Part shown: positions 1 through 64,000 of the stretch, in pieces | Position numbering within the stretch: the first letter of the stretch is position 1 | Layout of the letters: each line of letters starts with the position of its first letter | Source of the DNA: Escherichia phage a20 | Strand: one strand, 5' to 3' | Length of the DNA stretch: 64,000 nt | Sequence record: OQ067374.1 | Notes under the pieces: generated by a model | Databases searched by the model: none | Told to the model about the DNA's origin: nothing | The model's input: only the letters and a program-made list of their open reading frames with translations | Program-made: the position numbers and the translations under genes

Positions 1-946
1 TCAGTAGCTTTAGCACGCCATGATTTCTCTTCACGAATCATTTCACCTGTTTCTTCGTCAAGGAATTCGCGAGCATACCAACCGGCTTTAGGCTTAACTA
101 CAAAACCAATTTCAGTTGCCATTTCTAACAAGCCACTGAATGGGTCAATACCGCCATCAAAATTAACCGTGATCGGGAAAGTAGATTTCTCTTTAACTGT
201 GCGAGATTTTTCTGCTTTCAACGTGAAGTCATAACCGGTCAATTCTGTACCTTCTTTAACCTGACGTTTAGAGATAAAAAATACCGTGTTGGCAGAATAA
301 AGAATACCTGTACCACCGCCCATAATCTCTTTAGGATACAATCCGCCAATTTCCATTGCTGTATGGTTAATTGCAACACACGGAATATCTTTAATAGTCA
401 GATACGGGGTCACAATGCGGAACAGAGATTTAAGTGCCTTAGCACGAGACATATCACCTACAACTTTCTCGTTCAATGCATCTTCGGTTTCTTTCTTAGA
501 TGCAGTATTACCAATCGAGTCAATAAAGATAATAACTTTATCACCGCGTTCAATAGCGTCAAGCTGATTAGTCATATCGACTTTAAGTTGTTCGACAGAT
601 TGAATCGGAGTATGAACTACACGGTCTAAATCAACACCCATTGAACGAAAATAAGATTCTGAAGCACCGAATTCTGAGTCATAAAACAAACAGATTGCAT
701 CTTTATATTTCTTCATATACGCTGCAACCATAGTCAGCCCAAACAACGTTTTAAAGTGTTTAGAAGGAGCAGCAAAAATAGTTAAGCCTGATTGCAACCC
801 TGCATTCAGTGCACCACCTAATGCAATATTCAACATCGGAATACGAGTAGGGACTTCATCACGATTATTAAACAGCTTAGACTTAGTCAAGTCTGCAGTC
901 ATTTTAGAAGTAGAAGCTTTAATCAGACGAGATTTTAAATCAGACA
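1..946 (-). CDS. uvsX: UvsX RecA-like recombinase, 5' part only (3' end lies beyond window start)
   Basis: Minus-strand reading from ATG at plus 944-946 gives MSDLKSRLIKASTSK...; codons at the window edge read REFLDEETGEMIREEKSWRAK. Matches T4 UvsX as I recall it. Absent from the ORF track because it is truncated. Confidence 0.85.
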
Positions 947-1045
947 TTGTATTTTTCCATAGGCATCATTATATTTTACTCATGTTTAAAAGATAAGATG
1001 ATTATATACTAAGGGTTATACAGCATTTAAAACTTTAAATGGCTC

Positions 1046-1594
1046 TTAACGAGCCCATTTGATGATTTCTGTAATCAAAACATTACGTTCGCTTGCATTA
1101 AATCCTATAACTTTGTTAGCACCATCATGATTAAGTAATTGATACGTTTGGATTTTGTTATGAATTGCAAACTCTTCAAAATGTGAAATGACTGTATTAA
1201 AACCGAATGAAGACAAAGTAATAAGGTCGTCTTCAAAACTTTCAGTCATTTCGTTACGTGTTAAAATAATTGTGAACACATCATGGTTTTGGCAAAGACG
1301 AACATAATCCTGTTCATAAACGTCAAGAACCGAGTCCGCATCTTGTCGAATACGTCCATAAACCCAGTTACTAATATATCCACGGTCTAACAGATAAATC
1401 TTAGTAGGGTCTAAATAATTCAACATCGTTTCGAAACAGCCAACTTCATTTCGAGACTTAACATCGAAACGTCCATCAACTGTTCGTTTAGGGAAATCAA
1501 TCTTTACATATCTTTCACTAATTTCCATTATGTCATTAATGAAAGTTGTTTTACCAGCATTATCCGGGCCATCTACTAAAATAATTTTAGCCAT
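1046..1594 (-). CDS. P-loop kinase (NMP-kinase-like fold)
   Basis: 182 aa; Walker A GPDNAGKTT near N-terminus and LLDRGY resembling the thymidylate-kinase DRY motif. Lies where T4 has beta-gt. Confidence 0.5.
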   Translation of the reverse strand: MAKIILVDGPDNAGKTTFINDIMEISERYVKIDFPKRTVDGRFDVKSRNEVGCFETMLNYLDPTKIYLLDRGYISNWVYGRIRQDADSVLDVYEQDYVRLCQNHDVFTIILTRNEMTESFEDDLITLSSFGFNTVISHFEEFAIHNKIQTYQLLNHDGANKVIGFNASERNVLITEIIKWAR

Positions 1595-1595
1595 T

Positions 1596-2495
1596 TTATT
1601 CCTCGATTACGACATCTTCATATTTAGGTATATTATACGGTGAAGAAATTAAAGCATTAAAGTAGATGAACTCACCAAGACCTGGATGAAATACTTCTTC
1701 AGGATTTTCGAAATATTGAATCTTCGGACGTCCTTTAAGAATTTGATAGTATTCAGTTTTAGTTGGTTTAAAAATTCGAATCAACGCTTCTTCAGGATAC
1801 TTATTTCTGTCGAAGCTATTATTTGGATCGGTTATATAAAGCGGTTGGCCTAATTGAATTGCACATTCAACCACTTGTTCAAAACGATAGCATGGGTCAC
1901 TAATTCGAAATGGATGAAAAATACCATCTAGATGAATAGGAGCCAAATCACCTACAAGACGCTGCATGATGGAAGGACGTATAACTTTCTGCGTTACGAT
2001 AATCTTATTACCATCTGCACCTGCGTTAACCAGCACTTCTTTTTGACGTTCATTCAACACAGTAGTTTGAAGTGAACGATTAACCGACAACATATCGGTT
2101 TTTAAGAATTCGTCAATATAAAAACGTGGTTTATTAGGGTCTGCAGTGATATTGAAATTGAATTCTACATCAAAAGCGCCGTCATATCCGGTGATATCTG
2201 TGATTAGAAAATCACAATCATAATAAGCAATTAATGAATCAACCACAAATTCATTTTCAGTCCAGAAATATTTACGAGTGTTATACGCGTTATCTTTATA
2301 CCATAATGGAACAAACTTAAATTCTGGGAAAAGACGTTCACATTCTTTAATATCAGATGCATTACGTGGATATGTAATCACATCACCTGGATTAGCACGG
2401 TGCAAATGAAGTTGGAAGTTGCCATCCTTAAGGATAGCATACTGCCCAGTTTCATAAGACCGCATACTCAAAATAGGTACGCGGAAAATAGCCAT
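1596..2495 (-). CDS. hypothetical protein at the beta-glucosyltransferase locus
   Basis: 299 aa, tightly packed between the P-loop kinase and the hydroxymethylase; no resemblance to T4 beta-gt or alpha-gt as I recall them; contains a DCD (DxD-like) tripeptide. Confidence 0.55.
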   Translation of the reverse strand: MAIFRVPILSMRSYETGQYAILKDGNFQLHLHRANPGDVITYPRNASDIKECERLFPEFKFVPLWYKDNAYNTRKYFWTENEFVVDSLIAYYDCDFLITDITGYDGAFDVEFNFNITADPNKPRFYIDEFLKTDMLSVNRSLQTTVLNERQKEVLVNAGADGNKIIVTQKVIRPSIMQRLVGDLAPIHLDGIFHPFRISDPCYRFEQVVECAIQLGQPLYITDPNNSFDRNKYPEEALIRIFKPTKTEYYQILKGRPKIQYFENPEEVFHPGLGEFIYFNALISSPYNIPKYEDVVIEE

Positions 2496-3211
2496 TAGTC
2501 AAGGAATCCTTTAACATAATCAAAATCACGTTCAAACACATGGGCACTTACCATGGTATGAGTATAATCACCAACTTCTACACCACATTCGTTAGCGATA
2601 TAATGAAGTAATTTTCCTTGGAGATAAAAATCCAACTGCATAACAACAGCACAGTTCTGAGAACGCATATGACAGTGGGTATAAAGCTTACCATCACGAA
2701 TATAATAAGTCACTGAGTCAGTACATGGATATTCAAGAGTTTCGTCCGAATCAAGCAAAGCCTGATCAGAACTTTCTAGAATTTGGAACACAACTCTTCG
2801 AGAGTTAGGCTTCTCTTTAAGTTCTTTTAGAAGAGCTGGTAATTGGGCCGCAATGCGAGGACCATAGAAAGTGTTGAAGTTCGCCGGCAAAACATCTGAT
2901 TTTGGTTTAGAAATAAATTTAGCGACATTAGGATATGCCTTAAACGCTTCTTCTGCGTTGGTACCACCAGAAATCATAAACTTCCAGAAGTCTTCGGCAT
3001 ATTCATAAGAGATGCGGTTAATACGTGGGTCAGTCATTTTGAATGATGATGGAGTGTCAACAACTACTGTCATAGACCCAATTTCATTACAACGTCCAAT
3101 ACGAGAATCAGTTACGAATTCCGGGTTTTCTAAAATTTCACGATTGACTGCTTTAAATGCGGTTTGAAAATCTGCGGCTTTGATATATTTCATTGTGTTA
3201 TGTTTTCCCAT
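2495..3211 (-). CDS. 42: deoxypyrimidylate hydroxymethylase (thymidylate synthase superfamily, gp42-like, divergent)
   Basis: 238 aa; SRRVVFQ ... YPCTDSVTYYIRDGKLYTHCHMRSQN resembles the catalytic-Cys region of T4 dCMP hydroxymethylase; syntenic with gene 42; GAGGT precedes the ATG. Confidence 0.65.
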   Translation of the reverse strand: MGKHNTMKYIKAADFQTAFKAVNREILENPEFVTDSRIGRCNEIGSMTVVVDTPSSFKMTDPRINRISYEYAEDFWKFMISGGTNAEEAFKAYPNVAKFISKPKSDVLPANFNTFYGPRIAAQLPALLKELKEKPNSRRVVFQILESSDQALLDSDETLEYPCTDSVTYYIRDGKLYTHCHMRSQNCAVVMQLDFYLQGKLLHYIANECGVEVGDYTHTMVSAHVFERDFDYVKGFLD

Positions 3212-3253
3212 GTTTACCTCAATACAATTTATTATATACTCAATTCATAAAGC

Positions 3254-3493
3254 TTATTTGAATTTCTTAGCGATGTTGATATAACGTAAAGCTTCAGCAT
3301 CGATACTTCCAAGAACACTATGAAGAAATGCATCAGCGTAGTATTCCAATTGAACAGGTTCTTTAATCACTTTAGCCGCTTTGGTTCCAAACAGGCCCAT
3401 AAGGGCCTTTTTAAGAATTTGTTCATTAGTGTTCAGTTTCATAGTCAAAATCTCTTCATTAAGTTGGTGGTTAAAAGTTTTTCTAGAAATCAT
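3254..3493 (-). CDS. hypothetical small protein
   Basis: 79 aa ORF in operon context; no motif recognised. Confidence 0.4.
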   Translation of the reverse strand: MISRKTFNHQLNEEILTMKLNTNEQILKKALMGLFGTKAAKVIKEPVQLEYYADAFLHSVLGSIDAEALRYINIAKKFK

Positions 3494-4650
3494 TCTGGGT
3501 ACCTCAAAGCGTCATCAGAGTTAGTTATATCAATAATAGATATAGAATTTTCTGATAACCCATTTTTAGATAACTGACGTTTATAATATCTTTCACAATA
3601 TGTACACGTCGTCCCGCAGATTTCATTAGCACAATCGAAATCTGGATGTCTGAACCACCTTTTTTCTAAAAAGCCATCTAACAAAGAGGTTTCAATATTT
3701 ACTGTATGTGAAAACTCAGTTTCGTTTTCAAGAGTGAAAATAGTCTCTAAAGGCTTCCACAGTTCTAACAAATTACCTTCAAACTTTTCAGAAGCGTATG
3801 CTTCAAGAACTTTCAAAATGTAGTCTGTGCTACCTGTACGTCCTGAAACTTTGAATTGAGTGATACCAATATCATTATAAAGTTTCAAATCTTGAGGACG
3901 AACAAAACGAGTTCTCAACCAGTTAAATGGGTCTGTATCACGAGCTTTAATGCAGTGTTGCATTGGATATCCGTTTAAGGATTTAGCATCATCAGCTGTA
4001 ACATCAGTACTATGGAAAATATAGCAAGAGTCACGATAGCTACAATGTGTTGTATACCCTTTACCAGCATTAGAACAGAACTCATTTACAAGAACTTCAA
4101 ATATTATATTGTTCTTATTGCAAAACTCTGCTGCACGCTTCAGGAAAGAAACTGAACGGTTCTTATGAATTCCACAGCAGACCTTTTTGATATTATATTG
4201 GTCATGCAAGTATTTGATTTGAGTTACAGCATCGACATGTAGAATTGTTGAAACTTCAATCTCAATGTCTTTATTGACTTCACGAACAATTTCCATAACA
4301 ACAGGGTTAGCGATAGTAATACGCCATACGCCTATTGACCAAAGATACTGAACATAATCCTGAATAGCTTTCTTCTTCCACTCAACTAGTTCTCTTTTTG
4401 AACCAGGATTTATCGTGTTGAGTGTATAGTTAAAGCAAATACCTAATTCGTTACAACGTTTAACGTAATCTTCTAACATCTTTTTGTCAACGTCAGGAAG
4501 CCTAAAATCAGGTCTGGCTGCTACAAAAGCCATTTCTCTTGTAGAGCCGTATACTTCGTTTATCAAGCTATTAGGATAAGTTTTATTGAGCTCTACGATT
4601 TTATCAAGAAGAGCTAAATCAAAATTCGTTCCAATTTTAAAAGTATTCAT
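3490..4650 (-). CDS. hypothetical protein with C-terminal CX4CX3CX2C cysteine cluster
   Basis: 386 aa; C-terminal CANEICGTTCTYC plus further scattered Cys; no family confidently assigned. Confidence 0.6.
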   Translation of the reverse strand: MNTFKIGTNFDLALLDKIVELNKTYPNSLINEVYGSTREMAFVAARPDFRLPDVDKKMLEDYVKRCNELGICFNYTLNTINPGSKRELVEWKKKAIQDYVQYLWSIGVWRITIANPVVMEIVREVNKDIEIEVSTILHVDAVTQIKYLHDQYNIKKVCCGIHKNRSVSFLKRAAEFCNKNNIIFEVLVNEFCSNAGKGYTTHCSYRDSCYIFHSTDVTADDAKSLNGYPMQHCIKARDTDPFNWLRTRFVRPQDLKLYNDIGITQFKVSGRTGSTDYILKVLEAYASEKFEGNLLELWKPLETIFTLENETEFSHTVNIETSLLDGFLEKRWFRHPDFDCANEICGTTCTYCERYYKRQLSKNGLSENSISIIDITNSDDALRYPE

Positions 4651-4707
4651 TTTTTTTGCATCTCACGTTAATTGATGCGATGGTTTTTGCAGGTCTTACT
4701 TAAATTA

Positions 4708-5097
4708 TTATAGATTCGGTTTATATGATTTAAATGTTTCGAATTCGCCTTTATTCATAAGAGCTTTGAATTCGTCAGGACGCATAGCTTTGTCGTCGAT
4801 AATCCAATCATATACTGGTTTATGTGTTAGCAAATTATGGTACTTCAAACCAATGTTTTCCAAGTTCTGAATCAGACTTGGGAGAATGTCAATTGCTATA
4901 CGTCCAGGACCTACTGACTTCATACCGCGAGCAGTGTAAAGCGTTATGGTATGCCCTGCATCATACAGAGCATTAATAGCAGTCACCATTTCGACGTCTG
5001 GTTTGAAGTTCACGTAATCACGATTGTTATTCCACTCTGTTATACAATCATCGACGTCCACGCAAAGATGTAATGGTTTCATAGCAATATCCTTCAA
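4708..5097 (-). CDS. HAD-superfamily phosphatase-like protein
   Basis: 129 aa; LCVDVDDCIT resembles HAD motif I (DxDx); start may be the second Met at 5082. Its 5' end overlaps the 3' end of the homing endonuclease gene. Confidence 0.5.
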   Translation of the reverse strand: MKDIAMKPLHLCVDVDDCITEWNNNRDYVNFKPDVEMVTAINALYDAGHTITLYTARGMKSVGPGRIAIDILPSLIQNLENIGLKYHNLLTHKPVYDWIIDDKAMRPDEFKALMNKGEFETFKSYKPNL

Positions 5098-5809
5098 TAG
5101 AATTTTTAATATTATCAGCTATACGCTTTCTAGGAATACCCGTTTTCTTTTCAGCTATCCTAAGAGATTCATAGTAATTTTCGTTTATTTTAACAAATTT
5201 TTGAGACTTGTGAGCATTTTTGCTTTCGTCCTGATATCGATAATTAAGATATTTAGGCGATTTTACTCTCTTTTGAATCGTGGCAGAAGATATACCCAAA
5301 TCTTTAGCCGCTTCCCGACAGGATTCATAATATTTGCCATCTACATTAATCTTTAGACCATGTAATGCAGGTTTACCATACCTCCTGTGCTTTTCTTTAC
5401 CCCTAGCTATAGATTCAGCTGACAAAGTTTTACCCCATCTTGGGTTTTTATCACCAACTAAACGTCCTTTATTTGCCTTAGAAATTTTATCCTTGGACCT
5501 TTGGGATAACCCGTCAGAACCGCCTTCGCCACCAGTTTTAAGATTGTAATAATTTGGGTCTTTAACTATGTCTAATGTTATTAGAGCCTTTTCAGCTATT
5601 TTTAATTCTTCTCTCGAGCTATGGTAGGAAATGATTTCTTTAAGAAAATTTTCCTTCCCGTATTTCCTTTCAGCCTTTTTATATAATTTACCAGAACCTT
5701 TATATAAATCTAAAGGCTCGGCTTCTTCAGCCGAGTGCATTCCTAAATAAACTTTACCGTTTATAAGATTAGTAGTTTTGTAGAGATAATGTATCAAATT
5801 CGTTCCCAT
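5048..5809 (-). CDS. GIY-YIG homing endonuclease (seg-like)
   Basis: 253 aa; N-terminal IHYLYKTTNLINGKVYLGMHS is a GIY-YIG module; basic C-terminal DNA-binding region. Confidence 0.8.
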   Translation of the reverse strand: MGTNLIHYLYKTTNLINGKVYLGMHSAEEAEPLDLYKGSGKLYKKAERKYGKENFLKEIISYHSSREELKIAEKALITLDIVKDPNYYNLKTGGEGGSDGLSQRSKDKISKANKGRLVGDKNPRWGKTLSAESIARGKEKHRRYGKPALHGLKINVDGKYYESCREAAKDLGISSATIQKRVKSPKYLNYRYQDESKNAHKSQKFVKINENYYESLRIAEKKTGIPRKRIADNIKNSIEGYCYETITSLRGRR

Positions 5810-7479
5810 TGATGAGTGATATCGCCACCGATTGGACGATAGGAAACACCAGTTTCTTTATCAGTTAGTACCCATTTACCAGGATTTTTTGTAATCAGAG
5901 TAGCCGTTACAGGTTCTGCTACGTCATAACTAATAGAGCCGTCTTGAAGTACACGGCCCATATTACGTAATTGCTTAGTCAGAAGTTCCATACCTTTATA
6001 ATATGCGGCTACCGCTTTAAGTGGATTATTCTTGAAATAACCACCTAATGCAATCCAGATAATTGCCACTGCCAAATGATGATACTCGTTAAACGAACTC
6101 ATCTTTCCATATTTGTAAACTAATGGATTGATGTTAATAGTCACATTACAAGTTGTTTCATCAATAGTAAACTGTCCCCAGGTCGGATTAGCATTGAATT
6201 CATCATAACCTGAAACAGCATAAAGCACTTTAGCTTCATCATACAATTTTGGCCCGTAAATCTTGGTTTCGCCAAAATATCCACGAGGGTCGATAAACTT
6301 AACTTCGCCGTTATCAGTAATCATAGTATTACTGAAGTTCGGGTCACCATGAATAACAGAGTACTGTCCCTGAGAACGGTTATGATAACGAATAAGATGT
6401 TCTAAAGCTTGTTTCAGCATTGGCTTCAGACGTCCAATCTTAGTGTAGTTCACATGTGTGATTTTACCAAATGAATCAATCAATGGTTGAATGCTTTCAC
6501 AACGATCAATAACTTTCGTATAGAATTCTTTAGTGAAATCACGACGAACAGTTTCAGGACTTACAAAATAAGTGTCTGTGCTGAATTTCAGTGCATCTAA
6601 AATTGTATCAACAATTTGTGGACGAGCAAGACTTGATTTGGATTTAATATATTCAAATGCCGGCTTACCTTTAATGCGTTCCATTTCAAAGTTATTTTCA
6701 TTAACAGAAACTAACTGAGGGACTGAATCTGATTTCACTTTCAAATACCACGAAATCTCATCTTTCTGAAGAGCTCGGCCCTGTTCGGTTAATGCGAATT
6801 TAGTTACAGTTTCTTCACCGATTTCAACTGCATTAAAACTACGATTAAGTTCACGAACTTCATGAGCTTTTTCAAGTTTAGGCATATCACCTAAATCAAT
6901 TAGATTCATAAGCTCTGATTTATTGAATGCGCCGCTGTAAAGGAATTCTACGAAATCACGTCCTTTGCAGTATTCATGAATTTCTTCATCAGTAGAACCC
7001 ATATAGAATTCCCAGTCTTTGAACTGATAAATTCCTACAACATTACCACCTGTTGAACCTACGTTAGTGATATTTTCACCGTCGAAATTATATCGACATT
7101 CGTCGCCCTTAACATAGATTGCGTTAACATTCCAAGACCATGAACCAAAATCGGGAATAATATCACACCAGTTAACAATTACATTATGGCCGTCTAAATC
7201 TTTGTGTAATTTAGCAAGAGCATAAGCAGATCCATACGCTTCATCAACTGTACGAATAGTCACATTGAACCCTTCTTGCTCACAATAAGCTCGAACAGTT
7301 TCAGCAAATTTTGAATGAACTACTACAATAATTTCATCTGCGCCTAGGTCAGAATAAATTGTATACAAATTGCTCAGAATAGTGTCTTGTTTATAGTTAA
7401 CAAGCACCTTAGGAATATGGTGAGTAATTGGATATAAACGAGTTGCCAGTCCAGCACCAAGAATAACAGCTTTTTTCAT
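5794..7479 (-). CDS. bifunctional sugar-1-phosphate nucleotidyltransferase / APH-like sugar kinase
   Basis: 561 aa; N-terminus MKKAVILGAGLATRLYPITHHIPKVLV is the classic G-x-G-T-R-x-x-P nucleotidyltransferase signature; C-terminal VIHGDPNFSNTMI ... FIDPRG is the HGD-x4-N catalytic loop of APH/choline-kinase-type kinases. Confidence 0.75.
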   Translation of the reverse strand: MKKAVILGAGLATRLYPITHHIPKVLVNYKQDTILSNLYTIYSDLGADEIIVVVHSKFAETVRAYCEQEGFNVTIRTVDEAYGSAYALAKLHKDLDGHNVIVNWCDIIPDFGSWSWNVNAIYVKGDECRYNFDGENITNVGSTGGNVVGIYQFKDWEFYMGSTDEEIHEYCKGRDFVEFLYSGAFNKSELMNLIDLGDMPKLEKAHEVRELNRSFNAVEIGEETVTKFALTEQGRALQKDEISWYLKVKSDSVPQLVSVNENNFEMERIKGKPAFEYIKSKSSLARPQIVDTILDALKFSTDTYFVSPETVRRDFTKEFYTKVIDRCESIQPLIDSFGKITHVNYTKIGRLKPMLKQALEHLIRYHNRSQGQYSVIHGDPNFSNTMITDNGEVKFIDPRGYFGETKIYGPKLYDEAKVLYAVSGYDEFNANPTWGQFTIDETTCNVTININPLVYKYGKMSSFNEYHHLAVAIIWIALGGYFKNNPLKAVAAYYKGMELLTKQLRNMGRVLQDGSISYDVAEPVTATLITKNPGKWVLTDKETGVSYRPIGGDITHQWERI

Positions 7480-7663
7480 GTTGTGGTCCTCATTGGTAAG
7501 TAGGAGTATTGTACACTATTCTAGTTAAAGCATTCATACTTTGCTTGTAGTCCAATCATAATCCATCCAATTACAAGTGTTGGAATCATTACCGGAGCCG
7601 TTAAGCTCCAGTAGATAGTCATGACAAGCATCAATAGTAAAAGTCCTATTGCTATTGCTTTCA

Positions 7664-8296
7664 TTATTCGCCTCGTAACATGGCACCTAGTGCACCACCA
7701 GGGTGGAACTTAAGGAAATCATTAGAGGTAAATCCACGTTCAGACGAAAGGTTGATAGCAAACGTATCGATAAGCGCTAACAACAATGTAGTGGACATAG
7801 TCGGAGCCAGAGAATTCTCATCAACCTCTACTGCGATGCCTGTACAGAAAGAGTAATCAAAAAGGGCTTCATTTTCTTGTGGAATGTCTGGGTTACAATG
7901 CAACAGAATCTGTTTGACGTTCGGACGAATCATTTTAAGATGCTTAGCCACGCCTATCATTTCTTCAGTTTTACCAGAACGACTAATATGAATCAACACA
8001 TCATTAGGCGCAATGAATCCTGCATCACCGTGAGAATAATGCCCAGTGTTCAAGTACATACTCGGGATACCTAGTGAAGCAAAAGTCTCGGAAGCTTTAG
8101 TTGCGATATTAGCATTCTTACCAACACCTGTAATAATTACTCGGCTTTCATAATTACTAAGTCCCGGGCGTCGAAGAGTTTCTAGAATAGCATTATAACG
8201 AGCAGGGTTTTGACTAATTACTTTGGCCATAGCGGCCAAAGAAGAAGCTTGTTTTATGATTGCGTCAATAGCGATAGTAATAGGAGTAGTTTTCAT
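7664..8296 (-). CDS. SIS-domain sugar-phosphate isomerase (KdsD/KpsF-type, arabinose-5-phosphate isomerase-like, no CBS domains)
   Basis: 210 aa; VIITGVGKNANIATKASETFASLGIPS...HGDAGFIAPNDVLIHISRSGKTEE and LAPTMSTT...FHPGGALG align closely with the SIS domain of E. coli KdsD as I recall it. Confidence 0.75.
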   Translation of the reverse strand: MKTTPITIAIDAIIKQASSLAAMAKVISQNPARYNAILETLRRPGLSNYESRVIITGVGKNANIATKASETFASLGIPSMYLNTGHYSHGDAGFIAPNDVLIHISRSGKTEEMIGVAKHLKMIRPNVKQILLHCNPDIPQENEALFDYSFCTGIAVEVDENSLAPTMSTTLLLALIDTFAINLSSERGFTSNDFLKFHPGGALGAMLRGE

Positions 8297-8336
8297 ATTT
8301 CTCTCATTTAATTAGTTTACCGTCCATGGCATTATA

Positions 8337-11048
8337 TCAAAAATCGAACATATCGAACAGAGATGCTTTCTTCTCGTAATCGAGTTTCGCTGCTGATGTG
8401 AATCCTTCAAGTGGTTTAATAAATGTCTTCTCAAGGAGAACAGTGTAGTCCATCCAATGAAGTACGTCGTCTTTAATTAAATCTGTGATTTCAGTGCCAG
8501 AAGGCCATGCGATACATTTATCACCGAATGGGTTTCCTTCACGTAAAGGCAGAACATATACTTTTTCACCTTCTACAACTTGCGGTGCATCGATATTACC
8601 TTTGATAGCCCGGTTATATGTCAGAATTCCACGAATATGGAACGGACATTTGGGACCAGGGAATCCACCTACGTCATATTTAGCAATGTTATTCGCAGAA
8701 GATACCGACGCGATGCTAATATAATTCAATTGGCGGAATTCTTTTTCAAACTCTTTAAAATATTCTTGTAATGATTCTTCACCTTCTTGAAGCATACGAC
8801 GAATACATTCTTTAAGAGCTTTCTGTACTGCTTTAGGAGTCGAAGATTTCTGTGTTTCGAGACCCATGATTTTAAGCTTAGGTTCAGCGTATCTGGTTCC
8901 TTCCATATCCCACACGTTTAATGCATAACGTTTCTTACCAGTCCAGAATCCACCAATACCTTTAGAACCGAGCGGAGGACCAGCGATAGCTTCTCGGTCC
9001 ATGAACATCAAATGTTGCTTATTATTCATGTATTCGCACATTTCACGGAAACCTCTATCAATAGCAGGTTCCATACGTTCACGAGCGAACTTATCTAAGA
9101 AGTCTACCCAATGGTTGGTATCACGGAATTTAGATTCACCAACCTTATCGATAATTTTATCAGCAGATACGTAAATAGAGTCTGTATCACCATATAGAAC
9201 GAAAGCTTCACCTTCTGTACCACAAACTTCATTCAGATATTCATTAACTTTACGTTCAATCCACTGTAAAGCCATTTGACCAAATGTTGTGATTGCAGTA
9301 GCATTACGCAAATCATAATAACGGAACCAAACGTTGCCAAGTGCACCATAAAGTGAGTTGATAAGCAATTTACGGTTAATCTGTGCAGTCATACCTGCAA
9401 CTTCAGTACGTTGAGCTCTAAACAACATTTCATTAAGAGATTTAGCAGACAACTTTTTAATCTTTTCTTTAATCTCATCACTGAAGTCGAAACGATAATC
9501 AACATCTAATGGTTCGTCAACAGAAAGATTAGGATTATGCAATGCCTCTTTAATTATTTCACCATTACGTTGAGCTGCAAGCATGTAACCTTTATGTTCT
9601 TTACGTTGATTAAAGACCTTAGTGATTTCAGTTGGAACTACACCATCACGGTCTTTATAATACATCATGCCGTTAGGAGAGCAACTGTACACATCTGAAG
9701 GACGTTCAGCGATTGCGTTAATATAATCATGCAGTGGAGCTACTTTAAACGTTCCTGCTATTGTTTCCGGGCTAATATTCACTTGGCGAATAATACTTGG
9801 ATACAGAGATGTAAGGTCGAAACTCATTACATATTTGTATCGATTTGGAATAGGTTCCTTAACAAAAGCGCCAGGATAAGGTTGAACCGGGTGAGAACGA
9901 CCTTGTGGAATCACCTTGTTCTGCTCTTTAAGGCTATTAAAAATAATAGCATCCCATGTTTTAATTGGACTGAACACAGATTGAATCTGAATTTTAGCAT
10001 AATAACCCATGTCCAAGCTCAAGTTAATGAACTGGCGTTTAGCATCAATTTGCAATACACGATATACGTCGATGATGTTATAGCTTATATATCGTTGATG
10101 ATTACTTTCGCGAAGTTTAGAAATAGGACCGTCATATTTCAGTTTACCAACGTTCAATTCAAATTCTGAAATGTAATCCAGAGAATACGACGGTTGATTG
10201 GTAAAAGAGAATTTTTTGTAAAGGTCAATGTAATCAAGAACAGAGATACCGAACAATGTAATGATTTCACGAGAACCATACATGTTTTCGATAACTTTAA
10301 CACGAGTTTTACGATGCGGTGATAAACGTTTCGCAGTAGATTCGCCAAAAATATTCTTGATTCGGTTATACACATATGGAATATCAAATGACTCAACGTT
10401 CCATCCAGTCAAAATGACAGGAGTTTTCTGTTGCCAGAAGTTGAGATATTCCATCAACAATTCTTTTTCGTTATCGAACGGCATATAAATGATTTTATCG
10501 ATAATTTCAGATGGAACTTCATCACCGCCTTGTTCTTGAAGCTTAGCAGCGATTTCAATAGACCATTCTTCTACATTACCATACGGAGAATTCAATAGAT
10601 CAAATACGTAGAACCTGTCGTCAATTGAGTCATAATGGGTGATAGCATCAATCGGATGTTTTGCTTGTGACGGCTCAGGGAACCCATCCGGAGATGTTAC
10701 TTCGATGTCGAAGTTAGCCACACGAATTTTTGTATGGTCGTATTTGATTTCATAGTTATAAGTGTCAGACAAATACGCCAATTTGAAATCGTCCATGCCA
10801 AGTGCTTCAAGTCCGATATCTTCCATGCGTTTAATCCATTGGGAGGCATCACGCATATTAGCGAACAACTTACGAGTACACGGTTTACCGTAGATATCGA
10901 AATATTTCGTAGCCTGACTTTCTGGACAATGAGCAAACAGTGATGGTTTATATTCTACTTCACGAGTACGTTCACGGCCATTAGAATCGATGTAACGTTC
11001 AAAAATTGAATCACCAATCTGTTCAACCGTTAAGTAAAATTCTTTCAT
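8337..11048 (-). CDS. 43: DNA polymerase (family B)
   Basis: 903 aa; exonuclease FDIE and polymerase YGDTDS motifs; reads as RB69 gp43 from memory. Confidence 0.97.
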   Translation of the reverse strand: MKEFYLTVEQIGDSIFERYIDSNGRERTREVEYKPSLFAHCPESQATKYFDIYGKPCTRKLFANMRDASQWIKRMEDIGLEALGMDDFKLAYLSDTYNYEIKYDHTKIRVANFDIEVTSPDGFPEPSQAKHPIDAITHYDSIDDRFYVFDLLNSPYGNVEEWSIEIAAKLQEQGGDEVPSEIIDKIIYMPFDNEKELLMEYLNFWQQKTPVILTGWNVESFDIPYVYNRIKNIFGESTAKRLSPHRKTRVKVIENMYGSREIITLFGISVLDYIDLYKKFSFTNQPSYSLDYISEFELNVGKLKYDGPISKLRESNHQRYISYNIIDVYRVLQIDAKRQFINLSLDMGYYAKIQIQSVFSPIKTWDAIIFNSLKEQNKVIPQGRSHPVQPYPGAFVKEPIPNRYKYVMSFDLTSLYPSIIRQVNISPETIAGTFKVAPLHDYINAIAERPSDVYSCSPNGMMYYKDRDGVVPTEITKVFNQRKEHKGYMLAAQRNGEIIKEALHNPNLSVDEPLDVDYRFDFSDEIKEKIKKLSAKSLNEMLFRAQRTEVAGMTAQINRKLLINSLYGALGNVWFRYYDLRNATAITTFGQMALQWIERKVNEYLNEVCGTEGEAFVLYGDTDSIYVSADKIIDKVGESKFRDTNHWVDFLDKFARERMEPAIDRGFREMCEYMNNKQHLMFMDREAIAGPPLGSKGIGGFWTGKKRYALNVWDMEGTRYAEPKLKIMGLETQKSSTPKAVQKALKECIRRMLQEGEESLQEYFKEFEKEFRQLNYISIASVSSANNIAKYDVGGFPGPKCPFHIRGILTYNRAIKGNIDAPQVVEGEKVYVLPLREGNPFGDKCIAWPSGTEITDLIKDDVLHWMDYTVLLEKTFIKPLEGFTSAAKLDYEKKASLFDMFDF

Positions 11049-11129
11049 TTAATTTCCTTTAGACGAGTTATTGTCTTTTGTTTGTTGATGAACTTATTAT
11101 ACTCCAAATGGGACCGAAGTCCCATTGCT

Positions 11130-11498
11130 TTAATTACCAATTGTATATTTTGCTTTCAAAGTCCAGTCATCTTTCTGTTTAAAAGAGATAACACGAAAGT
11201 TATTAGTCAGGCCAAACAGATCTTCACGAGCAGAGTCTTCAATAACAATCAAGCCCCAGTCTTCAAGCAACTGGGCAATCGAATCACGTCGCTGATAGTC
11301 TTCACCGTCAATATCAACCTGACGTCCATCCATACGCAACATTTCTTTAAAGTGGACGATGTAATATTTACCTTGCTTTTGGAGTATATGACAGGACTGA
11401 TAAAGGACTTTATCCTTGTTATTAGCGATGCCCATACGGGTCAAAGTCTCTTTGACTTTCAGAAAATCTTCAGGGTTCTTCAATTTAATTTCGATCAT
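11130..11498 (-). CDS. regA: RegA translational repressor
   Basis: ORF track gives 11130..11507; T4 RegA begins MIEI..., so start set at the in-frame Met at 11498; strong match to T4 RegA. Confidence 0.9.
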   Translation of the reverse strand: MIEIKLKNPEDFLKVKETLTRMGIANNKDKVLYQSCHILQKQGKYYIVHFKEMLRMDGRQVDIDGEDYQRRDSIAQLLEDWGLIVIEDSAREDLFGLTNNFRVISFKQKDDWTLKAKYTIGN

Positions 11499-11500
11499 TT

Positions 11501-12064
11501 TTACCATTCCAATGCTAATTTTTTAAATTGTTTTTGTTCTTTCACATTTTTTGTAACTTCTTTGAGAAACTCATCAGTGACCATGGCCTTCAGTTCTTTA
11601 AGGACTATTGGCAACTTGTTATTTTTTTCAAGGAGCCGCTTATACTCGGTAGCATCATTCATGTTGATTGTGTAATGTTTCATCAACAGTTTGATAACTA
11701 GTAACTCTGAAGTGTCTTCAACTAGTTTAGCCCATTTAGAGAATCGACGACCACGCGGAATTGCCGCCATCATATAGTTGAAGTGTGCTTCATCACTTAA
11801 TTCAGAACCGACTAAGTTCATCATGTAAACAGCTGGCATACATTCCGGGAACTGGGATAATGAGTTCTCAACCATAAATTTTGAGTAGTCGACCTGAGCA
11901 ATTGACATAGATTTCTTTTCATTAATAGCATTAATGATTTTAAAGAATTCATTCTCAGGTTTTTCTTTAAACATATCAGCACATTTTTGAATCGCATCAG
12001 CGTCATTAGACTTCCATGCAATTTGGTGCTCGTTAAGCCGGACGTCATCATCGAATAAGTTCAT
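11501..12064 (-). CDS. 62: clamp loader small subunit
   Basis: 187 aa; synteny 45-44-62-regA-43 and similarity to T4 gp62. Confidence 0.9.
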
Positions 12065-12065
12065 A

Positions 12066-13028
12066 TTATTTCCAAGTCAGTTCACAAGTCAATTGAAGAA
12101 GCATATACATAACATGTAATTCAATATTACTAGCTAGTCCATGAAACTTATTATTTTCGCCTGCAATTTCGTAAAGCGAAATAATACTTTTACCAGGTGC
12201 AACTTGGTCATAACATTCTGAAACTAATTTATCGATGAACCATGAATAATCTGCAGCATATTTTGGAGCTAATGCACGAAGTTGTTTGATATCTTTGTTC
12301 TTCATTGCTTCGATAACATCAGAGACTGTGCCACGGTCATTAGTTACGATAGACAGAATACCTGCATCGAGAACACCTTTAGACGAGTACTGGTCTAATT
12401 GTCCAATTGTACGACGAAAGTCCGGGAAGTTCTTTTTAACCAGAGCTGCAACAACTTTCATATCAGCGATTTCGATATTTTCGTTCTTACAGATTTCAAC
12501 CATACGATGAATCATTTTCTTCATCATCGAGATTTTATCTTCTTCGGTTGGACGTCCGAATTCGATAACTCGACAACGACTACGTAATGGTTCAATAATT
12601 CCATCGATGTTGTTAGCAGTAATAATAATAGAACAGTTACTAGAGAATTCTTCCATGAATGTACGAAGGTGCCGTTGTGATTCAGCAAGGCCACTACGGT
12701 CAAATTCATCGATAACGATAACTTTCGGCTTGCCTTCCATTGAGACTGAACGAGCGAATGCAGTTAACGGACCACGCACAAAATCAATCTTACAATCAGA
12801 ACCGTTGACGAACATCATTTCAGCGTTGATATCGTTACATAATGCTTTTGCTACGGTTGTTTTACCTGTACCAGGAGAAGGAGAGTGCAAAATAATATGA
12901 GGAAGTTTTCCTTTAGATACTAAAGACTTGAATGTTTCATGGTCATACGCAGGCAGAATACATTCGTCAATGGAAGAAGGACGATATTTCTGTTCTAGAA
13001 TGTGTTCTTTGGAATTGATAGTAATCAT
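12066..13028 (-). CDS. 44: clamp loader large subunit (AAA+)
   Basis: 320 aa; Walker [11 protein letters not shown]; synteny. Confidence 0.92.
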
Positions 13029-13103
13029 GTAATTTTCCTCATTATCATTAAACTGGAGGATTTCTCCTCCATAATCGTACTACATTAAACGTAAAGCTTT
13101 GAC

Positions 13104-13790
13104 TTAGAAGTCGTGAGTAGAATCGGCTTCCATCGCAATAACATAACTTACTTGAGAGCTTTCAAACTTGGCTGCAACTTTATCACCAGCTCCCCACAAC
13201 ATTACTTTATAGTTACCTGGCTGGATTTTCATATTAGCCATATTGATTACGAAGTTAAAGTTGTTAGAACCATCATAATCGGTAAGAGTCAAAGAATACT
13301 TAGGACGAGTTAGTCCAGAATCTTCAACTTTATTATAGCCGTTGATAACAATTTTACCATCTTTATTTGTAATAGCAATTGTATCAATCTGAAGACCACG
13401 TGAAACTCGAAGCAATTGTTGAAGGTCTTCGGCTTTAATTTCAGTAATCACAGAAGCCACTGGGAATTGAATTGGCTTATTAGGAAAAACAATGGTGCTC
13501 TTGTCAGCGGCAGGCCAATAAACTGTGGAACGTGTGTCTGCAATTTTAATATTGCCATCAGTGTGCATTGAAATTTCAGCATCATCAGACACTAGACTCA
13601 AAATGCTTAAGAAGCTATTCAAATCATAAAGTGCTACGTCAAAATCAATTTCATCGGAGATATTTGCTTCCGCATAAGTGGTGCCATTAACTGCACGAGT
13701 CATAATAAATTTACCTTGACTCAGCAGAATGCCGGAGTTAATAGAGGCAAAGTTTTTCAGAATAGCGATAGTATCTTTAGACAGTTTCAT
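13104..13790 (-). CDS. 45: sliding clamp
   Basis: Start set at MKLSKD (T4 gp45 N-terminus); AAGGAAA SD upstream. Confidence 0.92.
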   Translation of the reverse strand: MKLSKDTIAILKNFASINSGILLSQGKFIMTRAVNGTTYAEANISDEIDFDVALYDLNSFLSILSLVSDDAEISMHTDGNIKIADTRSTVYWPAADKSTIVFPNKPIQFPVASVITEIKAEDLQQLLRVSRGLQIDTIAITNKDGKIVINGYNKVEDSGLTRPKYSLTLTDYDGSNNFNFVINMANMKIQPGNYKVMLWGAGDKVAAKFESSQVSYVIAMEADSTHDF

Positions 13791-13832
13791 TTTATTTCCT
13801 TTCAAGACAATTCAAAGTTTATAACAAATTTA

Positions 13833-14249
13833 TTATGCAGCAACCATCTGCTTTTTAATAGCTTCAGGCAGTGATTCAATATATTCTGGAATTTTAGAAG
13901 CAACAATTTCGCCAGCTGCAATTAGTTGTTCGTCGGCATCAACACAATAGAAATCTTCCAGACGCTCAGAACCGTCTTTATCAAGAACGATTTTTCCGCC
14001 AGCTTCAATAGAATCTTTATAGTGCTTACGCATCAGATGAATCCACATATCAGATACATCGTTATCAATAAAACCATAAATCATAAAACGAGTTTCTTGT
14101 GGCAAAGATTGGAGTTTTTTAGCACTTGCGTCATCACAATGCAGGACCCATGCTTTACGAACACGATTATGGTTATGTGGGTTAGCGTCAGTACGGATAG
14201 AAGTAACTTTCAGATCAGCAGCAGTGAAACCTTTAGCAGTAGTAAACAT
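13833..14249 (-). CDS. rpbA: RNA polymerase binding protein RpbA-like
   Basis: 138 aa directly upstream of gene 45, as in T4. Confidence 0.65.
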   Translation of the reverse strand: MFTTAKGFTAADLKVTSIRTDANPHNHNRVRKAWVLHCDDASAKKLQSLPQETRFMIYGFIDNDVSDMWIHLMRKHYKDSIEAGGKIVLDKDGSERLEDFYCVDADEQLIAAGEIVASKIPEYIESLPEAIKKQMVAA

Positions 14250-14261
14250 ATTATTTCTCTC

Positions 14262-14453
14262 TTATTCGTAGAAGTCGGTAACTGTCCATGCGGAATTGCG
14301 ATTAGACATTATTTTATTATACTCATCTTTAAAAGCAGATTTGAGCATTTGTTCAGTAACAATATGTTCTTCACCTGAAAACGTATTGGTCAAAACATAT
14401 CTTTTAATTTCAGGGACAACGAGAAGATGTTGTCCGGTTGAATACTCCGCCAT
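14262..14453 (-). CDS. hypothetical small protein
   Basis: 63 aa ORF between rpbA and the HNH gene. Confidence 0.45.
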   Translation of the reverse strand: MAEYSTGQHLLVVPEIKRYVLTNTFSGEEHIVTEQMLKSAFKDEYNKIMSNRNSAWTVTDFYE

Positions 14454-14530
14454 TATAAATCTCCGTGATTAAAGCAATATAAATAGGTTTATCAATTTAT
14501 CTGTTGCTGTATCAAATAAGGATTTAGTAA

Positions 14531-15247
14531 ATGAATTATAACTCAATATACGAAAAGCTTATCACCAATGCTAAATCAAGAAGTTTAGATGGTTATACAG
14601 AACGTCATCACATTATACCACAATGTTTAGGTGGAAGTGATGATGCTTTAAACTTAGTAGACTTAACACCGGAAGAACATTATTTGGCACATCAACTGTT
14701 GGTAAAAATCCATCCAGATAATGCCTCTTTAATATATGCCGCTCGTATGATGACCATATCATCTCCTAAAGCAGATAGAAGCAAAAACAAATTATTTGGA
14801 TGGCTTCGACGTAAGAATCAAGAAGTTCAAAAGAATAAAGAATTCACTGCTGAAACCCGTAAGAAAATGTCCGAGTCTGCAAAAAATAAACCAAAGATTA
14901 CCTGTCCACATTGTGGTTTAACTGGAACTGAAGGAAACATGCGACGTTGGCATTTTGATAATTGTAAACAAGGTCCAACGCCTAAAATAGTAAAACTTGA
15001 TCAAGAAACAAAAGATAAAATAATTAAAACCATGGCCACGAAAATTTGGAAAGAAGATTCTTGCCCGTTTTGTGGCTTAACTACTAAGTTATCGGCGTTA
15101 AAGCCACATATAAAATTCTGTAAATCAAATCCTAACAGAAAGAAAAAAGAGGACAAGAAAATTAAATGTCCTCATTGCGATAAAATAGGGATCCCTGCTA
15201 ATATGCATCGTTGGCATTTCGATAATTGTAAATATAAGCCTCATTAA
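14531..15247 (+). CDS. HNH homing endonuclease (mob-like) with C-terminal zinc-finger repeats
   Basis: 238 aa; ERHHIIPQCLGGSDD...EEHYLAH HNH core; three C-terminal CPHCG...HFDNC units; transcribed opposite to flanking genes. Confidence 0.8.
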   Translation: MNYNSIYEKLITNAKSRSLDGYTERHHIIPQCLGGSDDALNLVDLTPEEHYLAHQLLVKIHPDNASLIYAARMMTISSPKADRSKNKLFGWLRRKNQEVQKNKEFTAETRKKMSESAKNKPKITCPHCGLTGTEGNMRRWHFDNCKQGPTPKIVKLDQETKDKIIKTMATKIWKEDSCPFCGLTTKLSALKPHIKFCKSNPNRKKKEDKKIKCPHCDKIGIPANMHRWHFDNCKYKPH

Positions 15248-16932
15248 GAGGCTTTCATTACAGTAAATCGTCCAACTTTGCTCATTTGAAGATGTTGTCC
15301 ATAAGCTTGTGGGTCATGGTCTCTGTGACTAATTATAAACACGTTTGCATCGGTTAGAGAGTTAAGAATTGTTGAAATAGCTTTAATACCTTCAGAATCA
15401 GTCGCGGAATCCATGACTTCGTCCATAATTAATGTATTGATTCTAACGCCAGAGACCTTTTCAGCGATATCTCGCCATGTAAACAACAATGCGATATCGA
15501 TACGTGCCTTTTCACCTTGACTAAACGAAGCATAACTGAATTCTTCACGTCCACGTGATTTTATAGATTCATTGAATTCTTCGTCAATAGAAAACACATA
15601 ATCAGCTTCCATGATTTTAAGATAATGGTTAATCTGCTTGTTGAACAGAGGCACATATTTTTTAATGATAGCACCTTTAATACCAGAATCTTTTAACATA
15701 TCTGTGATAATACCGCGATGGTATTTTTCAAGAACGATATCCGATTTTGTTTTAATGATTTTATCAAGTTCTTTTTGAAGCAAAGCTATCTCATCGGCAT
15801 GGTCGATAAATTCCGCCGAGGCTTGTTCTATTGCAGCTTTAACTTTCTTAGCTTTATCAATAGTGGCAATCATTGCTTGTTTCTTGGTACGAATATCAGA
15901 TGCAAGGTCCTGTTTAGTCTTAACATTAGCTCTATATTCGTCCACTAGGACACTCAGATTATCTCTGTGACATGTAAGTTGCTCGAATGAGTGATTACAT
16001 TCGTGAAGCTTATCGGTAATCTTAGAGACAATAGGATCACCCTGGTGCAACTGTGATGCACAAGTAGGACATGTACCGCCATCATGATACATCTTAATAA
16101 CTTTGTTATATGAGTCAATTTTAGATTTAATCAAGAATGCTTCTTGTCCTATCTTGTTGAATGCCTCAGTAGGGTCTTCGTCAAGAACGATATTAAGTAG
16201 ACGCTCGTTAGCTTCTTCGATTTCTGCTTTTAATGAACGAGCTTCTTTGGCTAGGTCGTCATACATATTCTGTAGACGCGCTACATTATCACCAGATAAT
16301 TTCTTTTGGCGTTCGATATTCTCGTTATAAATCTTAATTTGTTGGATAACACCATCTTTCTTGGCATCGAGAACTTGTCCCTGGGAATTAAGTTCTCGAA
16401 CTTGAGACTTATTGATTTTATCCATTTCAGCGAGTGTGCCGACTTCTAAAAGGTCTTCGACAAGTTTTCTACGAGCAGGGGTGCTAAGAGCCATGAAAGG
16501 GGTATACCCTGCCGTCCCAAGCACAACGATTTGTTTAAAAGACGCGTATGACATTCCGATGCTACGTTCAAATTCTTCTTGGAAGTCACGACTGCTGGCA
16601 GATTCATCAAGACGAACACCGTCAACGGAGATTTCGAAAATATTGGGCTTTTGGCCACGTCTAATGAAGTATTTTTTATCATCGAATTCCATCCAAAGCT
16701 CAACTAAGAGCTCTTTCTTGTTCGTGCTATTAATGATTTGTCCTTTCTTAACATCACGAAATGGTTTACCGAAAAGTCCGAAAGTAATGGCTTCTAACAT
16801 CGTAGATTTACCACCGCCATTTTTACCAGTGATTAATGTCTTTTGGACTTTATCTAATTGGATATCAATAGGATTCCCACCTACCGACATGATGTTTTGA
16901 TAACGAACACGATTTAATTTAAATGATTTCAT
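15244..16932 (-). CDS. 46: recombination endonuclease subunit (Rad50/SbcC-like)
   Basis: 562 aa; Walker A GKNGGGKST; coiled-coil middle; synteny with 47. Confidence 0.92.
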   Translation of the reverse strand: MKSFKLNRVRYQNIMSVGGNPIDIQLDKVQKTLITGKNGGGKSTMLEAITFGLFGKPFRDVKKGQIINSTNKKELLVELWMEFDDKKYFIRRGQKPNIFEISVDGVRLDESASSRDFQEEFERSIGMSYASFKQIVVLGTAGYTPFMALSTPARRKLVEDLLEVGTLAEMDKINKSQVRELNSQGQVLDAKKDGVIQQIKIYNENIERQKKLSGDNVARLQNMYDDLAKEARSLKAEIEEANERLLNIVLDEDPTEAFNKIGQEAFLIKSKIDSYNKVIKMYHDGGTCPTCASQLHQGDPIVSKITDKLHECNHSFEQLTCHRDNLSVLVDEYRANVKTKQDLASDIRTKKQAMIATIDKAKKVKAAIEQASAEFIDHADEIALLQKELDKIIKTKSDIVLEKYHRGIITDMLKDSGIKGAIIKKYVPLFNKQINHYLKIMEADYVFSIDEEFNESIKSRGREEFSYASFSQGEKARIDIALLFTWRDIAEKVSGVRINTLIMDEVMDSATDSEGIKAISTILNSLTDANVFIISHRDHDPQAYGQHLQMSKVGRFTVMKAS

Positions 16933-17183
16933 ATGTATTCTCTTCGAATGAAGTCCTCTACATATTTTAACATGTCATCCCTATCAGCAAAATATTCATC
17001 TAGTTCTGCATACATAACAACACCTGGTGCGTACTCACAGGTAACATACATTGTTCCAAAGAAACGAGGAGTTGATTCCTCGTAATTCTCAGTCCATTCA
17101 ACGATACCAATATAACCGTCACCAATACTAAATTCATGACGATGGATTTCATAATCAGTCTTCGTCATTATACGCATCCTCAA
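16929..17183 (-). CDS. hypothetical protein
   Basis: 84 aa ORF between 47 and 46. Confidence 0.5.
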   Translation of the reverse strand: MRMRIMTKTDYEIHRHEFSIGDGYIGIVEWTENYEESTPRFFGTMYVTCEYAPGVVMYAELDEYFADRDDMLKYVEDFIRREYI

Positions 17184-17412
17184 TACACGCTTCAGCCATT
17201 TTAAGAATAGAGCCAGGAGTATCGTTGTCCATTATATTAAAGCTAAATTCAATAGCCCAGTCGGTGCAGACATGAACTGCTTTAACTTCATTGCCTTCAA
17301 CGCGTAATGGCTCAATCCAATACTTGATAGTGTTCTCGAATCCATCATCATCTTTAACGTCCATTTCAACTTCAAGCCTGAGTCCAGCATTGTTAAATTC
17401 ATCTAAAGTCAT
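17155..17412 (-). CDS. hypothetical protein
   Basis: 85 aa acidic ORF between 47 and 46. Confidence 0.5.
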   Translation of the reverse strand: MTLDEFNNAGLRLEVEMDVKDDDGFENTIKYWIEPLRVEGNEVKAVHVCTDWAIEFSFNIMDNDTPGSILKMAEACIEDAYNDED

Positions 17413-18428
17413 TGTGTTGCCTCAATATAAAGTTCGTTGGAATATTTGACCAGCGCTTCTCTGTCTTCGTCTGAGATATCTGGAATCGCGTCAATATATT
17501 CTTTAATGATATCTTGAAGTGATTTAATCTCGATTTCCTGGTCGTCATCAGATTCAACACTGTTATCAACTTTAGAAACCATACGAAGAGAGTGAACTAC
17601 TTTTTCAAGTTCAGATTCAAACTTAGTCAACTCTGAATCAATTTCTGATACTATAACACGTACAGCTAGATTAGTATAATCAGAATAATTGATTTTGCCT
17701 TTAAACGGATAAGTGATTCGTCGATGCCATGTTGTTTCATTAGGAATAAATTCCATACGTTCAACATCAGTGTCAAATACCCAGAATCCGCGCGGGTCGT
17801 TCTCATCACCTGCAGTAAGGGTCCATGGTGTCCCAATATATTTGACGTTAGCAGCTTCAGAGATTGTGTGGAAGTGGCCAGACCAGACTTGTTTATAAGT
17901 CTTTAAGAAATCAGGTTCAAGCCCATGAGACTTCATCCCTTTATAGAAATAAAAGCCATTCAGTTCCCAGTGCCCAACACAATACGCTGCAGAAGAAGTC
18001 TTGATGTGCTCTAAGATTTCACCTGTATTTTCTTCACACATCCATGGAACGATATCAATCAGACATCCGTCAAAATCTACAGTAGTTGGATGCTCGTAAA
18101 TAGTAAAGTTTTCAAATTGAGTTAACAATTCAGAAACAGTGTTAGGTGTTATTGTATTCTTAAACGCCATGTCATGGTTTCCTATCGTGACATGAACGTG
18201 AATGCCTGCTTTAGAAATCATATCAACGATTTCACGATTGAATTCCATTGTACGATGTGTTATTGCTTTACGGACGTCGAACCAATCACCGTACTGAATC
18301 CAAGTTTTAATCCCGTGTTTCTTAGAGTATTCAATTGCTTGACGAATACCATCACGTTGAATATCTTGAACCCATGGGTCGTCTTGTTTGACTCCGATAT
18401 GGAAGTCGCCTAAGTGCAAAATTTTCAT
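17409..18428 (-). CDS. 47: recombination endonuclease subunit (Mre11/SbcD-like)
   Basis: 339 aa; MKILHLGDFHIG metallophosphatase motif. Confidence 0.92.
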   Translation of the reverse strand: MKILHLGDFHIGVKQDDPWVQDIQRDGIRQAIEYSKKHGIKTWIQYGDWFDVRKAITHRTMEFNREIVDMISKAGIHVHVTIGNHDMAFKNTITPNTVSELLTQFENFTIYEHPTTVDFDGCLIDIVPWMCEENTGEILEHIKTSSAAYCVGHWELNGFYFYKGMKSHGLEPDFLKTYKQVWSGHFHTISEAANVKYIGTPWTLTAGDENDPRGFWVFDTDVERMEFIPNETTWHRRITYPFKGKINYSDYTNLAVRVIVSEIDSELTKFESELEKVVHSLRMVSKVDNSVESDDDQEIEIKSLQDIIKEYIDAIPDISDEDREALVKYSNELYIEATQ

Positions 18429-18472
18429 ATTATTTCCTCATTAGTTAATTCATTTTATCATCCGTTTATAAA

Positions 18473-18498
18473 GCAAAAAAGGAACTCCGAAGAGTTCC
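18473..18498 (-). terminator. rho-independent terminator-like hairpin
   Basis: GGAACTC-CGAA-GAGTTCC (plus 18481-18498) followed on the minus strand by a T-run (plus AAAAAA 18475-18480), just upstream of gene 47. Confidence 0.5.
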
Positions 18499-18671
18499 TA
18501 TCCACATAGTACACCGTACAGAGGCTCATTTGAACTTTTAAATCGAATGGGCTTGTACGTAATAGTTCCTTCGGCTTTAGCTTTATCATAAGACTCTTTA
18601 AAACGTCTCGTTCTTTCTGCTTTGCCTTTACGGATTTTATCGAAATTTTCAGAAGTCGGGATGTTCGTCAT
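18498..18671 (-). CDS. hypothetical small protein (not on ORF track)
   Basis: About 57 codons from ATG at 18671 with GAGG upstream; ends at the terminator hairpin. Hand translation, low confidence. Confidence 0.3.
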   Translation of the reverse strand: MTNIPTSENFDKIRKGKAERTRRFKESYDKAKAEGTITYKPIRFKSSNEPLYGVLCG

Positions 18672-18710
18672 GCATAAGCACCTCTCAGAAAATGCCTAAA
18701 TCAATTTCTC

Positions 18711-18932
18711 TCATCGTTTCCACCATTTCTTAACTTGAAATGAATCGACCCACACGAGTTGTTTTGGGTCTGCCTTTACAATAGGCGGACAAATTTCTGT
18801 AATAGAACCGTCGTGATATTCCTTTTCAGAAATTTTAACACAAAGAGGACCTCCCAATTTAAGGGTGAACCCTGCGTTCAGCTTCAGACGTTTAAACTTT
18901 GTTTGAACTAGCGCCATTAATGATGTCCTCAA
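18711..18932 (-). CDS. hypothetical protein
   Basis: 73 aa ORF in the 55-47 interval, where T4 carries alpha-gt. Confidence 0.4.
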   Translation of the reverse strand: MRTSLMALVQTKFKRLKLNAGFTLKLGGPLCVKISEKEYHDGSITEICPPIVKADPKQLVWVDSFQVKKWWKR

Positions 18933-19215
18933 TAGCCTGACGAGTAGTAACCCACTGGATTTTAATTAACTTGTCATTATATGGTTGTCGTAGAATATCC
19001 CGAGATTTCTTAATAGCATATTCGTAAGCTTCGAAGTTGTTTTGAATTGCTGCTTCTTGAGCATGAGCATAAAGACGGTTTAGTTCAAAACGATTCTTTT
19101 TAAGAATCTTTTCGGATTTTTTACGTGCTTCAGCTTCATTTTTCTTTTGGATTTCTTGTAGCATTTTAGCTACTGCATCTTCTGCTTCTTTATTTTCAAT
19201 AATCTCGGTAGTCAT
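18892..19215 (-). CDS. hypothetical coiled-coil protein
   Basis: 107 aa, charged and helical. Confidence 0.45.
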   Translation of the reverse strand: MTTEIIENKEAEDAVAKMLQEIQKKNEAEARKKSEKILKKNRFELNRLYAHAQEAAIQNNFEAYEYAIKKSRDILRQPYNDKLIKIQWVTTRQAIEDIINGASSNKV

Positions 19216-19216
19216 A

Positions 19217-19432
19217 TTATCTCATTAAATTAAAATAAAAACGTCCATCCTCTTCAATACAGAACTCATACTCAACCGGAGTCCCATTTATCGAAAATGA
19301 CACGTCATGTGGGTTCAAAGGGTCGATGTCAAAATTAATTTTAAATTCACGACCCAACAGTTTTACCAAATAAGGGATTGCTTCGTCAAAAGGTTCTTCT
19401 AAGTAGTTAGAGATGTCAATTGTCATCCTCAT
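19217..19432 (-). CDS. hypothetical protein
   Basis: Track ORF 19217..19510 overlaps gene 55; shortened to the internal Met at 19432. Confidence 0.35.
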
Positions 19433-19973
19433 ATAAAAAATCCAAACTAGGCGAATCGCTAACAACTTCCTTCTTTTCAGCCCCAGGAGCTTTATAAGCG
19501 GATTCTTCATAATGCGTCATTTTATCGTAGATGTCTTGAATAAACGTTTCATCTACCAACGCTACCATATCATCGTCATGACTGTCGTAGACATTATGAA
19601 CGAAGTAACTATATTTCTTTGCAACTTCCTTACGTTCTTTTTTGATACGTTGGACAAAAGCATTAAAACAAGCTCGAGTTATGTATGCATGTGGGTTATT
19701 GTACTTAGTTTCGTCGAAATTATGAAGTCCCTTAATAGAGGCTTCAATCCCATCTGCAATCATCTCCTGCTTCCAAGACTGGGTATATCCTGAAAAGTTG
19801 AAACGTTTGGACAGGCCTTCGGCGATAAGCATAATTGCTAAACCGATGGTATCATTCTGACGAATAATTTTGTTTGGGTCTTTATTATTTAAGAGCTCCT
19901 TTTTCCACTCGATTATAGCGGCGAGAAGCTCTTTATTATTCACATAGTTATTTTTAGGTTTTTGTTCAGTCAT
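19416..19973 (-). CDS. 55: late-transcription sigma factor
   Basis: 185 aa; near-identical over long stretches to T4 gp55 as I recall it. Confidence 0.93.
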
Positions 19974-20045
19974 AAGTACCTCTTAGCTCAATTCATAGGT
20001 CTATTATATCATAATATTTAGAGACCTATCTTAAAGCACGAGATA

Positions 20046-20315
20046 CTATCGGAGCAAACAATAAGCCTGAAACACTTTTTCCATTAAACGTTTGAACTCA
20101 TGGATATCGATATAAAGCTCAGTAAGACCGGCATTATAAAGAAAATCTAAAAAGTTCTCATGTGTTTCGTTATAGTCGCCTTCGTTTAATTGAGATACAT
20201 GAGTTTCCCAAAAACCAACACCTTTAACGAATGGAAAATACGTGACTTTCATGTATTCGTCAACATAAAATTCGCCCAGCTTTTCTTCAGTTATACTGAT
20301 TCGAGTTAATTTCAT
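20046..20315 (-). CDS. hypothetical protein
   Basis: 89 aa ORF. Confidence 0.5.
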   Translation of the reverse strand: MKLTRISITEEKLGEFYVDEYMKVTYFPFVKGVGFWETHVSQLNEGDYNETHENFLDFLYNAGLTELYIDIHEFKRLMEKVFQAYCLLR

Positions 20316-20539
20316 TCTAGTTCCTTTGCTGCTTCAAGAGCAGCATCCAGCGAATCAAATTGGTCAACGAAATCAATATTCAACGCATCGTCAACCGTAG
20401 CATATAACCACCATTGTTTGAATTCATATTCTAGGATAAATCCAGGCCCTTCAATCTGAGGAAGACCTAGGCTATTTGTACCAACTTCGTAACCAGCTAG
20501 ACGCAGGTCATTAATCAAAGTTTCTGTTAATACGCTCAT
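20312..20539 (-). CDS. hypothetical acidic protein
   Basis: 75 aa ORF, overlapping stop/start with neighbours. Confidence 0.5.
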   Translation of the reverse strand: MSVLTETLINDLRLAGYEVGTNSLGLPQIEGPGFILEYEFKQWWLYATVDDALNIDFVDQFDSLDAALEAAKELE

Positions 20540-20868
20540 TTTACCGCCTTAACAATTTTCAGGTCAACGAATTTTTTCTTACGTTGATTTTTCATACGAC
20601 GGATAGTCTTTTCAGAGATTTCATGTTTCTGATAAGCTTTAGATTCAACACCAAATGCAGTAACGTCAAATTCAGAAAGAATATATTGTACTAGAATTTC
20701 ACGAATAGAATTACGTCCAATTTTCTGGTCGTGTTTTTGCATGATTTCATAAAGACGGAATTCCCACGCGTCAAGAACTTGAGGAGTAACAATATTGCCG
20801 GATTCCAGAAGAGCAACAACTTTATCGAAAGCGAAAGAATTAACTACGTTTTTGATTTTAGTAGACAT
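20536..20868 (-). CDS. hypothetical protein
   Basis: Track ORF 20536..20916; start set at the internal ATG at 20868, which has GAGGAAAATAAT upstream. Confidence 0.5.
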   Translation of the reverse strand: MSTKIKNVVNSFAFDKVVALLESGNIVTPQVLDAWEFRLYEIMQKHDQKIGRNSIREILVQYILSEFDVTAFGVESKAYQKHEISEKTIRRMKNQRKKKFVDLKIVKAVK

Positions 20869-20934
20869 ATTATTTTCCTCGGTTATTTTATTATCCAACG
20901 AGAGAATTATACTCATCTCTCAAGAGTTTGTATA

Positions 20935-21174
20935 CTATTTTTTAAGCATGAAAAGTAAGTAATTTGTATCACGTGGAGTAATATCAACACCCATATCAAA
21001 GATGCCTTTATAGATTGGGTATTTGTTTTCGGTTGTATCGAAGCTGAAACTATTTCCATCACAACTAACAGTAATAGCATCTGTTAAAATGTCATACTCA
21101 ATCCTAACAATTGAATCCCCAATTTTAACGTCGAGGTGTTTTTTGAATTTGATAAAATCTAATTCTTGGGCCAT
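20935..21174 (-). CDS. hypothetical protein
   Basis: 79 aa ORF. Confidence 0.45.
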   Translation of the reverse strand: MAQELDFIKFKKHLDVKIGDSIVRIEYDILTDAITVSCDGNSFSFDTTENKYPIYKGIFDMGVDITPRDTNYLLFMLKK

Positions 21175-21237
21175 GATATTTTCCTCATTTTAAGACGATA
21201 GGAAGATAATAACATGACTTCCTATCGTTGTACATTA

Positions 21238-21438
21238 TTAACCGAACTTTTTAGCGCCTTTCCAGCCTTCGTACATAACTGCACAAGTCAGTAGTACAGC
21301 GTGCTGGCATTCTTTGTATTTGTAAATCCAGAACCAGCGTAAGAAGTCTTCATCCTCAACGCCGTTGAGTTTCATATTGGCAAAGAATTCGGCACGTTCT
21401 TCACGAAGTTTTTGAGATAACATAGATTCAGGATTCAT
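21238..21438 (-). CDS. hypothetical protein
   Basis: 66 aa ORF. Confidence 0.45.
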   Translation of the reverse strand: MNPESMLSQKLREERAEFFANMKLNGVEDEDFLRWFWIYKYKECQHAVLLTCAVMYEGWKGAKKFG

Positions 21439-21569
21439 TTTATATTCCAGACCCCATTTTCATCGATGAACTTAATCCAGTCATTTACAGACCATTTAGT
21501 TGTATCACCCTTTGGATTAACATTTAAAGTGTAGAACCCTTGCTTAAAAAGCCAGCGTTTGATATTCAT
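21435..21569 (-). CDS. hypothetical small protein
   Basis: Track ORF 21435..21662 shortened to the internal ATG at 21569 (GAGGAAATT upstream) to avoid overlap. Confidence 0.35.
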   Translation of the reverse strand: MNIKRWLFKQGFYTLNVNPKGDTTKWSVNDWIKFIDENGVWNIK

Positions 21570-21576
21570 AATTTCC

Positions 21577-21870
21577 TCAACTGTAACGATAACATTCGTT
21601 AGCTTTACGTTTGGCTTCAGTATGAGAAGTATTATAATCATAATCTTCTTTACTGTAAACATCTTTTTTCAACTTACGAACTTCTTTGCGGAGTTGTCGA
21701 TTCATTTCATTCTTGACTTCAGAATCAACGCCTTTCATACGTTTCCATTTATCTGAGCGGAAAATGTTTTCAACCATGTCTTTGTGGCTAACACCGTCAG
21801 GAGCTTTACGCTTACCAAAATAGTCGTAATCGCGAACTTTCAAATCTTTACGACGATATGTTTTACCCAT
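21577..21870 (-). CDS. hypothetical basic protein
   Basis: Track ORF 21577..21897; start set at the internal ATG at 21870 with GAGG upstream. Confidence 0.45.
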   Translation of the reverse strand: MGKTYRRKDLKVRDYDYFGKRKAPDGVSHKDMVENIFRSDKWKRMKGVDSEVKNEMNRQLRKEVRKLKKDVYSKEDYDYNTSHTEAKRKANECYRYS

Positions 21871-21877
21871 AAGTACC

Positions 21878-22126
21878 TCAGAGGTTGATTGATACAATGC
21901 GTTTGATAAAATTCACTTCACTTACTGAAAGGTCTTTAAGGCCAATTGCTTCTAAACGCTGAGTAAGCGTCAACATCGGGATATAATCCCATTGAGTTTT
22001 ATTTGCTTGATAAGTACGAACGCCATTAGCAATTTCAACATGCAAATCGGAAATGGTAACGAATACCGGTCGCTCGTCATTAACTTTAAGGGTTAGAACA
22101 ACTTTCTTTGAATCTAAACTAATCAT
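21878..22126 (-). CDS. hypothetical protein
   Basis: 82 aa ORF. Confidence 0.45.
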   Translation of the reverse strand: MISLDSKKVVLTLKVNDERPVFVTISDLHVEIANGVRTYQANKTQWDYIPMLTLTQRLEAIGLKDLSVSEVNFIKRIVSINL

Positions 22127-22425
22127 GGCTTAATTTCCTTCGCAATTGAACAGAAGATACCACGGTCACAAAGCATTTCGCCAATTTCTGGATATTTGAT
22201 TGAACGGTACCAAACATCCAGGCTTGAAACTCTGGTTATCTGTACTGCATTACCGTTGACGGAATAGTACTGGTCAACCTTAATTTCTTTATCTTCAATT
22301 GTCATTTTATTTTCCTCTATAGTAGATGGTTTAATCTTAACACGTCTATTGAGGATGTAAACTGTTTTATGAAAATATTTTCGATTTGAGAGGGGCACAA
22401 GGAGATAGTGAAGTGAAGATTCCAA
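22123..22425 (-). CDS. hypothetical protein
   Basis: 100 aa ORF. Confidence 0.45.
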   Translation of the reverse strand: MESSLHYLLVPLSNRKYFHKTVYILNRRVKIKPSTIEENKMTIEDKEIKVDQYYSVNGNAVQITRVSSLDVWYRSIKYPEIGEMLCDRGIFCSIAKEIKP

Positions 22426-22470
22426 TGGATTATATTAGAAATGAGATAAAGAAGACCAGGCGGCACCTGG

Positions 22471-22779
22471 TCAATCTTCTATGATATCAGAGTCATATCC
22501 TAATGAAATCAAGGACTTTTTAAACTCTGCAATATTCTTTTGTTTCTTATCATTTAAAAATATGACAGGATAACGAATATTAAGTGAAGTGAATCCTGCA
22601 CGTTTAGCAAGAGATACGATTAAAGGACGGTCATATTCAATCTTACCATTATTAGTGAGGACTTTATAAAATGTATAAGGAGCATTGAGCTCCTTTAAAA
22701 GTTTTGTAACAGTATAACATCCTGGACAACGTCCTACTTCTTCAGGGATGCCATAAATTTCAATCTTGTTGTGTTCCAC
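22471..22779 (-). CDS. nrdH: glutaredoxin-like protein
   Basis: 102 aa; CPGC active-site motif; adjacent to nrdG/nrdD. Confidence 0.75.
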   Translation of the reverse strand: MEHNKIEIYGIPEEVGRCPGCYTVTKLLKELNAPYTFYKVLTNNGKIEYDRPLIVSLAKRAGFTSLNIRYPVIFLNDKKQKNIAEFKKSLISLGYDSDIIED

Positions 22780-22781
22780 AA

Positions 22782-22994
22782 TTATTCCTTGCCAAGAACA
22801 GAATTCAGTTTATTAGTAATTTTGTCCAAACGTTCATTGAATTCGCTGGAGGATAAACCCTTTTCCGGAGAAATTAAACTAATCACGAAAAATACAACAG
22901 TAAAAGGAATAAGAAAAATAGCTCCAACTGCCATAAACAAAAAGAATGTTACAGTTGTAAGAAAATCAGCTAAACCTTTACGAAATTTATACAT
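22782..22994 (-). CDS. small membrane protein
   Basis: 70 aa with two hydrophobic helices. Confidence 0.45.
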   Translation of the reverse strand: MYKFRKGLADFLTTVTFFLFMAVGAIFLIPFTVVFFVISLISPEKGLSSSEFNERLDKITNKLNSVLGKE

Positions 22995-23104
22995 ATTTAC
23001 CCTTAATTAACTAAGCATTGATAAGCACTAAACTATATTGGGAATAAAATTCTGGACCAAAATGAAAAATCATATCATTTATAGTATCCATAATATAATT
23101 CAAT

Positions 23105-23575
23105 TTAATCATGTTTCCACACCCCATCGGTATTTGTCCAAAGTCGCTGATTATCTGATCCTCGCCACAGCTTTTTAGTCGGAAGATTTTTCTCATACTT
23201 CCCATCAATAATAACATCAACATATTTAAGCATTTCTAGCTGTTTAATATCTTCAAACTTATATCCTGTCCACAACCAAATGCTTTTATTTGGATAAAGA
23301 TTTTTTACTGTTTGAGCAATGCAATGAATAACATCTCGATTGTCAGGATAGAGAGGGTCTCCTCCAGTTATAGTCAATCCTTCTATATAATCATTATTCA
23401 AACATTCAATTAATTGTTCTAGTGTTTCACCGGTGAATGGAATACCATTTCTAGCATTCCATGTTGATTTATTATAACACCCTTCGCATTTATGCAAACA
23501 ACCTGTAACGAAAAGAACGACCCTGCAACCAGGGCCATTCACAAAATCGCAAGGATAAAATCTATCATAATTCAT
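23105..23575 (-). CDS. nrdG: anaerobic ribonucleotide reductase activating protein (radical SAM)
   Basis: 156 aa; CLHKCEGC CX3CX2C motif; overlaps the nrdD stop. Confidence 0.92.
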   Translation of the reverse strand: MNYDRFYPCDFVNGPGCRVVLFVTGCLHKCEGCYNKSTWNARNGIPFTGETLEQLIECLNNDYIEGLTITGGDPLYPDNRDVIHCIAQTVKNLYPNKSIWLWTGYKFEDIKQLEMLKYVDVIIDGKYEKNLPTKKLWRGSDNQRLWTNTDGVWKHD

Positions 23576-25389
23576 TGGTGTTTAACCCTATGCATGATTT
23601 CTTTATTTTTGCCTAGATTAAATCCGCGTTCGTTCGGATTTCCAAGATAACCGCATGTTCTTCTTATGGTGTTCATCTTTTTAGGATCAGTTTCTCCACA
23701 AACTGAACAAACAAATCCGTTTTCAGTAGGAGTCATTTCATGGGTACTTCCGCATGTAAAACATTTATCTACTGGCATATTAACACCAAAATAATCTAAA
23801 TGTTGTGCAGCATAATCCCATACAGCCTCAAGTCCTTTTAAGTTATTTTTCATATCAGGAAGTTCAACATAAGAAATATGACCGCCGGTCGCTATGAAAT
23901 GATATGGCGCTTCACGAGAAATCTTTTCAAACGGAGTAATATTTTCTTCTACTGAAACATGGAAACTATTAGTGTACCAGCCTTTATCAGTGACATCCTT
24001 TACACTTCCATATTTTTCTGTGTCGAGTTTACAGAAACGATAACACAAGTTTTCGGCAGGAGTAGAATATAAACTAAAAGCAAAACCGGTTCTTTCGGTC
24101 CACTGCTTAAGACGAGCATTCATTTTAGTTAAAATTTCCTGTCCAATATCACGACCGACAAGAATATTCAATTCGTGAATACCAATGTATCCTAGGGACA
24201 CTGAACTTCTACCGTTTTTAAATAACTCAATTATATCGTCATCAGGTTTAAGACGAACCCCGAATGCACCTTCTTGGTAAAGAATAGGAGCAACAGTCGC
24301 TTTAACTCCTTTTAAGGAACTAATTCTACACATCAAGGCTTCAAAACACAGGTCCATTCGTTCGTTAAATAGCTCAACAAATTTCTGTTCATTGAACTGT
24401 GTTCCAATATAAGAATCTAATGCTATACGAGGAAGATTCAGTGTTACAACGCCAAGATTATTACGACCGTCAAGAATTTCATTTCCAGTTGAATCTTTCC
24501 ATACACTCAAGAAACTACGGCAGCCCATTGGAGAAACAGGAACAGATGAACCGGTAATAGCTTTATTATTCTTAACCGAAATAACGTCAGGATACATTCT
24601 TTTGCTTGCACATTCTAACGCAAGTTGTTTAATATCATAGTTTGGATCGTCTTTATAAAGATTAACACCTTCTTCAATGAACATAACAAGCTTAGGGAAA
24701 ATAGGAGTTATCCCATCACGACCAAGACCTTTAATACGATTTTTCAGAATTGCTTTCTGAATCATTCGTTCAGTCCAGTCAGTTCCCGTACCAAATGTAA
24801 TTGTTACAAAAGGCGTTTGTCCGTTTGAACTAAAGAGAGTGTTTACTTCATATTCATAAGCTTGGAATGCGTCATAGACATCTTTTTCTGTTTTGGATTG
24901 AGCATAATTCAACGCATCAGCGATTTGCCATTTTTCTGCATCTTCAATATGTTTTGCATAGGTGCGTTTAACATAAGGAGAAAGTACTTTATCTACATTA
25001 GCAAAAGTCGTTCCGCCGTATTGGTGAGAAGCAACCTGTGCAGTAATTTGTGCCATAATTGCAGTAGCAACGCCAATTGATTTAGGAGTTTCAATCTGCG
25101 CATTACCTAGCTTAAATCCGTTTTCAAGCATTCCTTTTAAATCTACTAAACAACAATTAGTAAATGGAAGAGCAGGGGAATAATCAATATCATGGAAATG
25201 GATAATTCCGCTTTCATGTGCTTTCATAATAAAAGACGGGACCATATTTTTGGCAATGTGTTTAGACACAATACCAGCCATAAGGTCCCGTTGAGTTGGA
25301 AAAACACGAGAATCTTTATTAGCATTCTCGTTTAAAAGGTCTTTATTAGTTTTATGAATCAATCCTTCAATTTCTTTTTCAATTGTCAT
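23572..25389 (-). CDS. nrdD: anaerobic ribonucleoside-triphosphate reductase
   Basis: 605 aa; C-terminal glycyl-radical RRTCGYLG and Zn-ribbon cysteines; uninterrupted (no intron). Confidence 0.97.
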   Translation of the reverse strand: MTIEKEIEGLIHKTNKDLLNENANKDSRVFPTQRDLMAGIVSKHIAKNMVPSFIMKAHESGIIHFHDIDYSPALPFTNCCLVDLKGMLENGFKLGNAQIETPKSIGVATAIMAQITAQVASHQYGGTTFANVDKVLSPYVKRTYAKHIEDAEKWQIADALNYAQSKTEKDVYDAFQAYEYEVNTLFSSNGQTPFVTITFGTGTDWTERMIQKAILKNRIKGLGRDGITPIFPKLVMFIEEGVNLYKDDPNYDIKQLALECASKRMYPDVISVKNNKAITGSSVPVSPMGCRSFLSVWKDSTGNEILDGRNNLGVVTLNLPRIALDSYIGTQFNEQKFVELFNERMDLCFEALMCRISSLKGVKATVAPILYQEGAFGVRLKPDDDIIELFKNGRSSVSLGYIGIHELNILVGRDIGQEILTKMNARLKQWTERTGFAFSLYSTPAENLCYRFCKLDTEKYGSVKDVTDKGWYTNSFHVSVEENITPFEKISREAPYHFIATGGHISYVELPDMKNNLKGLEAVWDYAAQHLDYFGVNMPVDKCFTCGSTHEMTPTENGFVCSVCGETDPKKMNTIRRTCGYLGNPNERGFNLGKNKEIMHRVKHQ

Positions 25390-25859
25390 TTTAAACTCTT
25401 TCTAAGTTGCTTCTTAAATGAAGCTATTAACTGTGTTTTGGTGTCAGATTCATTATATTCAAATCCTCTTTGAAGCATCTCAGCCATCATTTCCTCTTTA
25501 CCTAGTCTTGAGAACTCTTTAGTTTTGTCTGGAACAAAATTAGGATGGATATTATTATAAGAATAATCTTGTTTCAAATAAGCAAGAAGAGCTTCAAGCC
25601 ATTCGAGGTAGTCAACATCACGTCCTTTAAGACCGGAACGGTTGAACTTATGCTTCATTTGACCTTCTGCTGCGTTGCACAGATTACAGAGTAATCCACG
25701 AACTCTACCGGCTTTTGGCCCGTTTAATTCGTGGTCGTGGTCAAGATGGTTACCTTGAACATCAGGGTCTAATTCACGGTGGCAAATAGGACACTTACCA
25801 TTCTGTGCATCATAAAATTTTTGTTTTTCTTCTTTATATTTTGCGCCTGATAATAACAT
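25386..25859 (-). CDS. 49: endonuclease VII (Holliday junction resolvase)
   Basis: 157 aa; strong match to T4 gp49 including the Zn-binding cysteines. Confidence 0.95.
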   Translation of the reverse strand: MLLSGAKYKEEKQKFYDAQNGKCPICHRELDPDVQGNHLDHDHELNGPKAGRVRGLLCNLCNAAEGQMKHKFNRSGLKGRDVDYLEWLEALLAYLKQDYSYNNIHPNFVPDKTKEFSRLGKEEMMAEMLQRGFEYNESDTKTQLIASFKKQLRKSLK

Positions 25860-26197
25860 GATAAACCCTTACCTTAAATAGATAAGGGTATTTATAATTT
25901 AGTAAACGTTATAAAAGTTACGATGAGAACGTTTAGCTTTGCGAAGCTGACGTTTAGTAGGACGAACTGTAAATGGTTGTCCGGAGAAAAAATTCGGATC
26001 GGTTTTAATAAGCAAATACCAATCATGCTTGCCATTTTTTAATAAACGGTACAATAATTTAACTTGCATAATAATCTCTTCCCATTTCCATATTAATTAA
26101 TTCATTTATTGAAGGTTCATCATAACACGTTTCTTCGTCGTTGTAAACTGTTTCGACGTCTGGCTCGACTGTCTCCCATCGAGCCGAATACCACGGT

Positions 26198-26533
26198 TTA
26201 ACCGCGGAGCTTATCGAGCTCTTCATAATCAATCCAGGATTCTAGTCCGGACGGCAAATCAGATTCAACATTCCACAGAAGCTCTTCGATGGCTTGTAGG
26301 CGATTATATTCTTCAACAGTAATAGTAACCATTGTTTCAGGCTTTTTAACCATCATGTCATTCATCAGAATGTACAGGTCTTCACAAACAGCTGGGTCGT
26401 CCCATGTCCATATTTCAGCATCTCGAACCAATGAAGCCGGAATCAAATTTAAAACTTCAAGCTTAGTAGGAGCGTCAGGGCCGAGAAGAGTTGCTACAAA
26501 TTTATATGCTTTGGCGAAATCAATATTGTTCAT
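26198..26533 (-). CDS. hypothetical acidic protein
   Basis: 111 aa ORF between nrdC and gene 49. Confidence 0.5.
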   Translation of the reverse strand: MNNIDFAKAYKFVATLLGPDAPTKLEVLNLIPASLVRDAEIWTWDDPAVCEDLYILMNDMMVKKPETMVTITVEEYNRLQAIEELLWNVESDLPSGLESWIDYEELDKLRG

Positions 26534-26793
26534 TTAAAATATTCTCGCAGTTGGTCAAATCCACCAATGTGACTTCCGTCAGGAGCAAACACTTGAGGCA
26601 TAGTCAATCCGACTTGTGATTCACGACCAAGCTTAACCAGAAGCTCAGCAATTTTCTCATCATCGAACACACCTTTTTCTGGCATAACATTAATGAATTC
26701 GAATGGCTGTTTCTTAACAGTCAGCAATCTTTTCGCATTATCACAGAAAACACAACGGTGAATAGTAGAGTCATACCCGTACACTTTAAACAT
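26530..26793 (-). CDS. nrdC: thioredoxin/glutaredoxin
   Basis: Track ORF 26530..26808; start set at MFKVYGYD (T4 NrdC N-terminus) with AAGGA upstream; CVFC active site. Confidence 0.9.
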   Translation of the reverse strand: MFKVYGYDSTIHRCVFCDNAKRLLTVKKQPFEFINVMPEKGVFDDEKIAELLVKLGRESQVGLTMPQVFAPDGSHIGGFDQLREYFK

Positions 26794-27199
26794 TATTTTT
26801 CCTTTCATCGATTAAATATGCAACACCAAATACAATACATGTAATAAAACCTGTGATACCGATAGAGAACATCAACACTGTACCAAAGAACCAAATCAGG
26901 TTATCTTTAGTAGTTTGTTTGATATCCATCTCACGAATTTCTATAGCTATCGTATCACCTTTATTCAGAAGCGTATAAAACGACGGTGATACACGCCTGT
27001 CAAAAACTCGTCCTTGCTCATCTTTATAGACGGCAATAAATTCTAATTTAGAATATTTTCCTGTAGATTGACCTGAAATTAATTCCACTACCTCCACAGG
27101 AATTACTTTAGTTTCCATGTAAGTATTCTGGCTGTTCCAAATGAATGGAATGATGGCAAAAACTAAAGCTGCAATAAAACAACGAAGGCTATATCTCAT
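26786..27199 (-). CDS. membrane protein
   Basis: 137 aa; N- and C-terminal hydrophobic helices. Confidence 0.5.
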   Translation of the reverse strand: MRYSLRCFIAALVFAIIPFIWNSQNTYMETKVIPVEVVELISGQSTGKYSKLEFIAVYKDEQGRVFDRRVSPSFYTLLNKGDTIAIEIREMDIKQTTKDNLIWFFGTVLMFSIGITGFITCIVFGVAYLIDERKNNV

Positions 27200-27504
27200 T
27201 ATAATGTTCTCTCAAATTTGTGGAAGCATTTACGGCATTTCAATTTCAAGTTATCAGTGGTCCAGTTAACCAGTTGGACTTGGATAGTTCCACATTCTGG
27301 GCATGGATGTTTTGCTGCCGATTTGGCAGCATTTTCACGTCGTTCAACCATTTTCATGATTTCGTTCCATGCCGGAGGAACGAACTCTTCTTCACCGTGG
27401 ATTTTATCTCGCTGAACAAATTCAATCTTTGAACTATCATCAATAAACTTAACCAAGTCATGATTAGTGCTCATATCAATATCCTCTAAAAGACGTAGTT
27501 TCAT
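27199..27504 (-). CDS. hypothetical Zn-ribbon protein
   Basis: 101 aa; CPECG...CRKC pair. Confidence 0.5.
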   Translation of the reverse strand: MKLRLLEDIDMSTNHDLVKFIDDSSKIEFVQRDKIHGEEEFVPPAWNEIMKMVERRENAAKSAAKHPCPECGTIQVQLVNWTTDNLKLKCRKCFHKFERTL

Positions 27505-28454
27505 TATAAAACCTCAATGGCATTTCGTAAACCATCCGCTTTCGCATTCAGAGCTTTTAACGATTTAGTTTGTTCTGCAATCTGGGCTTCGACTTCTTTC
27601 AGACGAGATTTGAGATATTCGCGTTCTTCTCTTAAGTTATCAACTTTTTCTGCTTTAGGCTCTTTAATAGGCTTAGGTTTATACGTATTAGGGTTCTTCA
27701 GTTTAATTTGAATTCGAGAACTGAATAACATTGAACCGTTATCTTCGGTTTCACTGTGTATTTCTACCACGTCCATGATTCTTAACATCATGCGAAGTTT
27801 ATAAGACAGCGAACGAACGGTTTTATTGTGCTTCTTAATTTCTTCAGCTTTCATGGTGCCGAGATTACGTGAGTAGTAATAAGGAACCTGAATATCAATT
27901 GATAATGATGCGGTACCATTACCGGTTGGTTTGAACACTGCAGTAACCCAATCTTTAGCATGAACTGTATTTGTACGATCATCGCCGCCTGTGAATAATT
28001 TACGAGAATGTTTAAAAAGCATATTCACTTGGTTATTGAATTCACAAGCAAATTTATCAGCAAATTTAGTTTCAGGAATGGTAGTTAACCAATCAGCCAA
28101 ATGAGTCTTTTTAACATCATTAACAATAGTGAATTCAACCAAATCGGTTTTAGATGTCACAGATTTAATAAAGCTCGGCTTCATAAAGTTTTTAATGTTA
28201 TCGCGAGCTACAGTAGAAGATAATAAACGAGAACGTTTGAACCATTGAAGCAACGTCCCTAACGAATGAGAATACGCATTTTGAGTATCTTTACAGATAT
28301 GATTTTCTTGGCCTATGTATGTACCAAAATCGCGAAGAATACCACTTACTACATCTCGGTGTGGAACATCAAATCCTAGTGCACCAGAAGCACGTTGGGC
28401 ATGAACGTTAGCGATAAGACCTGCAAAGTATTCAATGTAATGTGAACGTGTCAT
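27504..28454 (-). CDS. hypothetical protein with C-terminal coiled coil
   Basis: 316 aa; promoter cassette directly upstream. Confidence 0.55.
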   Translation of the reverse strand: MTRSHYIEYFAGLIANVHAQRASGALGFDVPHRDVVSGILRDFGTYIGQENHICKDTQNAYSHSLGTLLQWFKRSRLLSSTVARDNIKNFMKPSFIKSVTSKTDLVEFTIVNDVKKTHLADWLTTIPETKFADKFACEFNNQVNMLFKHSRKLFTGGDDRTNTVHAKDWVTAVFKPTGNGTASLSIDIQVPYYYSRNLGTMKAEEIKKHNKTVRSLSYKLRMMLRIMDVVEIHSETEDNGSMLFSSRIQIKLKNPNTYKPKPIKEPKAEKVDNLREEREYLKSRLKEVEAQIAEQTKSLKALNAKADGLRNAIEVL

Positions 28455-28482
28455 AATATTTTCCTCTCGTTAAGATAGATTC

Positions 28483-28512
28483 ATTATACTCCAACCATCC
28501 TTGGTTGTAAAC
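28483..28512 (-). promoter_or_regulatory. early-promoter-like cassette with spacer hairpin (PeSL-like)
   Basis: Minus strand: GTTTAC (plus 28507-28512), 18-bp spacer containing hairpin CAACCA-TCCT-TGGTTG, TATAAT (plus 28483-28488); SD and ATG of the 27504..28454 gene follow. Confidence 0.5.
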
Positions 28513-28516
28513 TATT

Positions 28517-29476
28517 TTATGATTTTAACGCATTCATTGCGTTAAAAAGTTTAGAATACTGCAACTGGAGATTCGTTACAACACTTTGAGCATCACGAAG
28601 CTTAGCTTGTGCTTTGTCAAGTTCAACAGACAGTTGGTCCATAGTGGCCTTGATTTGATTGTAACGGTAATCTTCGGCCGGAAGAAGGTCATTAGAAACA
28701 TTTAGTTTTACTGCAGACAGTTTGCACACATTTGGCAAACCTTTAAACATTGATTTACCCGAAGTAGAATAAGCACTTAGGACTTCGGCCTGTTCAATTG
28801 GGGTCCCAGTAAGCGATGCTTCAAACAATGCATTTTCCTTTTTAAGATTTTGATAATATTCGGAGTCTTTGTGCCACCATGGCGCAGGAACCTTTTTACC
28901 AATAGATACACGAGCCTGGATAGCGATATGGCCCTTATTCTTGATAGGGTCGATAATATTAAGCTCACGAGAATAAATTGCTTTAATCTGGTGGATATTA
29001 TCACCTAAAACTTCCAACGCTTGGTGGAATACACGAGCAACGTTATCATTCTTAGGTTTATACGTAAGAGTGAACTCGTTCTCACTGATAACCATGATTT
29101 CTAACTTATCGTAAGTATATTTCAAATGTTTCATGTTAATTGCTTGAGGACGAATACGAGAAGCAATGGCCATCAGATTGTTAAGGTTATTCCGGAACTG
29201 CTTAGCGAAATATTGTCCTTCACCACCAATACAAAAATTACGAAGTTTCTGTTTGGCTAATAAACGGCTGAACTCACCATTTTTAATGAACTCTTTAACG
29301 GGTGTGTTAGTAACGCATTCAAATTGAGTAAACTTACGAGAAGTAATCCCATAATATGAACAGATTTCCTCAATCTCTTCAGGAGTCTTTACAGGCATAC
29401 GGATAGGATTAGGTCCTGGAGTATATGCGTTCGAGGTAAATTCTTTGATAAGTTCTCTACGTGTAATAAAAGCCAT
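28517..29476 (-). CDS. hypothetical protein with C-terminal coiled coil
   Basis: 319 aa; same promoter cassette upstream. Confidence 0.55.
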   Translation of the reverse strand: MAFITRRELIKEFTSNAYTPGPNPIRMPVKTPEEIEEICSYYGITSRKFTQFECVTNTPVKEFIKNGEFSRLLAKQKLRNFCIGGEGQYFAKQFRNNLNNLMAIASRIRPQAINMKHLKYTYDKLEIMVISENEFTLTYKPKNDNVARVFHQALEVLGDNIHQIKAIYSRELNIIDPIKNKGHIAIQARVSIGKKVPAPWWHKDSEYYQNLKKENALFEASLTGTPIEQAEVLSAYSTSGKSMFKGLPNVCKLSAVKLNVSNDLLPAEDYRYNQIKATMDQLSVELDKAQAKLRDAQSVVTNLQLQYSKLFNAMNALKS

Positions 29477-29502
29477 TTTATATTCCTCATGTTGAAAAAT
29501 TT

Positions 29503-29532
29503 ATTATACTCCAACCATCCTTGGTTGTACAT
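29503..29532 (-). promoter_or_regulatory. early-promoter-like cassette with spacer hairpin (PeSL-like)
   Basis: Near-identical copy of the 28483-28512 element (TATAAT at plus 29503-29508, same CAACCA-TCCT-TGGTTG hairpin, -35 variant ATGTAC). Confidence 0.45.
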
Positions 29533-30527
29533 CATTCCTTAAGAAGTTTTACTACTTGAATAAGATTAGCTCGTTCTGTTTTATTTTTACCGTTTAAGCC
29601 TGCTAATCGTGAGATTTCATCGTCAGTCTGTTGAATAGTTACATTAAGTTCGTTAATCAAAGCTTCAAAGTATTTGATTTGCTCAGCATGTTTTGATTCA
29701 AATTTCTGAACCGGAATAACGTCTTGATTCAGTTCATCAATAAGGTCTTTAAGAGCATCTTCTTGGTTGATATCATATTCAACTTCTTTTATTTCTTCAA
29801 CGAGCTCGTCTTTATATCTAACGTCTTTTAGTCCTGGAGCTGGTCCTAAAATCTCTTCTTTAAGAGTACAAACATATCCAATACGATATCCAGTGCCGTC
29901 TCGCTTGATATCAACTTCGTCGATAAATCCACAATGTTTAAGACCAGAGCCGATTAGGTTAAAATATCCTTGACGTCGTCCTTCAAACGTTACACGAACT
30001 ACTAAGACGGTTTTGCCACTGACCTTTTGAAGCTCACATTTATAAAAGTCTGTTGAACCTGAATAACATGGATGAGTTTTAAAGTTCATCTGACGATCTA
30101 GACCCATTTGTAAGCGTGCTGATACGGCCATAAAACGTGTTTGGTTCTCGTTAAGATGAGCAACAATCCATTTCAAAGGCATTTTACACTGTTCACGACC
30201 GAACAAATCAGTACGTCCTAGATTACGCAGGATGTTGTTAGAGTTAATCATCGACAGAACGTTAAGTTTATTCAGCGCGCTGAAGATTCCATCAGCCATT
30301 GATTTTCCGTAACCTTTACACGCTTTAATAAGCGCTCGCGGCAGATTAGTATAGATTTCAGACGGCATATGAAAATCAAATTTACTAGTCAGTAATTGAT
30401 GAACTTGGATAGCAATTTGCTCATAATTAAGTGCTCTGCGATCATTATGGTCTTTAAACCACACTTTAATCTGTGAAGCACATAAACCGTTAATTTCATG
30501 TTTTACCGCATCAGATGTAATGCTCAT
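29532..30527 (-). CDS. hypothetical protein with C-terminal coiled coil
   Basis: 331 aa. Confidence 0.55.
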   Translation of the reverse strand: MSITSDAVKHEINGLCASQIKVWFKDHNDRRALNYEQIAIQVHQLLTSKFDFHMPSEIYTNLPRALIKACKGYGKSMADGIFSALNKLNVLSMINSNNILRNLGRTDLFGREQCKMPLKWIVAHLNENQTRFMAVSARLQMGLDRQMNFKTHPCYSGSTDFYKCELQKVSGKTVLVVRVTFEGRRQGYFNLIGSGLKHCGFIDEVDIKRDGTGYRIGYVCTLKEEILGPAPGLKDVRYKDELVEEIKEVEYDINQEDALKDLIDELNQDVIPVQKFESKHAEQIKYFEALINELNVTIQQTDDEISRLAGLNGKNKTERANLIQVVKLLKE

Positions 30528-30589
30528 AACTATTTCCTCAGATTGAATTGGAACTCAAAACCATTATAACCCGTCCTTGGGTAAAGCGT

Positions 30590-31117
30590 TTATGCGTGAA
30601 CCGTCTTTAAACGTTCTTCAAATTTCCGAAGAGTACTAATACGTTCTGCTTTCTGTTTTGTATAGTTTGCAATACGTTCTGAAGTGAGAGCGTATCGTTC
30701 GTTTACTGTTTCTTTCATGAAGTCAGGGATTTCACGAGAAGCTTTAATTTCATCAAACTTATCGAGTACTGCCTGGTCTTCAGCGATTAAATTTTCGTAC
30801 ATCTCGATATCTTTCTTGATAAACTCGATATCTTCCTGGGTTACTTTGGATAAACGAGACGCTTTATCCTTTTTGTACTGCTCGTTAGTTTCACGAGACC
30901 AGAATAATGTACGTTTTTTGTTAGTGTTTTTGTAGACTTCCACAATTCCAACTGAATCGATGATAGCAATCCAATTCCAGCGAGATTTGAAAATCTGACC
31001 TCCATCCACGGTAATCTCGTTACCATAAGCAACGTCATTAAAGAACTTGCTTTGTGCTTCAGATTTAAATTTACCGTCGTTATAATTTACCAGGTTGAAA
31101 ATATCTTTAGCGTTCAT
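30590..31117 (-). CDS. hypothetical protein
   Basis: 175 aa; GGAGGTAAAAC precedes the ATG. Confidence 0.55.
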   Translation of the reverse strand: MNAKDIFNLVNYNDGKFKSEAQSKFFNDVAYGNEITVDGGQIFKSRWNWIAIIDSVGIVEVYKNTNKKRTLFWSRETNEQYKKDKASRLSKVTQEDIEFIKKDIEMYENLIAEDQAVLDKFDEIKASREIPDFMKETVNERYALTSERIANYTKQKAERISTLRKFEERLKTVHA

Positions 31118-31144
31118 GTTTTACCTCCAGTAGTTGATAGGTCT

Positions 31145-31173
31145 ATAATAACATAACCATAGACCTTGTAAAC
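31145..31173 (-). promoter_or_regulatory. early-promoter-like element with hairpin
   Basis: Minus strand GTTTAC (plus 31168-31173), 17 bp, TATTAT (plus 31145-31150); inverted repeat AGGTCTAT/ATAGACCT spans the -10. Confidence 0.45.
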
Positions 31174-31175
31174 AA

Positions 31176-31463
31176 CTAAAAGAAACTTTTTTCGGTATTT
31201 TTTCCACTGAACCAAACAGACTTCGGTATTTTTTGTAATTTTTCAGATTTAAGTTTCTCTTCCTGTTCTTTCTTATATGCATCCTTGTCGTACTGGAACA
31301 ACTCTAGGGCATTCTTTTGTAGACGGTCTAAGGTAATTAAGGCTTTAGTTTTTCCTTTCAAGGAAGAGTCCTGGCGAACCTCCTCGCTATATTGCATCGT
31401 AGAACTAACCATACGATGAGCATACAGTTCGACTGCGGCTTTAATTTTTTGCATAAAATCCAT
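31176..31463 (-). CDS. hypothetical protein
   Basis: 95 aa ORF. Confidence 0.45.
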   Translation of the reverse strand: MDFMQKIKAAVELYAHRMVSSTMQYSEEVRQDSSLKGKTKALITLDRLQKNALELFQYDKDAYKKEQEEKLKSEKLQKIPKSVWFSGKNTEKSFF

Positions 31464-31601
31464 AACATATCCTCTTTGATTTGTACACCATTATTTTTAA
31501 ATATTTCTATGCCCTCAGTAAGTTCCTGGTGTCCTTCTTTGAGGTAAGCCATATGATTATTCATCTTTATGGCTTTTGTTACCTCAGAACTTCCTATAAG
31601 C

Positions 31602-32603
31602 TTATTTCAGTAAAGTTACTTCAGAGATTTCCTCCCAACCATCTTTATCAGTTGAAATAAAATCCGCTACATAAAGAGCCGTACGTAATGATACATTGCG
31701 AAGACGAGATACGTTAGCCTTCATCCAGGACAATGCTTTATACGTTTCTGCATCCGTCAGGCCACGTTTCTGCATCATGTCAGTAGATAATATTACATCT
31801 TCAACTCGAACCATAATCTCTTCATTAGAGTGTACTCCAAGGTCCAAATACACTGAACGAGATACTAAAGCTTGAAGGTGCGGAGCAAGTTTCGAACCGC
31901 GTTCTAACTCTTTATCGATATCAACGTTTGTAATGAAAACGATAGTACCTTCAAACTCAAATTCTTTATCAATACCCTTATCATCGAGATAAGATGACGC
32001 AGTGCTCCAACAAACTTTGCGTTTATCTCCGGTATCTAATGCTGCTTTAAGAAGGTTCAAGATGTCCATATCTGAGAATACATCAACGTCGTCGATTAAG
32101 AGAACGCTGTATGCATCACGGTTGAGCCAAAGTTGTTCGTAAAGGCCAATACCAGAGATTTTACCATTAATGCTTTTGTATTTGATGAAACCATTATCAT
32201 TAGCATTATTAAGTGCTTTATCCAGAGAATACGTCTTACCAATACCAGCTGCACCTGAAATAATGAGTGAACGAATTTTGCCATCGATAATGCCGTTCGT
32301 CATCATGTTCATTACTTTAAAGCGTTTGTTGATACGAGTTTTCATATCTTCAGTGCTTTCAACAACTGCAACTGGTGATGTCTCAACTCCTTCCATTACG
32401 ATGTCTGATTTGAAGACCCATACTCCACGTTCAGAACCATCAATCATAACGAAAATTTTACCATCACCTAAGTGGGAACATTCAGGATTAAGCTTTGCCG
32501 GGAACCAGGTCTTTGTGGCAACATAAGAACCAGAGATTTCGTTATTACGATAGATACCTTTTTTGATTTGAACGTTGAACATTTTATTCTCCAATTTACT
32601 CAT
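31602..32603 (-). CDS. AAA-type P-loop ATPase
   Basis: 333 aa; Walker A GAAGIGKT and Walker B LLIDDVD. Confidence 0.6.
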   Translation of the reverse strand: MSKLENKMFNVQIKKGIYRNNEISGSYVATKTWFPAKLNPECSHLGDGKIFVMIDGSERGVWVFKSDIVMEGVETSPVAVVESTEDMKTRINKRFKVMNMMTNGIIDGKIRSLIISGAAGIGKTYSLDKALNNANDNGFIKYKSINGKISGIGLYEQLWLNRDAYSVLLIDDVDVFSDMDILNLLKAALDTGDKRKVCWSTASSYLDDKGIDKEFEFEGTIVFITNVDIDKELERGSKLAPHLQALVSRSVYLDLGVHSNEEIMVRVEDVILSTDMMQKRGLTDAETYKALSWMKANVSRLRNVSLRTALYVADFISTDKDGWEEISEVTLLK

Positions 32604-32620
32604 TTCGTTTCGATAGGTCT

Positions 32621-32649
32621 ATAATAACATATCCTAAAAGCATGTACAC
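32621..32649 (-). promoter_or_regulatory. promoter-like element (possible MotA-type)
   Basis: Minus strand GTGTAC...ATGCTTTTA (MotA-box-like) and TATTAT (plus 32621-32626) upstream of the ATPase gene. Confidence 0.35.
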
Positions 32650-32670
32650 TACTTTTTTAAATATTTTAAC

Positions 32671-32694
32671 CCCCTAAAGGGACCCGAAGGTCCC
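32671..32694 (-). terminator. terminator-like hairpin
   Basis: GGGACC-CGAA-GGTCCC (plus 32679-32694), tetraloop hairpin just downstream of the 32700..32966 gene; weak U-tract. Confidence 0.35.
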
Positions 32695-32699
32695 CACAT

Positions 32700-32966
32700 T
32701 TACTTATCGCACTTAGCAACATAATTAGGCATATCACAGAATACAGAGCGAGTAACTACTCGGCCCTTTGACCATGCTTCAGTTGCTTGTCCGGCCGTGC
32801 TATTAATATAGCTTGATTTAATGTTCTCAATACCCTGAGAATGTGATGCATTTACCGAACCGTTGGAAGGCCCAGAAGACTGGTTACCACCAGCTCCTGC
32901 ACCTGTGGTAGCACCAACAGAGAATGCCATCATTACTGCGAATAAACCAATTACTAATTTTTTCAT
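32700..32966 (-). CDS. small secreted protein (signal peptide)
   Basis: 88 aa; hydrophobic N-terminus MKKLVIGLFAVMMAFSVGA, Gly/Ser-rich middle, C-terminal Cys pair. Confidence 0.55.
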   Translation of the reverse strand: MKKLVIGLFAVMMAFSVGATTGAGAGGNQSSGPSNGSVNASHSQGIENIKSSYINSTAGQATEAWSKGRVVTRSVFCDMPNYVAKCDK

Positions 32967-32997
32967 ATTTACCTCAAGTTAAGGGTTATTTATCTAT

Positions 32998-33984
32998 TTA
33001 TTTATAGTAAGAATTATGATTTTCGAGATAGACTTGCTCAAGGAAATCATCCCAGAAACTCATATCTACTTTTTGTTGCATACCGTTCTTAGCGGCTTGT
33101 TCCGATGCTTGTTCAACTTGGTCAACGATATCTTCTAGGAATTCTTGTACAGTTTTAAACGTATGTTTACCAAGCTTAACATCGAGAATAAATGGAGCAT
33201 CCTGAAGTGGGTAAACTAAGTCGCCGGTTTTGTAAATTTCCAATAGTTGAAGTCCACCACGACATGCATGACTCAATGCTTTCCAGTCAATACCTTCGTT
33301 GGCTTCCGCCTTACGAGCACGTTCACCGTAGTTCTCTTCCAGTTTAACCAGGATGGCATTGAACTCTTTATTGGTTAACGTATCTTGGAATTTACGGTCT
33401 AACAGATTATAGAATGTTTGCTTACCTGTTTTCTCGTTTTCGGTTTCAACCCACGAAGCAAATTCACCTATAGGCAGAACATTCTTCATATGTGATAAAC
33501 GAATTACTGCACCATTATCAAAGTATTGTCCCCATTCATTAGAACGTTTAAGGGCTTGACGAAGAACAGCCAGTCGAGAACCCTTGACACCGTATTTAGA
33601 AGCTTGCTTACGGACATACCCTAAATAAGATTTCATGTTAGTGGTATAGAAACGAGACCTGTTATCTTGAATATACTTCCATACATCAGGCAAATCAGAT
33701 TTAACTACTAGACTTTGTGGAGTGTGAAGCATATCTAATGCGACGGTTTCACCATCTGCAGCTAGTTTAAAGAAATATTTGAGACTATATAACTCATGGT
33801 CTACGTCGTCTTTTGTGTTCTTAGAAGATGTGTTATTCGTGTTCTTGCTCATGTGTTCTTTAACGTTACCGGTCAAGATATCACGAGCATGAGGGACATA
33901 AATTTCTTTAAAATCAACGTCAGATTCAGGGGTAGACGTTCCATAAAGGTGGCTACCAAAGTAAGCCTTAACAATCGTTTTCAT
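32998..33984 (-). CDS. Pol-beta-superfamily nucleotidyltransferase-like protein
   Basis: 328 aa; N-terminal GSHLYGTSTPESDVDF fits the GS-x(9-13)-DxD nucleotidyltransferase signature. Confidence 0.5.
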   Translation of the reverse strand: MKTIVKAYFGSHLYGTSTPESDVDFKEIYVPHARDILTGNVKEHMSKNTNNTSSKNTKDDVDHELYSLKYFFKLAADGETVALDMLHTPQSLVVKSDLPDVWKYIQDNRSRFYTTNMKSYLGYVRKQASKYGVKGSRLAVLRQALKRSNEWGQYFDNGAVIRLSHMKNVLPIGEFASWVETENEKTGKQTFYNLLDRKFQDTLTNKEFNAILVKLEENYGERARKAEANEGIDWKALSHACRGGLQLLEIYKTGDLVYPLQDAPFILDVKLGKHTFKTVQEFLEDIVDQVEQASEQAAKNGMQQKVDMSFWDDFLEQVYLENHNSYYK

Positions 33985-34750
33985 TATTCACTTTCCTTTC
34001 ATAATCTTCAATGAACTGTAATATTAAGCGTTGGTAATTTGATTTAGGATAACCCATTTTACTAATATGGGTTCCGAAAGCCCCACGCTTAGGTCGATTC
34101 AATTTAATCCAAAGTTCGTAAAGCATATCATAATCTTCCCAGTGTTTACCAGTTCGTTGTCTAGCTTTAGACGCTTCAGACTGTCTCTTTTTAGTTTCTG
34201 GATTATCTAGGGCCTTTTTAACAGCTCTTGAATGCCGTTCTTTAACATCATCTCTCTTAAAGGCCTCTTTGATAGCAGTAGATATTTTTGCTTTAACTTC
34301 AGGTCTATTCTGTGCCTCTATTTGAGAATCTGACATTTTAGCCTTTATCTCAGGGAGGCTCATGGTCGCTGAACGCTTATCACGATATTCTTGTGATTCC
34401 CATATATCTTTCATTCTATTAGAGTGAATTTCTGAAAACTTTTCCCTTACGTCTTTATAGCCTCTTGAGGTTAATTTAAGATTTCGTCCTAAAGCATCTT
34501 CGCCTAAATTATAGAACGCCCAGTAAGCGTAAATCAATCCTTCAGAGTTTGGGTGAATTTTTGATAATAACCAATGAGCGATAAAATGTTCCCTGGCAGT
34601 CAATAAAACTTTATTACTCGGGTCATCACTCCCTCCAATACATGAAGGGATTATGTGATGGGATTCAGTATAATAATTCAACTCAGACTTATCACTGCCT
34701 CTAAGTTTTCCTCGTTGAATTATTGCATCATAACATTTGATATAATTCAT
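33968..34750 (-). CDS. HNH homing endonuclease (mob-like), paralog of 14531..15247
   Basis: 260 aa; N-terminal ...YTESHHIIPSCIGGSDD...REHFIAH parallels the plus-strand HNH gene. Confidence 0.75.
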   Translation of the reverse strand: MNYIKCYDAIIQRGKLRGSDKSELNYYTESHHIIPSCIGGSDDPSNKVLLTAREHFIAHWLLSKIHPNSEGLIYAYWAFYNLGEDALGRNLKLTSRGYKDVREKFSEIHSNRMKDIWESQEYRDKRSATMSLPEIKAKMSDSQIEAQNRPEVKAKISTAIKEAFKRDDVKERHSRAVKKALDNPETKKRQSEASKARQRTGKHWEDYDMLYELWIKLNRPKRGAFGTHISKMGYPKSNYQRLILQFIEDYERKVNNENDC

Positions 34751-35223
34751 TTGCCTGGCTTGTATTCAAGAGTAGGACACACTTTAGCTTTACGAGCTTT
34801 TAAAAATTCAACGATAATCGATTTCTTACGTTCAATAGGCTCAAGTCCATTTTTAATTCGTTCTTGGTTTTGTGCAATGAGCTCAATTTCTTTATAATAT
34901 TTTCTGTCGTTATATTTGTCTAACAACCAAGACGGACCAATTACCAACCCGGTAGCAATAAAAGCCATGACTGCTACCATTAAAATGCCTACACCAATTG
35001 AAGCCAGAACTAATGTCCATAGACTGCTAAAAACAAAGAATTTAGTTAAAATTTCCTGGCCAATGATTGTGACTGCTGCTAAAATCGCAAATCCAATAAT
35101 TGAAGCAGCCAATACCGGGAGAAACGTTTTCCAAAAATAAGCACACAACGTTTTCGGACGATTCCATGTACTATTGAACGCGGCATAAATTTTAAAATGC
35201 CAAGAGTTTTCATTGATAATCAT
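34747..35223 (-). CDS. membrane protein
   Basis: 158 aa with multiple hydrophobic helices. Confidence 0.5.
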   Translation of the reverse strand: MIINENSWHFKIYAAFNSTWNRPKTLCAYFWKTFLPVLAASIIGFAILAAVTIIGQEILTKFFVFSSLWTLVLASIGVGILMVAVMAFIATGLVIGPSWLLDKYNDRKYYKEIELIAQNQERIKNGLEPIERKKSIIVEFLKARKAKVCPTLEYKPGK

Positions 35224-35232
35224 AATAATTCC

Positions 35233-35775
35233 TTATTTCAAAGTTGGGATAATAGAATCGAGATAAGCTTTAAGAGCAACTGCTTCATCTTTGTCTAATG
35301 TAATGATATGTTGACGAAGGTCATCAATTTGGCGAATAACTACGACATCACCGTCTTCATAAGAAGGATTAACTCCCAGGACTGTTGTATAGTCAGGGCG
35401 ATCCTGATTTGTAATAAAAGCATTACGGCATTTAGCCCATTGAAGTTTGGCCTTTTTGGCTGTTTCAGATTCCATGAATTCTTTCACCTTAGTGACAAAT
35501 GTTTTCCAATTATTAATAGAAAAACATTCATCTTCGGTTTCGATATTAACCCCACTATAAAGTCCGTGATAAAAACGAACTTGAAGGTCTTCGTCAATGT
35601 TAATTACAGATGCATGACCTGGTGGATTGAGTTTCAAAATCTTGTCTAGTTCCATAGGAAGAATAGTAACAACATCATCTTCTTGCGTCAGAACGTACGC
35701 ATAACCACGTTTTTCGATACATAAATCACCAAACAACTCAGTCGTTTCAATTACAGTTTTCATATTATTCACCAA
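35233..35775 (-). CDS. hypothetical protein
   Basis: 180 aa ORF. Confidence 0.55.
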   Translation of the reverse strand: MVNNMKTVIETTELFGDLCIEKRGYAYVLTQEDDVVTILPMELDKILKLNPPGHASVINIDEDLQVRFYHGLYSGVNIETEDECFSINNWKTFVTKVKEFMESETAKKAKLQWAKCRNAFITNQDRPDYTTVLGVNPSYEDGDVVVIRQIDDLRQHIITLDKDEAVALKAYLDSIIPTLK

Positions 35776-35999
35776 TTAAAGTTTCAACAAAATTCACCAA
35801 ATCATTCTGACGAGCATCAACCTGATTTCTATAAAAATTAAATAAGATCCATTTCACAGGTCATTTTACCATACTCGCTTCAATAAGATTCATTACACCA
35901 TTTACCATGTTATACGTAAACATCGGATAATTGTATTGTACTACAACATAAGCGATAAGCAAAAGTTTCATTTTGTTCTCCATTTGTTTTGGTAGGACT

Positions 36000-36029
36000 A
36001 CTATAACATAGTCCTACCAAGTTGTAAAC
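36000..36029 (-). promoter_or_regulatory. early-promoter-like cassette with hairpin
   Basis: Minus strand GTTTAC (plus 36024-36029), 18 bp, TATAGT (plus 36000-36005); inverted repeat TAGGACTA/TAGTCCTA flanks the -10. Confidence 0.45.
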
Positions 36030-36235
36030 TACCGATTGTGTTTTAAATGTTGATAAAGTTCTTCAACTTGTTTAGGGTCCAAAACAATTAAGTCATTTTC
36101 TTGACGAAGATAAATCCATCCCTTATCCCCAGGGCCATTTTTACAAAACATCGCCACCATATCATCATCTTCAGCGCTTTCAGGTAAAAGTTCAAGTACA
36201 CCGTCTTCAGATTTTCCAGTATAATCGTAAAGCAT
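36029..36235 (-). CDS. hypothetical acidic protein
   Basis: Track ORF 36029..36286 shortened to the internal ATG at 36235, which has GAGGA upstream. Confidence 0.45.
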   Translation of the reverse strand: MLYDYTGKSEDGVLELLPESAEDDDMVAMFCKNGPGDKGWIYLRQENDLIVLDPKQVEELYQHLKHNR

Positions 36236-36242
36236 AATATCC

Positions 36243-36422
36243 TCACATAATCTCGTTAACATACATTTGCAATTCGGTGTGGGCATCAGCCATCTTTTTC
36301 ATAGCTCTGTTAATGTCGATGTCTCCATCTTCGCAACCATGAGCATTTTCCCAATCAGATACCGCATTAGCGTACTCTTCAATCAAAAACATTAACTTAG
36401 AAATTTTTTCTTTACGTGTCAT
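36243..36422 (-). CDS. hypothetical small protein
   Basis: Track ORF 36243..36509 starts at TTG inside the duplicated segment; the likely start is ATG at 36422 (MTRKEKISK...) with GAGGAG upstream. Confidence 0.5.
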   Translation of the reverse strand: MTRKEKISKLMFLIEEYANAVSDWENAHGCEDGDIDINRAMKKMADAHTELQMYVNEIM

Positions 36423-36449
36423 AACGTTCTCCTCTAGTAAGTAAGGTTT

Positions 36450-36478
36450 ACTATAACACAACCTGAGGAGAAGTAAAC
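36450..36478 (-). promoter_or_regulatory. early-promoter-like cassette (copy 1)
   Basis: Minus strand GTTTAC (plus 36473-36478), 17 bp, TATAGT (plus 36450-36455); inverted repeat TTCTCCTC/GAGGAGAA pairs the SD with a spacer segment. Confidence 0.5.
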
Positions 36479-36576
36479 TGATAGATGCCAAAAAGCCCCT
36501 ACTCTTCAATCAAAAACATTAACTTAGAAATTTTTTCTTTACGTGTCATAACGTTCTCCTCTAGTAAGTAAGGTTT

Positions 36577-36605
36577 ACTATAACACAACCTGAGGAGAAG
36601 TAAAC
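36577..36605 (-). promoter_or_regulatory. early-promoter-like cassette (copy 2, within the tandem duplication)
   Basis: Identical to copy 1, shifted by 127 bp; would drive a truncated 16-codon ORF and read into copy 1. Confidence 0.45.
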
Positions 36606-36613
36606 TGATAGAT

Positions 36614-36644
36614 GCCAAAAAGCCCCAACCTTTCGGAAGGGGCT
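36614..36644 (-). terminator. rho-independent terminator
   Basis: Hairpin AGCCCC-AACCTTTCGGAA-GGGGCT (plus 36621-36644) followed on the minus strand by TTTTTGGCAT; downstream of the 36651..36953 gene. Confidence 0.55.
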
Positions 36645-36650
36645 AGTAAA

Positions 36651-36953
36651 TTAGATAGATGTAGGCTCTAATTTTATTTTCATGAACTCGGCAAATTGTC
36701 TGGCAGTTTTTATGCCTTGTTCGTGACATTCAAATGCATCATCACAGGGGCTATTTTTGTAATGCTTTGCCATATACTTATAGAATTTTTCAGAATTCTC
36801 GACATTTTGAATTTCAAACAAAGTATATACGTTTTTAATCCCTGATTCCATAAAGTTATCAAAATATGGGTCGATATATGCAGTACCAACGATAGGAGTT
36901 GTTGCTGCAAAAAACCCCAGCATCGCCATGACAGCTATCGCTCTTAAGGCCAT
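36651..36953 (-). CDS. small secreted protein (signal peptide)
   Basis: 100 aa; N-terminus MALRAIAVMAMLGFFAATTPIVGTA. Confidence 0.55.
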   Translation of the reverse strand: MALRAIAVMAMLGFFAATTPIVGTAYIDPYFDNFMESGIKNVYTLFEIQNVENSEKFYKYMAKHYKNSPCDDAFECHEQGIKTARQFAEFMKIKLEPTSI

Positions 36954-36965
36954 ATAGGCCTCCTG

Positions 36966-37178
36966 TTAATTTTGGCCAGTATTTATTTTTCGCCTTTGGA
37001 CGGCCTTAACATCTGTGAGGTATTTTTCCAGCTTGCGCTTGCGTGTATAATCAGCTTTAGAACCAGTTTGACGGATATCCTCGTTTAAATGAGAAATAGA
37101 ATGTCCTAATTCTCTTCGGATTTCATCCAATTGGGTTACAGTAAGATTACGAAGTTGTCTTTCGTTTAATTGCTGCAT
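36966..37178 (-). CDS. hypothetical basic protein
   Basis: 70 aa ORF. Confidence 0.45.
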
Positions 37179-37205
37179 ATATACCTCTTGGTTAGATATT
37201 AGTAT

Positions 37206-37787
37206 TTATAACAATCCTGTCAAATCATTCCAATGCTTCCGGCATAATGACACATATCTATCAGTATCACCAATTTCAATTTGACTGCCATCTGTAATTG
37301 GAAGTCCGTCTTCCGTGACTCTAGCTACCATTGTGGCCTTTTTACCACAATGACAGACACCTTTAAGTTCAACAAGCTTATCGGCAATAGCCATTAATGC
37401 TTGAGAACCTTCAAATAGATTACCTTTAAAATCTGTTCGTAGTCCATATGCCATTACCGGCACATTGTATACGTCAACAATACGACTAAGTTGATACACC
37501 TTTTCAGTAGTTAAGAACTGAGCTTCGTCAACAAATACGCAGTGAATATCCTTTTGTGCTGCAGCCCATTTATAGAATTCAAAGATATCCATGTCTTTTG
37601 TAATTATATTGGCATCTTGACGAATACCAATACGGGAGACTATTTCACCCTTTGAATCACGAGTATCAATAGCCGGTTTAAGAACTAATACACCCATGCC
37701 ACGTTCTTTATAGTTATGTGCGGCAGTAAGTAATGAAGCAGACTTACCAGCGTTCATAGCGGCATAGGTAAAAATTAAACTAGCCAT
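37206..37787 (-). CDS. tk: thymidine kinase
   Basis: 193 aa; P-loop AAMNAGKS and C-terminal Zn-binding cysteines. Confidence 0.9.
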   Translation of the reverse strand: MASLIFTYAAMNAGKSASLLTAAHNYKERGMGVLVLKPAIDTRDSKGEIVSRIGIRQDANIITKDMDIFEFYKWAAAQKDIHCVFVDEAQFLTTEKVYQLSRIVDVYNVPVMAYGLRTDFKGNLFEGSQALMAIADKLVELKGVCHCGKKATMVARVTEDGLPITDGSQIEIGDTDRYVSLCRKHWNDLTGLL

Positions 37788-37796
37788 AAGAGTCCT

Positions 37797-37979
37797 TTAT
37801 AGTGAATTCACGTAGTCAATGAGTTCTTGTTCTTTCCTGTCAAATGATTCCATCAATGCGTGATATTCTTCATCTGTTAAAGGAGCATATTCATCGTACG
37901 CATTGGTGGCTGCTTGCTCATCCAATAGGTCATGGATAAGTTCGAACAGTTTAGCTTTCTCTTCTTTAGTTAATTTCAT
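37797..37979 (-). CDS. hypothetical acidic protein
   Basis: 60 aa ORF. Confidence 0.4.
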   Translation of the reverse strand: MKLTKEEKAKLFELIHDLLDEQAATNAYDEYAPLTDEEYHALMESFDRKEQELIDYVNSL

Positions 37980-38203
37980 TTAGGTTCACCTTCTTTAACG
38001 AAATCTGGGTAAGGGTAAAATCCTGAGTAAAACCCTTCACCTTTATGATTGCTACAACCTTTGTTTGAACAGTAACACCAATAATCAAAATCACAGGCCA
38101 TTTCGTCATTGCATAGAGCAAATACTACAGGCCATTCACACTTTTCGCATTTAGCGCCTTTAATAATTTTTGTTTGACTCATAACCATTTGACCTGCATG
38201 CAA
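37976..38203 (-). CDS. hypothetical Cys-rich protein
   Basis: 75 aa with about 10 Cys; start may be an internal Met (about 38182). Confidence 0.45.
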   Translation of the reverse strand: MHAGQMVMSQTKIIKGAKCEKCEWPVVFALCNDEMACDFDYWCYCSNKGCSNHKGEGFYSGFYPYPDFVKEGEPK

Positions 38204-38406
38204 TATTCTTCGACATGCTTTTTACGACCTTTCTTATCAATAAAGGTATATTCCATAAAGCGTCCATGATAACGACGTTCAACATCGTGAGGGGTGTTAA
38301 TAGGACACTTAGTCTGACGAATTTCTTCCCATTCACGAATAATAACTGCTTTATTCTTTGGGTCATACGGGTGAGGATAATGCACATTCATAACAATGGT
38401 TCCCAA
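38179..38406 (-). CDS. hypothetical protein
   Basis: 75 aa; preferred over the overlapping alternative frame 38160..38387 because it abuts neighbours without large overlap; likely starts at the internal Met. Confidence 0.4.
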   Translation of the reverse strand: MGTIVMNVHYPHPYDPKNKAVIIREWEEIRQTKCPINTPHDVERRYHGRFMEYTFIDKKGRKKHVEEYCMQVKWL

Positions 38407-38885
38407 TCAACAATCACAATTTCTAGTTTAGTGGAATATGTATCAAGAATTTCTTCAATGATATCCCAGTTTCCACCACCTATACCTGCTCCAATTCTTG
38501 GCATGTAAATCACAGGCTTTGCTATCTTATTCTTTCCGAATTTATTTAATTCTATTATACAATTCATTAAAGCAGAGTACTCAAAATTAGGTCCGGGCTC
38601 AAACTGTGTATAAAGATTAAAGCAATAAGCTTTATGGGTCTTAAAATATTTTTCATAAACCGAATAGGAACCGAGTTTAGACTCGTCTCCGAATTCGGTT
38701 TGAAGTTTATCGGCTTCTAAAATTTTTGGATAAGCCTTTGCTAATTGGCCTGCTACACCGGCGCCCATTGTATGAAAACAATTACACCCATGAGCAATAT
38801 TATTACCTTTAGAAAACAGGGCGACAATATCGCCCTTGATATAGTTTTTAATCACTTGCTGCAAGTCCTCTATTATAAGAGTCAA
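38388..38885 (-). CDS. macro-domain protein (ADP-ribose binding/processing)
   Basis: 165 aa; NNIAHGCNC...MGAGVAGQLAK and PRIGAGIGGG resemble macro-domain glycine-rich motifs; track start is a non-ATG codon. Confidence 0.55.
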   Translation of the reverse strand: MTLIIEDLQQVIKNYIKGDIVALFSKGNNIAHGCNCFHTMGAGVAGQLAKAYPKILEADKLQTEFGDESKLGSYSVYEKYFKTHKAYCFNLYTQFEPGPNFEYSALMNCIIELNKFGKNKIAKPVIYMPRIGAGIGGGNWDIIEEILDTYSTKLEIVIVDWEPLL

Positions 38886-39195
38886 CTAGACGGTCCACCA
38901 TAGAATTGCATGCTGCCTTATCTTTAGGTTCCGCCACCGAGCATTCTAATATTTGCCATTTTTTATAGTATCTTTTAATTAAGGTAGACGCCTTGAACCT
39001 ACTAGACGCCCCATCTTTTTCTCCGTCTTTATACGCATATAACAATTTTTGTGAAAAATCTACTTTACACTCTTGACTTTTACCACAATAATCAGACGCC
39101 GTTCTGTTTGTATACTCCGTTACATCAGTATATGTAGTATTAGCAAGAGCGTTAAATGAAACCAAGCCAACTATTAAAGCCAACATTTTGGTCAT
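38848..39195 (-). CDS. secreted protein (signal peptide); syntenic with T4 vs
   Basis: 115 aa; N-terminus MTKMLALIVGLVSFNALA; position between regB and tk matches T4 vs, but I cannot confirm sequence similarity. Confidence 0.45.
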   Translation of the reverse strand: MTKMLALIVGLVSFNALANTTYTDVTEYTNRTASDYCGKSQECKVDFSQKLLYAYKDGEKDGASSRFKASTLIKRYYKKWQILECSVAEPKDKAACNSMVDRLVDSYNRGLAASD

Positions 39196-39734
39196 TCTTT
39201 TATTTCCAGTAGTTTATTTGATTTAAGGTAATTAGCCTTTTCTAGGACTTCAGAAGCATATTTACTTCCAGCACTTGTCTTCCATCCCGCATTATATGAG
39301 GATATAGCTTTTCTTATATCCCCGTTATGTATATTTAACCAGTAAGAAAATTCGATATAAGCCCATCTGGTTGAATTAGACCGCTTAGATAGCATTTTCT
39401 TAATTTGGGCATCAGTCATATTATAACCAAGCTGGTTAATTCTTGCCCTCATTGTTGGTAGATAATTTTGGAACATTCCATACGCATGGTGACCTTTCTT
39501 ATCTTTAAGATTAATGCCGGCAGATGATTCTTGCCATAGTATTGCGGCCATTATGTATCCAAGTCCTTTCTTATGCATATTTTCATGCGTTTTAAATTTT
39601 CCGTCCTTAGAAAACTGTTCCCCAAACTGATAAGCATAATTCAAGTTATCGAGTTGGACATTACTAAAAGTATGCTCGGAGCTATGTGCTGATAATGAAA
39701 GAGCAAATAGACCAGCGAGTAGTGCTTTTCTCAT
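39192..39734 (-). CDS. periplasmic lytic-transglycosylase-like protein
   Basis: 180 aa; signal peptide; WQESSAG...YGMFQ resembles the SLT catalytic E-S and GLMQ motifs. Confidence 0.5.
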   Translation of the reverse strand: MRKALLAGLFALSLSAHSSEHTFSNVQLDNLNYAYQFGEQFSKDGKFKTHENMHKKGLGYIMAAILWQESSAGINLKDKKGHHAYGMFQNYLPTMRARINQLGYNMTDAQIKKMLSKRSNSTRWAYIEFSYWLNIHNGDIRKAISSYNAGWKTSAGSKYASEVLEKANYLKSNKLLEIKE

Positions 39735-39742
39735 GTTTACCT

Positions 39743-40201
39743 CTAGATTTTAATCACTGCTTTAGAAGCTTTTCCTGGTAGTCGTTTACTGTTAATAATA
39801 GCCATTCTGCATTGAAGAGTCTTCATTTTGAATGCCGGATTTTCGCGACAAACTGTAAGTCCCAACCAAAGATTTCCATCAGTTATTTCTAAACGGCCTG
39901 GACGGTATTCGACACCTTCGACAAAATCTTCATCAACATCTGGACGTGCCGGCATTGATAAAAATTCTGCAACTTCTTTAACATGATTTTTTACTTTACG
40001 AAATAATTCAAAAACGTAATTCTCATCTATTTCTCTCTGGATGGCACGATCTAAGAGATGTTGAGAATACTTGATATGAAAGCCTGGTAGTCCAAGAGAC
40101 TTTGCAGCATCTTTTATACTGGCATTTATTTTGCGGAACTCCGTTTCAAAGATTCGACGGAGTTTATTACGGCGGATAAAAACGTCTGAATTGATAGTCA
40201 T
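39743..40201 (-). CDS. regB: RegB site-specific endoribonuclease
   Basis: 152 aa; strong match to T4 RegB as I recall it. Confidence 0.9.
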   Translation of the reverse strand: MTINSDVFIRRNKLRRIFETEFRKINASIKDAAKSLGLPGFHIKYSQHLLDRAIQREIDENYVFELFRKVKNHVKEVAEFLSMPARPDVDEDFVEGVEYRPGRLEITDGNLWLGLTVCRENPAFKMKTLQCRMAIINSKRLPGKASKAVIKI

Positions 40202-40207
40202 TTTGAT

Positions 40208-40258
40208 TTCTCCTCTAGTTGACAGGTCTATAGTAACACAACTAGAGGAGAAGTAAAC
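40208..40258 (-). promoter_or_regulatory. promoter cassette with SD-sequestering inverted repeat upstream of regB
   Basis: Minus strand GTTTAC (plus 40253-40258), 17 bp, TACTAT (plus 40230-40235); 14-bp inverted repeat TTCTCCTCTAGTTG (40208-40221) / CAACTAGAGGAGAA (40239-40252) pairs the regB SD with the spacer. Confidence 0.5.
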
Positions 40259-40262
40259 TACT

Positions 40263-40478
40263 TTATTGATAAAATGGAGTTAAAGCCCAAGATTCTTTAG
40301 ATACCATATTGGCGAAATGCCTCATCTCTTCGATTTGGCGACGACGCTGGTCAGCATAGTCTTCTTCGCCTTCTTCCTTACAATCTTCAAGGTCTTCTTC
40401 AAGATACTTTAAGTATTCACTACAAATTTTGTTGACTTTTTCTTGGAAGTCCAATAACCCAGTAATAGTAGAAGCCAT
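40263..40478 (-). CDS. hypothetical acidic protein
   Basis: 71 aa ORF. Confidence 0.45.
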   Translation of the reverse strand: MASTITGLLDFQEKVNKICSEYLKYLEEDLEDCKEEGEEDYADQRRRQIEEMRHFANMVSKESWALTPFYQ

Positions 40479-40723
40479 TAGTATTTTTCCTCAGGCTGAA
40501 ATACTGCGCGGCAAGCCCACATACTAGCTTCCTTTAGACGCTCTTTAGCACAGTTAAGTTGGGACAAAGCCGTCAGAGCTTCAGGAGTATTTGCTGATAA
40601 TGCTTCTTCTGCCAGGGCGTCCAGAATAAGTCCTAAACGAACTTCAGCATCTTTGATAGCATTCACTTTACCGATTTTATCATCGGTATGCGGCTTGTAG
40701 CCTTTGATGTCTTCAATCGACAT
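40478..40723 (-). CDS. hypothetical protein
   Basis: Track ORF 40478..40891 shortened to the internal ATG at 40723 (GAGGAAA upstream); the longer N-terminus overlaps the better-looking 40713..40937 frame. Confidence 0.4.
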   Translation of the reverse strand: MSIEDIKGYKPHTDDKIGKVNAIKDAEVRLGLILDALAEEALSANTPEALTALSQLNCAKERLKEASMWACRAVFQPEEKY

Positions 40724-40937
40724 AAGGAATTTCCTCATCGGTGGCAAGGTCATATTCGACCAATTGGATAGGCTCATTAATACCATATCCACGTACAGTG
40801 ATATCAGTTGTCGGATAGTTTCCAGTAATATCACCCGTTCTAAATGCTTCAATGAATGATTGCTCGCCTGAGCAACTAAACCAGGCGGCAAAACATTTTA
40901 AAACATCTTCAGACCCTTCTATAATCAATTTAGCCAT
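40713..40937 (-). CDS. hypothetical acidic protein
   Basis: 74 aa; start overlaps the stop of the upstream glycyl-radical gene. Confidence 0.45.
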   Translation of the reverse strand: MAKLIIEGSEDVLKCFAAWFSCSGEQSFIEAFRTGDITGNYPTTDITVRGYGINEPIQLVEYDLATDEEIPYVD

Positions 40938-41299
40938 TATAGACTCTCAGTAAAGGTACGAGCGATAACGTCGCGCTGCTGTTCCGGAGTCAGAGAGTTA
41001 AAGCGAACTGCATATCCGGATACACGGATGGTCAGCTGCGGATATTTTTCCGGATGCTTAACTGCATCTTCCAGAGTTTCACGACGCAGAACGTTAACGT
41101 TCAGGTGTTGACCACCTTCAATTTTAACTTTAGGTTGATGTTCAATTTCAATTTCACGAGCATGCAAACCGTAGAAAATTTCCGGGTCTACAATAGCGTC
41201 TTCTTTAAAAGTCTTAGAGACAATAATCCGGGCTTGAGTACTGTCTTCAAAATAAATAGTGCCTTTATGTGCACCTTCAAGAATTTGATATGCTTTCAT
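40937..41299 (-). CDS. autonomous glycyl radical cofactor (GrcA/YfiD-like; T4 Y06I-like)
   Basis: 120 aa; C-terminal [25 protein letters not shown] carries the pyruvate formate-lyase glycyl-radical motif RVSGY. Confidence 0.7.
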
Positions 41300-41305
41300 A
41301 TAACC

Positions 41306-41614
41306 TCAATTAGAAAATAAATTTATCCAAGATTTTTCTTTAATCAAAAATGGGTCGGAATTAAACGCCATTAAACTTTGAGTGATTAATCCCTTAAATG
41401 GCCCATCAATAAATTCCATTTTGAAATGCGGAATACTAGTCATCAACCGTGCATTAGGAGCAGTACAAAGAACCTGCTGCCCTGCGAACGGACCTTTAGT
41501 CAAACGATATCGTTTAGGTTTAAAATGGTAAATCTCATAATTTTCTACAAGAGCCCTTTTATTGCATACTGGGCTGTTATAACAATACTCAAAAACTTCA
41601 ATAGTGGTCATCAT
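41306..41614 (-). CDS. hypothetical protein
   Basis: 102 aa ORF. Confidence 0.45.
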   Translation of the reverse strand: MMTTIEVFEYCYNSPVCNKRALVENYEIYHFKPKRYRLTKGPFAGQQVLCTAPNARLMTSIPHFKMEFIDGPFKGLITQSLMAFNSDPFLIKEKSWINLFSN

Positions 41615-42150
41615 TGCATTCCAATCACAAAAAATTGAGGACGAGCATTACCGCCGATGCAATATTTGCTTTTGCAGCAGTGCTGTACTGTTTTAATGTG
41701 GACATTGTAAATCTTATCCATATCAGGAGCTTTAATAGGCTCGTCAATTATATACAGAATACGAGAAAGCGTTAATCCACGAAATTTAGAACCTTCATTG
41801 CCAATAAAACTACGAACAGAATCAGTAAATAAACGGAATCGAATATCATCGCTAGAATAACGAGAAAATTCTTTTTCAATGTTGCCAGCAGAAATTTTAG
41901 CGTAAGCTGAAGTATTAGAAAGAACAATAACTGTTCCACCATCATACAGCCAATTAACAGCAAAATTAGTTACTGCGGTCGATTTACCTGATTGTCTGCC
42001 GCCGTCTAAACGAAGTGTACAGTACTGCTTGAGTACGTCTTCAAATGGTGGGGCATAACCGTTCTTACAAATTTCTTCTACTCTAGCATCAGAATGGTGT
42101 GTAAAAGCATTCATCAGGGATAGATAAGGACCAGTTAAAAATGTTCTCAT
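41611..42150 (-). CDS. P-loop NTPase
   Basis: 179 aa; Walker A GGRQSGKST and Walker B-like ILYIIDEP. Confidence 0.5.
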   Translation of the reverse strand: MRTFLTGPYLSLMNAFTHHSDARVEEICKNGYAPPFEDVLKQYCTLRLDGGRQSGKSTAVTNFAVNWLYDGGTVIVLSNTSAYAKISAGNIEKEFSRYSSDDIRFRLFTDSVRSFIGNEGSKFRGLTLSRILYIIDEPIKAPDMDKIYNVHIKTVQHCCKSKYCIGGNARPQFFVIGMQ

Positions 42151-42322
42151 TTAGTTTCTCTTTTAGGTTGGGCCATTCCGTGGCACATGTTAGGTCCTTC
42201 GACTCGCTATGTAAACCCATTACCGCATTGCGCTCGACCTTATTACAGGTTGGAAAAGGTACATCACTCAGAGGACTCGACGTTCATGAGGAGAGGTTGC
42301 GTTTCCCTTTATTAGGCAAGAA

Positions 42323-42652
42323 TTATACTCTAGGCTTTTGAGCTTGTTTGGTATTGGATTCCCATGCGGCTTTGGTAATTTTGTTAGCGGCATAACCAAA
42401 GGCATTAGATAGAACACCTTTAGAGTTGAATACATCCAATCCAATAAGTACACCGGCTGTGTTAAATTTAGGAGCAAAGTACGCATTAGTTTTAGAAAGA
42501 GCTTTTTTCAATTCAGGGTCTTGAACCAAGCCATCAAAAACGCCTTTACTATTTACTTTGTATGTTACTTTGGGATTTTTACCTTCTTCGATAGCAGCTT
42601 TCTGTTCCGCAGATAATGTAACTTCAGTGATAAACTCCTGATATGTTTTCAT
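42323..42652 (-). CDS. internal-protein-like head protein with capsid-targeting N-terminus
   Basis: 109 aa; N-terminus MKTYQEFITE matches the T4 internal protein capsid targeting sequence. Confidence 0.6.
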   Translation of the reverse strand: MKTYQEFITEVTLSAEQKAAIEEGKNPKVTYKVNSKGVFDGLVQDPELKKALSKTNAYFAPKFNTAGVLIGLDVFNSKGVLSNAFGYAANKITKAAWESNTKQAQKPRV

Positions 42653-42677
42653 TTTGTTCCTATTGTTTTAATTTATG

Positions 42678-42992
42678 TTATTCTTTAGGGAAGTTTTTAG
42701 AGTATGCATCATAAAGTTTATTACCAATACGACGGAAGACTTTAGCTGCAAAACGGTTTTCAGGGTTTTTAATCATGATTTGCATCATGTAAGTTCCTGC
42801 ATCCGAAAGAGCTTCTTCATAGTACCCATTAATTTCTTTAAGAGTCCTACGTTTACCACCAGGACCGTCAACAGTAATTTTCCATTTACCTGTAGAAGTG
42901 CGGCTCGGTGGCTCAACTTGTTCAATCCAAATATAACCACCTTCAACGCGTTGGTTGGCGGATTCTGCAATAAATTCTTTATACGTTTTCAT
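42678..42992 (-). CDS. internal-protein-like head protein with capsid-targeting N-terminus
   Basis: 104 aa; N-terminus MKTYKEFIAE. Confidence 0.6.
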   Translation of the reverse strand: MKTYKEFIAESANQRVEGGYIWIEQVEPPSRTSTGKWKITVDGPGGKRRTLKEINGYYEEALSDAGTYMMQIMIKNPENRFAAKVFRRIGNKLYDAYSKNFPKE

Positions 42993-43055
42993 TTTTGTTT
43001 CCTTGTTTGTTTTGATAGAGTAATTATACCATATTAATACTTAAGCGTAAACAAT

Positions 43056-43316
43056 TTAAGCTTTACCGCCAGAAATAATTCCGAAGTTGTTAAAATCATA
43101 TCCAATATCGTCAACATCTACTTTAGGACTTGCTACAACATAAGCAATTTCACTACGTTTTGCATAGGTGTTGATTTCTTTACCATCGCCACCTAAGAAA
43201 GAATACCCATTACGTTTTAATGAGCCAAAGTCTTCCGCATCACCAATGAAAGCTTTAACTTTAAATTTAGGACCTTTGGCATCTGCTTCAATGATAAATT
43301 CTTGATACATTTTCAT
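43056..43316 (-). CDS. internal-protein-like head protein with capsid-targeting N-terminus
   Basis: 86 aa; N-terminus MKMYQEFIIE. Confidence 0.55.
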   Translation of the reverse strand: MKMYQEFIIEADAKGPKFKVKAFIGDAEDFGSLKRNGYSFLGGDGKEINTYAKRSEIAYVVASPKVDVDDIGYDFNNFGIISGGKA

Positions 43317-43322
43317 TTTTCC

Positions 43323-43736
43323 TTAGTAAATTGATTTACCATAGTATTTGTACCAAGTCGGACGTTGAGCAATTTTTTCATCTAAGCGTGCTTGACTTAT
43401 CGCAATGGACGCTTCGGACGGGACATAATTATTACGAAATTCGGCAGGGATGTCGGAAATATCCTGGACTGTCGTGTCCTTGATTTTGAAACCACGTTTC
43501 AAACATTCAGCGATTAGCTCGATTTGACGTAAACGTAAAAATTCGAGTTTGTCGTAAAAGAATGTTACGTGACCTGTGCCTAAGATAAATGTTGGAGAGA
43601 TTTTAAAATCCTTTACACGTTTACCGTTTTGAACATGTTTACGGACTGCACCAAATACGCGTGGTAATTCACGATACTCAGCCATAAGATGTTGGTCGGA
43701 CAGTTCAGAAACAAGTGTTAAATTGATACGAGTCAT
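43323..43736 (-). CDS. denV: endonuclease V (pyrimidine dimer DNA glycosylase)
   Basis: Track ORF 43323..43748; start set at MTRINLTL (T4 DenV N-terminus); GGAGGAAATT precedes the ATG. Confidence 0.93.
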
Positions 43737-43738
43737 AA

Positions 43739-43793
43739 TTTCCTCCAAGTAGTTGATGAATGTATAGTATCAAAGTCCTTGGAGGAAGTAAAC
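43739..43793 (-). promoter_or_regulatory. promoter cassette with SD-sequestering inverted repeat upstream of denV
   Basis: Minus strand GTTTAC (plus 43788-43793), 18 bp, TACTAT (plus 43764-43769); 10-bp inverted repeat TTCCTCCAAG / CTTGGAGGAA includes the denV SD. Confidence 0.5.
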
Positions 43794-43794
43794 A

Positions 43795-44076
43795 CTATTT
43801 TTCTGAAGCGCCTGAAATATATTTTTCAAGACGTTGTTTCATTAGCGAGCCGTTCTTAGCGATTTCTTCCGGTTTATCGCACATACGCAACAATGCTTCA
43901 AGCTTAACGATATCGCTGGTGCGCTCAAATTTGCGAGTGTCTATCTTACTAGCAAGTTCAGAAATACGTGCTAATAGACTTTCAGCTTCAACCAAAGCTG
44001 CACCTAGCTTAGTTGCAAATGTGTCAGTAGCTTCATTAAGAATAGATTCTGATAAAAATTCACTATATGTTTTCAT
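43795..44076 (-). CDS. internal-protein-like head protein with capsid-targeting N-terminus
   Basis: Track ORF 43795..44091; start set at [10 protein letters not shown] (44076). Confidence 0.55.
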
Positions 44077-44561
44077 ATATACGCTTTCCAAGTTCCTGTT
44101 TTAAATGTTGAGATTACGCGTTTCGCGCGATTAGGTGTCTGACGATACCATTTAGATTGGGCGAGATTTACTGCCGCCTCGTCCCAACGTTTCTGTTGAA
44201 GCATACGAAGAGAATTAGTAAAACCAGCGACGCCTGCTACACCCATTTGGAAGACCATATTGACCAATGCACATCGACGAACCGCATCTAAAGAATCATA
44301 TACCGGTTTAAGTTTAGCATTACCCAAGATTCCGCGAACGGCTTTATCAACGTCTTCATTAAATAGCTTTTCAGCCTCATCAAGGGTAATTGTACCGTTG
44401 CATTTACGACCGATCATTCTGTCAAGTTCAGCTTTAGCTACGGCTAAAGACGGATTCTTTGTTACTAAATGGCCTATGCCAATCGTCCAAAAGCCTTCAG
44501 TGTCTTTGTATAAAGTCAGTCTAAGACCTTCGTCATTACGAAGCATTTCAAATATATTCAT
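44073..44561 (-). CDS. e: lysozyme (endolysin)
   Basis: Start set at [15 protein letters not shown] (T4 lysozyme N-terminus); catalytic Glu and Asp context conserved. Confidence 0.95.
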
Positions 44562-44562
44562 A

Positions 44563-44588
44563 ATACCTCCCACGTTTATAGGAGGTAT
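44563..44588 (-). promoter_or_regulatory. hairpin sequestering the lysozyme SD, with late-promoter-like loop
   Basis: Inverted repeat ATACCTCC (plus 44563-44570) / GGAGGTAT (44581-44588); the minus-strand loop reads TATAAACGTG, close to the T4 late promoter TATAAATA; same architecture as described for T4 gene e. Confidence 0.5.
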
Positions 44589-44595
44589 TTATTAC

Positions 44596-45054
44596 TTATA
44601 GGAGGGTAGTGAGCACCTTATATAATGATTTGCCCATTACATATTCCCATTGAGAAGGTTTAATTAAAGCGAATGCATCAAATTCAGGAATCTGACGTCC
44701 GTCTGGGAATGTATGATAGGAATTACAAACACTATTTCTGAATTGCTCGTGCTCTACAGGGATGGTATATAAGAACAGATGAATATTCTTATTGTCTGAG
44801 TAATGATGTTCACCTAGGTCTTTCAGGAAGGCAGGGTCATATTGTGTAAACCCAGTTTCTTCTTCGCATTCACGAATAGCGGCTTCAATAGGAGATTCGC
44901 CAGGTTCGACACGGCCTTTAGGAATATCCCACCGATGAGCTAAAGAACCTTTAGGACGAGAACCAGTTACACGCCCCATGAATAATTCTTTATCTTCGGT
45001 AAGGAAAATAATACCGGCTGATAGTTCTTTCACTTTATTTTTCTTACTCATCAT
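44596..45054 (-). CDS. nudE: Nudix hydrolase
   Basis: 152 aa; Nudix box GRVEPGESPIEAAIRECEEETG. Confidence 0.85.
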   Translation of the reverse strand: MMSKKNKVKELSAGIIFLTEDKELFMGRVTGSRPKGSLAHRWDIPKGRVEPGESPIEAAIRECEEETGFTQYDPAFLKDLGEHHYSDNKNIHLFLYTIPVEHEQFRNSVCNSYHTFPDGRQIPEFDAFALIKPSQWEYVMGKSLYKVLTTLL

Positions 45055-45295
45055 CTCGGTCCCATGATTTGGCCATTAATTCGGACATAAATTCTTCAAT
45101 GCGCGTTTCTTTAGATGGACTTTCACTATTAGAGACCGCAAGTTTGTAATCTGCAATAGGACAGAACATATCAAGGTCCATATTAAGATCGTCTTTGATT
45201 TTTTCTTCTGACACATCTTTATCGTATGTGTACAGATAACTATCACATGATTCTGATTTAATGTAAATTGCTATACTCATCTCAAATTCCTGCAT
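45044..45295 (-). CDS. hypothetical acidic protein
   Basis: 83 aa ORF. Confidence 0.45.
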   Translation of the reverse strand: MQEFEMSIAIYIKSESCDSYLYTYDKDVSEEKIKDDLNMDLDMFCPIADYKLAVSNSESPSKETRIEEFMSELMAKSWDRDDE

Positions 45296-45756
45296 TCGGT
45301 AATAAAACGTTCAACTTCATTATTCTTGGCCTTTATCTTGTCTTTACGTTCTTGTAAACTACTTTTAACAAGATTAATAATGATGCCTACAGTACCTCCA
45401 CCAATAATACCACCAATAATACTTACAATAGTAGATGCTAATAAGATAGCGATAATATCTAGTACAGCAAAGGCACTTACTTTAGTACTAAAAAACCATA
45501 CCGACGGTACAAATATAATCCATCCTGTTATCCATTGGCACTTATTGAAAAACTTTTCAAGCTCAGCTTGGGTTGTTCGTATTACTTCATCGATAGGTTG
45601 ATATCCATTAATGTATCTGTTCACGATAATACCTGCTGGCTGGTTGATTTTAAATTCTTGGCAAATATGTTTCACTAAGTAGGATGGACATCCTGTCCAA
45701 TCTACTGAATAGTATGAAATACCTTCGTCGCCATCGTCTATATTATTGTTAATCAT
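45277..45756 (-). CDS. membrane protein
   Basis: 159 aa; hydrophobic helices with a GGIIGGG segment. Confidence 0.5.
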   Translation of the reverse strand: MINNNIDDGDEGISYYSVDWTGCPSYLVKHICQEFKINQPAGIIVNRYINGYQPIDEVIRTTQAELEKFFNKCQWITGWIIFVPSVWFFSTKVSAFAVLDIIAILLASTIVSIIGGIIGGGTVGIIINLVKSSLQERKDKIKAKNNEVERFITECRNLR

Positions 45757-46259
45757 TACCAGCCTTCCATAGGGAATTCCAGATAAACTTGGGCATTGAC
45801 ACGAATTTCATTGGTAATCTTTTTAACTCGGTCTGTATTACGAGATACACGTCCGAACCAACGCCATCCGTTACTAATTGCACGAGAACCAGTGTGCCAT
45901 GTTTGCCAATCAAACTGAAGAAGAGTACGATCTGGAGCTTCCCATTCAGTGTTTAAACAACAAACAGACCATGTAGGAGCAACGAAATCGGTGAATCTAA
46001 TATCATGGTCTGCAACTAGTTTAGCAATAGCTCCGATATCATGAATCATAATACCTGGGGCTAATAAAGATTTTCTGCTATGGCTAGCCGTTTTCTCGGT
46101 GGTCTCATAAGAAGACGACCAGTACCATTTACGTCCAGTTGCAACATATCGTAATGAATCAACTAAAGACGTAGGTGGATTTACCTTATCTCGGAACTCT
46201 TCGAACATTGAGTCAATATCATTATTTTGGTTTCGCATGTTAACTCCTTTATTATCCAA
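45756..46259 (-). CDS. hypothetical protein
   Basis: 167 aa, Trp-rich; no motif recognised. Confidence 0.5.
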   Translation of the reverse strand: MDNKGVNMRNQNNDIDSMFEEFRDKVNPPTSLVDSLRYVATGRKWYWSSSYETTEKTASHSRKSLLAPGIMIHDIGAIAKLVADHDIRFTDFVAPTWSVCCLNTEWEAPDRTLLQFDWQTWHTGSRAISNGWRWFGRVSRNTDRVKKITNEIRVNAQVYLEFPMEGW

Positions 46260-46287
46260 AAGGAGGACCGGAGTCCTCCGTATTATT

Positions 46288-46881
46288 TTATTTCAAAGAG
46301 TTAATATATTCTTGTACATCAGCAGAAGTGGTTTCGACGCCGGCTGGAGTGCCATTGAACGTTTCAACACGAGTCAGAGTGTCTTCGATATCAACCTTAG
46401 TCAGTGCAGCTATTTCAATTACATCATCGGCCGTAGAGATACCAAGGGCATTGGCTGCTCGAGTTTCACGAATGTATTCGAGTTTGATTGCCAGGTTCTG
46501 ACGAGCATCGTCAAGTTCAACCACCTTACGAGCAATTTCAATTCGCATAGCGGCATACCCGTCAGCCTTTGTATTAAGTTGTTCGGCAGTTCGACGATAC
46601 AGAAGACCAAGCTTAGCATGCATGGTAACATCTTGTCCTTCAGCCAGGAGCTTACGAATTTCACGTTCCTTAGAAGCGGCTTGCTTGTTCTTTTCATTAA
46701 CAAGTTCGCGAATACGTTTTTCTTCATTAATAGATTTAACAGAAGCCGTTTTTAGTTCTTTGATTTGGGTAATCAACTTATCTGCAGCTGCGTTATACTG
46801 TTCTTCGACAGTCAGATTTTTAGCCATAGCAGTACCCAGTTTAGTGCGGATGAATTCGACAAGTTTCTTCAGTGTGTTCAT
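46288..46881 (-). CDS. coiled-coil protein (possibly PspA/IM30-like)
   Basis: Track ORF 46288..46896 starts at a non-ATG codon; set to ATG at 46881 (MNTLKKLV) with AAGG upstream; long amphipathic helices. Confidence 0.5.
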
Positions 46882-46922
46882 ATTATTACCTTTCAATTGG
46901 TGGTTTATTATCCAACGAGAGC

Positions 46923-46952
46923 ATTATACTCTGCTCTCAAGAGTTTGTAAAT
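46923..46952 (-). promoter_or_regulatory. promoter-like cassette with -10 in a hairpin loop
   Basis: Minus strand ATTTAC, 18 bp, TATAAT (plus 46923-46928) inside hairpin GAGAGC/GCTCTC; a variant copy at 20906-20935 has stem GAGAGA/TCTCTC (compensatory change). Confidence 0.4.
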
Positions 46953-47179
46953 TATTTTTTAATCAAATTGACATAAAACTTGGCGTCTTCGGGGTGCATG
47001 CCTTCGCAGTATTCTTCAACCATGAACTTCTTAACAGCTTCATAAGGACCACTCAGATTAAGCTCAGTTGTCCAGAACTTGGAATCTTGGACTGAATCGA
47101 TACGAACTTCAGGGTGTCGGTTGCGAATAACTTCTTCGGTGTATTCATAATCAACGACATCAATACTAACTTTAGCCAT
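46952..47179 (-). CDS. hypothetical acidic protein
   Basis: 75 aa; AGAGGAAAACAAA precedes the ATG. Confidence 0.5.
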   Translation of the reverse strand: MAKVSIDVVDYEYTEEVIRNRHPEVRIDSVQDSKFWTTELNLSGPYEAVKKFMVEEYCEGMHPEDAKFYVNLIKK

Positions 47180-47207
47180 TTTGTTTTCCTCTTGATTTGA
47201 TAGGACT

Positions 47208-47237
47208 ACTATAACATAAACTTACTTAGATGTAAAT
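47208..47237 (-). promoter_or_regulatory. early-promoter-like element
   Basis: Minus strand ATTTAC (plus 47232-47237), 18 bp, TATAGT (plus 47208-47213). Confidence 0.4.
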
Positions 47238-47390
47238 TATTTCAACGTCACCTTTAGCTGCTTTATAACCTTCAGCCCAAGATACAACAGAGTTTTTATC
47301 TGAGGATTCAAATTCAGGCATTGGACTTTCACCAATATTCACACAGTATGTTTCTTCATTTTCATCGAACCAAATAATTAAAGTAGTCAT
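47226..47390 (-). CDS. hypothetical small protein (not on ORF track)
   Basis: 54 codons from ATG at 47390 with GGAGTAAACAAA upstream; hand translation MTTLIIWFDENEE... Confidence 0.3.
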   Translation of the reverse strand: MTTLIIWFDENEETYCVNIGESPMPEFESSDKNSVVSWAEGYKAAKGDVEIIYI

Positions 47391-47420
47391 TTTGTTTACT
47401 CCTCTGTAGTTGATAAGTCT

Positions 47421-47450
47421 ATAGTATCACCATCCTTGGTGCTTGTACAT
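47421..47450 (-). promoter_or_regulatory. early-promoter-like cassette with spacer hairpin (PeSL-like)
   Basis: TACTAT (plus 47421-47426) and ATGTAC flank hairpin CACCA-TCCT-TGGTG, a variant of the 28483 and 29503 hairpins. Confidence 0.4.
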
Positions 47451-47458
47451 CATTATTT

Positions 47459-47764
47459 TTAATTTTTCCAACTTAACAACTTGTAGTGTCCTTCATTCAT
47501 ACGTGGTTTATCCCAAGAAATACTAATATATGATTCACTGTCAATAGAAATCGCCGGGTTTTTCTCTACCGTAAGACCTTCACTTTCCAGCCATTCAATA
47601 GTATTTGCGCATAAATCGGAAGAACACCTCATCGGGAACCGGCAAGATTTTTCACCTTTAGCTGCAGTGTTATACATCTTTTCTAAAATACGCTTTTGCA
47701 CGTTTTTAAAAATAGTTTCAGCAGATTCTTCAGATTTTTTATTCAGTTCAGTGTAAAGACTCAT
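47459..47764 (-). CDS. hypothetical protein
   Basis: 101 aa; GAGGAGAATATT precedes the ATG. Confidence 0.5.
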   Translation of the reverse strand: MSLYTELNKKSEESAETIFKNVQKRILEKMYNTAAKGEKSCRFPMRCSSDLCANTIEWLESEGLTVEKNPAISIDSESYISISWDKPRMNEGHYKLLSWKN

Positions 47765-47792
47765 AATATTCTCCTCTGTGGTTGATAAGTCT

Positions 47793-47821
47793 ATAGTATC
47801 ATGTCCTTAGAAGAAGTAAAC
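47793..47821 (-). promoter_or_regulatory. early-promoter-like element
   Basis: Minus strand GTTTAC (plus 47816-47821), 17 bp, TACTAT (plus 47793-47798). Confidence 0.45.
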
Positions 47822-47852
47822 ATCTTTATGAAATATTTTTATGCCCTAGATG

Positions 47853-47881
47853 CCAAAAAGCCCCAACCATAAGGAAGGGGC
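47853..47881 (-). terminator. rho-independent terminator (same hairpin family as 36621-36644)
   Basis: GCCCCAACCATAAGGAAGGGGC preceded on plus by GCCAAAAA, giving a U-run after the hairpin on the minus strand; immediately downstream of the 47888..48352 gene. Confidence 0.55.
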
Positions 47882-47887
47882 ATTCTA

Positions 47888-48352
47888 TTATTTAATTTGT
47901 TTAGCAGACCAGATACGGTCTTTAATAAGTTTTTGGATATCTTCAACATACTCAAGGCTATGAGCGTGAGGATTATCTTTGAAGCTATGTGCTCGTGCCA
48001 GTTTCTGTCCTTCTGTTTTGATTACTAAAAGCTCTTTAAGAATTGCTTCATACTTAGAAATAATTCCTTTGGCGATATTTTTTTCTTGAGCTGCTTTAGG
48101 GTCCGCTTTTGGCGCAGGTGCTTTACCTGTAGCTTTCTGGAACAATTCACCTGATGCAGCTAGGCTTTTAAAAACTCGGCTAACAGTATTAGCATTAGTA
48201 AAACCTTCGGCTTTAAAATCTCTAATAAAACGGAAACGTTCTTCATCAGAGGCGTCTTTGTAAGAATATTTACCTGCTTGAATTGCTGCAATCGCAGCGG
48301 CTTTTACATCTGAACTAGATTGTTCAGTCAAAAATTCAGCGTATGATTTCAT
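47888..48352 (-). CDS. internal-protein-like head protein with capsid-targeting N-terminus
   Basis: 154 aa; N-terminus MKSYAEFLTE. Confidence 0.55.
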   Translation of the reverse strand: MKSYAEFLTEQSSSDVKAAAIAAIQAGKYSYKDASDEERFRFIRDFKAEGFTNANTVSRVFKSLAASGELFQKATGKAPAPKADPKAAQEKNIAKGIISKYEAILKELLVIKTEGQKLARAHSFKDNPHAHSLEYVEDIQKLIKDRIWSAKQIK

Positions 48353-48394
48353 GTTGCTTTTCCTAAGTTAATTAACTTATCTATTTATTATTAT

Positions 48395-48425
48395 GCCAAA
48401 AAGCCCCAACCTTTCGGAAGGGGCT
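48395..48425 (-). terminator. rho-independent terminator (third copy of the hairpin family)
   Basis: AGCCCC-AACCTTTCGGAA-GGGGCT (plus 48402-48425) with GCCAAAAA on its plus-strand 5' side; separates the RNA-gene region from the internal-protein gene. Confidence 0.55.
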
Positions 48426-48477
48426 AAGCCTTGCGGCAACCTTGTCGGGGTTTCCACCTGCTAAGGCAAGTGTTTGT

Positions 48478-48569
48478 ACGAAACGCCGGGATTCGAACCC
48501 GGTTATTAAGCAGTTGACGCTACTCAATATTTTTAAAAGGCCATATCTCGACCATATCCGAACGTTCCG
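48478..48569 (-). ncRNA. tRNA-like element / possible stable RNA or tRNA remnant
   Basis: Minus strand has a canonical T-arm CCGGG-TTCGAAT-CCCGG and a 3' acceptor strand CGTTTCG that can pair with CGGAACG about 85 nt upstream, but the D and anticodon arms do not fold canonically. Confidence 0.3.
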
Positions 48570-48737
48570 TCAAAAACGCTACTCGGCTTACGGCAAAGAT
48601 ATTTCCTCGAATCGATAATTCTGTGCGCCGTTTCTGCTGTGATGTAAGGGGATATTAACAAATCGTAAAGATTTATTAAGACCAGTCCTTACTCAGGGAA
48701 CATCAGTCCGACGACTTACCGGTAGCGACCCGGCTTC

Positions 48738-49082
48738 TTATTTTGGCATATCATCAATTTGCTCTCGACGCCGACGCCATAGATTAATCGCTTCATTAAC
48801 ACATTCGGCGTTTGGTATATGACGGCAATAATATAATGATTCGCGTTTCTGGAATCGATGTTGCAATGGGATTTCGTTTAAAAGGTCTTTACGGTCAAAG
48901 TATTCAAAACTAGTTAACCCGTAACGATTTTTAATGAACTTCCAATGTCCAAATTCATTTTGAACATAAATGTAATCGGCATGCTGATACAGCGAATTAA
49001 TCAATCGATGAGAAATAACTGTATCATATTCGTTAAAATAAAACGTTAAATCATGAACTACCAGATAAATATTGCCTTTCAT
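48738..49082 (-). CDS. hypothetical protein
   Basis: Track ORF 48738..49130 would overlap the tRNA; start set at the internal ATG at 49082 (MKGNIYLVVHD) with GAGGAAAAT upstream. Confidence 0.5.
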   Translation of the reverse strand: MKGNIYLVVHDLTFYFNEYDTVISHRLINSLYQHADYIYVQNEFGHWKFIKNRYGLTSFEYFDRKDLLNEIPLQHRFQKRESLYYCRHIPNAECVNEAINLWRRRREQIDDMPK

Positions 49083-49100
49083 ATTTTCCTCACTTAAAGT

Positions 49101-49177
49101 TGGTCGAGACAGAAGGATTCTAACCTTCAACCTACGGATTAGAAGTCCGTTGCTCCATACAATTGAGCTATGCCTCG
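49101..49177 (-). tRNA. tRNA-Arg (anticodon TCT)
   Basis: Hand fold of 77 nt: acceptor CGAGGCA/TGTCTCG, D-stem GCTC/GAGC, anticodon stem ACGGA/TCCGT with loop CTTCTAA, T-stem GAAGG/CCTTC, discriminator A, encoded CCA; T-loop is TTAGAAT (non-canonical). Confidence 0.65.
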
Positions 49178-49183
49178 AATATA

Positions 49184-49257
49184 TGACCCAGACCAGATTC
49201 GAACTGGTAACCTTTCCCTTATGAGGGGACTGCTGCTAACCATTGAGCTACAGGGCC
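49184..49257 (-). tRNA. tRNA with CAT anticodon (Met, or Ile if lysidine-modified)
   Basis: Hand fold of 74 nt: acceptor GGCCCTG/CTGGGTC (one mismatch), anticodon loop CTCATAA, T-arm ACCAG-TTCGAAT-CTGGT, no encoded CCA; D-arm imperfect. Confidence 0.5.
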
Positions 49258-49336
49258 TAAATAACTTTCTATTATGAAAGGCACTTTAGAGCACCTTTGG
49301 TAATAGAGGGTACGAATTAATAATAACACATAATTC

Positions 49337-49852
49337 TTAAAGCAAATCAATCATTTTAACAGTCGGCAAAACAATTTCTTCTTCAATATAAGCGAATTCA
49401 ACACGTTCAACTACACGCAAGAAATCATAGTCGTAGTATTCAGAAGCATAGCCAAGAATATCAATAAGTCCTTGAGATATCTCATCGCCTTTCACAAAGA
49501 ACAGGTCGAATACACGCGATTCGTCTTCTTCAGATTTATTACCAAGGTCGACTTCAATATCAAAGACCTTTTTAATGAATTCTGGATAAAGCTGGTCTGA
49601 GAACAGCCCTTCAACCAAGTATTCATAGATTAAAAGCGAGCAATCACTGAATGGTGTATTACCACAGTAACGTTCAGCTTTAGTGCTGGAATGACGACTC
49701 TTAAATTTCTTCAAGAGATATTTAAACTGTTGGAGCTCATGCTCTTCCACACCAAATAATGTTTTGGTTTTATAGTTGTCGCCGTCATTTTCCCAAGTAG
49801 TGACATCAATTACGTAACCCTTAGGAATTGTACTGCCTAAACAAATATTCAT
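49337..49852 (-). CDS. hypothetical acidic protein
   Basis: 171 aa ORF. Confidence 0.55.
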   Translation of the reverse strand: MNICLGSTIPKGYVIDVTTWENDGDNYKTKTLFGVEEHELQQFKYLLKKFKSRHSSTKAERYCGNTPFSDCSLLIYEYLVEGLFSDQLYPEFIKKVFDIEVDLGNKSEEDESRVFDLFFVKGDEISQGLIDILGYASEYYDYDFLRVVERVEFAYIEEEIVLPTVKMIDLL

Positions 49853-49856
49853 TTAC

Positions 49857-50147
49857 TCACCGTACCATATTAATGTAATTATATTCAATGCAACGTAATT
49901 TCAAAGGATTCTTGAAAATATCATATTCAAGAGGGCCTTTTTCTGTTTCAATAAAGAAATCAAAGTTAACTGTGTTAAATTTATCATCTTCACAGAGTAA
50001 TTTAACCTGTGAAGATGAACGGTCGATATAAACCTTTTCAACCTCAAAGTTAGTCAGAATACCGTAGTCATCGACTAGTGCTTTAGCTGCACGTTGATCG
50101 CTTTCATATCCATTCTCAATGGACGATACTTTAGCATAAAGAATCAT
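49857..50147 (-). CDS. hypothetical protein
   Basis: 96 aa ORF. Confidence 0.5.
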   Translation of the reverse strand: MILYAKVSSIENGYESDQRAAKALVDDYGILTNFEVEKVYIDRSSSQVKLLCEDDKFNTVNFDFFIETEKGPLEYDIFKNPLKLRCIEYNYINMVR

Positions 50148-50524
50148 GAATGTTCCACCACTTCAAAAGTATGTGCACTGACAATCTGGTACCAGTCAAA
50201 ATTTTCTTCAGCATTTTTGTAGATTTCACGAAGAGCTTCAACAGTTTTTCCTGTAGCAACAAGATCGTCAATACCGCCAAGAGGATAACAGTCGTAACCA
50301 GCAAACAGAAGGAAATTAATAGTTTCTGTAGGTTCTGGATGCAGAATACCGTTATCATCTACCACTTCAAAGAAAGTGTAAGAAGGAGTACAAGTTTTAA
50401 TCCAAGCCCATGCTTGAGCCGCTGAATCAAATGGTCTGCGTATCAAACGACAATCATGGTCTTTAGAAGGATTTGCTTCAAAATCCGCATATACATGATA
50501 TTTCATTTTACCCACCTTTTGCAA
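50144..50524 (-). CDS. hypothetical protein
   Basis: 126 aa ORF. Confidence 0.5.
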   Translation of the reverse strand: MQKVGKMKYHVYADFEANPSKDHDCRLIRRPFDSAAQAWAWIKTCTPSYTFFEVVDDNGILHPEPTETINFLLFAGYDCYPLGGIDDLVATGKTVEALREIYKNAEENFDWYQIVSAHTFEVVEHS

Positions 50525-50714
50525 TTTTATCCATAACGATAGCGATTAAGCCGATTAGAAATGCTACTACCAATGAGATAGAATTTTCTGTTGTTGTCAG
50601 TAGTCCACAAATGAATCCTACAAACATCGAAAAACTAAAAGCCATTGAAGCAATTACTACAGCAACATTACGAATCAGTTCAGCGCGTTTCATTTTATTT
50701 CTCCATTTACTCAT
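50508..50714 (-). CDS. small membrane protein
   Basis: 68 aa; two hydrophobic helices. Confidence 0.5.
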   Translation of the reverse strand: MSKWRNKMKRAELIRNVAVVIASMAFSFSMFVGFICGLLTTTENSISLVVAFLIGLIAIVMDKIAKGG

Positions 50715-50723
50715 TTGTTTTGA

Positions 50724-50760
50724 TAGGACTACTATAACATAGTCCTATCAGCATGTAAAC
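50724..50760 (-). promoter_or_regulatory. early-promoter-like cassette with hairpin
   Basis: Minus strand GTTTAC (plus 50755-50760), 18 bp, TATAGT (plus 50731-50736); inverted repeat TAGGACTA/TAGTCCTA identical to the 36000 element. Confidence 0.45.
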
Positions 50761-50763
50761 TAC

Positions 50764-51051
50764 TTACAGAAGAGTTTTTGCAATAATTTTAAGCTGAGCT
50801 ACAGAAATATGCTTAGCTTTAAACAGTGCAGTCTCTTCAGCCGGAGAGATAACAATAGTAGCGCCATCTTTCTTAGCAGACCATCCATCCCCTAAGTAAA
50901 CAGTACCTTTTACTTCTTCGCCGTCAACCAGGCCGATCATTGGTTTACCCTCACGTCCTTTATTTGCTTTAATAACTTCGGAAGTAAGGGTTGCTTCGGT
51001 TAGAGTAGAAACGTTAGCATCAGGTGATATAAATTCTTTATAGGTTTTCAT
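50764..51051 (-). CDS. internal-protein-like head protein with capsid-targeting N-terminus
   Basis: 95 aa; N-terminus MKTYKEFISPD; AAGGAAATAAA precedes the ATG. Confidence 0.55.
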   Translation of the reverse strand: MKTYKEFISPDANVSTLTEATLTSEVIKANKGREGKPMIGLVDGEEVKGTVYLGDGWSAKKDGATIVISPAEETALFKAKHISVAQLKIIAKTLL

Positions 51052-51085
51052 TTTATTTCCTTGAGGTCGTTTATTTGATAGGATG

Positions 51086-51115
51086 ATAGTAACACGCCAT
51101 CATCCTTATGTAAAC
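51086..51115 (-). promoter_or_regulatory. early-promoter-like cassette with hairpin
   Basis: Minus strand GTTTAC (plus 51110-51115), 18 bp, TACTAT (plus 51086-51091); inverted repeat AGGATGAT/ATCATCCT flanks the -10. Confidence 0.45.
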
Positions 51116-51127
51116 TGTTTTGTGAAA

Positions 51128-51813
<686 letters not shown>

Positions 51814-51817
51814 TTTA

Positions 51818-52552
51818 TTACCTTAAGATTGTTTCAATTTTAGAATAAAGCTCTTCTAAAGAGCCGTCGTTTGTAATAACTAAATCGCCTTCTTCAATAG
51901 GCAACCCAGCTTCTGTAATATGTTTATCTGTGGATTCCGTACCAGAGCGAACCACATGAATAACTGTAGCACCCATCGCTCTAGCGGTTTCCATTTCATG
52001 GACTTGGCGTGTATCGGTTACAACATAGTAATCGAAATCACTTCCAATATAATCCATATAGTTTAATGCAAAAAGTTTAACCCAATACATACGGTCAAAT
52101 AAATTAACGACAACATCCGTACCGAGGGCTTGCATAAGACGGCGGATTGACCATGTGTCGTTGATATTATTTATAGCTTCACGCAGGGCTTCATATGGTT
52201 TAATATCTAGATATGAATACCCACCTTCTAATGATGATAATACTTTAACATTATTAATTGGTAAATATTGACTTTGTAAATAAATTAGCGCTTCTTCCAT
52301 TAATTCAATAACATCCAACTTATTGAGATTTAATGGTGTTTCACGGTCGTATCCAATGCCTTCAAAGTATTCGTATTTCAACTCTGTGAATACATCAGGA
52401 TCTTCAGCATGTTTACGTCCCCAGGCTATTGCTAGAGCGTCTTTAATCGGATATGCCAATTGGTATTTTACGGATTTAAAGTTTGAATTGATGTAATCAG
52501 CAGTAGTGTCTTTACCACTACGTTTGATGCCACTTAAAAAGATTAGCTCCAT
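51818..52552 (-). CDS. 1: deoxynucleoside monophosphate kinase
   Basis: 244 aa; LSGIKRSGKDTTAD P-loop and strong match to T4 gp1. Confidence 0.93.
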   Translation of the reverse strand: MELIFLSGIKRSGKDTTADYINSNFKSVKYQLAYPIKDALAIAWGRKHAEDPDVFTELKYEYFEGIGYDRETPLNLNKLDVIELMEEALIYLQSQYLPINNVKVLSSLEGGYSYLDIKPYEALREAINNINDTWSIRRLMQALGTDVVVNLFDRMYWVKLFALNYMDYIGSDFDYYVVTDTRQVHEMETARAMGATVIHVVRSGTESTDKHITEAGLPIEEGDLVITNDGSLEELYSKIETILR

Positions 52553-52605
52553 AGGTTTTCCTCATATAATTTATGAGTGATTATAACATACGGAGCTAGA
52601 AGCGA

Positions 52606-53196
52606 TTAACGCAAAGAAGGGTGTCTAGAAATGGATTTAGATTCGACCGCTTGTCGTGGTTGTTGAGATACAATGACTTCGCCATCTTTTTCTATCGTCA
52701 TATACGCATAGTGAATAGTTGCTACGCACGTAACGGCAGGGTCAGAGTCTTCAGTGTAACTAAATTCAATTTCACTCAAATCAGAAATCCATGGTTTATA
52801 GAAATTTGCCGTCAAAACGACTTCAGTCTTATTGTTGTTTAAAATGTGCAAAGTAACAAACTCAGGACCATCGGAGTGGGCCGTATTATGTCCGGTTATA
52901 TAGTTATTAGTGCTGAGCATCCATTTATACATGTTCATCCAGGACGTCATGTCTTCATCAACTATAAATCGTACAATAAAAGGGTCATATTCAAATGTGG
53001 TGCCTGCACGCATTGCACGTCCTAACCCCATTGTGCCTGTCACAGTTTCAACAACAGGAATTCTCACACCTGGCAGTGGAGCCGTTTGGGCATTGAGCAC
53101 AAAACCTGAAGTTCGTGTACTATCCGGGATATCCACAACAAAGTTTGTTATATTTGTTTGGTTAAAAATCTGTCTCGTTGGACGAGTCATAAGCAC
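52606..53196 (-). CDS. 3: tail completion / sheath stabilizer protein
   Basis: 196 aa; assigned by synteny between gene 1 and gene 2. Confidence 0.6.
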   Translation of the reverse strand: MLMTRPTRQIFNQTNITNFVVDIPDSTRTSGFVLNAQTAPLPGVRIPVVETVTGTMGLGRAMRAGTTFEYDPFIVRFIVDEDMTSWMNMYKWMLSTNNYITGHNTAHSDGPEFVTLHILNNNKTEVVLTANFYKPWISDLSEIEFSYTEDSDPAVTCVATIHYAYMTIEKDGEVIVSQQPRQAVESKSISRHPSLR

Positions 53197-53292
53197 CTCA
53201 AAAACGCTTTAATAAAAATGCAGTATAATGGTTTTAGGTCTCTTCCATTAATCTGGTTCAACAGAATATCAGAAGAACGGAAGAGAATAGAA

Positions 53293-54114
53293 TTAAGATT
53301 TCCAAACAGTATTCGCAGAGAAACGTTTTCCTTTTGACATAAACTGCTGAGTAGGTAACATGATTATGTTGGCCCAGTCTTTAGGAGCTATTTCTGTTAT
53401 TGTTCCTCTAATGTGGCCTGGCAGGTATGCTTTAATCATTTTGTCCGCACCTTGAAATCCTTTCACCTTGCTCCAGTCTATCTTCAACTTTGTGTTATTA
53501 GTAATAGTAGTTGTGCTAGCATATTGCTTCAGCAATTCTTCAAGAAACTGTTGTCGTGCTTTAGGTGGGATATAGTGCAAGTTTAACCCATACATCAAAT
53601 TATGTTTACCTAATCCTAAATAAATAATCAAAGGATATCTGTCCCAATACGGCAGAGTATCTTTATGTTTAGCATCATACACGTAAGTATAAATTTTGCC
53701 TGGCGTAGGCTTGACTACTTTATGACCTTTTACACTTTTCTTAATTGTTTCAACAAACCACTTAGATGATTTGTTGTTTACTGCTGCGCCTTCATTTCTA
53801 ATCTTTTCTCGTATTGAACTGCGAAACGAGTTTATCATCAGAAGTTGACGTTCTTGCTTATTGAGTTTATTTTTAGGTTTAGATTCAAGCGTTTCAATTT
53901 TCTGTGCAGTCTTAATAGATGATGCATATCTAGACATTGCAGATGTAAACGACGAGTATTTTATTCCTTTTGATTCTGCAAATGCTTTTGCAGTGATTCC
54001 TTTCTCTTTAGCTTTCTTGTATTCTAATCCTATCTCAATCCATTTTCTTTCATTCATAGACTGAGCAATCTTAGGGGCTTGTACGCCTTCAGATATAATT
54101 TGGAATATGCTCAT
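53293..54114 (-). CDS. 2: DNA end protector protein
   Basis: 273 aa; synteny and size match T4 gp2. Confidence 0.75.
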
Positions 54115-54116
54115 AA

Positions 54117-54566
54117 TTACCCCTTGTATCCGAGTTTTCTAAGTCCGTCTTCGGTTAGAACTCGAAATTTTATATTTCTCTTTTCAGCAACAGCTGAGGC
54201 AGCTTTCCATTTATCACAGTTCACAGACCACACGTAGATCTCGTTCATATAACGTTTCTTTGCTGCAGTCGTAAGATTTGCAGGCTTAATAGGTGGTTGA
54301 GTTTCTTTCTTTGGTTTTATTTCTACAAAGAACTCTTGACCTGATGCATCTTTCATCCATATGTCCATATAGTATCGACGTTTCTTACCTTCAGCATTAC
54401 AAAAATATGGAATTACTGCTGTTTCACTACCCCATGCAATAATTTCTGGATTTTTATCCAACCATTCGAAAAAGAATTTTTCCCAGTTTGAACGATACGT
54501 TATTTTGGTATGGTCTCCACGGTATTTTTTTAAATTTTTTGGGACCCATTTACCAGAGTAGGCCAT
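54117..54566 (-). CDS. 4: head completion protein
   Basis: Track ORF 54117..54710; start set at [11 protein letters not shown] (T4 gp4 N-terminus); AAGGAGG precedes the ATG. Confidence 0.9.
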
Positions 54567-54577
54567 GTTGTCCTCCT

Positions 54578-54600
54578 TATAAATAGTATTATTATTTATA
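54578..54600. promoter_or_regulatory. divergent pair of T4-type late promoters (TATAAATA)
   Basis: Plus strand TATAAATA at 54578-54585 (toward gene 53) and minus strand TATAAATA at plus 54593-54600 (toward gene 4), both in the 61-bp divergent intergenic region. Confidence 0.6.
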
Positions 54601-54627
54601 CCAATTTCATATTGGAAGGAGACTATC

Positions 54628-55203
54628 TTGTTATTTACATTCTTCGACCCAATAGGATATAGTGCTAAAACAGTTAATAAGAATGCACCTACTATTCCTA
54701 TGACAGACATATTTCGTAACTATAAAGAGTACTTTAAGCGTGTTGCTGCCAATTATAGATTACGTTCTTATTATATTAAAGGCTCTCCGCGTCCTGAAGA
54801 ACTAGCAAACATAATTTATGGCAACCCTCAATTATACTGGGTCCTTTTGATGTGTAATGATAACTATGATCCGTATTATGGTTGGATTACATCTCAGGAA
54901 GCAGCGTATCAAGCTTCTATTCAGAAATATGCTAATGCAGGCGGAGACCAAATTCTTTATCATATTAACGAGAACCGTGAGAAATTTTACAATTTGGTTT
55001 CATATCCAGACGAGCCTTTAGTGTGGTACGATAAAGGTGATGAAGCTCGTAAGTATCCGCAATATAAAGGACCTTTAGCTGCAGTAGATACTTATGAAGC
55101 GGCAGTATTAGATAATGAAAAACTTCGTAAAATAAAAATTGTTGCAAAAGAAGATATAAACTCGTTTATTACTGATTTGATTCGTGAGATGGAGATTGCA
55201 TAA
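54628..55203 (+). CDS. 53: baseplate wedge protein
   Basis: 191 aa; TTG start with GGAAGGAG SD; strong match to T4 gp53. Confidence 0.9.
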   Translation: MLFTFFDPIGYSAKTVNKNAPTIPMTDIFRNYKEYFKRVAANYRLRSYYIKGSPRPEELANIIYGNPQLYWVLLMCNDNYDPYYGWITSQEAAYQASIQKYANAGGDQILYHINENREKFYNLVSYPDEPLVWYDKGDEARKYPQYKGPLAAVDTYEAAVLDNEKLRKIKIVAKEDINSFITDLIREMEIA

Positions 55204-56936
55204 TGGAAATGATTAGCAGTAGCCTTAATTGGTTCGTGGGTGTTGTCGAGGACAGAATGGACCCATTAAAACAAGGGCGAGTTCGAGTGCGAGTAGTTGG
55301 GCTTCATACCGCACAGAGAGTACAAGGCGATGTGCAGGGTATTCCTACAGAAAAACTTCCATGGATGACTGTTATTCAACCTATTACGTCTGCATCAATG
55401 TCAGGTATTGGTGGTTCTGTTACAGGTCCTGTTGAAGGAACTCGAGTATATGGTCATTTCTTAGACAAATGGAAAACAAACGGTATTGTACTTGGTACAT
55501 ATGGCGGAATCGTACGTGAAAAGCCTAATAGACTTGAAGGTTTTTCAGACCCGACGGGCCAGTATCCACGACGTTTAGGTAATGATACGAACGTATTAAA
55601 CCAAGGTGGTGAAGCTGGTTATTATTCGAACTCTAACGTAATTCAAGATAACAACTTAGATTATGGTATAAACCCAGACGATACAGATTTAGCAAATATT
55701 CCAGAAGATGACGACCCTAATTTTACAATAACAGAAATGTTACGTCGTGACGAAGGTCTTCGTGATAAAGTGTATTGGGACCATCTCGGGTATCCTACAG
55801 TAGGTATTGGACACCTTATCGTAATGGAAAAGACCCGAGATATGTCTCGAATTAATAAATTGTTATCTGATCAAGTAGGGCGTGAAGTAACAGGAAATCC
55901 GGGAACTATTACATTAGAAGAAGCAACAGCGTTATTTGAGAAGGACCTTGCTAAGATGCAGAAAGACATTCGTTCTAATTCTAAAGTAGGTCCTGTTTAT
56001 GCTAAAATGAACAGATCTCGCCAAATGGCATTAGAAAACATGTGCTTCCAAATGGGCGTTGGTGGTGTAGCAAAATTCAATACTATGCTTAAAGCAATGG
56101 CCGAAGGTGATTGGAAAACTGCATACAAATCCGGGCGCGATTCATTATGGTTCCAACAGACTAAAGGACGCGCTTCACGTGTAACAACAATTATTTTAAC
56201 CGGTAACATGGAATCATACGGTGTTCCTGTTAAAACACCGCCTTCACCAGGAGTTGGTGCCGATTTAGTTACTAGAAATACCGATTCAGAAGACCCGGCT
56301 GGTCCTCCTGTTCCATTAGATTCACGCATCCTTTTTAAAGAACCGGAATCAAGTTATCGTGGTGAGTATCCATATGTTCATGCTATGGAAACAGAAAGCG
56401 GTCATATCCAAGAATTTGACGATACTCCAGGTAATGAACGTTATCGTTTAGTTCATCCAACAGGGTCATATGAGGAAGTTTCTCCGTCTGGGCGTCGTAC
56501 TCGTAAAACTGTAGAAGACCTTTTTGACATCACTAATGGTGATGGGAACTTCTTGATTTCTGGCGATAAGCTTGTTAACGTTGGTGCTAATGAAATATAT
56601 TATAACATGGCAGACCGCCTCCATCAAATAGACGGCAATGACACAATCTTTATTCGTGGTAACCAATCTAAAACTGTTGAAGGCGATGGAACTCTTTACG
56701 TTAAGGGTAATATCAAAATAGTTGTTGACGGAAATGCAGATATTCTTGTTAAAGGTGATGCTAAAACTCAGGTCGAAGGGAATCATGATTACACCGTCAA
56801 CGGAAACGTTAAATGGACTGTTAATGGTAATGTTGATATGACTGTTGCCGGGGATTGGGCAGAAACAATGTCTACAATGAGCTCAGTAGCTTCAGGACAA
56901 TACACTGTTGACGGATCTCGTATTGATATTGGGTAA
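55203..56936 (+). CDS. 5: baseplate hub / tail lysozyme / cell-puncturing spike
   Basis: 577 aa; internal lysozyme domain (EGLRDKVYWDHLGYPTVGIGHL) and C-terminal beta-helix repeats. Confidence 0.95.
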   Translation: MEMISSSLNWFVGVVEDRMDPLKQGRVRVRVVGLHTAQRVQGDVQGIPTEKLPWMTVIQPITSASMSGIGGSVTGPVEGTRVYGHFLDKWKTNGIVLGTYGGIVREKPNRLEGFSDPTGQYPRRLGNDTNVLNQGGEAGYYSNSNVIQDNNLDYGINPDDTDLANIPEDDDPNFTITEMLRRDEGLRDKVYWDHLGYPTVGIGHLIVMEKTRDMSRINKLLSDQVGREVTGNPGTITLEEATALFEKDLAKMQKDIRSNSKVGPVYAKMNRSRQMALENMCFQMGVGGVAKFNTMLKAMAEGDWKTAYKSGRDSLWFQQTKGRASRVTTIILTGNMESYGVPVKTPPSPGVGADLVTRNTDSEDPAGPPVPLDSRILFKEPESSYRGEYPYVHAMETESGHIQEFDDTPGNERYRLVHPTGSYEEVSPSGRRTRKTVEDLFDITNGDGNFLISGDKLVNVGANEIYYNMADRLHQIDGNDTIFIRGNQSKTVEGDGTLYVKGNIKIVVDGNADILVKGDAKTQVEGNHDYTVNGNVKWTVNGNVDMTVAGDWAETMSTMSSVASGQYTVDGSRIDIG

Positions 56937-56939
56937 TAT

Positions 56940-57455
56940 ATGGCACAAATACTTCCTTTAAATACCGACTTAGGAGAAGACATGGAAGGGGCGTCTATTG
57001 ACGTCCTTTTTACTCCACAGTTAGAAACAACCGAAACTTTAGTGTCAATAAATATAACAGATTATGAACCGACACAAGGCATTACGGTAGATGGTAATCG
57101 TTTATATGGAACATATGAAAGTGTGTTTAGCTTTTCTTCGGACGCATTGAAATACCGATTAAATGACGATTTTGAAACCGCATCTTCATGGGATGATTTA
57201 CCAAAAGATGAGTCCACACAGTTATATTTGTGGAGAGCTCCTCAGAATCTTCGTAAAGTGTTTAGTTATACGGTTGAAATGATTTATAACTACCAAGAAG
57301 AAAGTTCATCAGGCGGTTCTAGAAGTGACTCTGGTACAGAACCTCCACCGGCTCCAGTACAAAAAACTCTTACTAAGGTTTATACAAAAACTATAGTAGG
57401 AAATTGGAGCAAATGGGCTCATCAATTACGAAACTATGTTTATGTGAGGCCGTGA
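56940..57455 (+). CDS. 5.1: baseplate-associated protein
   Basis: 171 aa between gene 5 and the PAAR protein; synteny. Confidence 0.6.
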
Positions 57456-57457
57456 AA

Positions 57458-57751
57458 ATGTCTGGCTTAAGTTACGACAAGTGCGTTACAACAGGTCATG
57501 AAGCATGGCCTCCTACTGTAATAAATGCTTCCCAATCTAAAGTGTTCACCGGCGGTATTCCTGTTCTTGTAGCAGGAGACCAAATAACACCTCATACAGA
57601 AATTAAAAAACCATACGAGACTCATGGAGGTGTTACTGAACCTCGTACATCTAAAGTATACGTCACCGGTAAAAAGGCCGTTCAAATGGCTGACCCAATT
57701 TCATGCGGGGATACTGTTTCTCAGGCCTCGTCAAAAGTCTTTATCAAATAG
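57458..57751 (+). CDS. 5.4: PAAR-repeat spike tip protein
   Basis: Track ORF 57404..57751; start set at [10 protein letters not shown] (T4 gp5.4 N-terminus). Confidence 0.85.
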
Positions 57752-57759
57752 GAATTAAA

Positions 57760-59733
57760 ATGGCAAACACTCCTGTAAATTATCAATTAACCCGAACAGC
57801 GAATGCTATTCCCGAGATTTTTATCGGGGGCACATTTGCCGAAATCAAACAGAACATTATCGAATGGCTTAATGGGCAGAATGAATTTCTTGATTATGAT
57901 TTTGAAGGTTCACGCTTAAACGTATTGTGCGACCTTTTAGCATATAACACTCTTTACATCCAACAGTTCAGTAATAGTGCAGTGTATGAAAGTTTTATGC
58001 GTACTGCAAACTTGCGTAGTTCTGTTGTACAAGCGGCTCAAGATAACGGATATCTGCCTTCATCTAAATCAGCAGCACAAACAGAAATTATGCTCACATG
58101 TACGGATGCATTAAATAGAAACTATATCACCATTCCACGTGGCACTCGTTTCTTAGCATACGCTAAAGATACTTCTGTTAACCCGTATAACTTTGTTTCT
58201 ACTGAAGATGTCATTGTAGTTAAAGACAAAAATAACCAATATTTTCCACGTCTTCGATTAGCTCAAGGACGTATTGTTCGCACTGAATTAACATTTGATA
58301 AATTAAAACCTATCATTATTCGTGATAAGAATATTGACCGTAATTTGGTTAAGTTGTATGTTGACGGAGCAGAATGGATTAACTGGACTCGTAAGTCGAT
58401 GGTTCACGCTGGTTCTACGTCAACAATCTATTATATGCGTGAAACAGTTGACGGGAACACCGAATTTTATTTTGGTGAAGGCGAAATCTCTATTAACACG
58501 TCAGAAGGTGCGTTAACGTCTAACTATATTGGTGGCCTTAAACCTGTTCAGGGTTCTAAAATCGTAATTGAGTATATTTCTACTAATGGCGCAGATGCTA
58601 ACGGTGCTGTAGGATTTTCTTATGCTGATACATTAGCTAATATCACTGTAATCGGTATTAACGAGAACCCTAGCAATAACCCAGACTTTGTTGGGGCCGA
58701 TGGTGGTGGTGACCCTGAAGATATTGAACGTATCCGCGAATTAGGCACAATTAAACGCGAAACTCAACAACGTTGTGTAACCGCTTCCGACTATGACACA
58801 TTCGTCTCTGAGCGGTTTGGTTCTATTATTCAAGCGGTTCAAACATTCACAGATTCATCTAAACCAGGGTACGCATATATTGCTGCTAAGCCTAAATCTG
58901 GATTGTATTTGACTTCTGTCCAACGCGATGATATCAAAAACTATTTGAATGATTATAACTTAGGGACTATTACACCTGTTGTTATTTCGCCTGATTATTT
59001 GTTTATCAAAATGAATATCAAAGTTACATACGCGTTGAATAAACTCCAAGAATCAGAACAATATCTTGAAGGGCAGATTATTAATAAAATAGACCGATAT
59101 TATATTGAAGATGTAGAAATTTTTAACTCATCGTTTGCAAAATCTAAAATGCTAACTTATGTCGATGATGCAGATATTTCTATTATTGGTTCTTCAGCTA
59201 CCATTCAAATGGTTCGCGAAGTACAAAACTTCTATAAAACGCCTGAGGCCGGTATTAAATACAATAATCAGATTAAAGATAGATCGATGGAATCTAATAT
59301 ATTCTCGTTTGATTCGCACAGACCTAATCCAGAAAATGCAAACGAAACTATTAAATACGGTGTTCGCATAGTATCTTCCGACCGTAATGACCGTGGCATA
59401 GGTCAAGTTATTATTGGTCCATTTGCAGACGGTGATGTTGTTGAAAACGAAAATATACAACCTTATACAGGTAATGATTTTAATAAACTTACTGTTACTG
59501 ACGGACGAAACAAATACTATTCAATTGGTGAAGTGAATTATCCTGCCGATTCGATTTATTGGAACATTGCTAAAATTGACCTCACTTCAGACCGTTTTGA
59601 AGTTCAAACAATTGAACTTTATTCCGACCCTGCAGATGATATTATTTTTACAAAGGATGGTTCTTTAATCGTATTCGAAAATGACTTACGTCCTCAGTAC
59701 TTAACTATAGATTTGGAGCCTATTTCACAATGA
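57760..59733 (+). CDS. 6: baseplate wedge protein
   Basis: Track ORF 57703..59733; start set at MANTPVNYQL (T4 gp6 N-terminus). Confidence 0.93.
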   Translation: MANTPVNYQLTRTANAIPEIFIGGTFAEIKQNIIEWLNGQNEFLDYDFEGSRLNVLCDLLAYNTLYIQQFSNSAVYESFMRTANLRSSVVQAAQDNGYLPSSKSAAQTEIMLTCTDALNRNYITIPRGTRFLAYAKDTSVNPYNFVSTEDVIVVKDKNNQYFPRLRLAQGRIVRTELTFDKLKPIIIRDKNIDRNLVKLYVDGAEWINWTRKSMVHAGSTSTIYYMRETVDGNTEFYFGEGEISINTSEGALTSNYIGGLKPVQGSKIVIEYISTNGADANGAVGFSYADTLANITVIGINENPSNNPDFVGADGGGDPEDIERIRELGTIKRETQQRCVTASDYDTFVSERFGSIIQAVQTFTDSSKPGYAYIAAKPKSGLYLTSVQRDDIKNYLNDYNLGTITPVVISPDYLFIKMNIKVTYALNKLQESEQYLEGQIINKIDRYYIEDVEIFNSSFAKSKMLTYVDDADISIIGSSATIQMVREVQNFYKTPEAGIKYNNQIKDRSMESNIFSFDSHRPNPENANETIKYGVRIVSSDRNDRGIGQVIIGPFADGDVVENENIQPYTGNDFNKLTVTDGRNKYYSIGEVNYPADSIYWNIAKIDLTSDRFEVQTIELYSDPADDIIFTKDGSLIVFENDLRPQYLTIDLEPISQ

Positions 59734-62700
59734 CAGTAAAAGCGCCAGCAGTCACAAGTCTCAGAATATCCAAGTTGTCCGCTAACCAAGTTCAAATACG
59801 CTGGGATGACGTTGGTGCTAATTTCTACTATTTCGTAGAAATCGCTGAGACTAAAACGGCAGACGGGGAGATAATTCCACCTGCCAGCTACAGATGGATA
59901 AATTTAGGATATACTCCTAATAGCAACTGGTTCGAAAGTAGCTTAGACCCATTAACTTCTTATATTATTCGTGTATCAACTGCCGCCGAAGGCTTCGAGA
60001 GATCTGATTGGGTATATACCGAAATATTTGAATCATTTCAGACTAACGCGTATACATTTCAACATATGATTGAAATGCAATTGGCTAACACTTTTATTAG
60101 AGAAAAATTTACAAATAACAACATGGCTTATGTCGATTTTAATAACGACACTATAATGGCAGCTCTAATGAATGAATCGTTCCAATTTAGCCCTGCTTAT
60201 GCAGATATTTCATCTATTAAAAATTTCATTATTGGCGAAAATGAGTATCATGAAATTCAAGGTTCGATTCAACAGGTGTGTCATGATATAAACCGTGTTT
60301 ATTTGATGGAATCCGAAGGAATTCTTTATTTGTTTGAACGGTATCAGCCTGTGGTTAAAGTCTCTAATGATAAGGGACAAACCTGGAAATCGGTTAAATT
60401 GTTTAATGACCGTGTAGGGTACCCTGTATCAAGAACAGTGTATTACCAGACAGATTACACCACGTATGTTCTTGGGTATGATAAATTATTTTACGGCCGT
60501 AAATCAACTGACGTTCGTTGGTCTGCTGATGATGTGAGATTTAGTTCTCAAGATATAACATTTGCTAAAGTTGGTGACCAGTTAAATTTAGGATTTGATG
60601 TAGAAATATTTGGTAACTATGCATCATTACCTGCTAACGTATCACGTATTGCAGAAGCTATCGTTTGCAATGACGATTATGTATACGTTGCTGCTCGAGA
60701 TAAAGTTCGTTTTATTAAAACTAGTAATGCCCCTATTGATTCAGACCCGTTATCTCCGACATATTCCGAACGTTTGTTTGAACAAGAAACATTTAACATC
60801 ACAGGTAACCCTAAGGCAGTTTGCTATAAAATGGATTCTGTCGGTGGTAAAATATTTGCACTGATTATCGGTGAAGTTGTTAATCTTAATGACGACCCGA
60901 GGACTACTCCTATTGTTGATTCTGCTGATAAGGGTGTTTACGTTCTAGACCATGATGCTGGCACATTTAAACGTGTGTTTGGTAATACTGAAGAAGAACG
61001 CCGTCGTATTGAACCTGGGTACACCAGTATGTCTACTGATGGTGTTGAGTTATCTATTTCATCTAGTAATTTTAAATTTTTAGAATCAGATATTGTTAAT
61101 GACCCAAAAACACAAATCAAGTACGGTTTAATCGGTGCTGTTAAATATGAGTATCCTCGCGAATGGTTGGCTGATAAACATTATCATATGATGGCATTTA
61201 TTTCAACTGAAGACTCTCAATGGGAATCGTTCACTCCTCAACCGATGGAATACTATGCCGAGCCATTCTTTAGTTATTCTAGAAAGTCTGGTACTCGATG
61301 TTGGATTAATAACTCAGACAAGGCCGTTGTAATTTATTCTGATTTACTTTACACTAAGGTTATTGAGAATCATCCACTTAGTTCTTCAGACCGTGAAGTT
61401 CATGAATATTGGAAGGACGGTGACTGTACAATAGTGATGCCTAACGTAGATTTCACCGGATTTAAAAAATATGCATCCGGCATGATTTTCTATAAATCAT
61501 CAGGTGAGATTATTTCTTATTATGATTTTAGTTATCGTGTTAGAGATAATGTTTCTATAATTTGGAAGCCTACTAATATATTCTTAACAGCATCGTTACA
61601 AAACCAAGAAAAAGATACCACATGGACTCCTGTAGAAGAGAATGGTATTGCAGACCCAGATTTACGACCATTGCTCACTACAATGATGCCAGAGTCTTAT
61701 CTTTTAGATAATACAAACTTCGAAGCATTCTGCGAGGCTTATATTCAGTATCTTTCTGACGGTTATGGGACCCATTATAACAACCTTTTGAATCTTATTA
61801 AAAATCAATATCCGCGCGAAGAACATGCGTGGGAATATTTATGGTCTGAGATTTATAAACGAAACATTTACTTAAACGCCGAAAAACGCGACTTAGTGTC
61901 TCGTTTCTTTGAATCAAGAAGTTATGACTTCTATTCAACTAAAGGAACTGAAGCATCATATAAATTCTTGTTTAAAGTGCTTTATAACGAAGATGTTGAA
62001 ATTGAAATTGAATCTAGTTCCGGGACCGAATATGATATCATCATTGAATCTGATTCGTTGACAGAAGATTTGGTCGGACAAACCATATACACCGCGACAG
62101 GACGTTGTAATGTGACGTATATCGAGAGAAGTTACTCTAAAGGTAAATTACAATGGACTGTAACAATTCACAACCTCTTAGGACGTTTAATCCAAGGACA
62201 GGAAGTTAAAGCTGAAAGACTCCCTGGTTTTGAAGGTGAAATTGTTCGTGGTATTAAAGGTAAAGAGCTTTCTCAGAACAACATCGATTACATAAATCGT
62301 GGTAGAGCATACTACGTAATGAAGATTAAATCTAAACTTCCATCATCTCGTTGGAAATCAGACGTATTACGTTTTGTTCATCCGGTTGGATTTGGATTTA
62401 TCGCAATTACCCTTCTCACAATGTTTATTAACACCGGATTAACACTTAAACATGTTGAAACCATTATTAATAAATACAAAAACTATAAGTGGGATTCTGG
62501 ATTACCGACTAAATATGCAGACCGAGTGGCTAAATTAGACCCACAAGGAAATGTTGAGTTTGACCCTATTACAGGTAAAGCGATATATGAAATAGGCCCT
62601 ATGGCTGGTCAAGATTATCCATTACCTGAAGATTATAACGCTGAAAACAATAACTCCATATTTCAAGGTCAACTTCCATCGGAACGACGTAAACTGATGA

Positions 62701-62828
62701 GCCCATTATTTGATGCGTCCGGAACAACATTCTCTAGATTTAGAGATTTGGTTGAACAACGGTTAATCGATAATGTAGGAAATCCAAGAGACCCCGTGAA
62801 TCCACCACAGGTTAAATTAGATGAATGA
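59730..62828 (+). CDS. 7: baseplate wedge protein
   Basis: 1032 aa; size and synteny match T4 gp7. Confidence 0.93.
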   Translation: MTVKAPAVTSLRISKLSANQVQIRWDDVGANFYYFVEIAETKTADGEIIPPASYRWINLGYTPNSNWFESSLDPLTSYIIRVSTAAEGFERSDWVYTEIFESFQTNAYTFQHMIEMQLANTFIREKFTNNNMAYVDFNNDTIMAALMNESFQFSPAYADISSIKNFIIGENEYHEIQGSIQQVCHDINRVYLMESEGILYLFERYQPVVKVSNDKGQTWKSVKLFNDRVGYPVSRTVYYQTDYTTYVLGYDKLFYGRKSTDVRWSADDVRFSSQDITFAKVGDQLNLGFDVEIFGNYASLPANVSRIAEAIVCNDDYVYVAARDKVRFIKTSNAPIDSDPLSPTYSERLFEQETFNITGNPKAVCYKMDSVGGKIFALIIGEVVNLNDDPRTTPIVDSADKGVYVLDHDAGTFKRVFGNTEEERRRIEPGYTSMSTDGVELSISSSNFKFLESDIVNDPKTQIKYGLIGAVKYEYPREWLADKHYHMMAFISTEDSQWESFTPQPMEYYAEPFFSYSRKSGTRCWINNSDKAVVIYSDLLYTKVIENHPLSSSDREVHEYWKDGDCTIVMPNVDFTGFKKYASGMIFYKSSGEIISYYDFSYRVRDNVSIIWKPTNIFLTASLQNQEKDTTWTPVEENGIADPDLRPLLTTMMPESYLLDNTNFEAFCEAYIQYLSDGYGTHYNNLLNLIKNQYPREEHAWEYLWSEIYKRNIYLNAEKRDLVSRFFESRSYDFYSTKGTEASYKFLFKVLYNEDVEIEIESSSGTEYDIIIESDSLTEDLVGQTIYTATGRCNVTYIERSYSKGKLQWTVTIHNLLGRLIQGQEVKAERLPGFEGEIVRGIKGKELSQNNIDYINRGRAYYVMKIKSKLPSSRWKSDVLRFVHPVGFGFIAITLLTMFINTGLTLKHVETIINKYKNYKWDSGLPTKYADRVAKLDPQGNVEFDPITGKAIYEIGPMAGQDYPLPEDYNAENNNSIFQGQLPSERRKLMSPLFDASGTTFSRFRDLVEQRLIDNVGNPRDPVNPPQVKLDE

Positions 62829-63825
62829 TTCAAGTGTTATCTATCGTGCAATAGTTACATCAAAATTTAGAACAGAGAAAATGCTGAATTTTTATAATTC
62901 AGTTGGGGATGGAGATGATAAGAACTCCATTTATATTACGTTTGGACGTTCAGAGCCTTGGGCGTCAAATGAAAATGAGGTGGGCTTCGCCCCACCTTAT
63001 CCTACAGATTCTGTTCTTGGTGTTACTGATATGTGGACCCATATGATGGGTACCGTTAAAGTTTTACCTTCAATGTTAGATTCTGTTATTCCTAGACGTG
63101 ATTGGGGAGATGTGCGATATCCAGACCCTTACACGTTTAGAATTAACGATATAGTCGCATGTAATACTGCTCCGTACAACGCGACAGAAGTTGGAGCCGG
63201 TTGGTTAATTTACCGTTGTTTAGATGTCCCTGACGTAGGGCTCTGTTCAATAGAATCTTTAGATAATAAAGATGAATGTCTTAAATTAGGTGGTAAATGG
63301 ACTCCGTCTGTTCGTTCTATGTCTCCTCCTGAAGGCAGAGGCGATGCTAATGGGGTTATCGAAACCGGTGATGGATATATTTGGGAATATCTTTATGAGA
63401 TTCCTGCCGATGTGTCAATTAACCGTTGCACTAACGAATATCTTGTAGTTCCATGGCCCGAAGAAATTAAAGAAGACCCCACCCGTTGGGGATATGAAAA
63501 TAACTTAACTTGGCAACAAGATGACTACGGTTTGATTTACCGTGTTAAAGCTAATACGATGCGGTTTAAAGCATATTTTGATTCTGTTTATTTCCCTGAG
63601 GCAGCTTTGCCTGGTAACAAGGGTTTTAGACAGATATCAATTATCGCAAACCCGTTAGAAGCTAAGAAAAATCCAAATGACCCTAATGTTAAAGCAGAAA
63701 AGGATTATTACGACCCTAGAGACCTGCAACGTCATTCCGGTGAAATGATTTATATGGAAAACCGACCACCTGTTATTATGGCAATGGACCAAACAGAAGA
63801 AATTAACATTTTGTTTATGTTTTAA
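62821..63825 (+). CDS. 8: baseplate wedge protein
   Basis: 334 aa; size and synteny match T4 gp8. Confidence 0.93.
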   Translation: MNDSSVIYRAIVTSKFRTEKMLNFYNSVGDGDDKNSIYITFGRSEPWASNENEVGFAPPYPTDSVLGVTDMWTHMMGTVKVLPSMLDSVIPRRDWGDVRYPDPYTFRINDIVACNTAPYNATEVGAGWLIYRCLDVPDVGLCSIESLDNKDECLKLGGKWTPSVRSMSPPEGRGDANGVIETGDGYIWEYLYEIPADVSINRCTNEYLVVPWPEEIKEDPTRWGYENNLTWQQDDYGLIYRVKANTMRFKAYFDSVYFPEAALPGNKGFRQISIIANPLEAKKNPNDPNVKAEKDYYDPRDLQRHSGEMIYMENRPPVIMAMDQTEEINILFMF

Positions 63826-63827
63826 TT

Positions 63828-63852
63828 AGGGAGCCTTCGGGCTCCCATTTTT
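63828..63852 (+). terminator. rho-independent terminator after gene 8
   Basis: GGGAGCC-TTCG-GGCTCCC followed by ATTTTTG, starting 3 bp after the gene 8 stop. Confidence 0.6.
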
Positions 63853-63857
63853 GTATC

Positions 63858-63865
63858 TATAAATA
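63858..63865 (+). promoter_or_regulatory. T4-type late promoter (TATAAATA) for gene 9
   Basis: Exact TATAAATA about 33 bp upstream of the gene 9 ATG at 63898. Confidence 0.55.
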
Positions 63866-63897
63866 GAATATAATATCGGACAACAAAAGGCAGAATT

Positions 63898-64000
63898 ATG
63901 GCATTTTTTAAGCAAACTCCTAAACAATTAATTGATACCGGCGAAATTGGTAATGCCTCAACAGGTGATATCTTATTCGACGGTGGTAATAAAATAAATG
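63898..64000 (+). CDS. 9: baseplate wedge / tail fiber socket protein, 5' part only
   Basis: MAFFKQTPKQLIDTGEIGNASTGDILFDGGNKIN matches the T4 gp9 N-terminus; runs off the window end. Confidence 0.85.
   Translation, partial: MAFFKQTPKQLIDTGEIGNASTGDILFDGGNKIN

Follow-up and report, generated by a model that had tools for sequence, protein, structure and literature searches.

What are the six minus-strand genes of this phage that share an N-terminus, and do their products enter the host with the DNA? The window, by which we mean the whole 64-kb stretch of DNA that was analysed, comes from a Mosigvirus, an RB69-like T-even phage, and the six genes are, with high confidence, its internal-protein (Ip) genes. 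They are referred to here as w1 to w6:

42323..42652, minus strand: w1, 109 aa, leader MKTYQEFITE, corresponds to RB69ORF123c
42678..42992, minus strand: w2, 104 aa, leader MKTYKEFIAE, Ip10 family
43056..43316, minus strand: w3, 86 aa, leader MKMYQEFIIE, corresponds to RB69ORF125c
43795..44076, minus strand: w4, 93 aa from its ATG, assigned by similarity to the Ip5 family, corresponds to RB69ORF127c
47888..48352, minus strand: w5, 154 aa, leader MKSYAEFLTE, located after the rnaC homologue
50764..51051, minus strand: w6, 95 aa, ipI, the orthologue of T4 IPI (GmrSD inhibitor precursor), leader MKTYKEFISPD...LTE

The sequence-only reading had described these ORFs as an array of six genes with unrelated bodies of 86–154 aa. 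All six were present in the window where it had placed them, on the minus strand; 86–154 aa, however, are their total lengths and not those of the bodies. The motif MK.Y.EF[IL] was observed at the start of exactly six ORFs in the 64-kb window, all on the minus strand. A six-frame scan with MK.Y.EF[ILVM] returned six sites and no others, each being the first ATG of its ORF, compared to 0.003 matches expected by chance from the composition and none in 200 shuffles. The number of genes stands, but they are not contiguous and fall in three loci: one holds w4, between e and denV, and w1–w3, on the downstream side of denV; another holds w5; and the third holds w6, adjoining 57B (Acb1, an anti-CBASS protein). 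The known ip loci (e-denV-vs.8 and trna.4-57B) hold w1–w4 and w6, while w5 lies outside both, ∼3.8 kb from the w1–w4 locus. The set had also been called larger and diversified. The bodies are diverse, but the set is not unusually large, as the corresponding region of close relatives holds a similar number (six in Shf125875, seven in Bas46). The identification of six Ip genes is thus correct but ordinary, as the literature already covers the class, its leader, its variability and its role against restriction.

As had been proposed, the shared N-terminus is the capsid-targeting sequence (CTS) of T4: T4 IPII and IPIII start with MKTYQEFIAE, and T4 IPI with MKTFKEFTS...ITE. M1, K2, Y4, E6, F7 and an I or L at position 8 are present in all the six proteins. 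In T4, residues 4 and 7 of the CTS govern targeting, and residues 8 and 10 processing (PMC9026906). The glutamate expected at position 10 was found in five of the six, where the (I/L)-x-E motif of the prohead protease gp21 (ITE, IAE, IIE, LSE and LTE in w1–w5, respectively) ends at residue 10. w6 follows the T4 IPI variant instead; its LTE ends at residue 19, exactly where Pfam IPI_T4 and PDB 2JUB begin. From these motif matches, gp21 is predicted to cleave all the six products. The genes for gp21 and the scaffold are absent from the 64-kb window, and their presence is taken from the known T4-like core genome.

The leader-coding DNA together with the ribosome-binding site was also recovered as repeat family D1/D3 in an independent repeat search. 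The shared N-terminus could in principle be a DNA-level module for translation initiation or recombination that has no part in packaging, some of the genes then encoding early cytoplasmic accessories. Consistent with this, repeat D1 extends beyond the leader codons to include the ribosome-binding site, w2 and w6 have early-type promoters in front of them, and cassette junctions fall at the leader. However, what is conserved in the leader is the amino-acid sequence, as its codons vary synonymously (ACA/ACG/ACC, TAT/TAC, GAA/GAG, ATC/ATT/ATA, TTA/TTG), and the leader is intact in homologues whose bodies are merely 36–54% identical. Moreover, the cleavage motif co-varies with the leader, the T4 ip genes too have early-type promoters, and in T4 the first 10 residues suffice for the packaging of foreign proteins (PMC9026906). 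We therefore regard a purely DNA-level module as highly improbable, and favour a leader that targets its product to the capsid.

Beyond the leader the bodies were unrelated, as the sequence-only reading had it: BLAST of residues 13 onward revealed no pair among the six with E<0.1. A kinship of w1 and w2, considered on account of a shared phrog_3966 match, was rejected, as the hhalign probability fell from 92% to 0.2% without the first 10 residues. The w1–w5 bodies gave no functional clue in Pfam, NCBIfam, PDB sequence or fold searches, and no sequence similarity to T4 IPII or IPIII was detected for them. Structure prediction of each body had also been suggested; the AlphaFold2 model of w5 had a pLDDT of 74.7, and that of w2 was unusable (pLDDT 49).

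The predicted mature proteins are of 76–144 aa and 8–16 kDa. Those of w1, w2, w5 and w6 have pI values of 9.0–9.7 and are basic like T4 IPI, IPII and IPIII, whereas those of w3 and w4 are near neutral (6.3–6.4), unlike the T4 Ips. The basic character of four of the six might indicate that Ips are packaged mainly for head assembly or DNA condensation, as histone-like filler or scaffold accessories. There are ∼1000 Ip molecules per T4 head, and Ip lysines touch DNA phosphates; T4 IPIII mutants are slower in head assembly and accumulate polyheads (PMC9026906; PMC3012670). On the other hand, w3 and w4 are not basic, and T4 does not need its Ips on laboratory hosts, each of them having a specific GmrSD target. 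The bodies are also mutually unrelated and are swapped between close relatives, a pattern more readily explained by an arms race than by a conserved role in head structure. An assembly or condensation function as the main role is thus quite unlikely, and a defence-directed role of the packaged bodies remains our preferred reading.

Over its 95 aa, w6 shares 87% identity with T4 IPI (93% in the mature part), and it matches Pfam IPI_T4 (PF11634) at 166.8 bits (cut-off 25; 1e-49), its residues 20–95 aligning to model positions 1–76 of 76. The same residues match PDB 2JUB (IPI*, 76 aa) at 2.3e-41. None of w1–w5 matches PF11634. w6 lies between trna.4 and 57B, as ipI does in T4, and was found in 290 records, with annotation as internal head protein or nuclease inhibitor. 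w6 is thus the IPI orthologue and, from this similarity, most likely inhibits a GmrSD-type type IV restriction enzyme.

Among the genes around denV, w1 is 98% identical to RB69ORF123c and was found in 90 phage records. It is labelled hypothetical in all annotated records listed except one evidently mis-annotated Dhakavirus record. Its homologues in Dhakavirus are 36–39% identical with the leader intact, its predicted mature form has 99 aa and a pI of 9.7, and no relative was found in Pfam or PDB. In close relatives the w1 slot is occupied by T4-IpII-like or T4-IpIII-like bodies, homology stopping just past the CTS codons. w2 (mature pI 9.6) shows 72–73% identity over its full length to Ip10 of SP18, VR7 and VR25, and was found in 189 records from Mosigvirus, Tequatrovirus, Gaprivervirus and Karamvirus; in part of these it bears the annotation 'internal head protein'. 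w3, whose ATG is 6 nt past the denV stop codon, matches phrog_2667 'internal head protein' (7e-21; mature pI 6.4) and was found in 217 records, some carrying the internal head protein annotation. w4 matches phrog_3499 'internal head protein' (1e-46), was found in 496 records, and is 47.6% identical to ip5 of RB32 and T2 over 90% of its length (E 1e-15); by sequence similarity it belongs to the Ip5 family (Ip5 of T2/T6/RB32). Its ATG at 44076 overlaps the e stop codon (ATGA), the ORF list extending it to a TTG at 44091, overlapping lysozyme e; in VR25, too, e and denV are separated by ip5.

w5 has a different setting, and the following elements surround it:

48393..48424, minus strand: rnaC-homologue terminator hairpin, upstream copy of a 32-nt direct repeat (repeat D8)
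48382..48389, minus strand: late-promoter-like AATAAATA, which begins 37 nt ahead of the w5 start codon
47850..47881, minus strand: downstream copy of the 32-nt hairpin repeat (repeat D8)

The two hairpin copies are 91% identical to each other and bracket w5. In T4 the hairpin is present as a single copy, representing the empty site, and in AR1 as well as in the window the site is filled. The AR1 homologue of w5 has a canonical TATAAATA at the corresponding place. The present work thus adds w5 as the occupant of a putative third Ip locus, a cassette between duplicated terminator hairpins. The protein matches phrog_2280, a family of no assigned function, and was found in 511 phage records, ∼400 of them Tequatrovirus at 60–80% identity; all annotated records listed label it hypothetical. 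A search of 1.84 billion proteins with its body yielded 8 representative relatives, and all full-length relatives have CTS-like N-termini. The AlphaFold2 model of w5 is all-helical with two domains, and no fold match beyond its own family was found in PDB or BFVD. Taking w5 together with w1, we add two unannotated Ip families, whose sequences make them candidate internal proteins. That these two families are unrecognised packaged and injected effectors, and that the site after rnaC serves as a third Ip locus with cassette traffic by hairpin recombination, is a possibility we put forward only tentatively. If true, the targets of w1 and w5 could be defences beyond the tested GmrSD variants, e.g. 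enzymes recognising arabinosyl-hmC-DNA.

We observed the following promoter-like elements near the other genes:

51086..51114, minus strand: T4-early-type promoter with an internal inverted repeat (PeSL-like), upstream of w6 (repeat D2)
50731..50759, minus strand: another PeSL-like early promoter, directly after w6 (promoter scan; repeat D2)
44586..44593, minus strand: late-promoter-like AATAAATA upstream of lysozyme e, at the same place as TATAAATA before e in T4
43023..43051, minus strand: T4-early-type promoter TTTACG-17-TATAAT directly upstream of w2, with 10 of 12 matches and a TG extension (repeat D2)

The second copy of D2 at w6 spans 50715–50765, on the opposite side of the gene from the upstream copy. 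The GTTTAC..TAnnAT arrangement recurs at ipI, ipII and ipIII of T4, the layout at ipI matching that of the w6 promoter. Internal inverted repeats were present in two of the four TTTAC(A/G)-N17-TAnnAT copies, both flanking w6. Canonical TATAAATA was found directly upstream of none of the six genes. It is present in gene 1, as in T4, and with the late-promoter-like elements before e and w5 makes up an arrangement that parallels T4. AATAAATA occurs four times on the minus strand of the window, each time 25–35 nt before a gene start. Judged by its sequence, the element before e could give rise to late transcripts that run through e, w4, denV, w3, w2 and w1; from 44600 to 42300 the scan detected no terminator-like site on the minus strand.

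From these data we infer packaging, processing and ejection of the six products, and an anti-defence role for w1–w5. By binding to the scaffolding core, as it does in T4, the ∼10-residue CTS would place each product inside the prohead, where gp21 would cut the leader after (I/L)-x-E, i.e. at residue 10 in w1–w5 and at residue 19 in w6. The mature protein would then stay in the head with the DNA and be ejected with the genome into the next host. An Ip would therefore be in the cell before any phage gene is expressed and could neutralise first-line defences. The Ip genes would be interchangeable units: the promoter, ribosome-binding site and CTS-coding DNA that they have in common (together with the duplicated hairpin in the case of w5) would offer the homology through which bodies are swapped.

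The sequence-only reading had suggested that the set comprises several packaged anti-defence effectors, and Repoila (1994) and Rao and Black (2010) are said to hold the same view of Ips. Our analysis supports this reading, which is the standing published view (PMC3012670, PMC9026906, PMC4122927). Direct support has come for all three T4 Ips: each of Ip1, Ip2 and Ip3 inhibits its own distinct GmrSD type IV restriction enzyme (Silas 2025, PMC12373910), and IPIII is required for infection of ECOR17 (PMC9391042). For T4 IPIII, the host-range defect of the deletion is reportedly rescued when the host makes the protein without its leader. The w2, w3, w4 and w6 families carry the internal head protein annotation in public records; no virion proteomics for any Mosigvirus Ip was found in the literature. 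w1–w5 most likely inhibit, each specifically, other defence proteins of the host, the most probable targets being type IV restriction enzymes directed against DNA with modified hydroxymethylcytosine. When Silas et al. assayed ip4–ip10 against further GmrSD variants, no reproducible inhibition was observed (PMC12373910), so that w1–w5 may have non-GmrSD targets or no anti-defence role. The same result would suit injected host-takeover effectors acting on host physiology, as Alt, which is packaged by the same route, modifies RNA polymerase (PMC9026906). We consider it rather unlikely that some of the six are of this kind, as their bodies of 76–144 aa have no detectable enzyme domain, the genes are hypervariable, dispensable-looking cassettes, and all three of the characterised small Ips are restriction inhibitors. 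Inhibition of host defence thus remains the favoured function. Injected Ips precede phage gene expression and help to set the host range of T-even phages, including Mosigvirus strains under development for therapy and biocontrol. The practical value of the present work is limited to annotation, the w1 and w5 families becoming candidate internal proteins for screens against type IV restriction and other defences.

Among known systems, phage P1 DarA, DarB and Hdf resemble the proposed Ips in being head-loaded, injected proteins that shield incoming DNA (PMC12810830). By description they are set apart by unrelated sequence, much larger size and another route of incorporation. The closest single match is T4 IPI, the inhibitor of GmrSD(CT596), with which w6 shares its length, a 19-residue propeptide ending in (I/L)-T-E, its locus and an early promoter with an inverted repeat. 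Unlike T4 IPI, w6 belongs to a Mosigvirus, and the DNA of the type member RB69 carries arabinosyl-hmC, not glucosyl-hmC (PMC13326640). T4 IPII (Ip2), which inhibits GmrSD(ECOR21), and IPIII (Ip3), which inhibits GmrSD(ECOR17), are small, basic and non-essential. w1–w5 share their CTS and the cleavage motif at residue 10, and w1–w4 also the e/denV neighbourhood; in contrast to this phage, close relatives have IpII-like or IpIII-like genes at the position of w1.

As in the PeSL cassettes (Arbiol 2010; Comeau 2014), repeats of the TTTAC(A/G)-N17-TAnnAT family flank w6 and precede w2. Unlike PeSL, the repeat flanking w5 is a duplicated terminator hairpin. Repoila et al. (1994) reportedly described the Ip4–Ip13 families of T-even phages. 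Among these, ip5, ip7 and ip10 are annotated in T2, RB32, VR25 and SP18, w4 resembling Ip5 and w2 Ip10. Unlike those families, w1 and w5 have no Ip name among the records listed, and the locus of w5 is not one of the two classical ones. The gene order of VR25, e-ip5-denV-ip10-ip-ip7, is the same as that of the window.

All six ORFs carrying the T4-type capsid-targeting leader (w1 to w6, numbered by coordinate) were found at their places, and all are on the minus strand. Scanning all six frames of the window for MK.Y.EF[ILVM] returned these six sites and no others, each being the first ATG of its own ORF. The chance expectation for the motif, calculated from the composition, is 0.003 matches, and it was absent from 200 shuffles. 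For w4, the ATG at 44076 is the likely start, and it shares bases with the stop codon of the lysozyme gene e; an upstream TTG given in a mechanical ORF listing is unlikely. The six genes and their identities are as follows.

42323-42652, minus strand: w1, corresponding to RB69ORF123c, "hypothetical" in every record listed
42678-42992, minus strand: w2, 72-73% identity to Ip10 of SP18 and VR25
43056-43316, minus strand: w3, match to phrog_2667 ("internal head protein"), with the same annotation in some records
43795-44076, minus strand: w4, match to phrog_3499 ("internal head protein", 1e-46), 48% identity to Ip5 of T2 and RB32
47888-48352, minus strand: w5, in 511 records, only "hypothetical" among the records listed
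50764-51051, minus strand: w6, orthologue of the T4 internal protein IPI, 87% identical over 95 residues

The sequence-only reading had described a single array; the genes are instead spread over three loci. The sizes of 86-154 aa were correct as figures, but they are total lengths and not those of the bodies following the leader. The glutamate at position 10 of the leader is present in five of the genes, but not in w6, which follows the T4 IPI variant.

An unguided repeat search recovered the leader codons, together with the ribosome-binding site, as a DNA repeat family (D1/D3). The leader copies differ in synonymous codons (ACA/ACG/ACC, TAT/TAC, GAA/GAG and ATC/ATT/ATA), which indicates that the conserved entity is the peptide. 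The bodies are unrelated, as had been proposed: BLAST from residue 13 onward gave no match among the six, nor between any of them and T4 IPII or IPIII. Paralogy of w1 and w2 was considered and rejected. Both match phrog_3966, and hhalign of the family profiles gave 92% at full length, falling to 0.2% without the first 10 residues; the leader alone therefore connects them.

Residues 20-95 of w6 matched both Pfam IPI_T4 (1e-49) and PDB 2JUB, the mature IPI* (2e-41), and this common extent places the mature boundary directly after the LTE ending at residue 19. This gene was seen in 290 phage records, named there as either internal head protein or nuclease inhibitor, and the IPI homologue of RB69 is explicitly mentioned in the literature (PMC13326640). 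Searched against PDB, Pfam and NCBIfam, w1-w5 gave chance-level matches only. Word-indexed homologue searches returned 2-10 clusters each, so the alignments were shallow. Structure prediction of the bodies by AlphaFold2, which had been suggested as a check, gave a model of moderate quality for w5 (pLDDT 74.7) and an unusable one for w2 (pLDDT 49, 4 sequences). The product names given to this region in the record of Escherichia phage vB_EcoM_ESCO10 look wrong and its annotations untrustworthy; for instance, Ip-like genes near denV bear the name RNA polymerase ADP-ribosylase, and DNA ligase or baseplate protein is assigned to small ORFs. The identification of the six genes as an internal protein (Ip) set is correct and already known. 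Among the records listed, hypothetical is the sole annotation of w1 and w5, and their assignment as candidate Ip genes may be unrecorded elsewhere.

In T4, the first 10 residues of IPIII are enough for foreign proteins to be loaded into the prohead core. Within the leader, targeting depends on residues 4 and 7, and processing by the prohead protease gp21 on residues 8 and 10; each head contains roughly 1000 Ip molecules, which leave it together with the DNA on ejection (PMC9026906; PMC3012670). The targeting residues and the (I/L)-x-E site are at the expected place in 6/6 genes, which makes it highly likely that the six products would be packaged, processed and injected. Our literature search for Mosigvirus virion proteomics found no virion proteome covering the six.

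T4-early-type promoters, TTTAC(A/G)-17-TAnnAT, precede w2 and w6. They belong to a repeat family, two copies of which flank w6 (an upstream promoter with an internal inverted repeat and a related copy just downstream) and one of which precedes w2. T4 ipI, ipII, ipIII and denV share this early-promoter arrangement. None of the six genes has the canonical late promoter TATAAATA directly upstream. As the T4 ip genes also lack TATAAATA directly upstream, we did not count this absence against the Ip interpretation. A variant with one mismatch, AATAAATA, was found upstream of e at the place of the T4 late promoter, and a second precedes w5, whose AR1 homologue has the canonical TATAAATA.

43007-43057, 47192-47242, 50715-50765 and 51070-51120: the four T4-early-type (PeSL-like, promoter-early stem-loop) promoter repeats, some with internal inverted repeats
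44586-44593, 48382-48389, 36980-36987 and 32995-33002, minus strand: AATAAATA, the full minus-strand set of the window

Since each of the four minus-strand AATAAATA copies is followed by a gene start at a distance of 25-35 nt, the variant may have late-promoter function in this phage. We also observed that w4 is translationally coupled to e, that w3 starts 6 nt past denV, and that no minus-strand terminator-like sites were found between e and w1. With this arrangement, a late transcript begun at the e promoter could extend through w4, w3, w2 and w1.

T4 rnaD and rnaC are matched almost exactly by the 350 nt that precede w5, and w5 itself has a copy of the rnaC terminator hairpin on either side.

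48425-48735, minus strand: homologue of T4 rnaD and rnaC (stable RNA species 2 and 1), nearly identical in sequence, with no Rfam family at threshold
47850-47881 and 48393-48424: 32-nt direct repeat of the rnaC terminator hairpin, 91% identical
10995-11558 of phage Bas46: additional leader-bearing gene (187 aa, MKTYAEFLTEAAKLPSE...), adjoining the w5 homologue, annotated hypothetical, absent from the window

T4 has a single rnaC hairpin and no gene, the exact empty site, whereas AR1 has the filled site as in the window. The w5 cassette looks like one inserted or deleted via recombination between the hairpin copies. Among 1.84 billion proteins, an exhaustive HMMER search with the leaderless w5 body found only 8 representatives; by their sequences, these all seem to be proteins, or fragments of proteins, from T4-like phages. 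The three full-length relatives retrieved are 48-60% identical over the matched stretch and begin MLKFNEFLAE, MLEYSEFLKE and MKFKEFLIE; some relatives combine a conserved N-terminal helical module with differing C-termini. The w5 model is all-helical with two domains. In PDB, Foldseek found no match for it, the best hit having E 0.27 and TM about 0.2, and in BFVD it found only members of the w5 family. As the marker of a third locus with a hairpin-flanked cassette, w5 may not be recorded elsewhere. This locus and the status of w1 and w5 are additions at the level of annotation.

IPI* inhibits GmrSD(CT596), and Silas et al. (2025) reported two other GmrSD variants as the targets inhibited by Ip2 and Ip3, with no cross-protection, while ip4-ip10 gave no reproducible hits against further variants (PMC12373910). 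Srikant et al. rescued infection of ECOR17 with leaderless IPIII (PMC9391042). By its homology, w6 very probably inhibits a GmrSD enzyme; a specific but putative anti-defence role is the best guess for w1-w5. Directly upstream of w6 lies gene 57B, an anti-CBASS nuclease (Acb1), so that two anti-defence genes are adjacent; this identity fits an anti-defence neighbourhood.

51128-51583, minus strand: gene 57B, Pfam Acb1 (anti-CBASS protein, 1.3e-58)
49101-49177, minus strand: tRNA-Arg(tct)
49184-49257, minus strand: tRNA-Met(cat)
42151-42322: 172-nt non-coding spacer between w1 and vs.8, part of it common to Bas46

The mechanically listed ORF 48738-49130 runs into tRNA-Arg, and its real start must therefore be further downstream; relatives annotate 345 nt. 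No Rfam family matched the w1/vs.8 spacer, and the RNA fold predicted for it has lower stability than shuffled sequence (z +2.3). An earlier cassette may have left this spacer behind as a remnant.

The G+C content is 35-40% along the whole window, and the gene order around w1-w6 is T4-like (vs.8, denV, e, nudE, stable RNAs and tRNAs, trna.2-4, ipI, 57B, 57A, gene 1). A 10 kb query around the w1-w6 region matched 982 phage records. Escherichia phage BEU50 is closest, at 98.7% identity over the full length, and many genomes of Mosigvirus (RB69-like Tevenvirinae) come next with 96-97%. The set is not unusually large: the corresponding regions hold 6 leader-bearing genes in Shf125875, 7 in Bas46 and 3 in T4. 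Dhakavirus AnYang has five around denV, and Gaprivervirus VR25 is annotated in the order e-ip5-denV-ip10-ip-ip7.

The ip gene composition varies between close relatives. In Shf125875 the w1 slot holds an IpII-like gene with 93% identity to T4 IPII, and in Bas46 a gene with 92% identity to T4 IPIII. Aligning the three versions, we observed that homology spans the promoter, ribosome-binding site and leader codons, breaks right after, and returns shortly before vs.8. In Shf125875, the IpII-like body is placed behind the upstream region that belongs to w2 in the window. These differences are the cassette exchange already described for the ip loci of T-even phages and, more generally, for hyperplastic regions (PMC4122927).

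Follow-up and report, generated by a model that had tools for sequence, protein, structure and literature searches.

The source genome, that of Escherichia phage a20, is a Mosigvirus, i.e., an RB69-like relative of T4, and the window (the whole 64,000-nt stretch of DNA analyzed here) was 98–100% identical to Mosigvirus genomes by megablast. Within this window, the interval 48395–49257 very probably constitutes a cluster of tRNA and stable RNA genes, found on the minus strand in the order tRNA-Ile(CAU), tRNA-Arg(UCU), a small open reading frame (ORF) of 114 aa, rnaD, rnaC, and a terminator-like hairpin. The initial annotation had described two tRNAs in this interval and a third, tRNA-like element at 48478–48569, which we read as the 3′ part of rnaC.

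Both tRNAs were recovered by covariance model in 49101–49257. ARAGORN labeled them tRNA-Arg(tct), at 49101–49177(−), and tRNA-“Met”(cat), at 49184–49257(−), and their scores of 67.6 and 54.0 bits against the Rfam tRNA model (RF00005) exceeded its gathering score of 29 bits, which bears out the TCT and CAT anticodons and the positions first assigned to them. The non-canonical features already noticed by eye were likewise found, i.e., a UUAGAAU T-loop in tRNA-Arg, for which CCA is encoded, and three non-standard pairs (6-67, 13-22, and 27-43, flagged in the Rfam alignment) in the CAT-anticodon tRNA, for which it is not. The latter is 73/74 identical to a T4 gene annotated “isoleucyl-tRNA”, whose product reads AUA after C34 modification according to the T4 annotation. 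By this orthology it is a tRNA-Ile2 (CAU, lysidine-dependent) and not a tRNA-Met, with C34 modification predicted; annotations in relatives are mixed, i.e., tRNA-Ile in some and tRNA-Met in others. The tRNA-Arg(UCU) resembles that of JS10 (Dhakavirus) and not that of T4, and its A56 appears to accompany G18-U19 in the D-loop, where the JS10 counterpart has G19/C56.

The 114-aa ORF (48738–49082(−), taken from the ORF listing) belongs to the RB69ORF150c family, with an equivalent gene at the equivalent place in RB69 and SA79RD; it matched the function-unassigned PHROG phrog_3355 (E = 2.5e-50) and was without a match in a Pfam search. Its stop codon (48740–48738) overlaps the T4-defined 5′ end of rnaD. 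For the three flanking ORFs, neither Pfam nor PHROGs provided a function. Past the 3′ end of rnaC, folding predicts small hairpins and then a terminator-like hairpin (48398–48476(−)); this last hairpin, GCCCCUUCCGAAAGGUUGGGGC at 48424–48403, is followed by UUUUU at 48402–48398 and was not called in a strict terminator scan because of its internal U·U mismatches. The region 48390–48478 folds at −33 kcal/mol (z = −2.3), and the post-rnaC hairpin region is also present in JS10, a phage without rnaC. No T4 late-promoter motif (TATAAATA) adjoins the cluster, the nearest one on the same strand lying at 52175–52168, and sigma-70 and terminator scans of the region were uninformative.

A second structured RNA, overlooked by the initial annotation inside its own interval, is the homolog of T4 rnaD (“species 2 RNA”) at 48622–48741(−). 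It aligned to the T4 and RB59 annotations with 87.5–88% identity and lies between tRNA-Arg and rnaC. It combines an invariant 5′ hairpin (48734–48718), an invariant closing helix (48715–48709 with 48630–48623), and a variable long hairpin; the single-sequence fold had a z-score of −3.2, and RNAalifold returned 30 pairs from 12 homologs, 8 of them with compensatory changes. One rnaD SNP is the only SNP common to three lines of the T4-like phage BW-1 adapted to ECOR34 (PMC12685909), which would point to a host-specific effect of the locus; this SNP, which lies in rnaD and not in rnaC, could be a pre-existing stock variant.

By alignment, the third element covers the last two-thirds, on the 3′ side, of an already known gene, rnaC, annotated as “small, stable RNA; species 1 RNA” in T4 (NC_000866) and as rnaC in RB59. 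The phage a20 homolog occupies 48477–48615(−), i.e., 139 nt by the T4 annotation with ends placed to within 1–3 nt, and aligned base for base and at full length to T4 NC_000866 70908–71046, with 137/139 identical positions (98.6%). As in T4, it follows tRNA-Arg and rnaD, here on the minus strand; it scored 162.3 bits against the rnaC family covariance model and had a single-sequence fold z-score of −4.55. The element had first been read in two ways, as what is left of a tRNA or as a small stable RNA of the kind known from the tRNA region of T4, and the alignment and the equivalent position bear out the second reading. T4 species 1 RNA was among the first phage small RNAs to be sequenced. RNAC and RNAD of T4 have both been seen as late RNAs, with confirmation by Northern blot (PMC9697503), i.e., an RNA homologous to 48478–48569 is observed in T4. 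The function of rnaC and rnaD was called unknown in papers from 2010, 2022, and 2025, and our literature search returned neither usable functional studies of the two RNAs nor the processing papers of the 1970s–80s. Rfam contained no family for rnaC or rnaD at gathering thresholds or at E ≤ 10, and the weak matches seen (tRNA-Sec at 16.6 bits, isrK at 16.5 bits on the opposite strand, and snoRNA models) were at chance level.

Compared with T4, shared sequence (98.6% for rnaC and ~88% for rnaD), order, strand, lengths, and the following hairpin region identify rnaC and rnaD as the same genes. The two loci differ in that rnaD abuts tRNA-Arg in T4, whereas the 114-aa ORF lies between them in phage a20, and in that phage a20 lacks segB and has only two of the eight T4 tRNAs. 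The 3′ end of rnaD also differs, ending in ...GCGCACAG in phage a20 vs. ...GCGCACCA in T4.

Overall, rnaC is conserved in about 770–810 phage records from ~8 genera. It sits exactly between tRNA-Trp and tRNA-Gly in KM16, VPA32, KaAlpha, EnA02, and Melville, and directly 3′ of tRNA-Met in Entb_45, with spacers of 5–7 nt in phages where it adjoins tRNAs. It is also present next to the reduced tRNA set of phage a20, and in PEi26 and Kosakonia 305, both without a tRNA within the fetched flanks. Since it is absent from some natural phages such as JS10, rnaC is dispensable. A loop-free pattern run against metagenomes matched 22 loci, 11 of which were genuine rnaC without new loop variants, the other 11 being chance matches in high-GC soil coding sequence without a T-arm. 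None of the 11 loci that a genome-collection scan returned in unrelated bacteria matched the rnaC covariance model, and E. coli genomes contained no blastn match to rnaC, with no host or prophage counterpart found. Two loci from a first IMG/VR pattern (L013 and L016) were chance matches, and a 27-bit covariance-model match in locus L011 corresponded to a tRNA-Gln and part of a tRNA-Asn. In public records, rnaC is routinely mislabeled as terminator, hypothetical protein, or “tRNA-OTHER”. The first of these labels, an intrinsic terminator placed on the rnaC T-arm in SA79RD, was rejected: the T-arm is followed by CGUUUCGUACAAAC, with no U-run, and the terminator scan was negative there.

We derived the structure of rnaC from 33 distinct homologs spanning ~8 Tevenvirinae genera, for which 54 base pairs were proposed; the main pair-count alignment was fitted to the model structure, and a MAFFT alignment gave an equivalent outcome. 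Across these sequences, 91.0% of cells were paired, vs. 37–42% when partners were slid, and 31/54 pairs changed on both sides, a count reached in 0/500 shuffles. Divergent versions folded singly and independently gave this same architecture. The homologs measure 138–142 nt in total, with a linker of 7–10 nt. Comparative sequence analysis hence shows rnaC as a conserved, highly structured RNA, with a cloverleaf topology.

The true 5′ and 3′ ends are joined by an acceptor-like stem of seven positions, whose 5′ strand CGAUUCG (48608–48614(−)) pairs with 48485–48479, and which is continuous with the T-arm, on which it stacks. Pair 3 of this stem is A-U in 14/33 and G-C in 19/33 sequences, pairs 4 and 5 are U·U in 33/33, and the other four are invariant C-G/G-C, i.e., covariation comes from one pair only and 4/7 pairs are invariant. 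As a side observation, G8 of rnaC could alternatively pair with U79. At the D-arm position, a 3-bp helix bears a long hairpin conserved in length and not in sequence, the insert between the P2 strands measuring 64–66 nt in 33/33 sequences despite two unrelated sequence versions. This hairpin (P3, 48543–48602(−)) carries the apical loop UUGACG at 48573–48568, and 5/6 apical and 14/20 lower pairs change on both sides. In place of the anticodon or variable arm stands a 10-bp hairpin (P4, 48504–48529(−)) with the loop CGUCAA at 48519–48514, always 26 nt long and with 9/10 pairs changing on both sides. Finally, the T-arm (48486–48502(−)) runs into the 3′ strand of the terminal stem (48485–48479) and a U-A-C-A tail (48478–48475).

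The perfect T-arm noticed at the outset, CCGGG-UUCGAAU-CCCGG (48502–48486) followed by CGUUUCGU, stands, and the alignment shows a genuine 5-bp T-stem and T-loop. The middle pair of the stem is G-C in 16, U-A in 15, A-U in 1, and U-G in 1 of the 33 sequences, and the loop is UUC-R-A-N-N in 31/33, with variation in those 31 only at positions 57, 59, and 60. The 3′ tail is U-ACA in 28 sequences and U-CCA in 5. While the T-arm and the acceptor 3′ strand of the third element were correctly recognized in the initial annotation, its extent was not, being 139 nt (48615–48477) and not 92 nt, and neither was its fold. Two further elements were considered and dropped for lack of any support: a U·A·U triple joining the A-rich linker to the U·U mismatches, and, in the 5′ GGUUCGAGG, a pseudo-T-loop.

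The P3 and P4 loops are exact complements, 100% paired across the 33 sequences: UUGACG/CGUCAA is found in 28 and UUGGCG/CGCCAA in 5, which changes the central pair from A-U (28) to G-C (5), with energies of −5.5 and −7.6 kcal/mol, respectively, predicted for the two loop-loop duplexes. Given this complementarity and covariation, the two hexaloops most likely engage in a loop-loop (kissing) contact, which would close the body of rnaC and leave no anticodon-like loop free. The covariation in question amounts to a single compensatory event, seen in the Marfavirus clade, both loops being otherwise invariant, and the complementarity could instead serve pairing between molecules.

Like canonical tRNAs, especially those of class II (tRNA-Ser, which gave weak cross-matches to the rnaC covariance model), rnaC has a 7-position acceptor stem, a 5-bp T-stem, and a UUCRANN T-loop, together with an N-(A/C)-C-A tail, a four-arm order, and a tRNA-operon setting with 5–7-nt spacers. 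Unlike them, it has a ~64-nt hairpin at the D-arm position, another arm with a 10-bp stem and a 6-nt loop, and two U·U mismatches in the acceptor stem. The absence of canonical D and anticodon arms, as first described, was confirmed: there is no D-loop, no 7-nt anticodon loop, no ARAGORN call, and no RF00005 match, and the tRNA-Sec model (RF01852) reached 16.6 bits vs. a gathering score of 47 (E = 3.6). In tmRNA, the 5′ and 3′ ends pair as an acceptor/T-arm module and the rest replaces the anticodon side. The ends of rnaC also pair into such a module, but rnaC lacks a tag reading frame, G3:U70, and a pseudoknot chain, and measures ~140 nt vs. ~360 nt; no tmRNA was found in the window by ARAGORN, nor any Rfam tmRNA match. 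Bacterial YrlA (Y-RNA-like), viral tRNA-like structures, and mascRNA are non-coding tRNA mimics that reproduce part of the tRNA, the T-arm included, and thereby engage tRNA enzymes. The RNA ends form a Ro-binding stem in YrlA, whereas they form the acceptor stem in rnaC, and the Rfam YrlA model did not match rnaC, its sole weak match (14.7 bits) falling on true tRNAs.

Given this architecture and gene context, we propose that the acceptor/T-arm module would make rnaC a substrate of the host tRNA maturation machinery. Specifically, 5′ cleavage would be by RNase P and 3′ trimming by exonucleases, with possible further action of the CCA-adding enzyme and of enzymes that modify T-loops; the position of rnaC exactly between tRNA genes in other genera implies excision by tRNA-processing enzymes. 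Such processing would release rnaC from tRNA precursor transcripts and yield a stable RNA, and RNase P, in cutting at the rnaC 5′ end, would incidentally generate the 3′ end of rnaD. More speculatively, mature rnaC might act in trans, as a tRNA mimic binding or titrating a host tRNA-binding factor; candidate targets would be a tRNA-directed defense nuclease or a processing or modification enzyme, and the benefit would be host-specific and non-essential. To the complete proposal, i.e., that rnaC is a purpose-built tRNA decoy with its arms locked by the kissing loop, titrating a host tRNA-directed factor with rnaD co-acting, we tentatively assign a probability of about one in five.

Alternatively, rnaC and rnaD may work in cis only, as structured spacers or 3′ stabilizers that direct how the tRNA transcript is processed, terminated, or kept stable, the released RNAs being inert. 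That both always lie inside a tRNA cluster or at its end fits this scheme, as do the terminator-like hairpin 3′ of rnaC, the dispensability of rnaC in JS10, and the terminator annotation of the T-arm in one relative's record. However, a processing spacer needs no invariant complementary loops, no 64–66-nt arm of fixed length, and no genuine T-loop. Moreover, rnaC is retained in PEi26 and Kosakonia 305 with no tRNA next to it, no U-run follows the T-arm, and discrete RNA species accumulate in T4; together, these points make a purely cis role rather improbable.

An origin of rnaC from a tRNA is plausible because of its tRNA-like T-arm, the tRNA-Ser cross-matches, the weak tRNA-Sec match, and the “tRNA-OTHER” labels. 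That the third element is a decaying tRNA, i.e., a functionless remnant or pseudogene of a tRNA with a long variable arm, draws on the same observations, namely the perfect T-arm and acceptor-like 3′ strand, an rnaC model that cross-matches only real tRNAs, especially class II tRNA-Ser (24–27 bits, with P4 on the variable arm), the 16.6-bit tRNA-Sec match, and “tRNA-OTHER” in some annotations. Yet the non-tRNA parts are the most constrained, with hexaloops invariant or co-varying, arm lengths fixed, and compensatory changes in 9/10 and 5/6 pairs of two arms (31/54 pairs overall); moreover, rnaC is found in ~770–810 records from ~8 genera, is kept where neighboring tRNAs differ, are lost, or are absent, and is a discrete stable RNA in T4. 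We consider decay very unlikely, and largely refuted already by the covariation.

The fold implied by the first coordinates, a ~92-nt tRNA-like RNA (48570–48478) of Sec-type or class II with an 8-bp acceptor stem ACGGAACG/CGUUUCGU, is hardly tenable, even though sequences of the T4 and RB69 types have only standard or G-U pairs at its 8 positions and the Rfam tRNA-Sec model aligns likewise. Between ACGGAACG (48570–48563) and CGUUUCGU (48485–48478), 0/8 pairs change on both sides, and pairs are broken in 16/29, 10/29, and 6/29 homologs. The 5′ nucleotides instead show covariation with their partners on the other strand of the long hairpin (5/6 pairs), the 3′ strand pairs with the real 5′ end (48614–48608), the minimum-free-energy fold does not use the 8-bp stem, and the T4 annotation gives 139 nt with a start 45 nt further upstream. 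Finally, a region encoding small proteins, for which many GenBank records offer “hypothetical protein” features under the match and the sequence offers ORFs at 48381–48527(−) (48 aa), 48533–48661(−) (42 aa), and 48442–48618(+) (58 aa), can be practically dismissed given that homologs differ by 1- and 2-nt indels, stem substitutions are pairwise compensatory, the long hairpin is swapped for unrelated sequence of equal length and fold, and T4 is annotated with an RNA.

Taken together, rnaC itself is not new, being T4 species 1 RNA, and what is derived here is its comparative structure: the end-formed acceptor/T-arm, the fixed-length arms, and the co-varying loops turn an old question into concrete experiments. 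The rnaC family covariance model would also permit the correct annotation of ~800 T4-like genomes. Should the tRNA decoy proposal hold, two RNAs without an explanation since the 1970s would acquire a function and a testable structure, and a family missing from Rfam would be defined.

The window is 100% identical to Escherichia phage BEU50 and 98.4% identical to vB_EcoM_SA79RD (Mosigvirus); judged by its sequence, it comes from an RB69-like phage of the genus Mosigvirus. ARAGORN, run over the whole 64 kb, returned exactly two tRNA genes, both on the minus strand, one for tRNA-Arg(tct) (49101-49177) and one with the anticodon cat (49184-49257); they score 67.6 and 54.0 bits, respectively, with the Rfam tRNA model (threshold 29 bits). 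Both tools recovered the two tRNAs that the initial annotation had folded by hand. The non-canonical features it had described, i.e., the UUAGAAU T-loop of tRNA-Arg and three non-standard pairs in the cat tRNA, are visible in the Rfam alignment and are no argument against tRNA function. Because the cat tRNA matches the T4 gene annotated as isoleucyl-tRNA at 73/74 positions, we assign it as an AUA-reading tRNA-Ile rather than a Met tRNA. The unusual A56 in the T-loop of tRNA-Arg occurs together with G18-U19 in the D-loop; since the homologous JS10 tRNA carries G19 with C56, the 19/56 tertiary pair looks compensated rather than defective.

A third, tRNA-like element at 48478-48569 had been proposed as either a tRNA remnant or a stable small RNA like those of the T4 tRNA region. 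A distant blastn search with 48380-48740 matched about 810 phage records, among which RB59 has rnaC and rnaD annotated under the match. In both RB59 and T4, tRNA-Arg is directly followed by rnaD ("species 2 RNA", 119 nt) and then by rnaC (139 nt; "small, stable RNA; species 1 RNA"). Alignment to these annotations placed an rnaD homolog at 48741-48622 (minus strand, 87.5–88% identity) and an rnaC homolog at 48615-48477 (minus strand, 137/139 identical to T4 rnaC), so that the element makes up the 3′ portion (92 nt) of the rnaC homolog. The stable-RNA proposal was thus correct, while the extent and fold originally given were not: the RNA spans 48615-48477, and the closing helix that the original coordinates imply is not conserved. 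A covariance model of the family found a single rnaC copy in the window. The neighboring rnaD, which has its own conserved structure, lies inside the interval first described and had been missed. Both are already known RNAs, the T4 species 1 and species 2 RNAs, here carried by a Mosigvirus.

The surrounding cluster has the same reduced layout as in RB69, with two tRNA genes compared to eight in T4, and without the segB homing endonuclease that separates tRNA-Ile from tRNA-Arg in T4. A 114-aa ORF without assigned function (RB69ORF150c, phrog_3355; 48738-49082, minus strand), whose product had no match in a Pfam search, separates tRNA-Arg from rnaD; in T4, nothing intervenes between the two. The stop codon of this ORF overlaps the first bases of rnaD as defined in T4, whereas T4 rnaD abuts the CCA of tRNA-Arg, and the rnaD 5′ end must therefore be made otherwise here than in T4.

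The minimum-energy fold of rnaC (-50.2 kcal/mol, z=-4.55) lacks the acceptor pairing implied by the coordinates of the tRNA-like element. To choose between the two folds, homologs were gathered from the phage collection, IMG/VR, and metagenomes; they comprised 33 different sequences, belonging to Tequatrovirus, Mosigvirus, Dhakavirus, Moonvirus, Karamvirus, Kanagawavirus, Gelderlandvirus, and Marfavirus. Across a MAFFT and a covariance-model alignment, 90–91% of cells were paired in the proposed structure vs 37–44% with slid partners, and 29–31 of the 54 pairs were changed on both sides, a level reached by 0 of 500 shuffles. Divergent versions folded singly gave, independently, the same architecture. 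Numbering rnaC 1–139 from 48615 to 48477, a terminal stem (2–8 with 131–137) is formed by C-G, G-C, R-Y, two U·U mismatches, C-G, and G-C, in which the R-Y pair is A-U in 14 sequences and G-C in 19, and both mismatches occur in 33/33. It is followed by a junction helix (9–11 with 76–78) and a long hairpin (14–73), the latter found in two unrelated sequence versions with an invariant apical loop and a constant insert length (64–66 nt). An A-rich linker of 7–10 nt leads to a 10-bp hairpin (87–112; 26 nt in every copy, 9/10 pairs covarying) and a T-arm (114–130) with the loop UUC-R-A-N-N in 31/33 sequences. The tail reads U-ACA in 28 sequences and U-CCA in 5, these being the Marfavirus-type copies (L019, L025, L026, L027, and L057), which encode CCA after the terminal stem. 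In the Kanagawavirus eclm group (loci L004, 700-846, and L022, 315-461), the T-loop UGCAUGC replaces UUCGAAU, and the conserved GG at rnaC 74-75 has C for its first G; these joint changes, from a single lineage, may hint at a tertiary contact between T-loop and GG, comparable to G18-psi55 in tRNAs.

The 8-bp acceptor helix implied by the initial annotation was rejected, with no pair changed on both sides and the helix broken in many homologs. T4/RB69-type copies permit this pairing (48563-48570 with 48478-48485), in competition with the long-hairpin tip and terminal stem; as it is unconserved in other genera, it is either coincidental or an alternative conformer confined to this lineage. The two hexaloops of the covarying structure, UUGACG (48573-48568) and CGUCAA (48519-48514), match each other perfectly as reverse complements. 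Neither loop varies among 28 sequences, and the five Marfavirus-type copies have UUGGCG and CGCCAA, i.e., the central pair changes from A-U to G-C. This one evolutionary event supports a putative six-base-pair kissing interaction, within one molecule or between two. In Klebsiella phage VPA32 (L006, 701-846), complementarity between the arms reaches 15 nt (AAAGUAGUUGACGCU with AGCGUCAACUACUUU), and the minimum-energy fold consequently pairs them with each other in a single long helix, without the two separate hairpins.

The rnaD structure, drawn from 12 homologs, combines a 5-bp 5′ hairpin with the loop GUCGCUA and a closing helix, both invariant, with a variable long hairpin holding most of the 8 compensatory pairs. 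On the 3′ side of rnaC, small hairpins precede GCCCCUUCCGAAAGGUUGGGGC and UUUUU at 48424-48398, also on the minus strand, where the transcription unit probably ends; a strict terminator scan made no call on this hairpin.

Small ORFs annotated over the rnaC region in many records can be dismissed as coding sequences because of indels of 1–2 nt and the replaced long arm. With the rnaC covariance model, true copies scored 118–164 bits (window copy, 162.3), whereas loci in soil metagenomes and bacterial genomes that had fitted the search pattern by chance did not score. The only weak cross-matches of the model fell on genuine tRNAs, mostly tRNA-Ser of class II, whose variable arm aligned with the 10-bp hairpin; an ancient origin of rnaC from a class II-type tRNA would be compatible with this resemblance. 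A blastn search of E. coli genomes yielded no similar sequence.

RNase P and other tRNA enzymes recognise a 12-bp acceptor/T-arm stack. rnaC has such a stack, as its 7-position terminal stem runs directly into the 5-bp T-stem. The gene sits between tRNA-Trp and tRNA-Gly with 5–7-nt spacers in KM16, VPA32, KaAlpha, EnA02, and Melville, and directly after tRNA-Met in Entb_45. From this stack and this position among tRNA genes, we infer that rnaC would be excised and stabilised as though it were a tRNA. RNase P cleavage at its 5′ end would also generate the 3′ side of rnaD, whose tail is unconserved (CAG in the window, CCA in T4, CCG elsewhere).

rnaC is kept alongside few or no tRNAs, with two in the window phage and none nearby in PEi26 and Kosakonia 305. 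Covariance-model and sequence comparison did not find it in JS10 (Dhakavirus; L003, 778-910), where rnaD and the post-rnaC hairpin region are kept and rnaC is cleanly gone; H81 and H82, among the blastn-matched records, are alike, and another Dhakavirus, LHE83 (L023), has both RNAs. JS10-type phages show that rnaC is dispensable in nature; as it persists after tRNA loss yet is absent from JS10, it is an accessory RNA, but one under selection in its own right. If both loops are taken up by the contact, nothing resembling an anticodon loop would be free, which favors recognition by shape over antisense pairing; we speculate, at odds of about one in four, that rnaC is a protein-binding tRNA mimic.

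A 2010 review (PMC3014915), a 2022 T4 transcriptome/proteome study that grouped both with the late RNAs and had Northern blot confirmation (PMC9697503), and a 2025 experimental evolution study (PMC12685909) all describe RNAC and RNAD as RNAs of unknown function. In the latter, three independent lines of the T4-like phage BW-1 adapted to ECOR34 had a sole common mutation, in rnaD, and a relative bacterial growth measure went from 0.17 to 0.98. From the published coordinates, we placed this mutation ~73 nt into rnaD, in the variable hairpin. It hints at a host-specific role, although it lies in rnaD rather than rnaC and may already have been present in the stock as a standing variant.

Neither rnaC nor rnaD has a family in Rfam 15, and in most relatives rnaC is unannotated or mis-annotated. 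In SA79RD, its T-arm (L037, 3137-3163, i.e., window 48476-48502) is labeled "rho-independent terminator", and elsewhere in public records it lies under "hypothetical protein" ORFs or is named "tRNA-OTHER" or "tRNA-Lys". Other Tevenvirinae clusters have 200–350-nt gaps between tRNA genes (L004, 926-1210; L006, 1102-1315; L005, 1102-1453), with no ORFs or only tiny ones annotated, and these could hold further unannotated stable RNAs. For rnaC itself, the present analysis adds a covariation-supported structure with a co-varying loop–loop contact, and sequence-based evidence that it may be a passenger of tRNA operons, processed in a tRNA-like manner.
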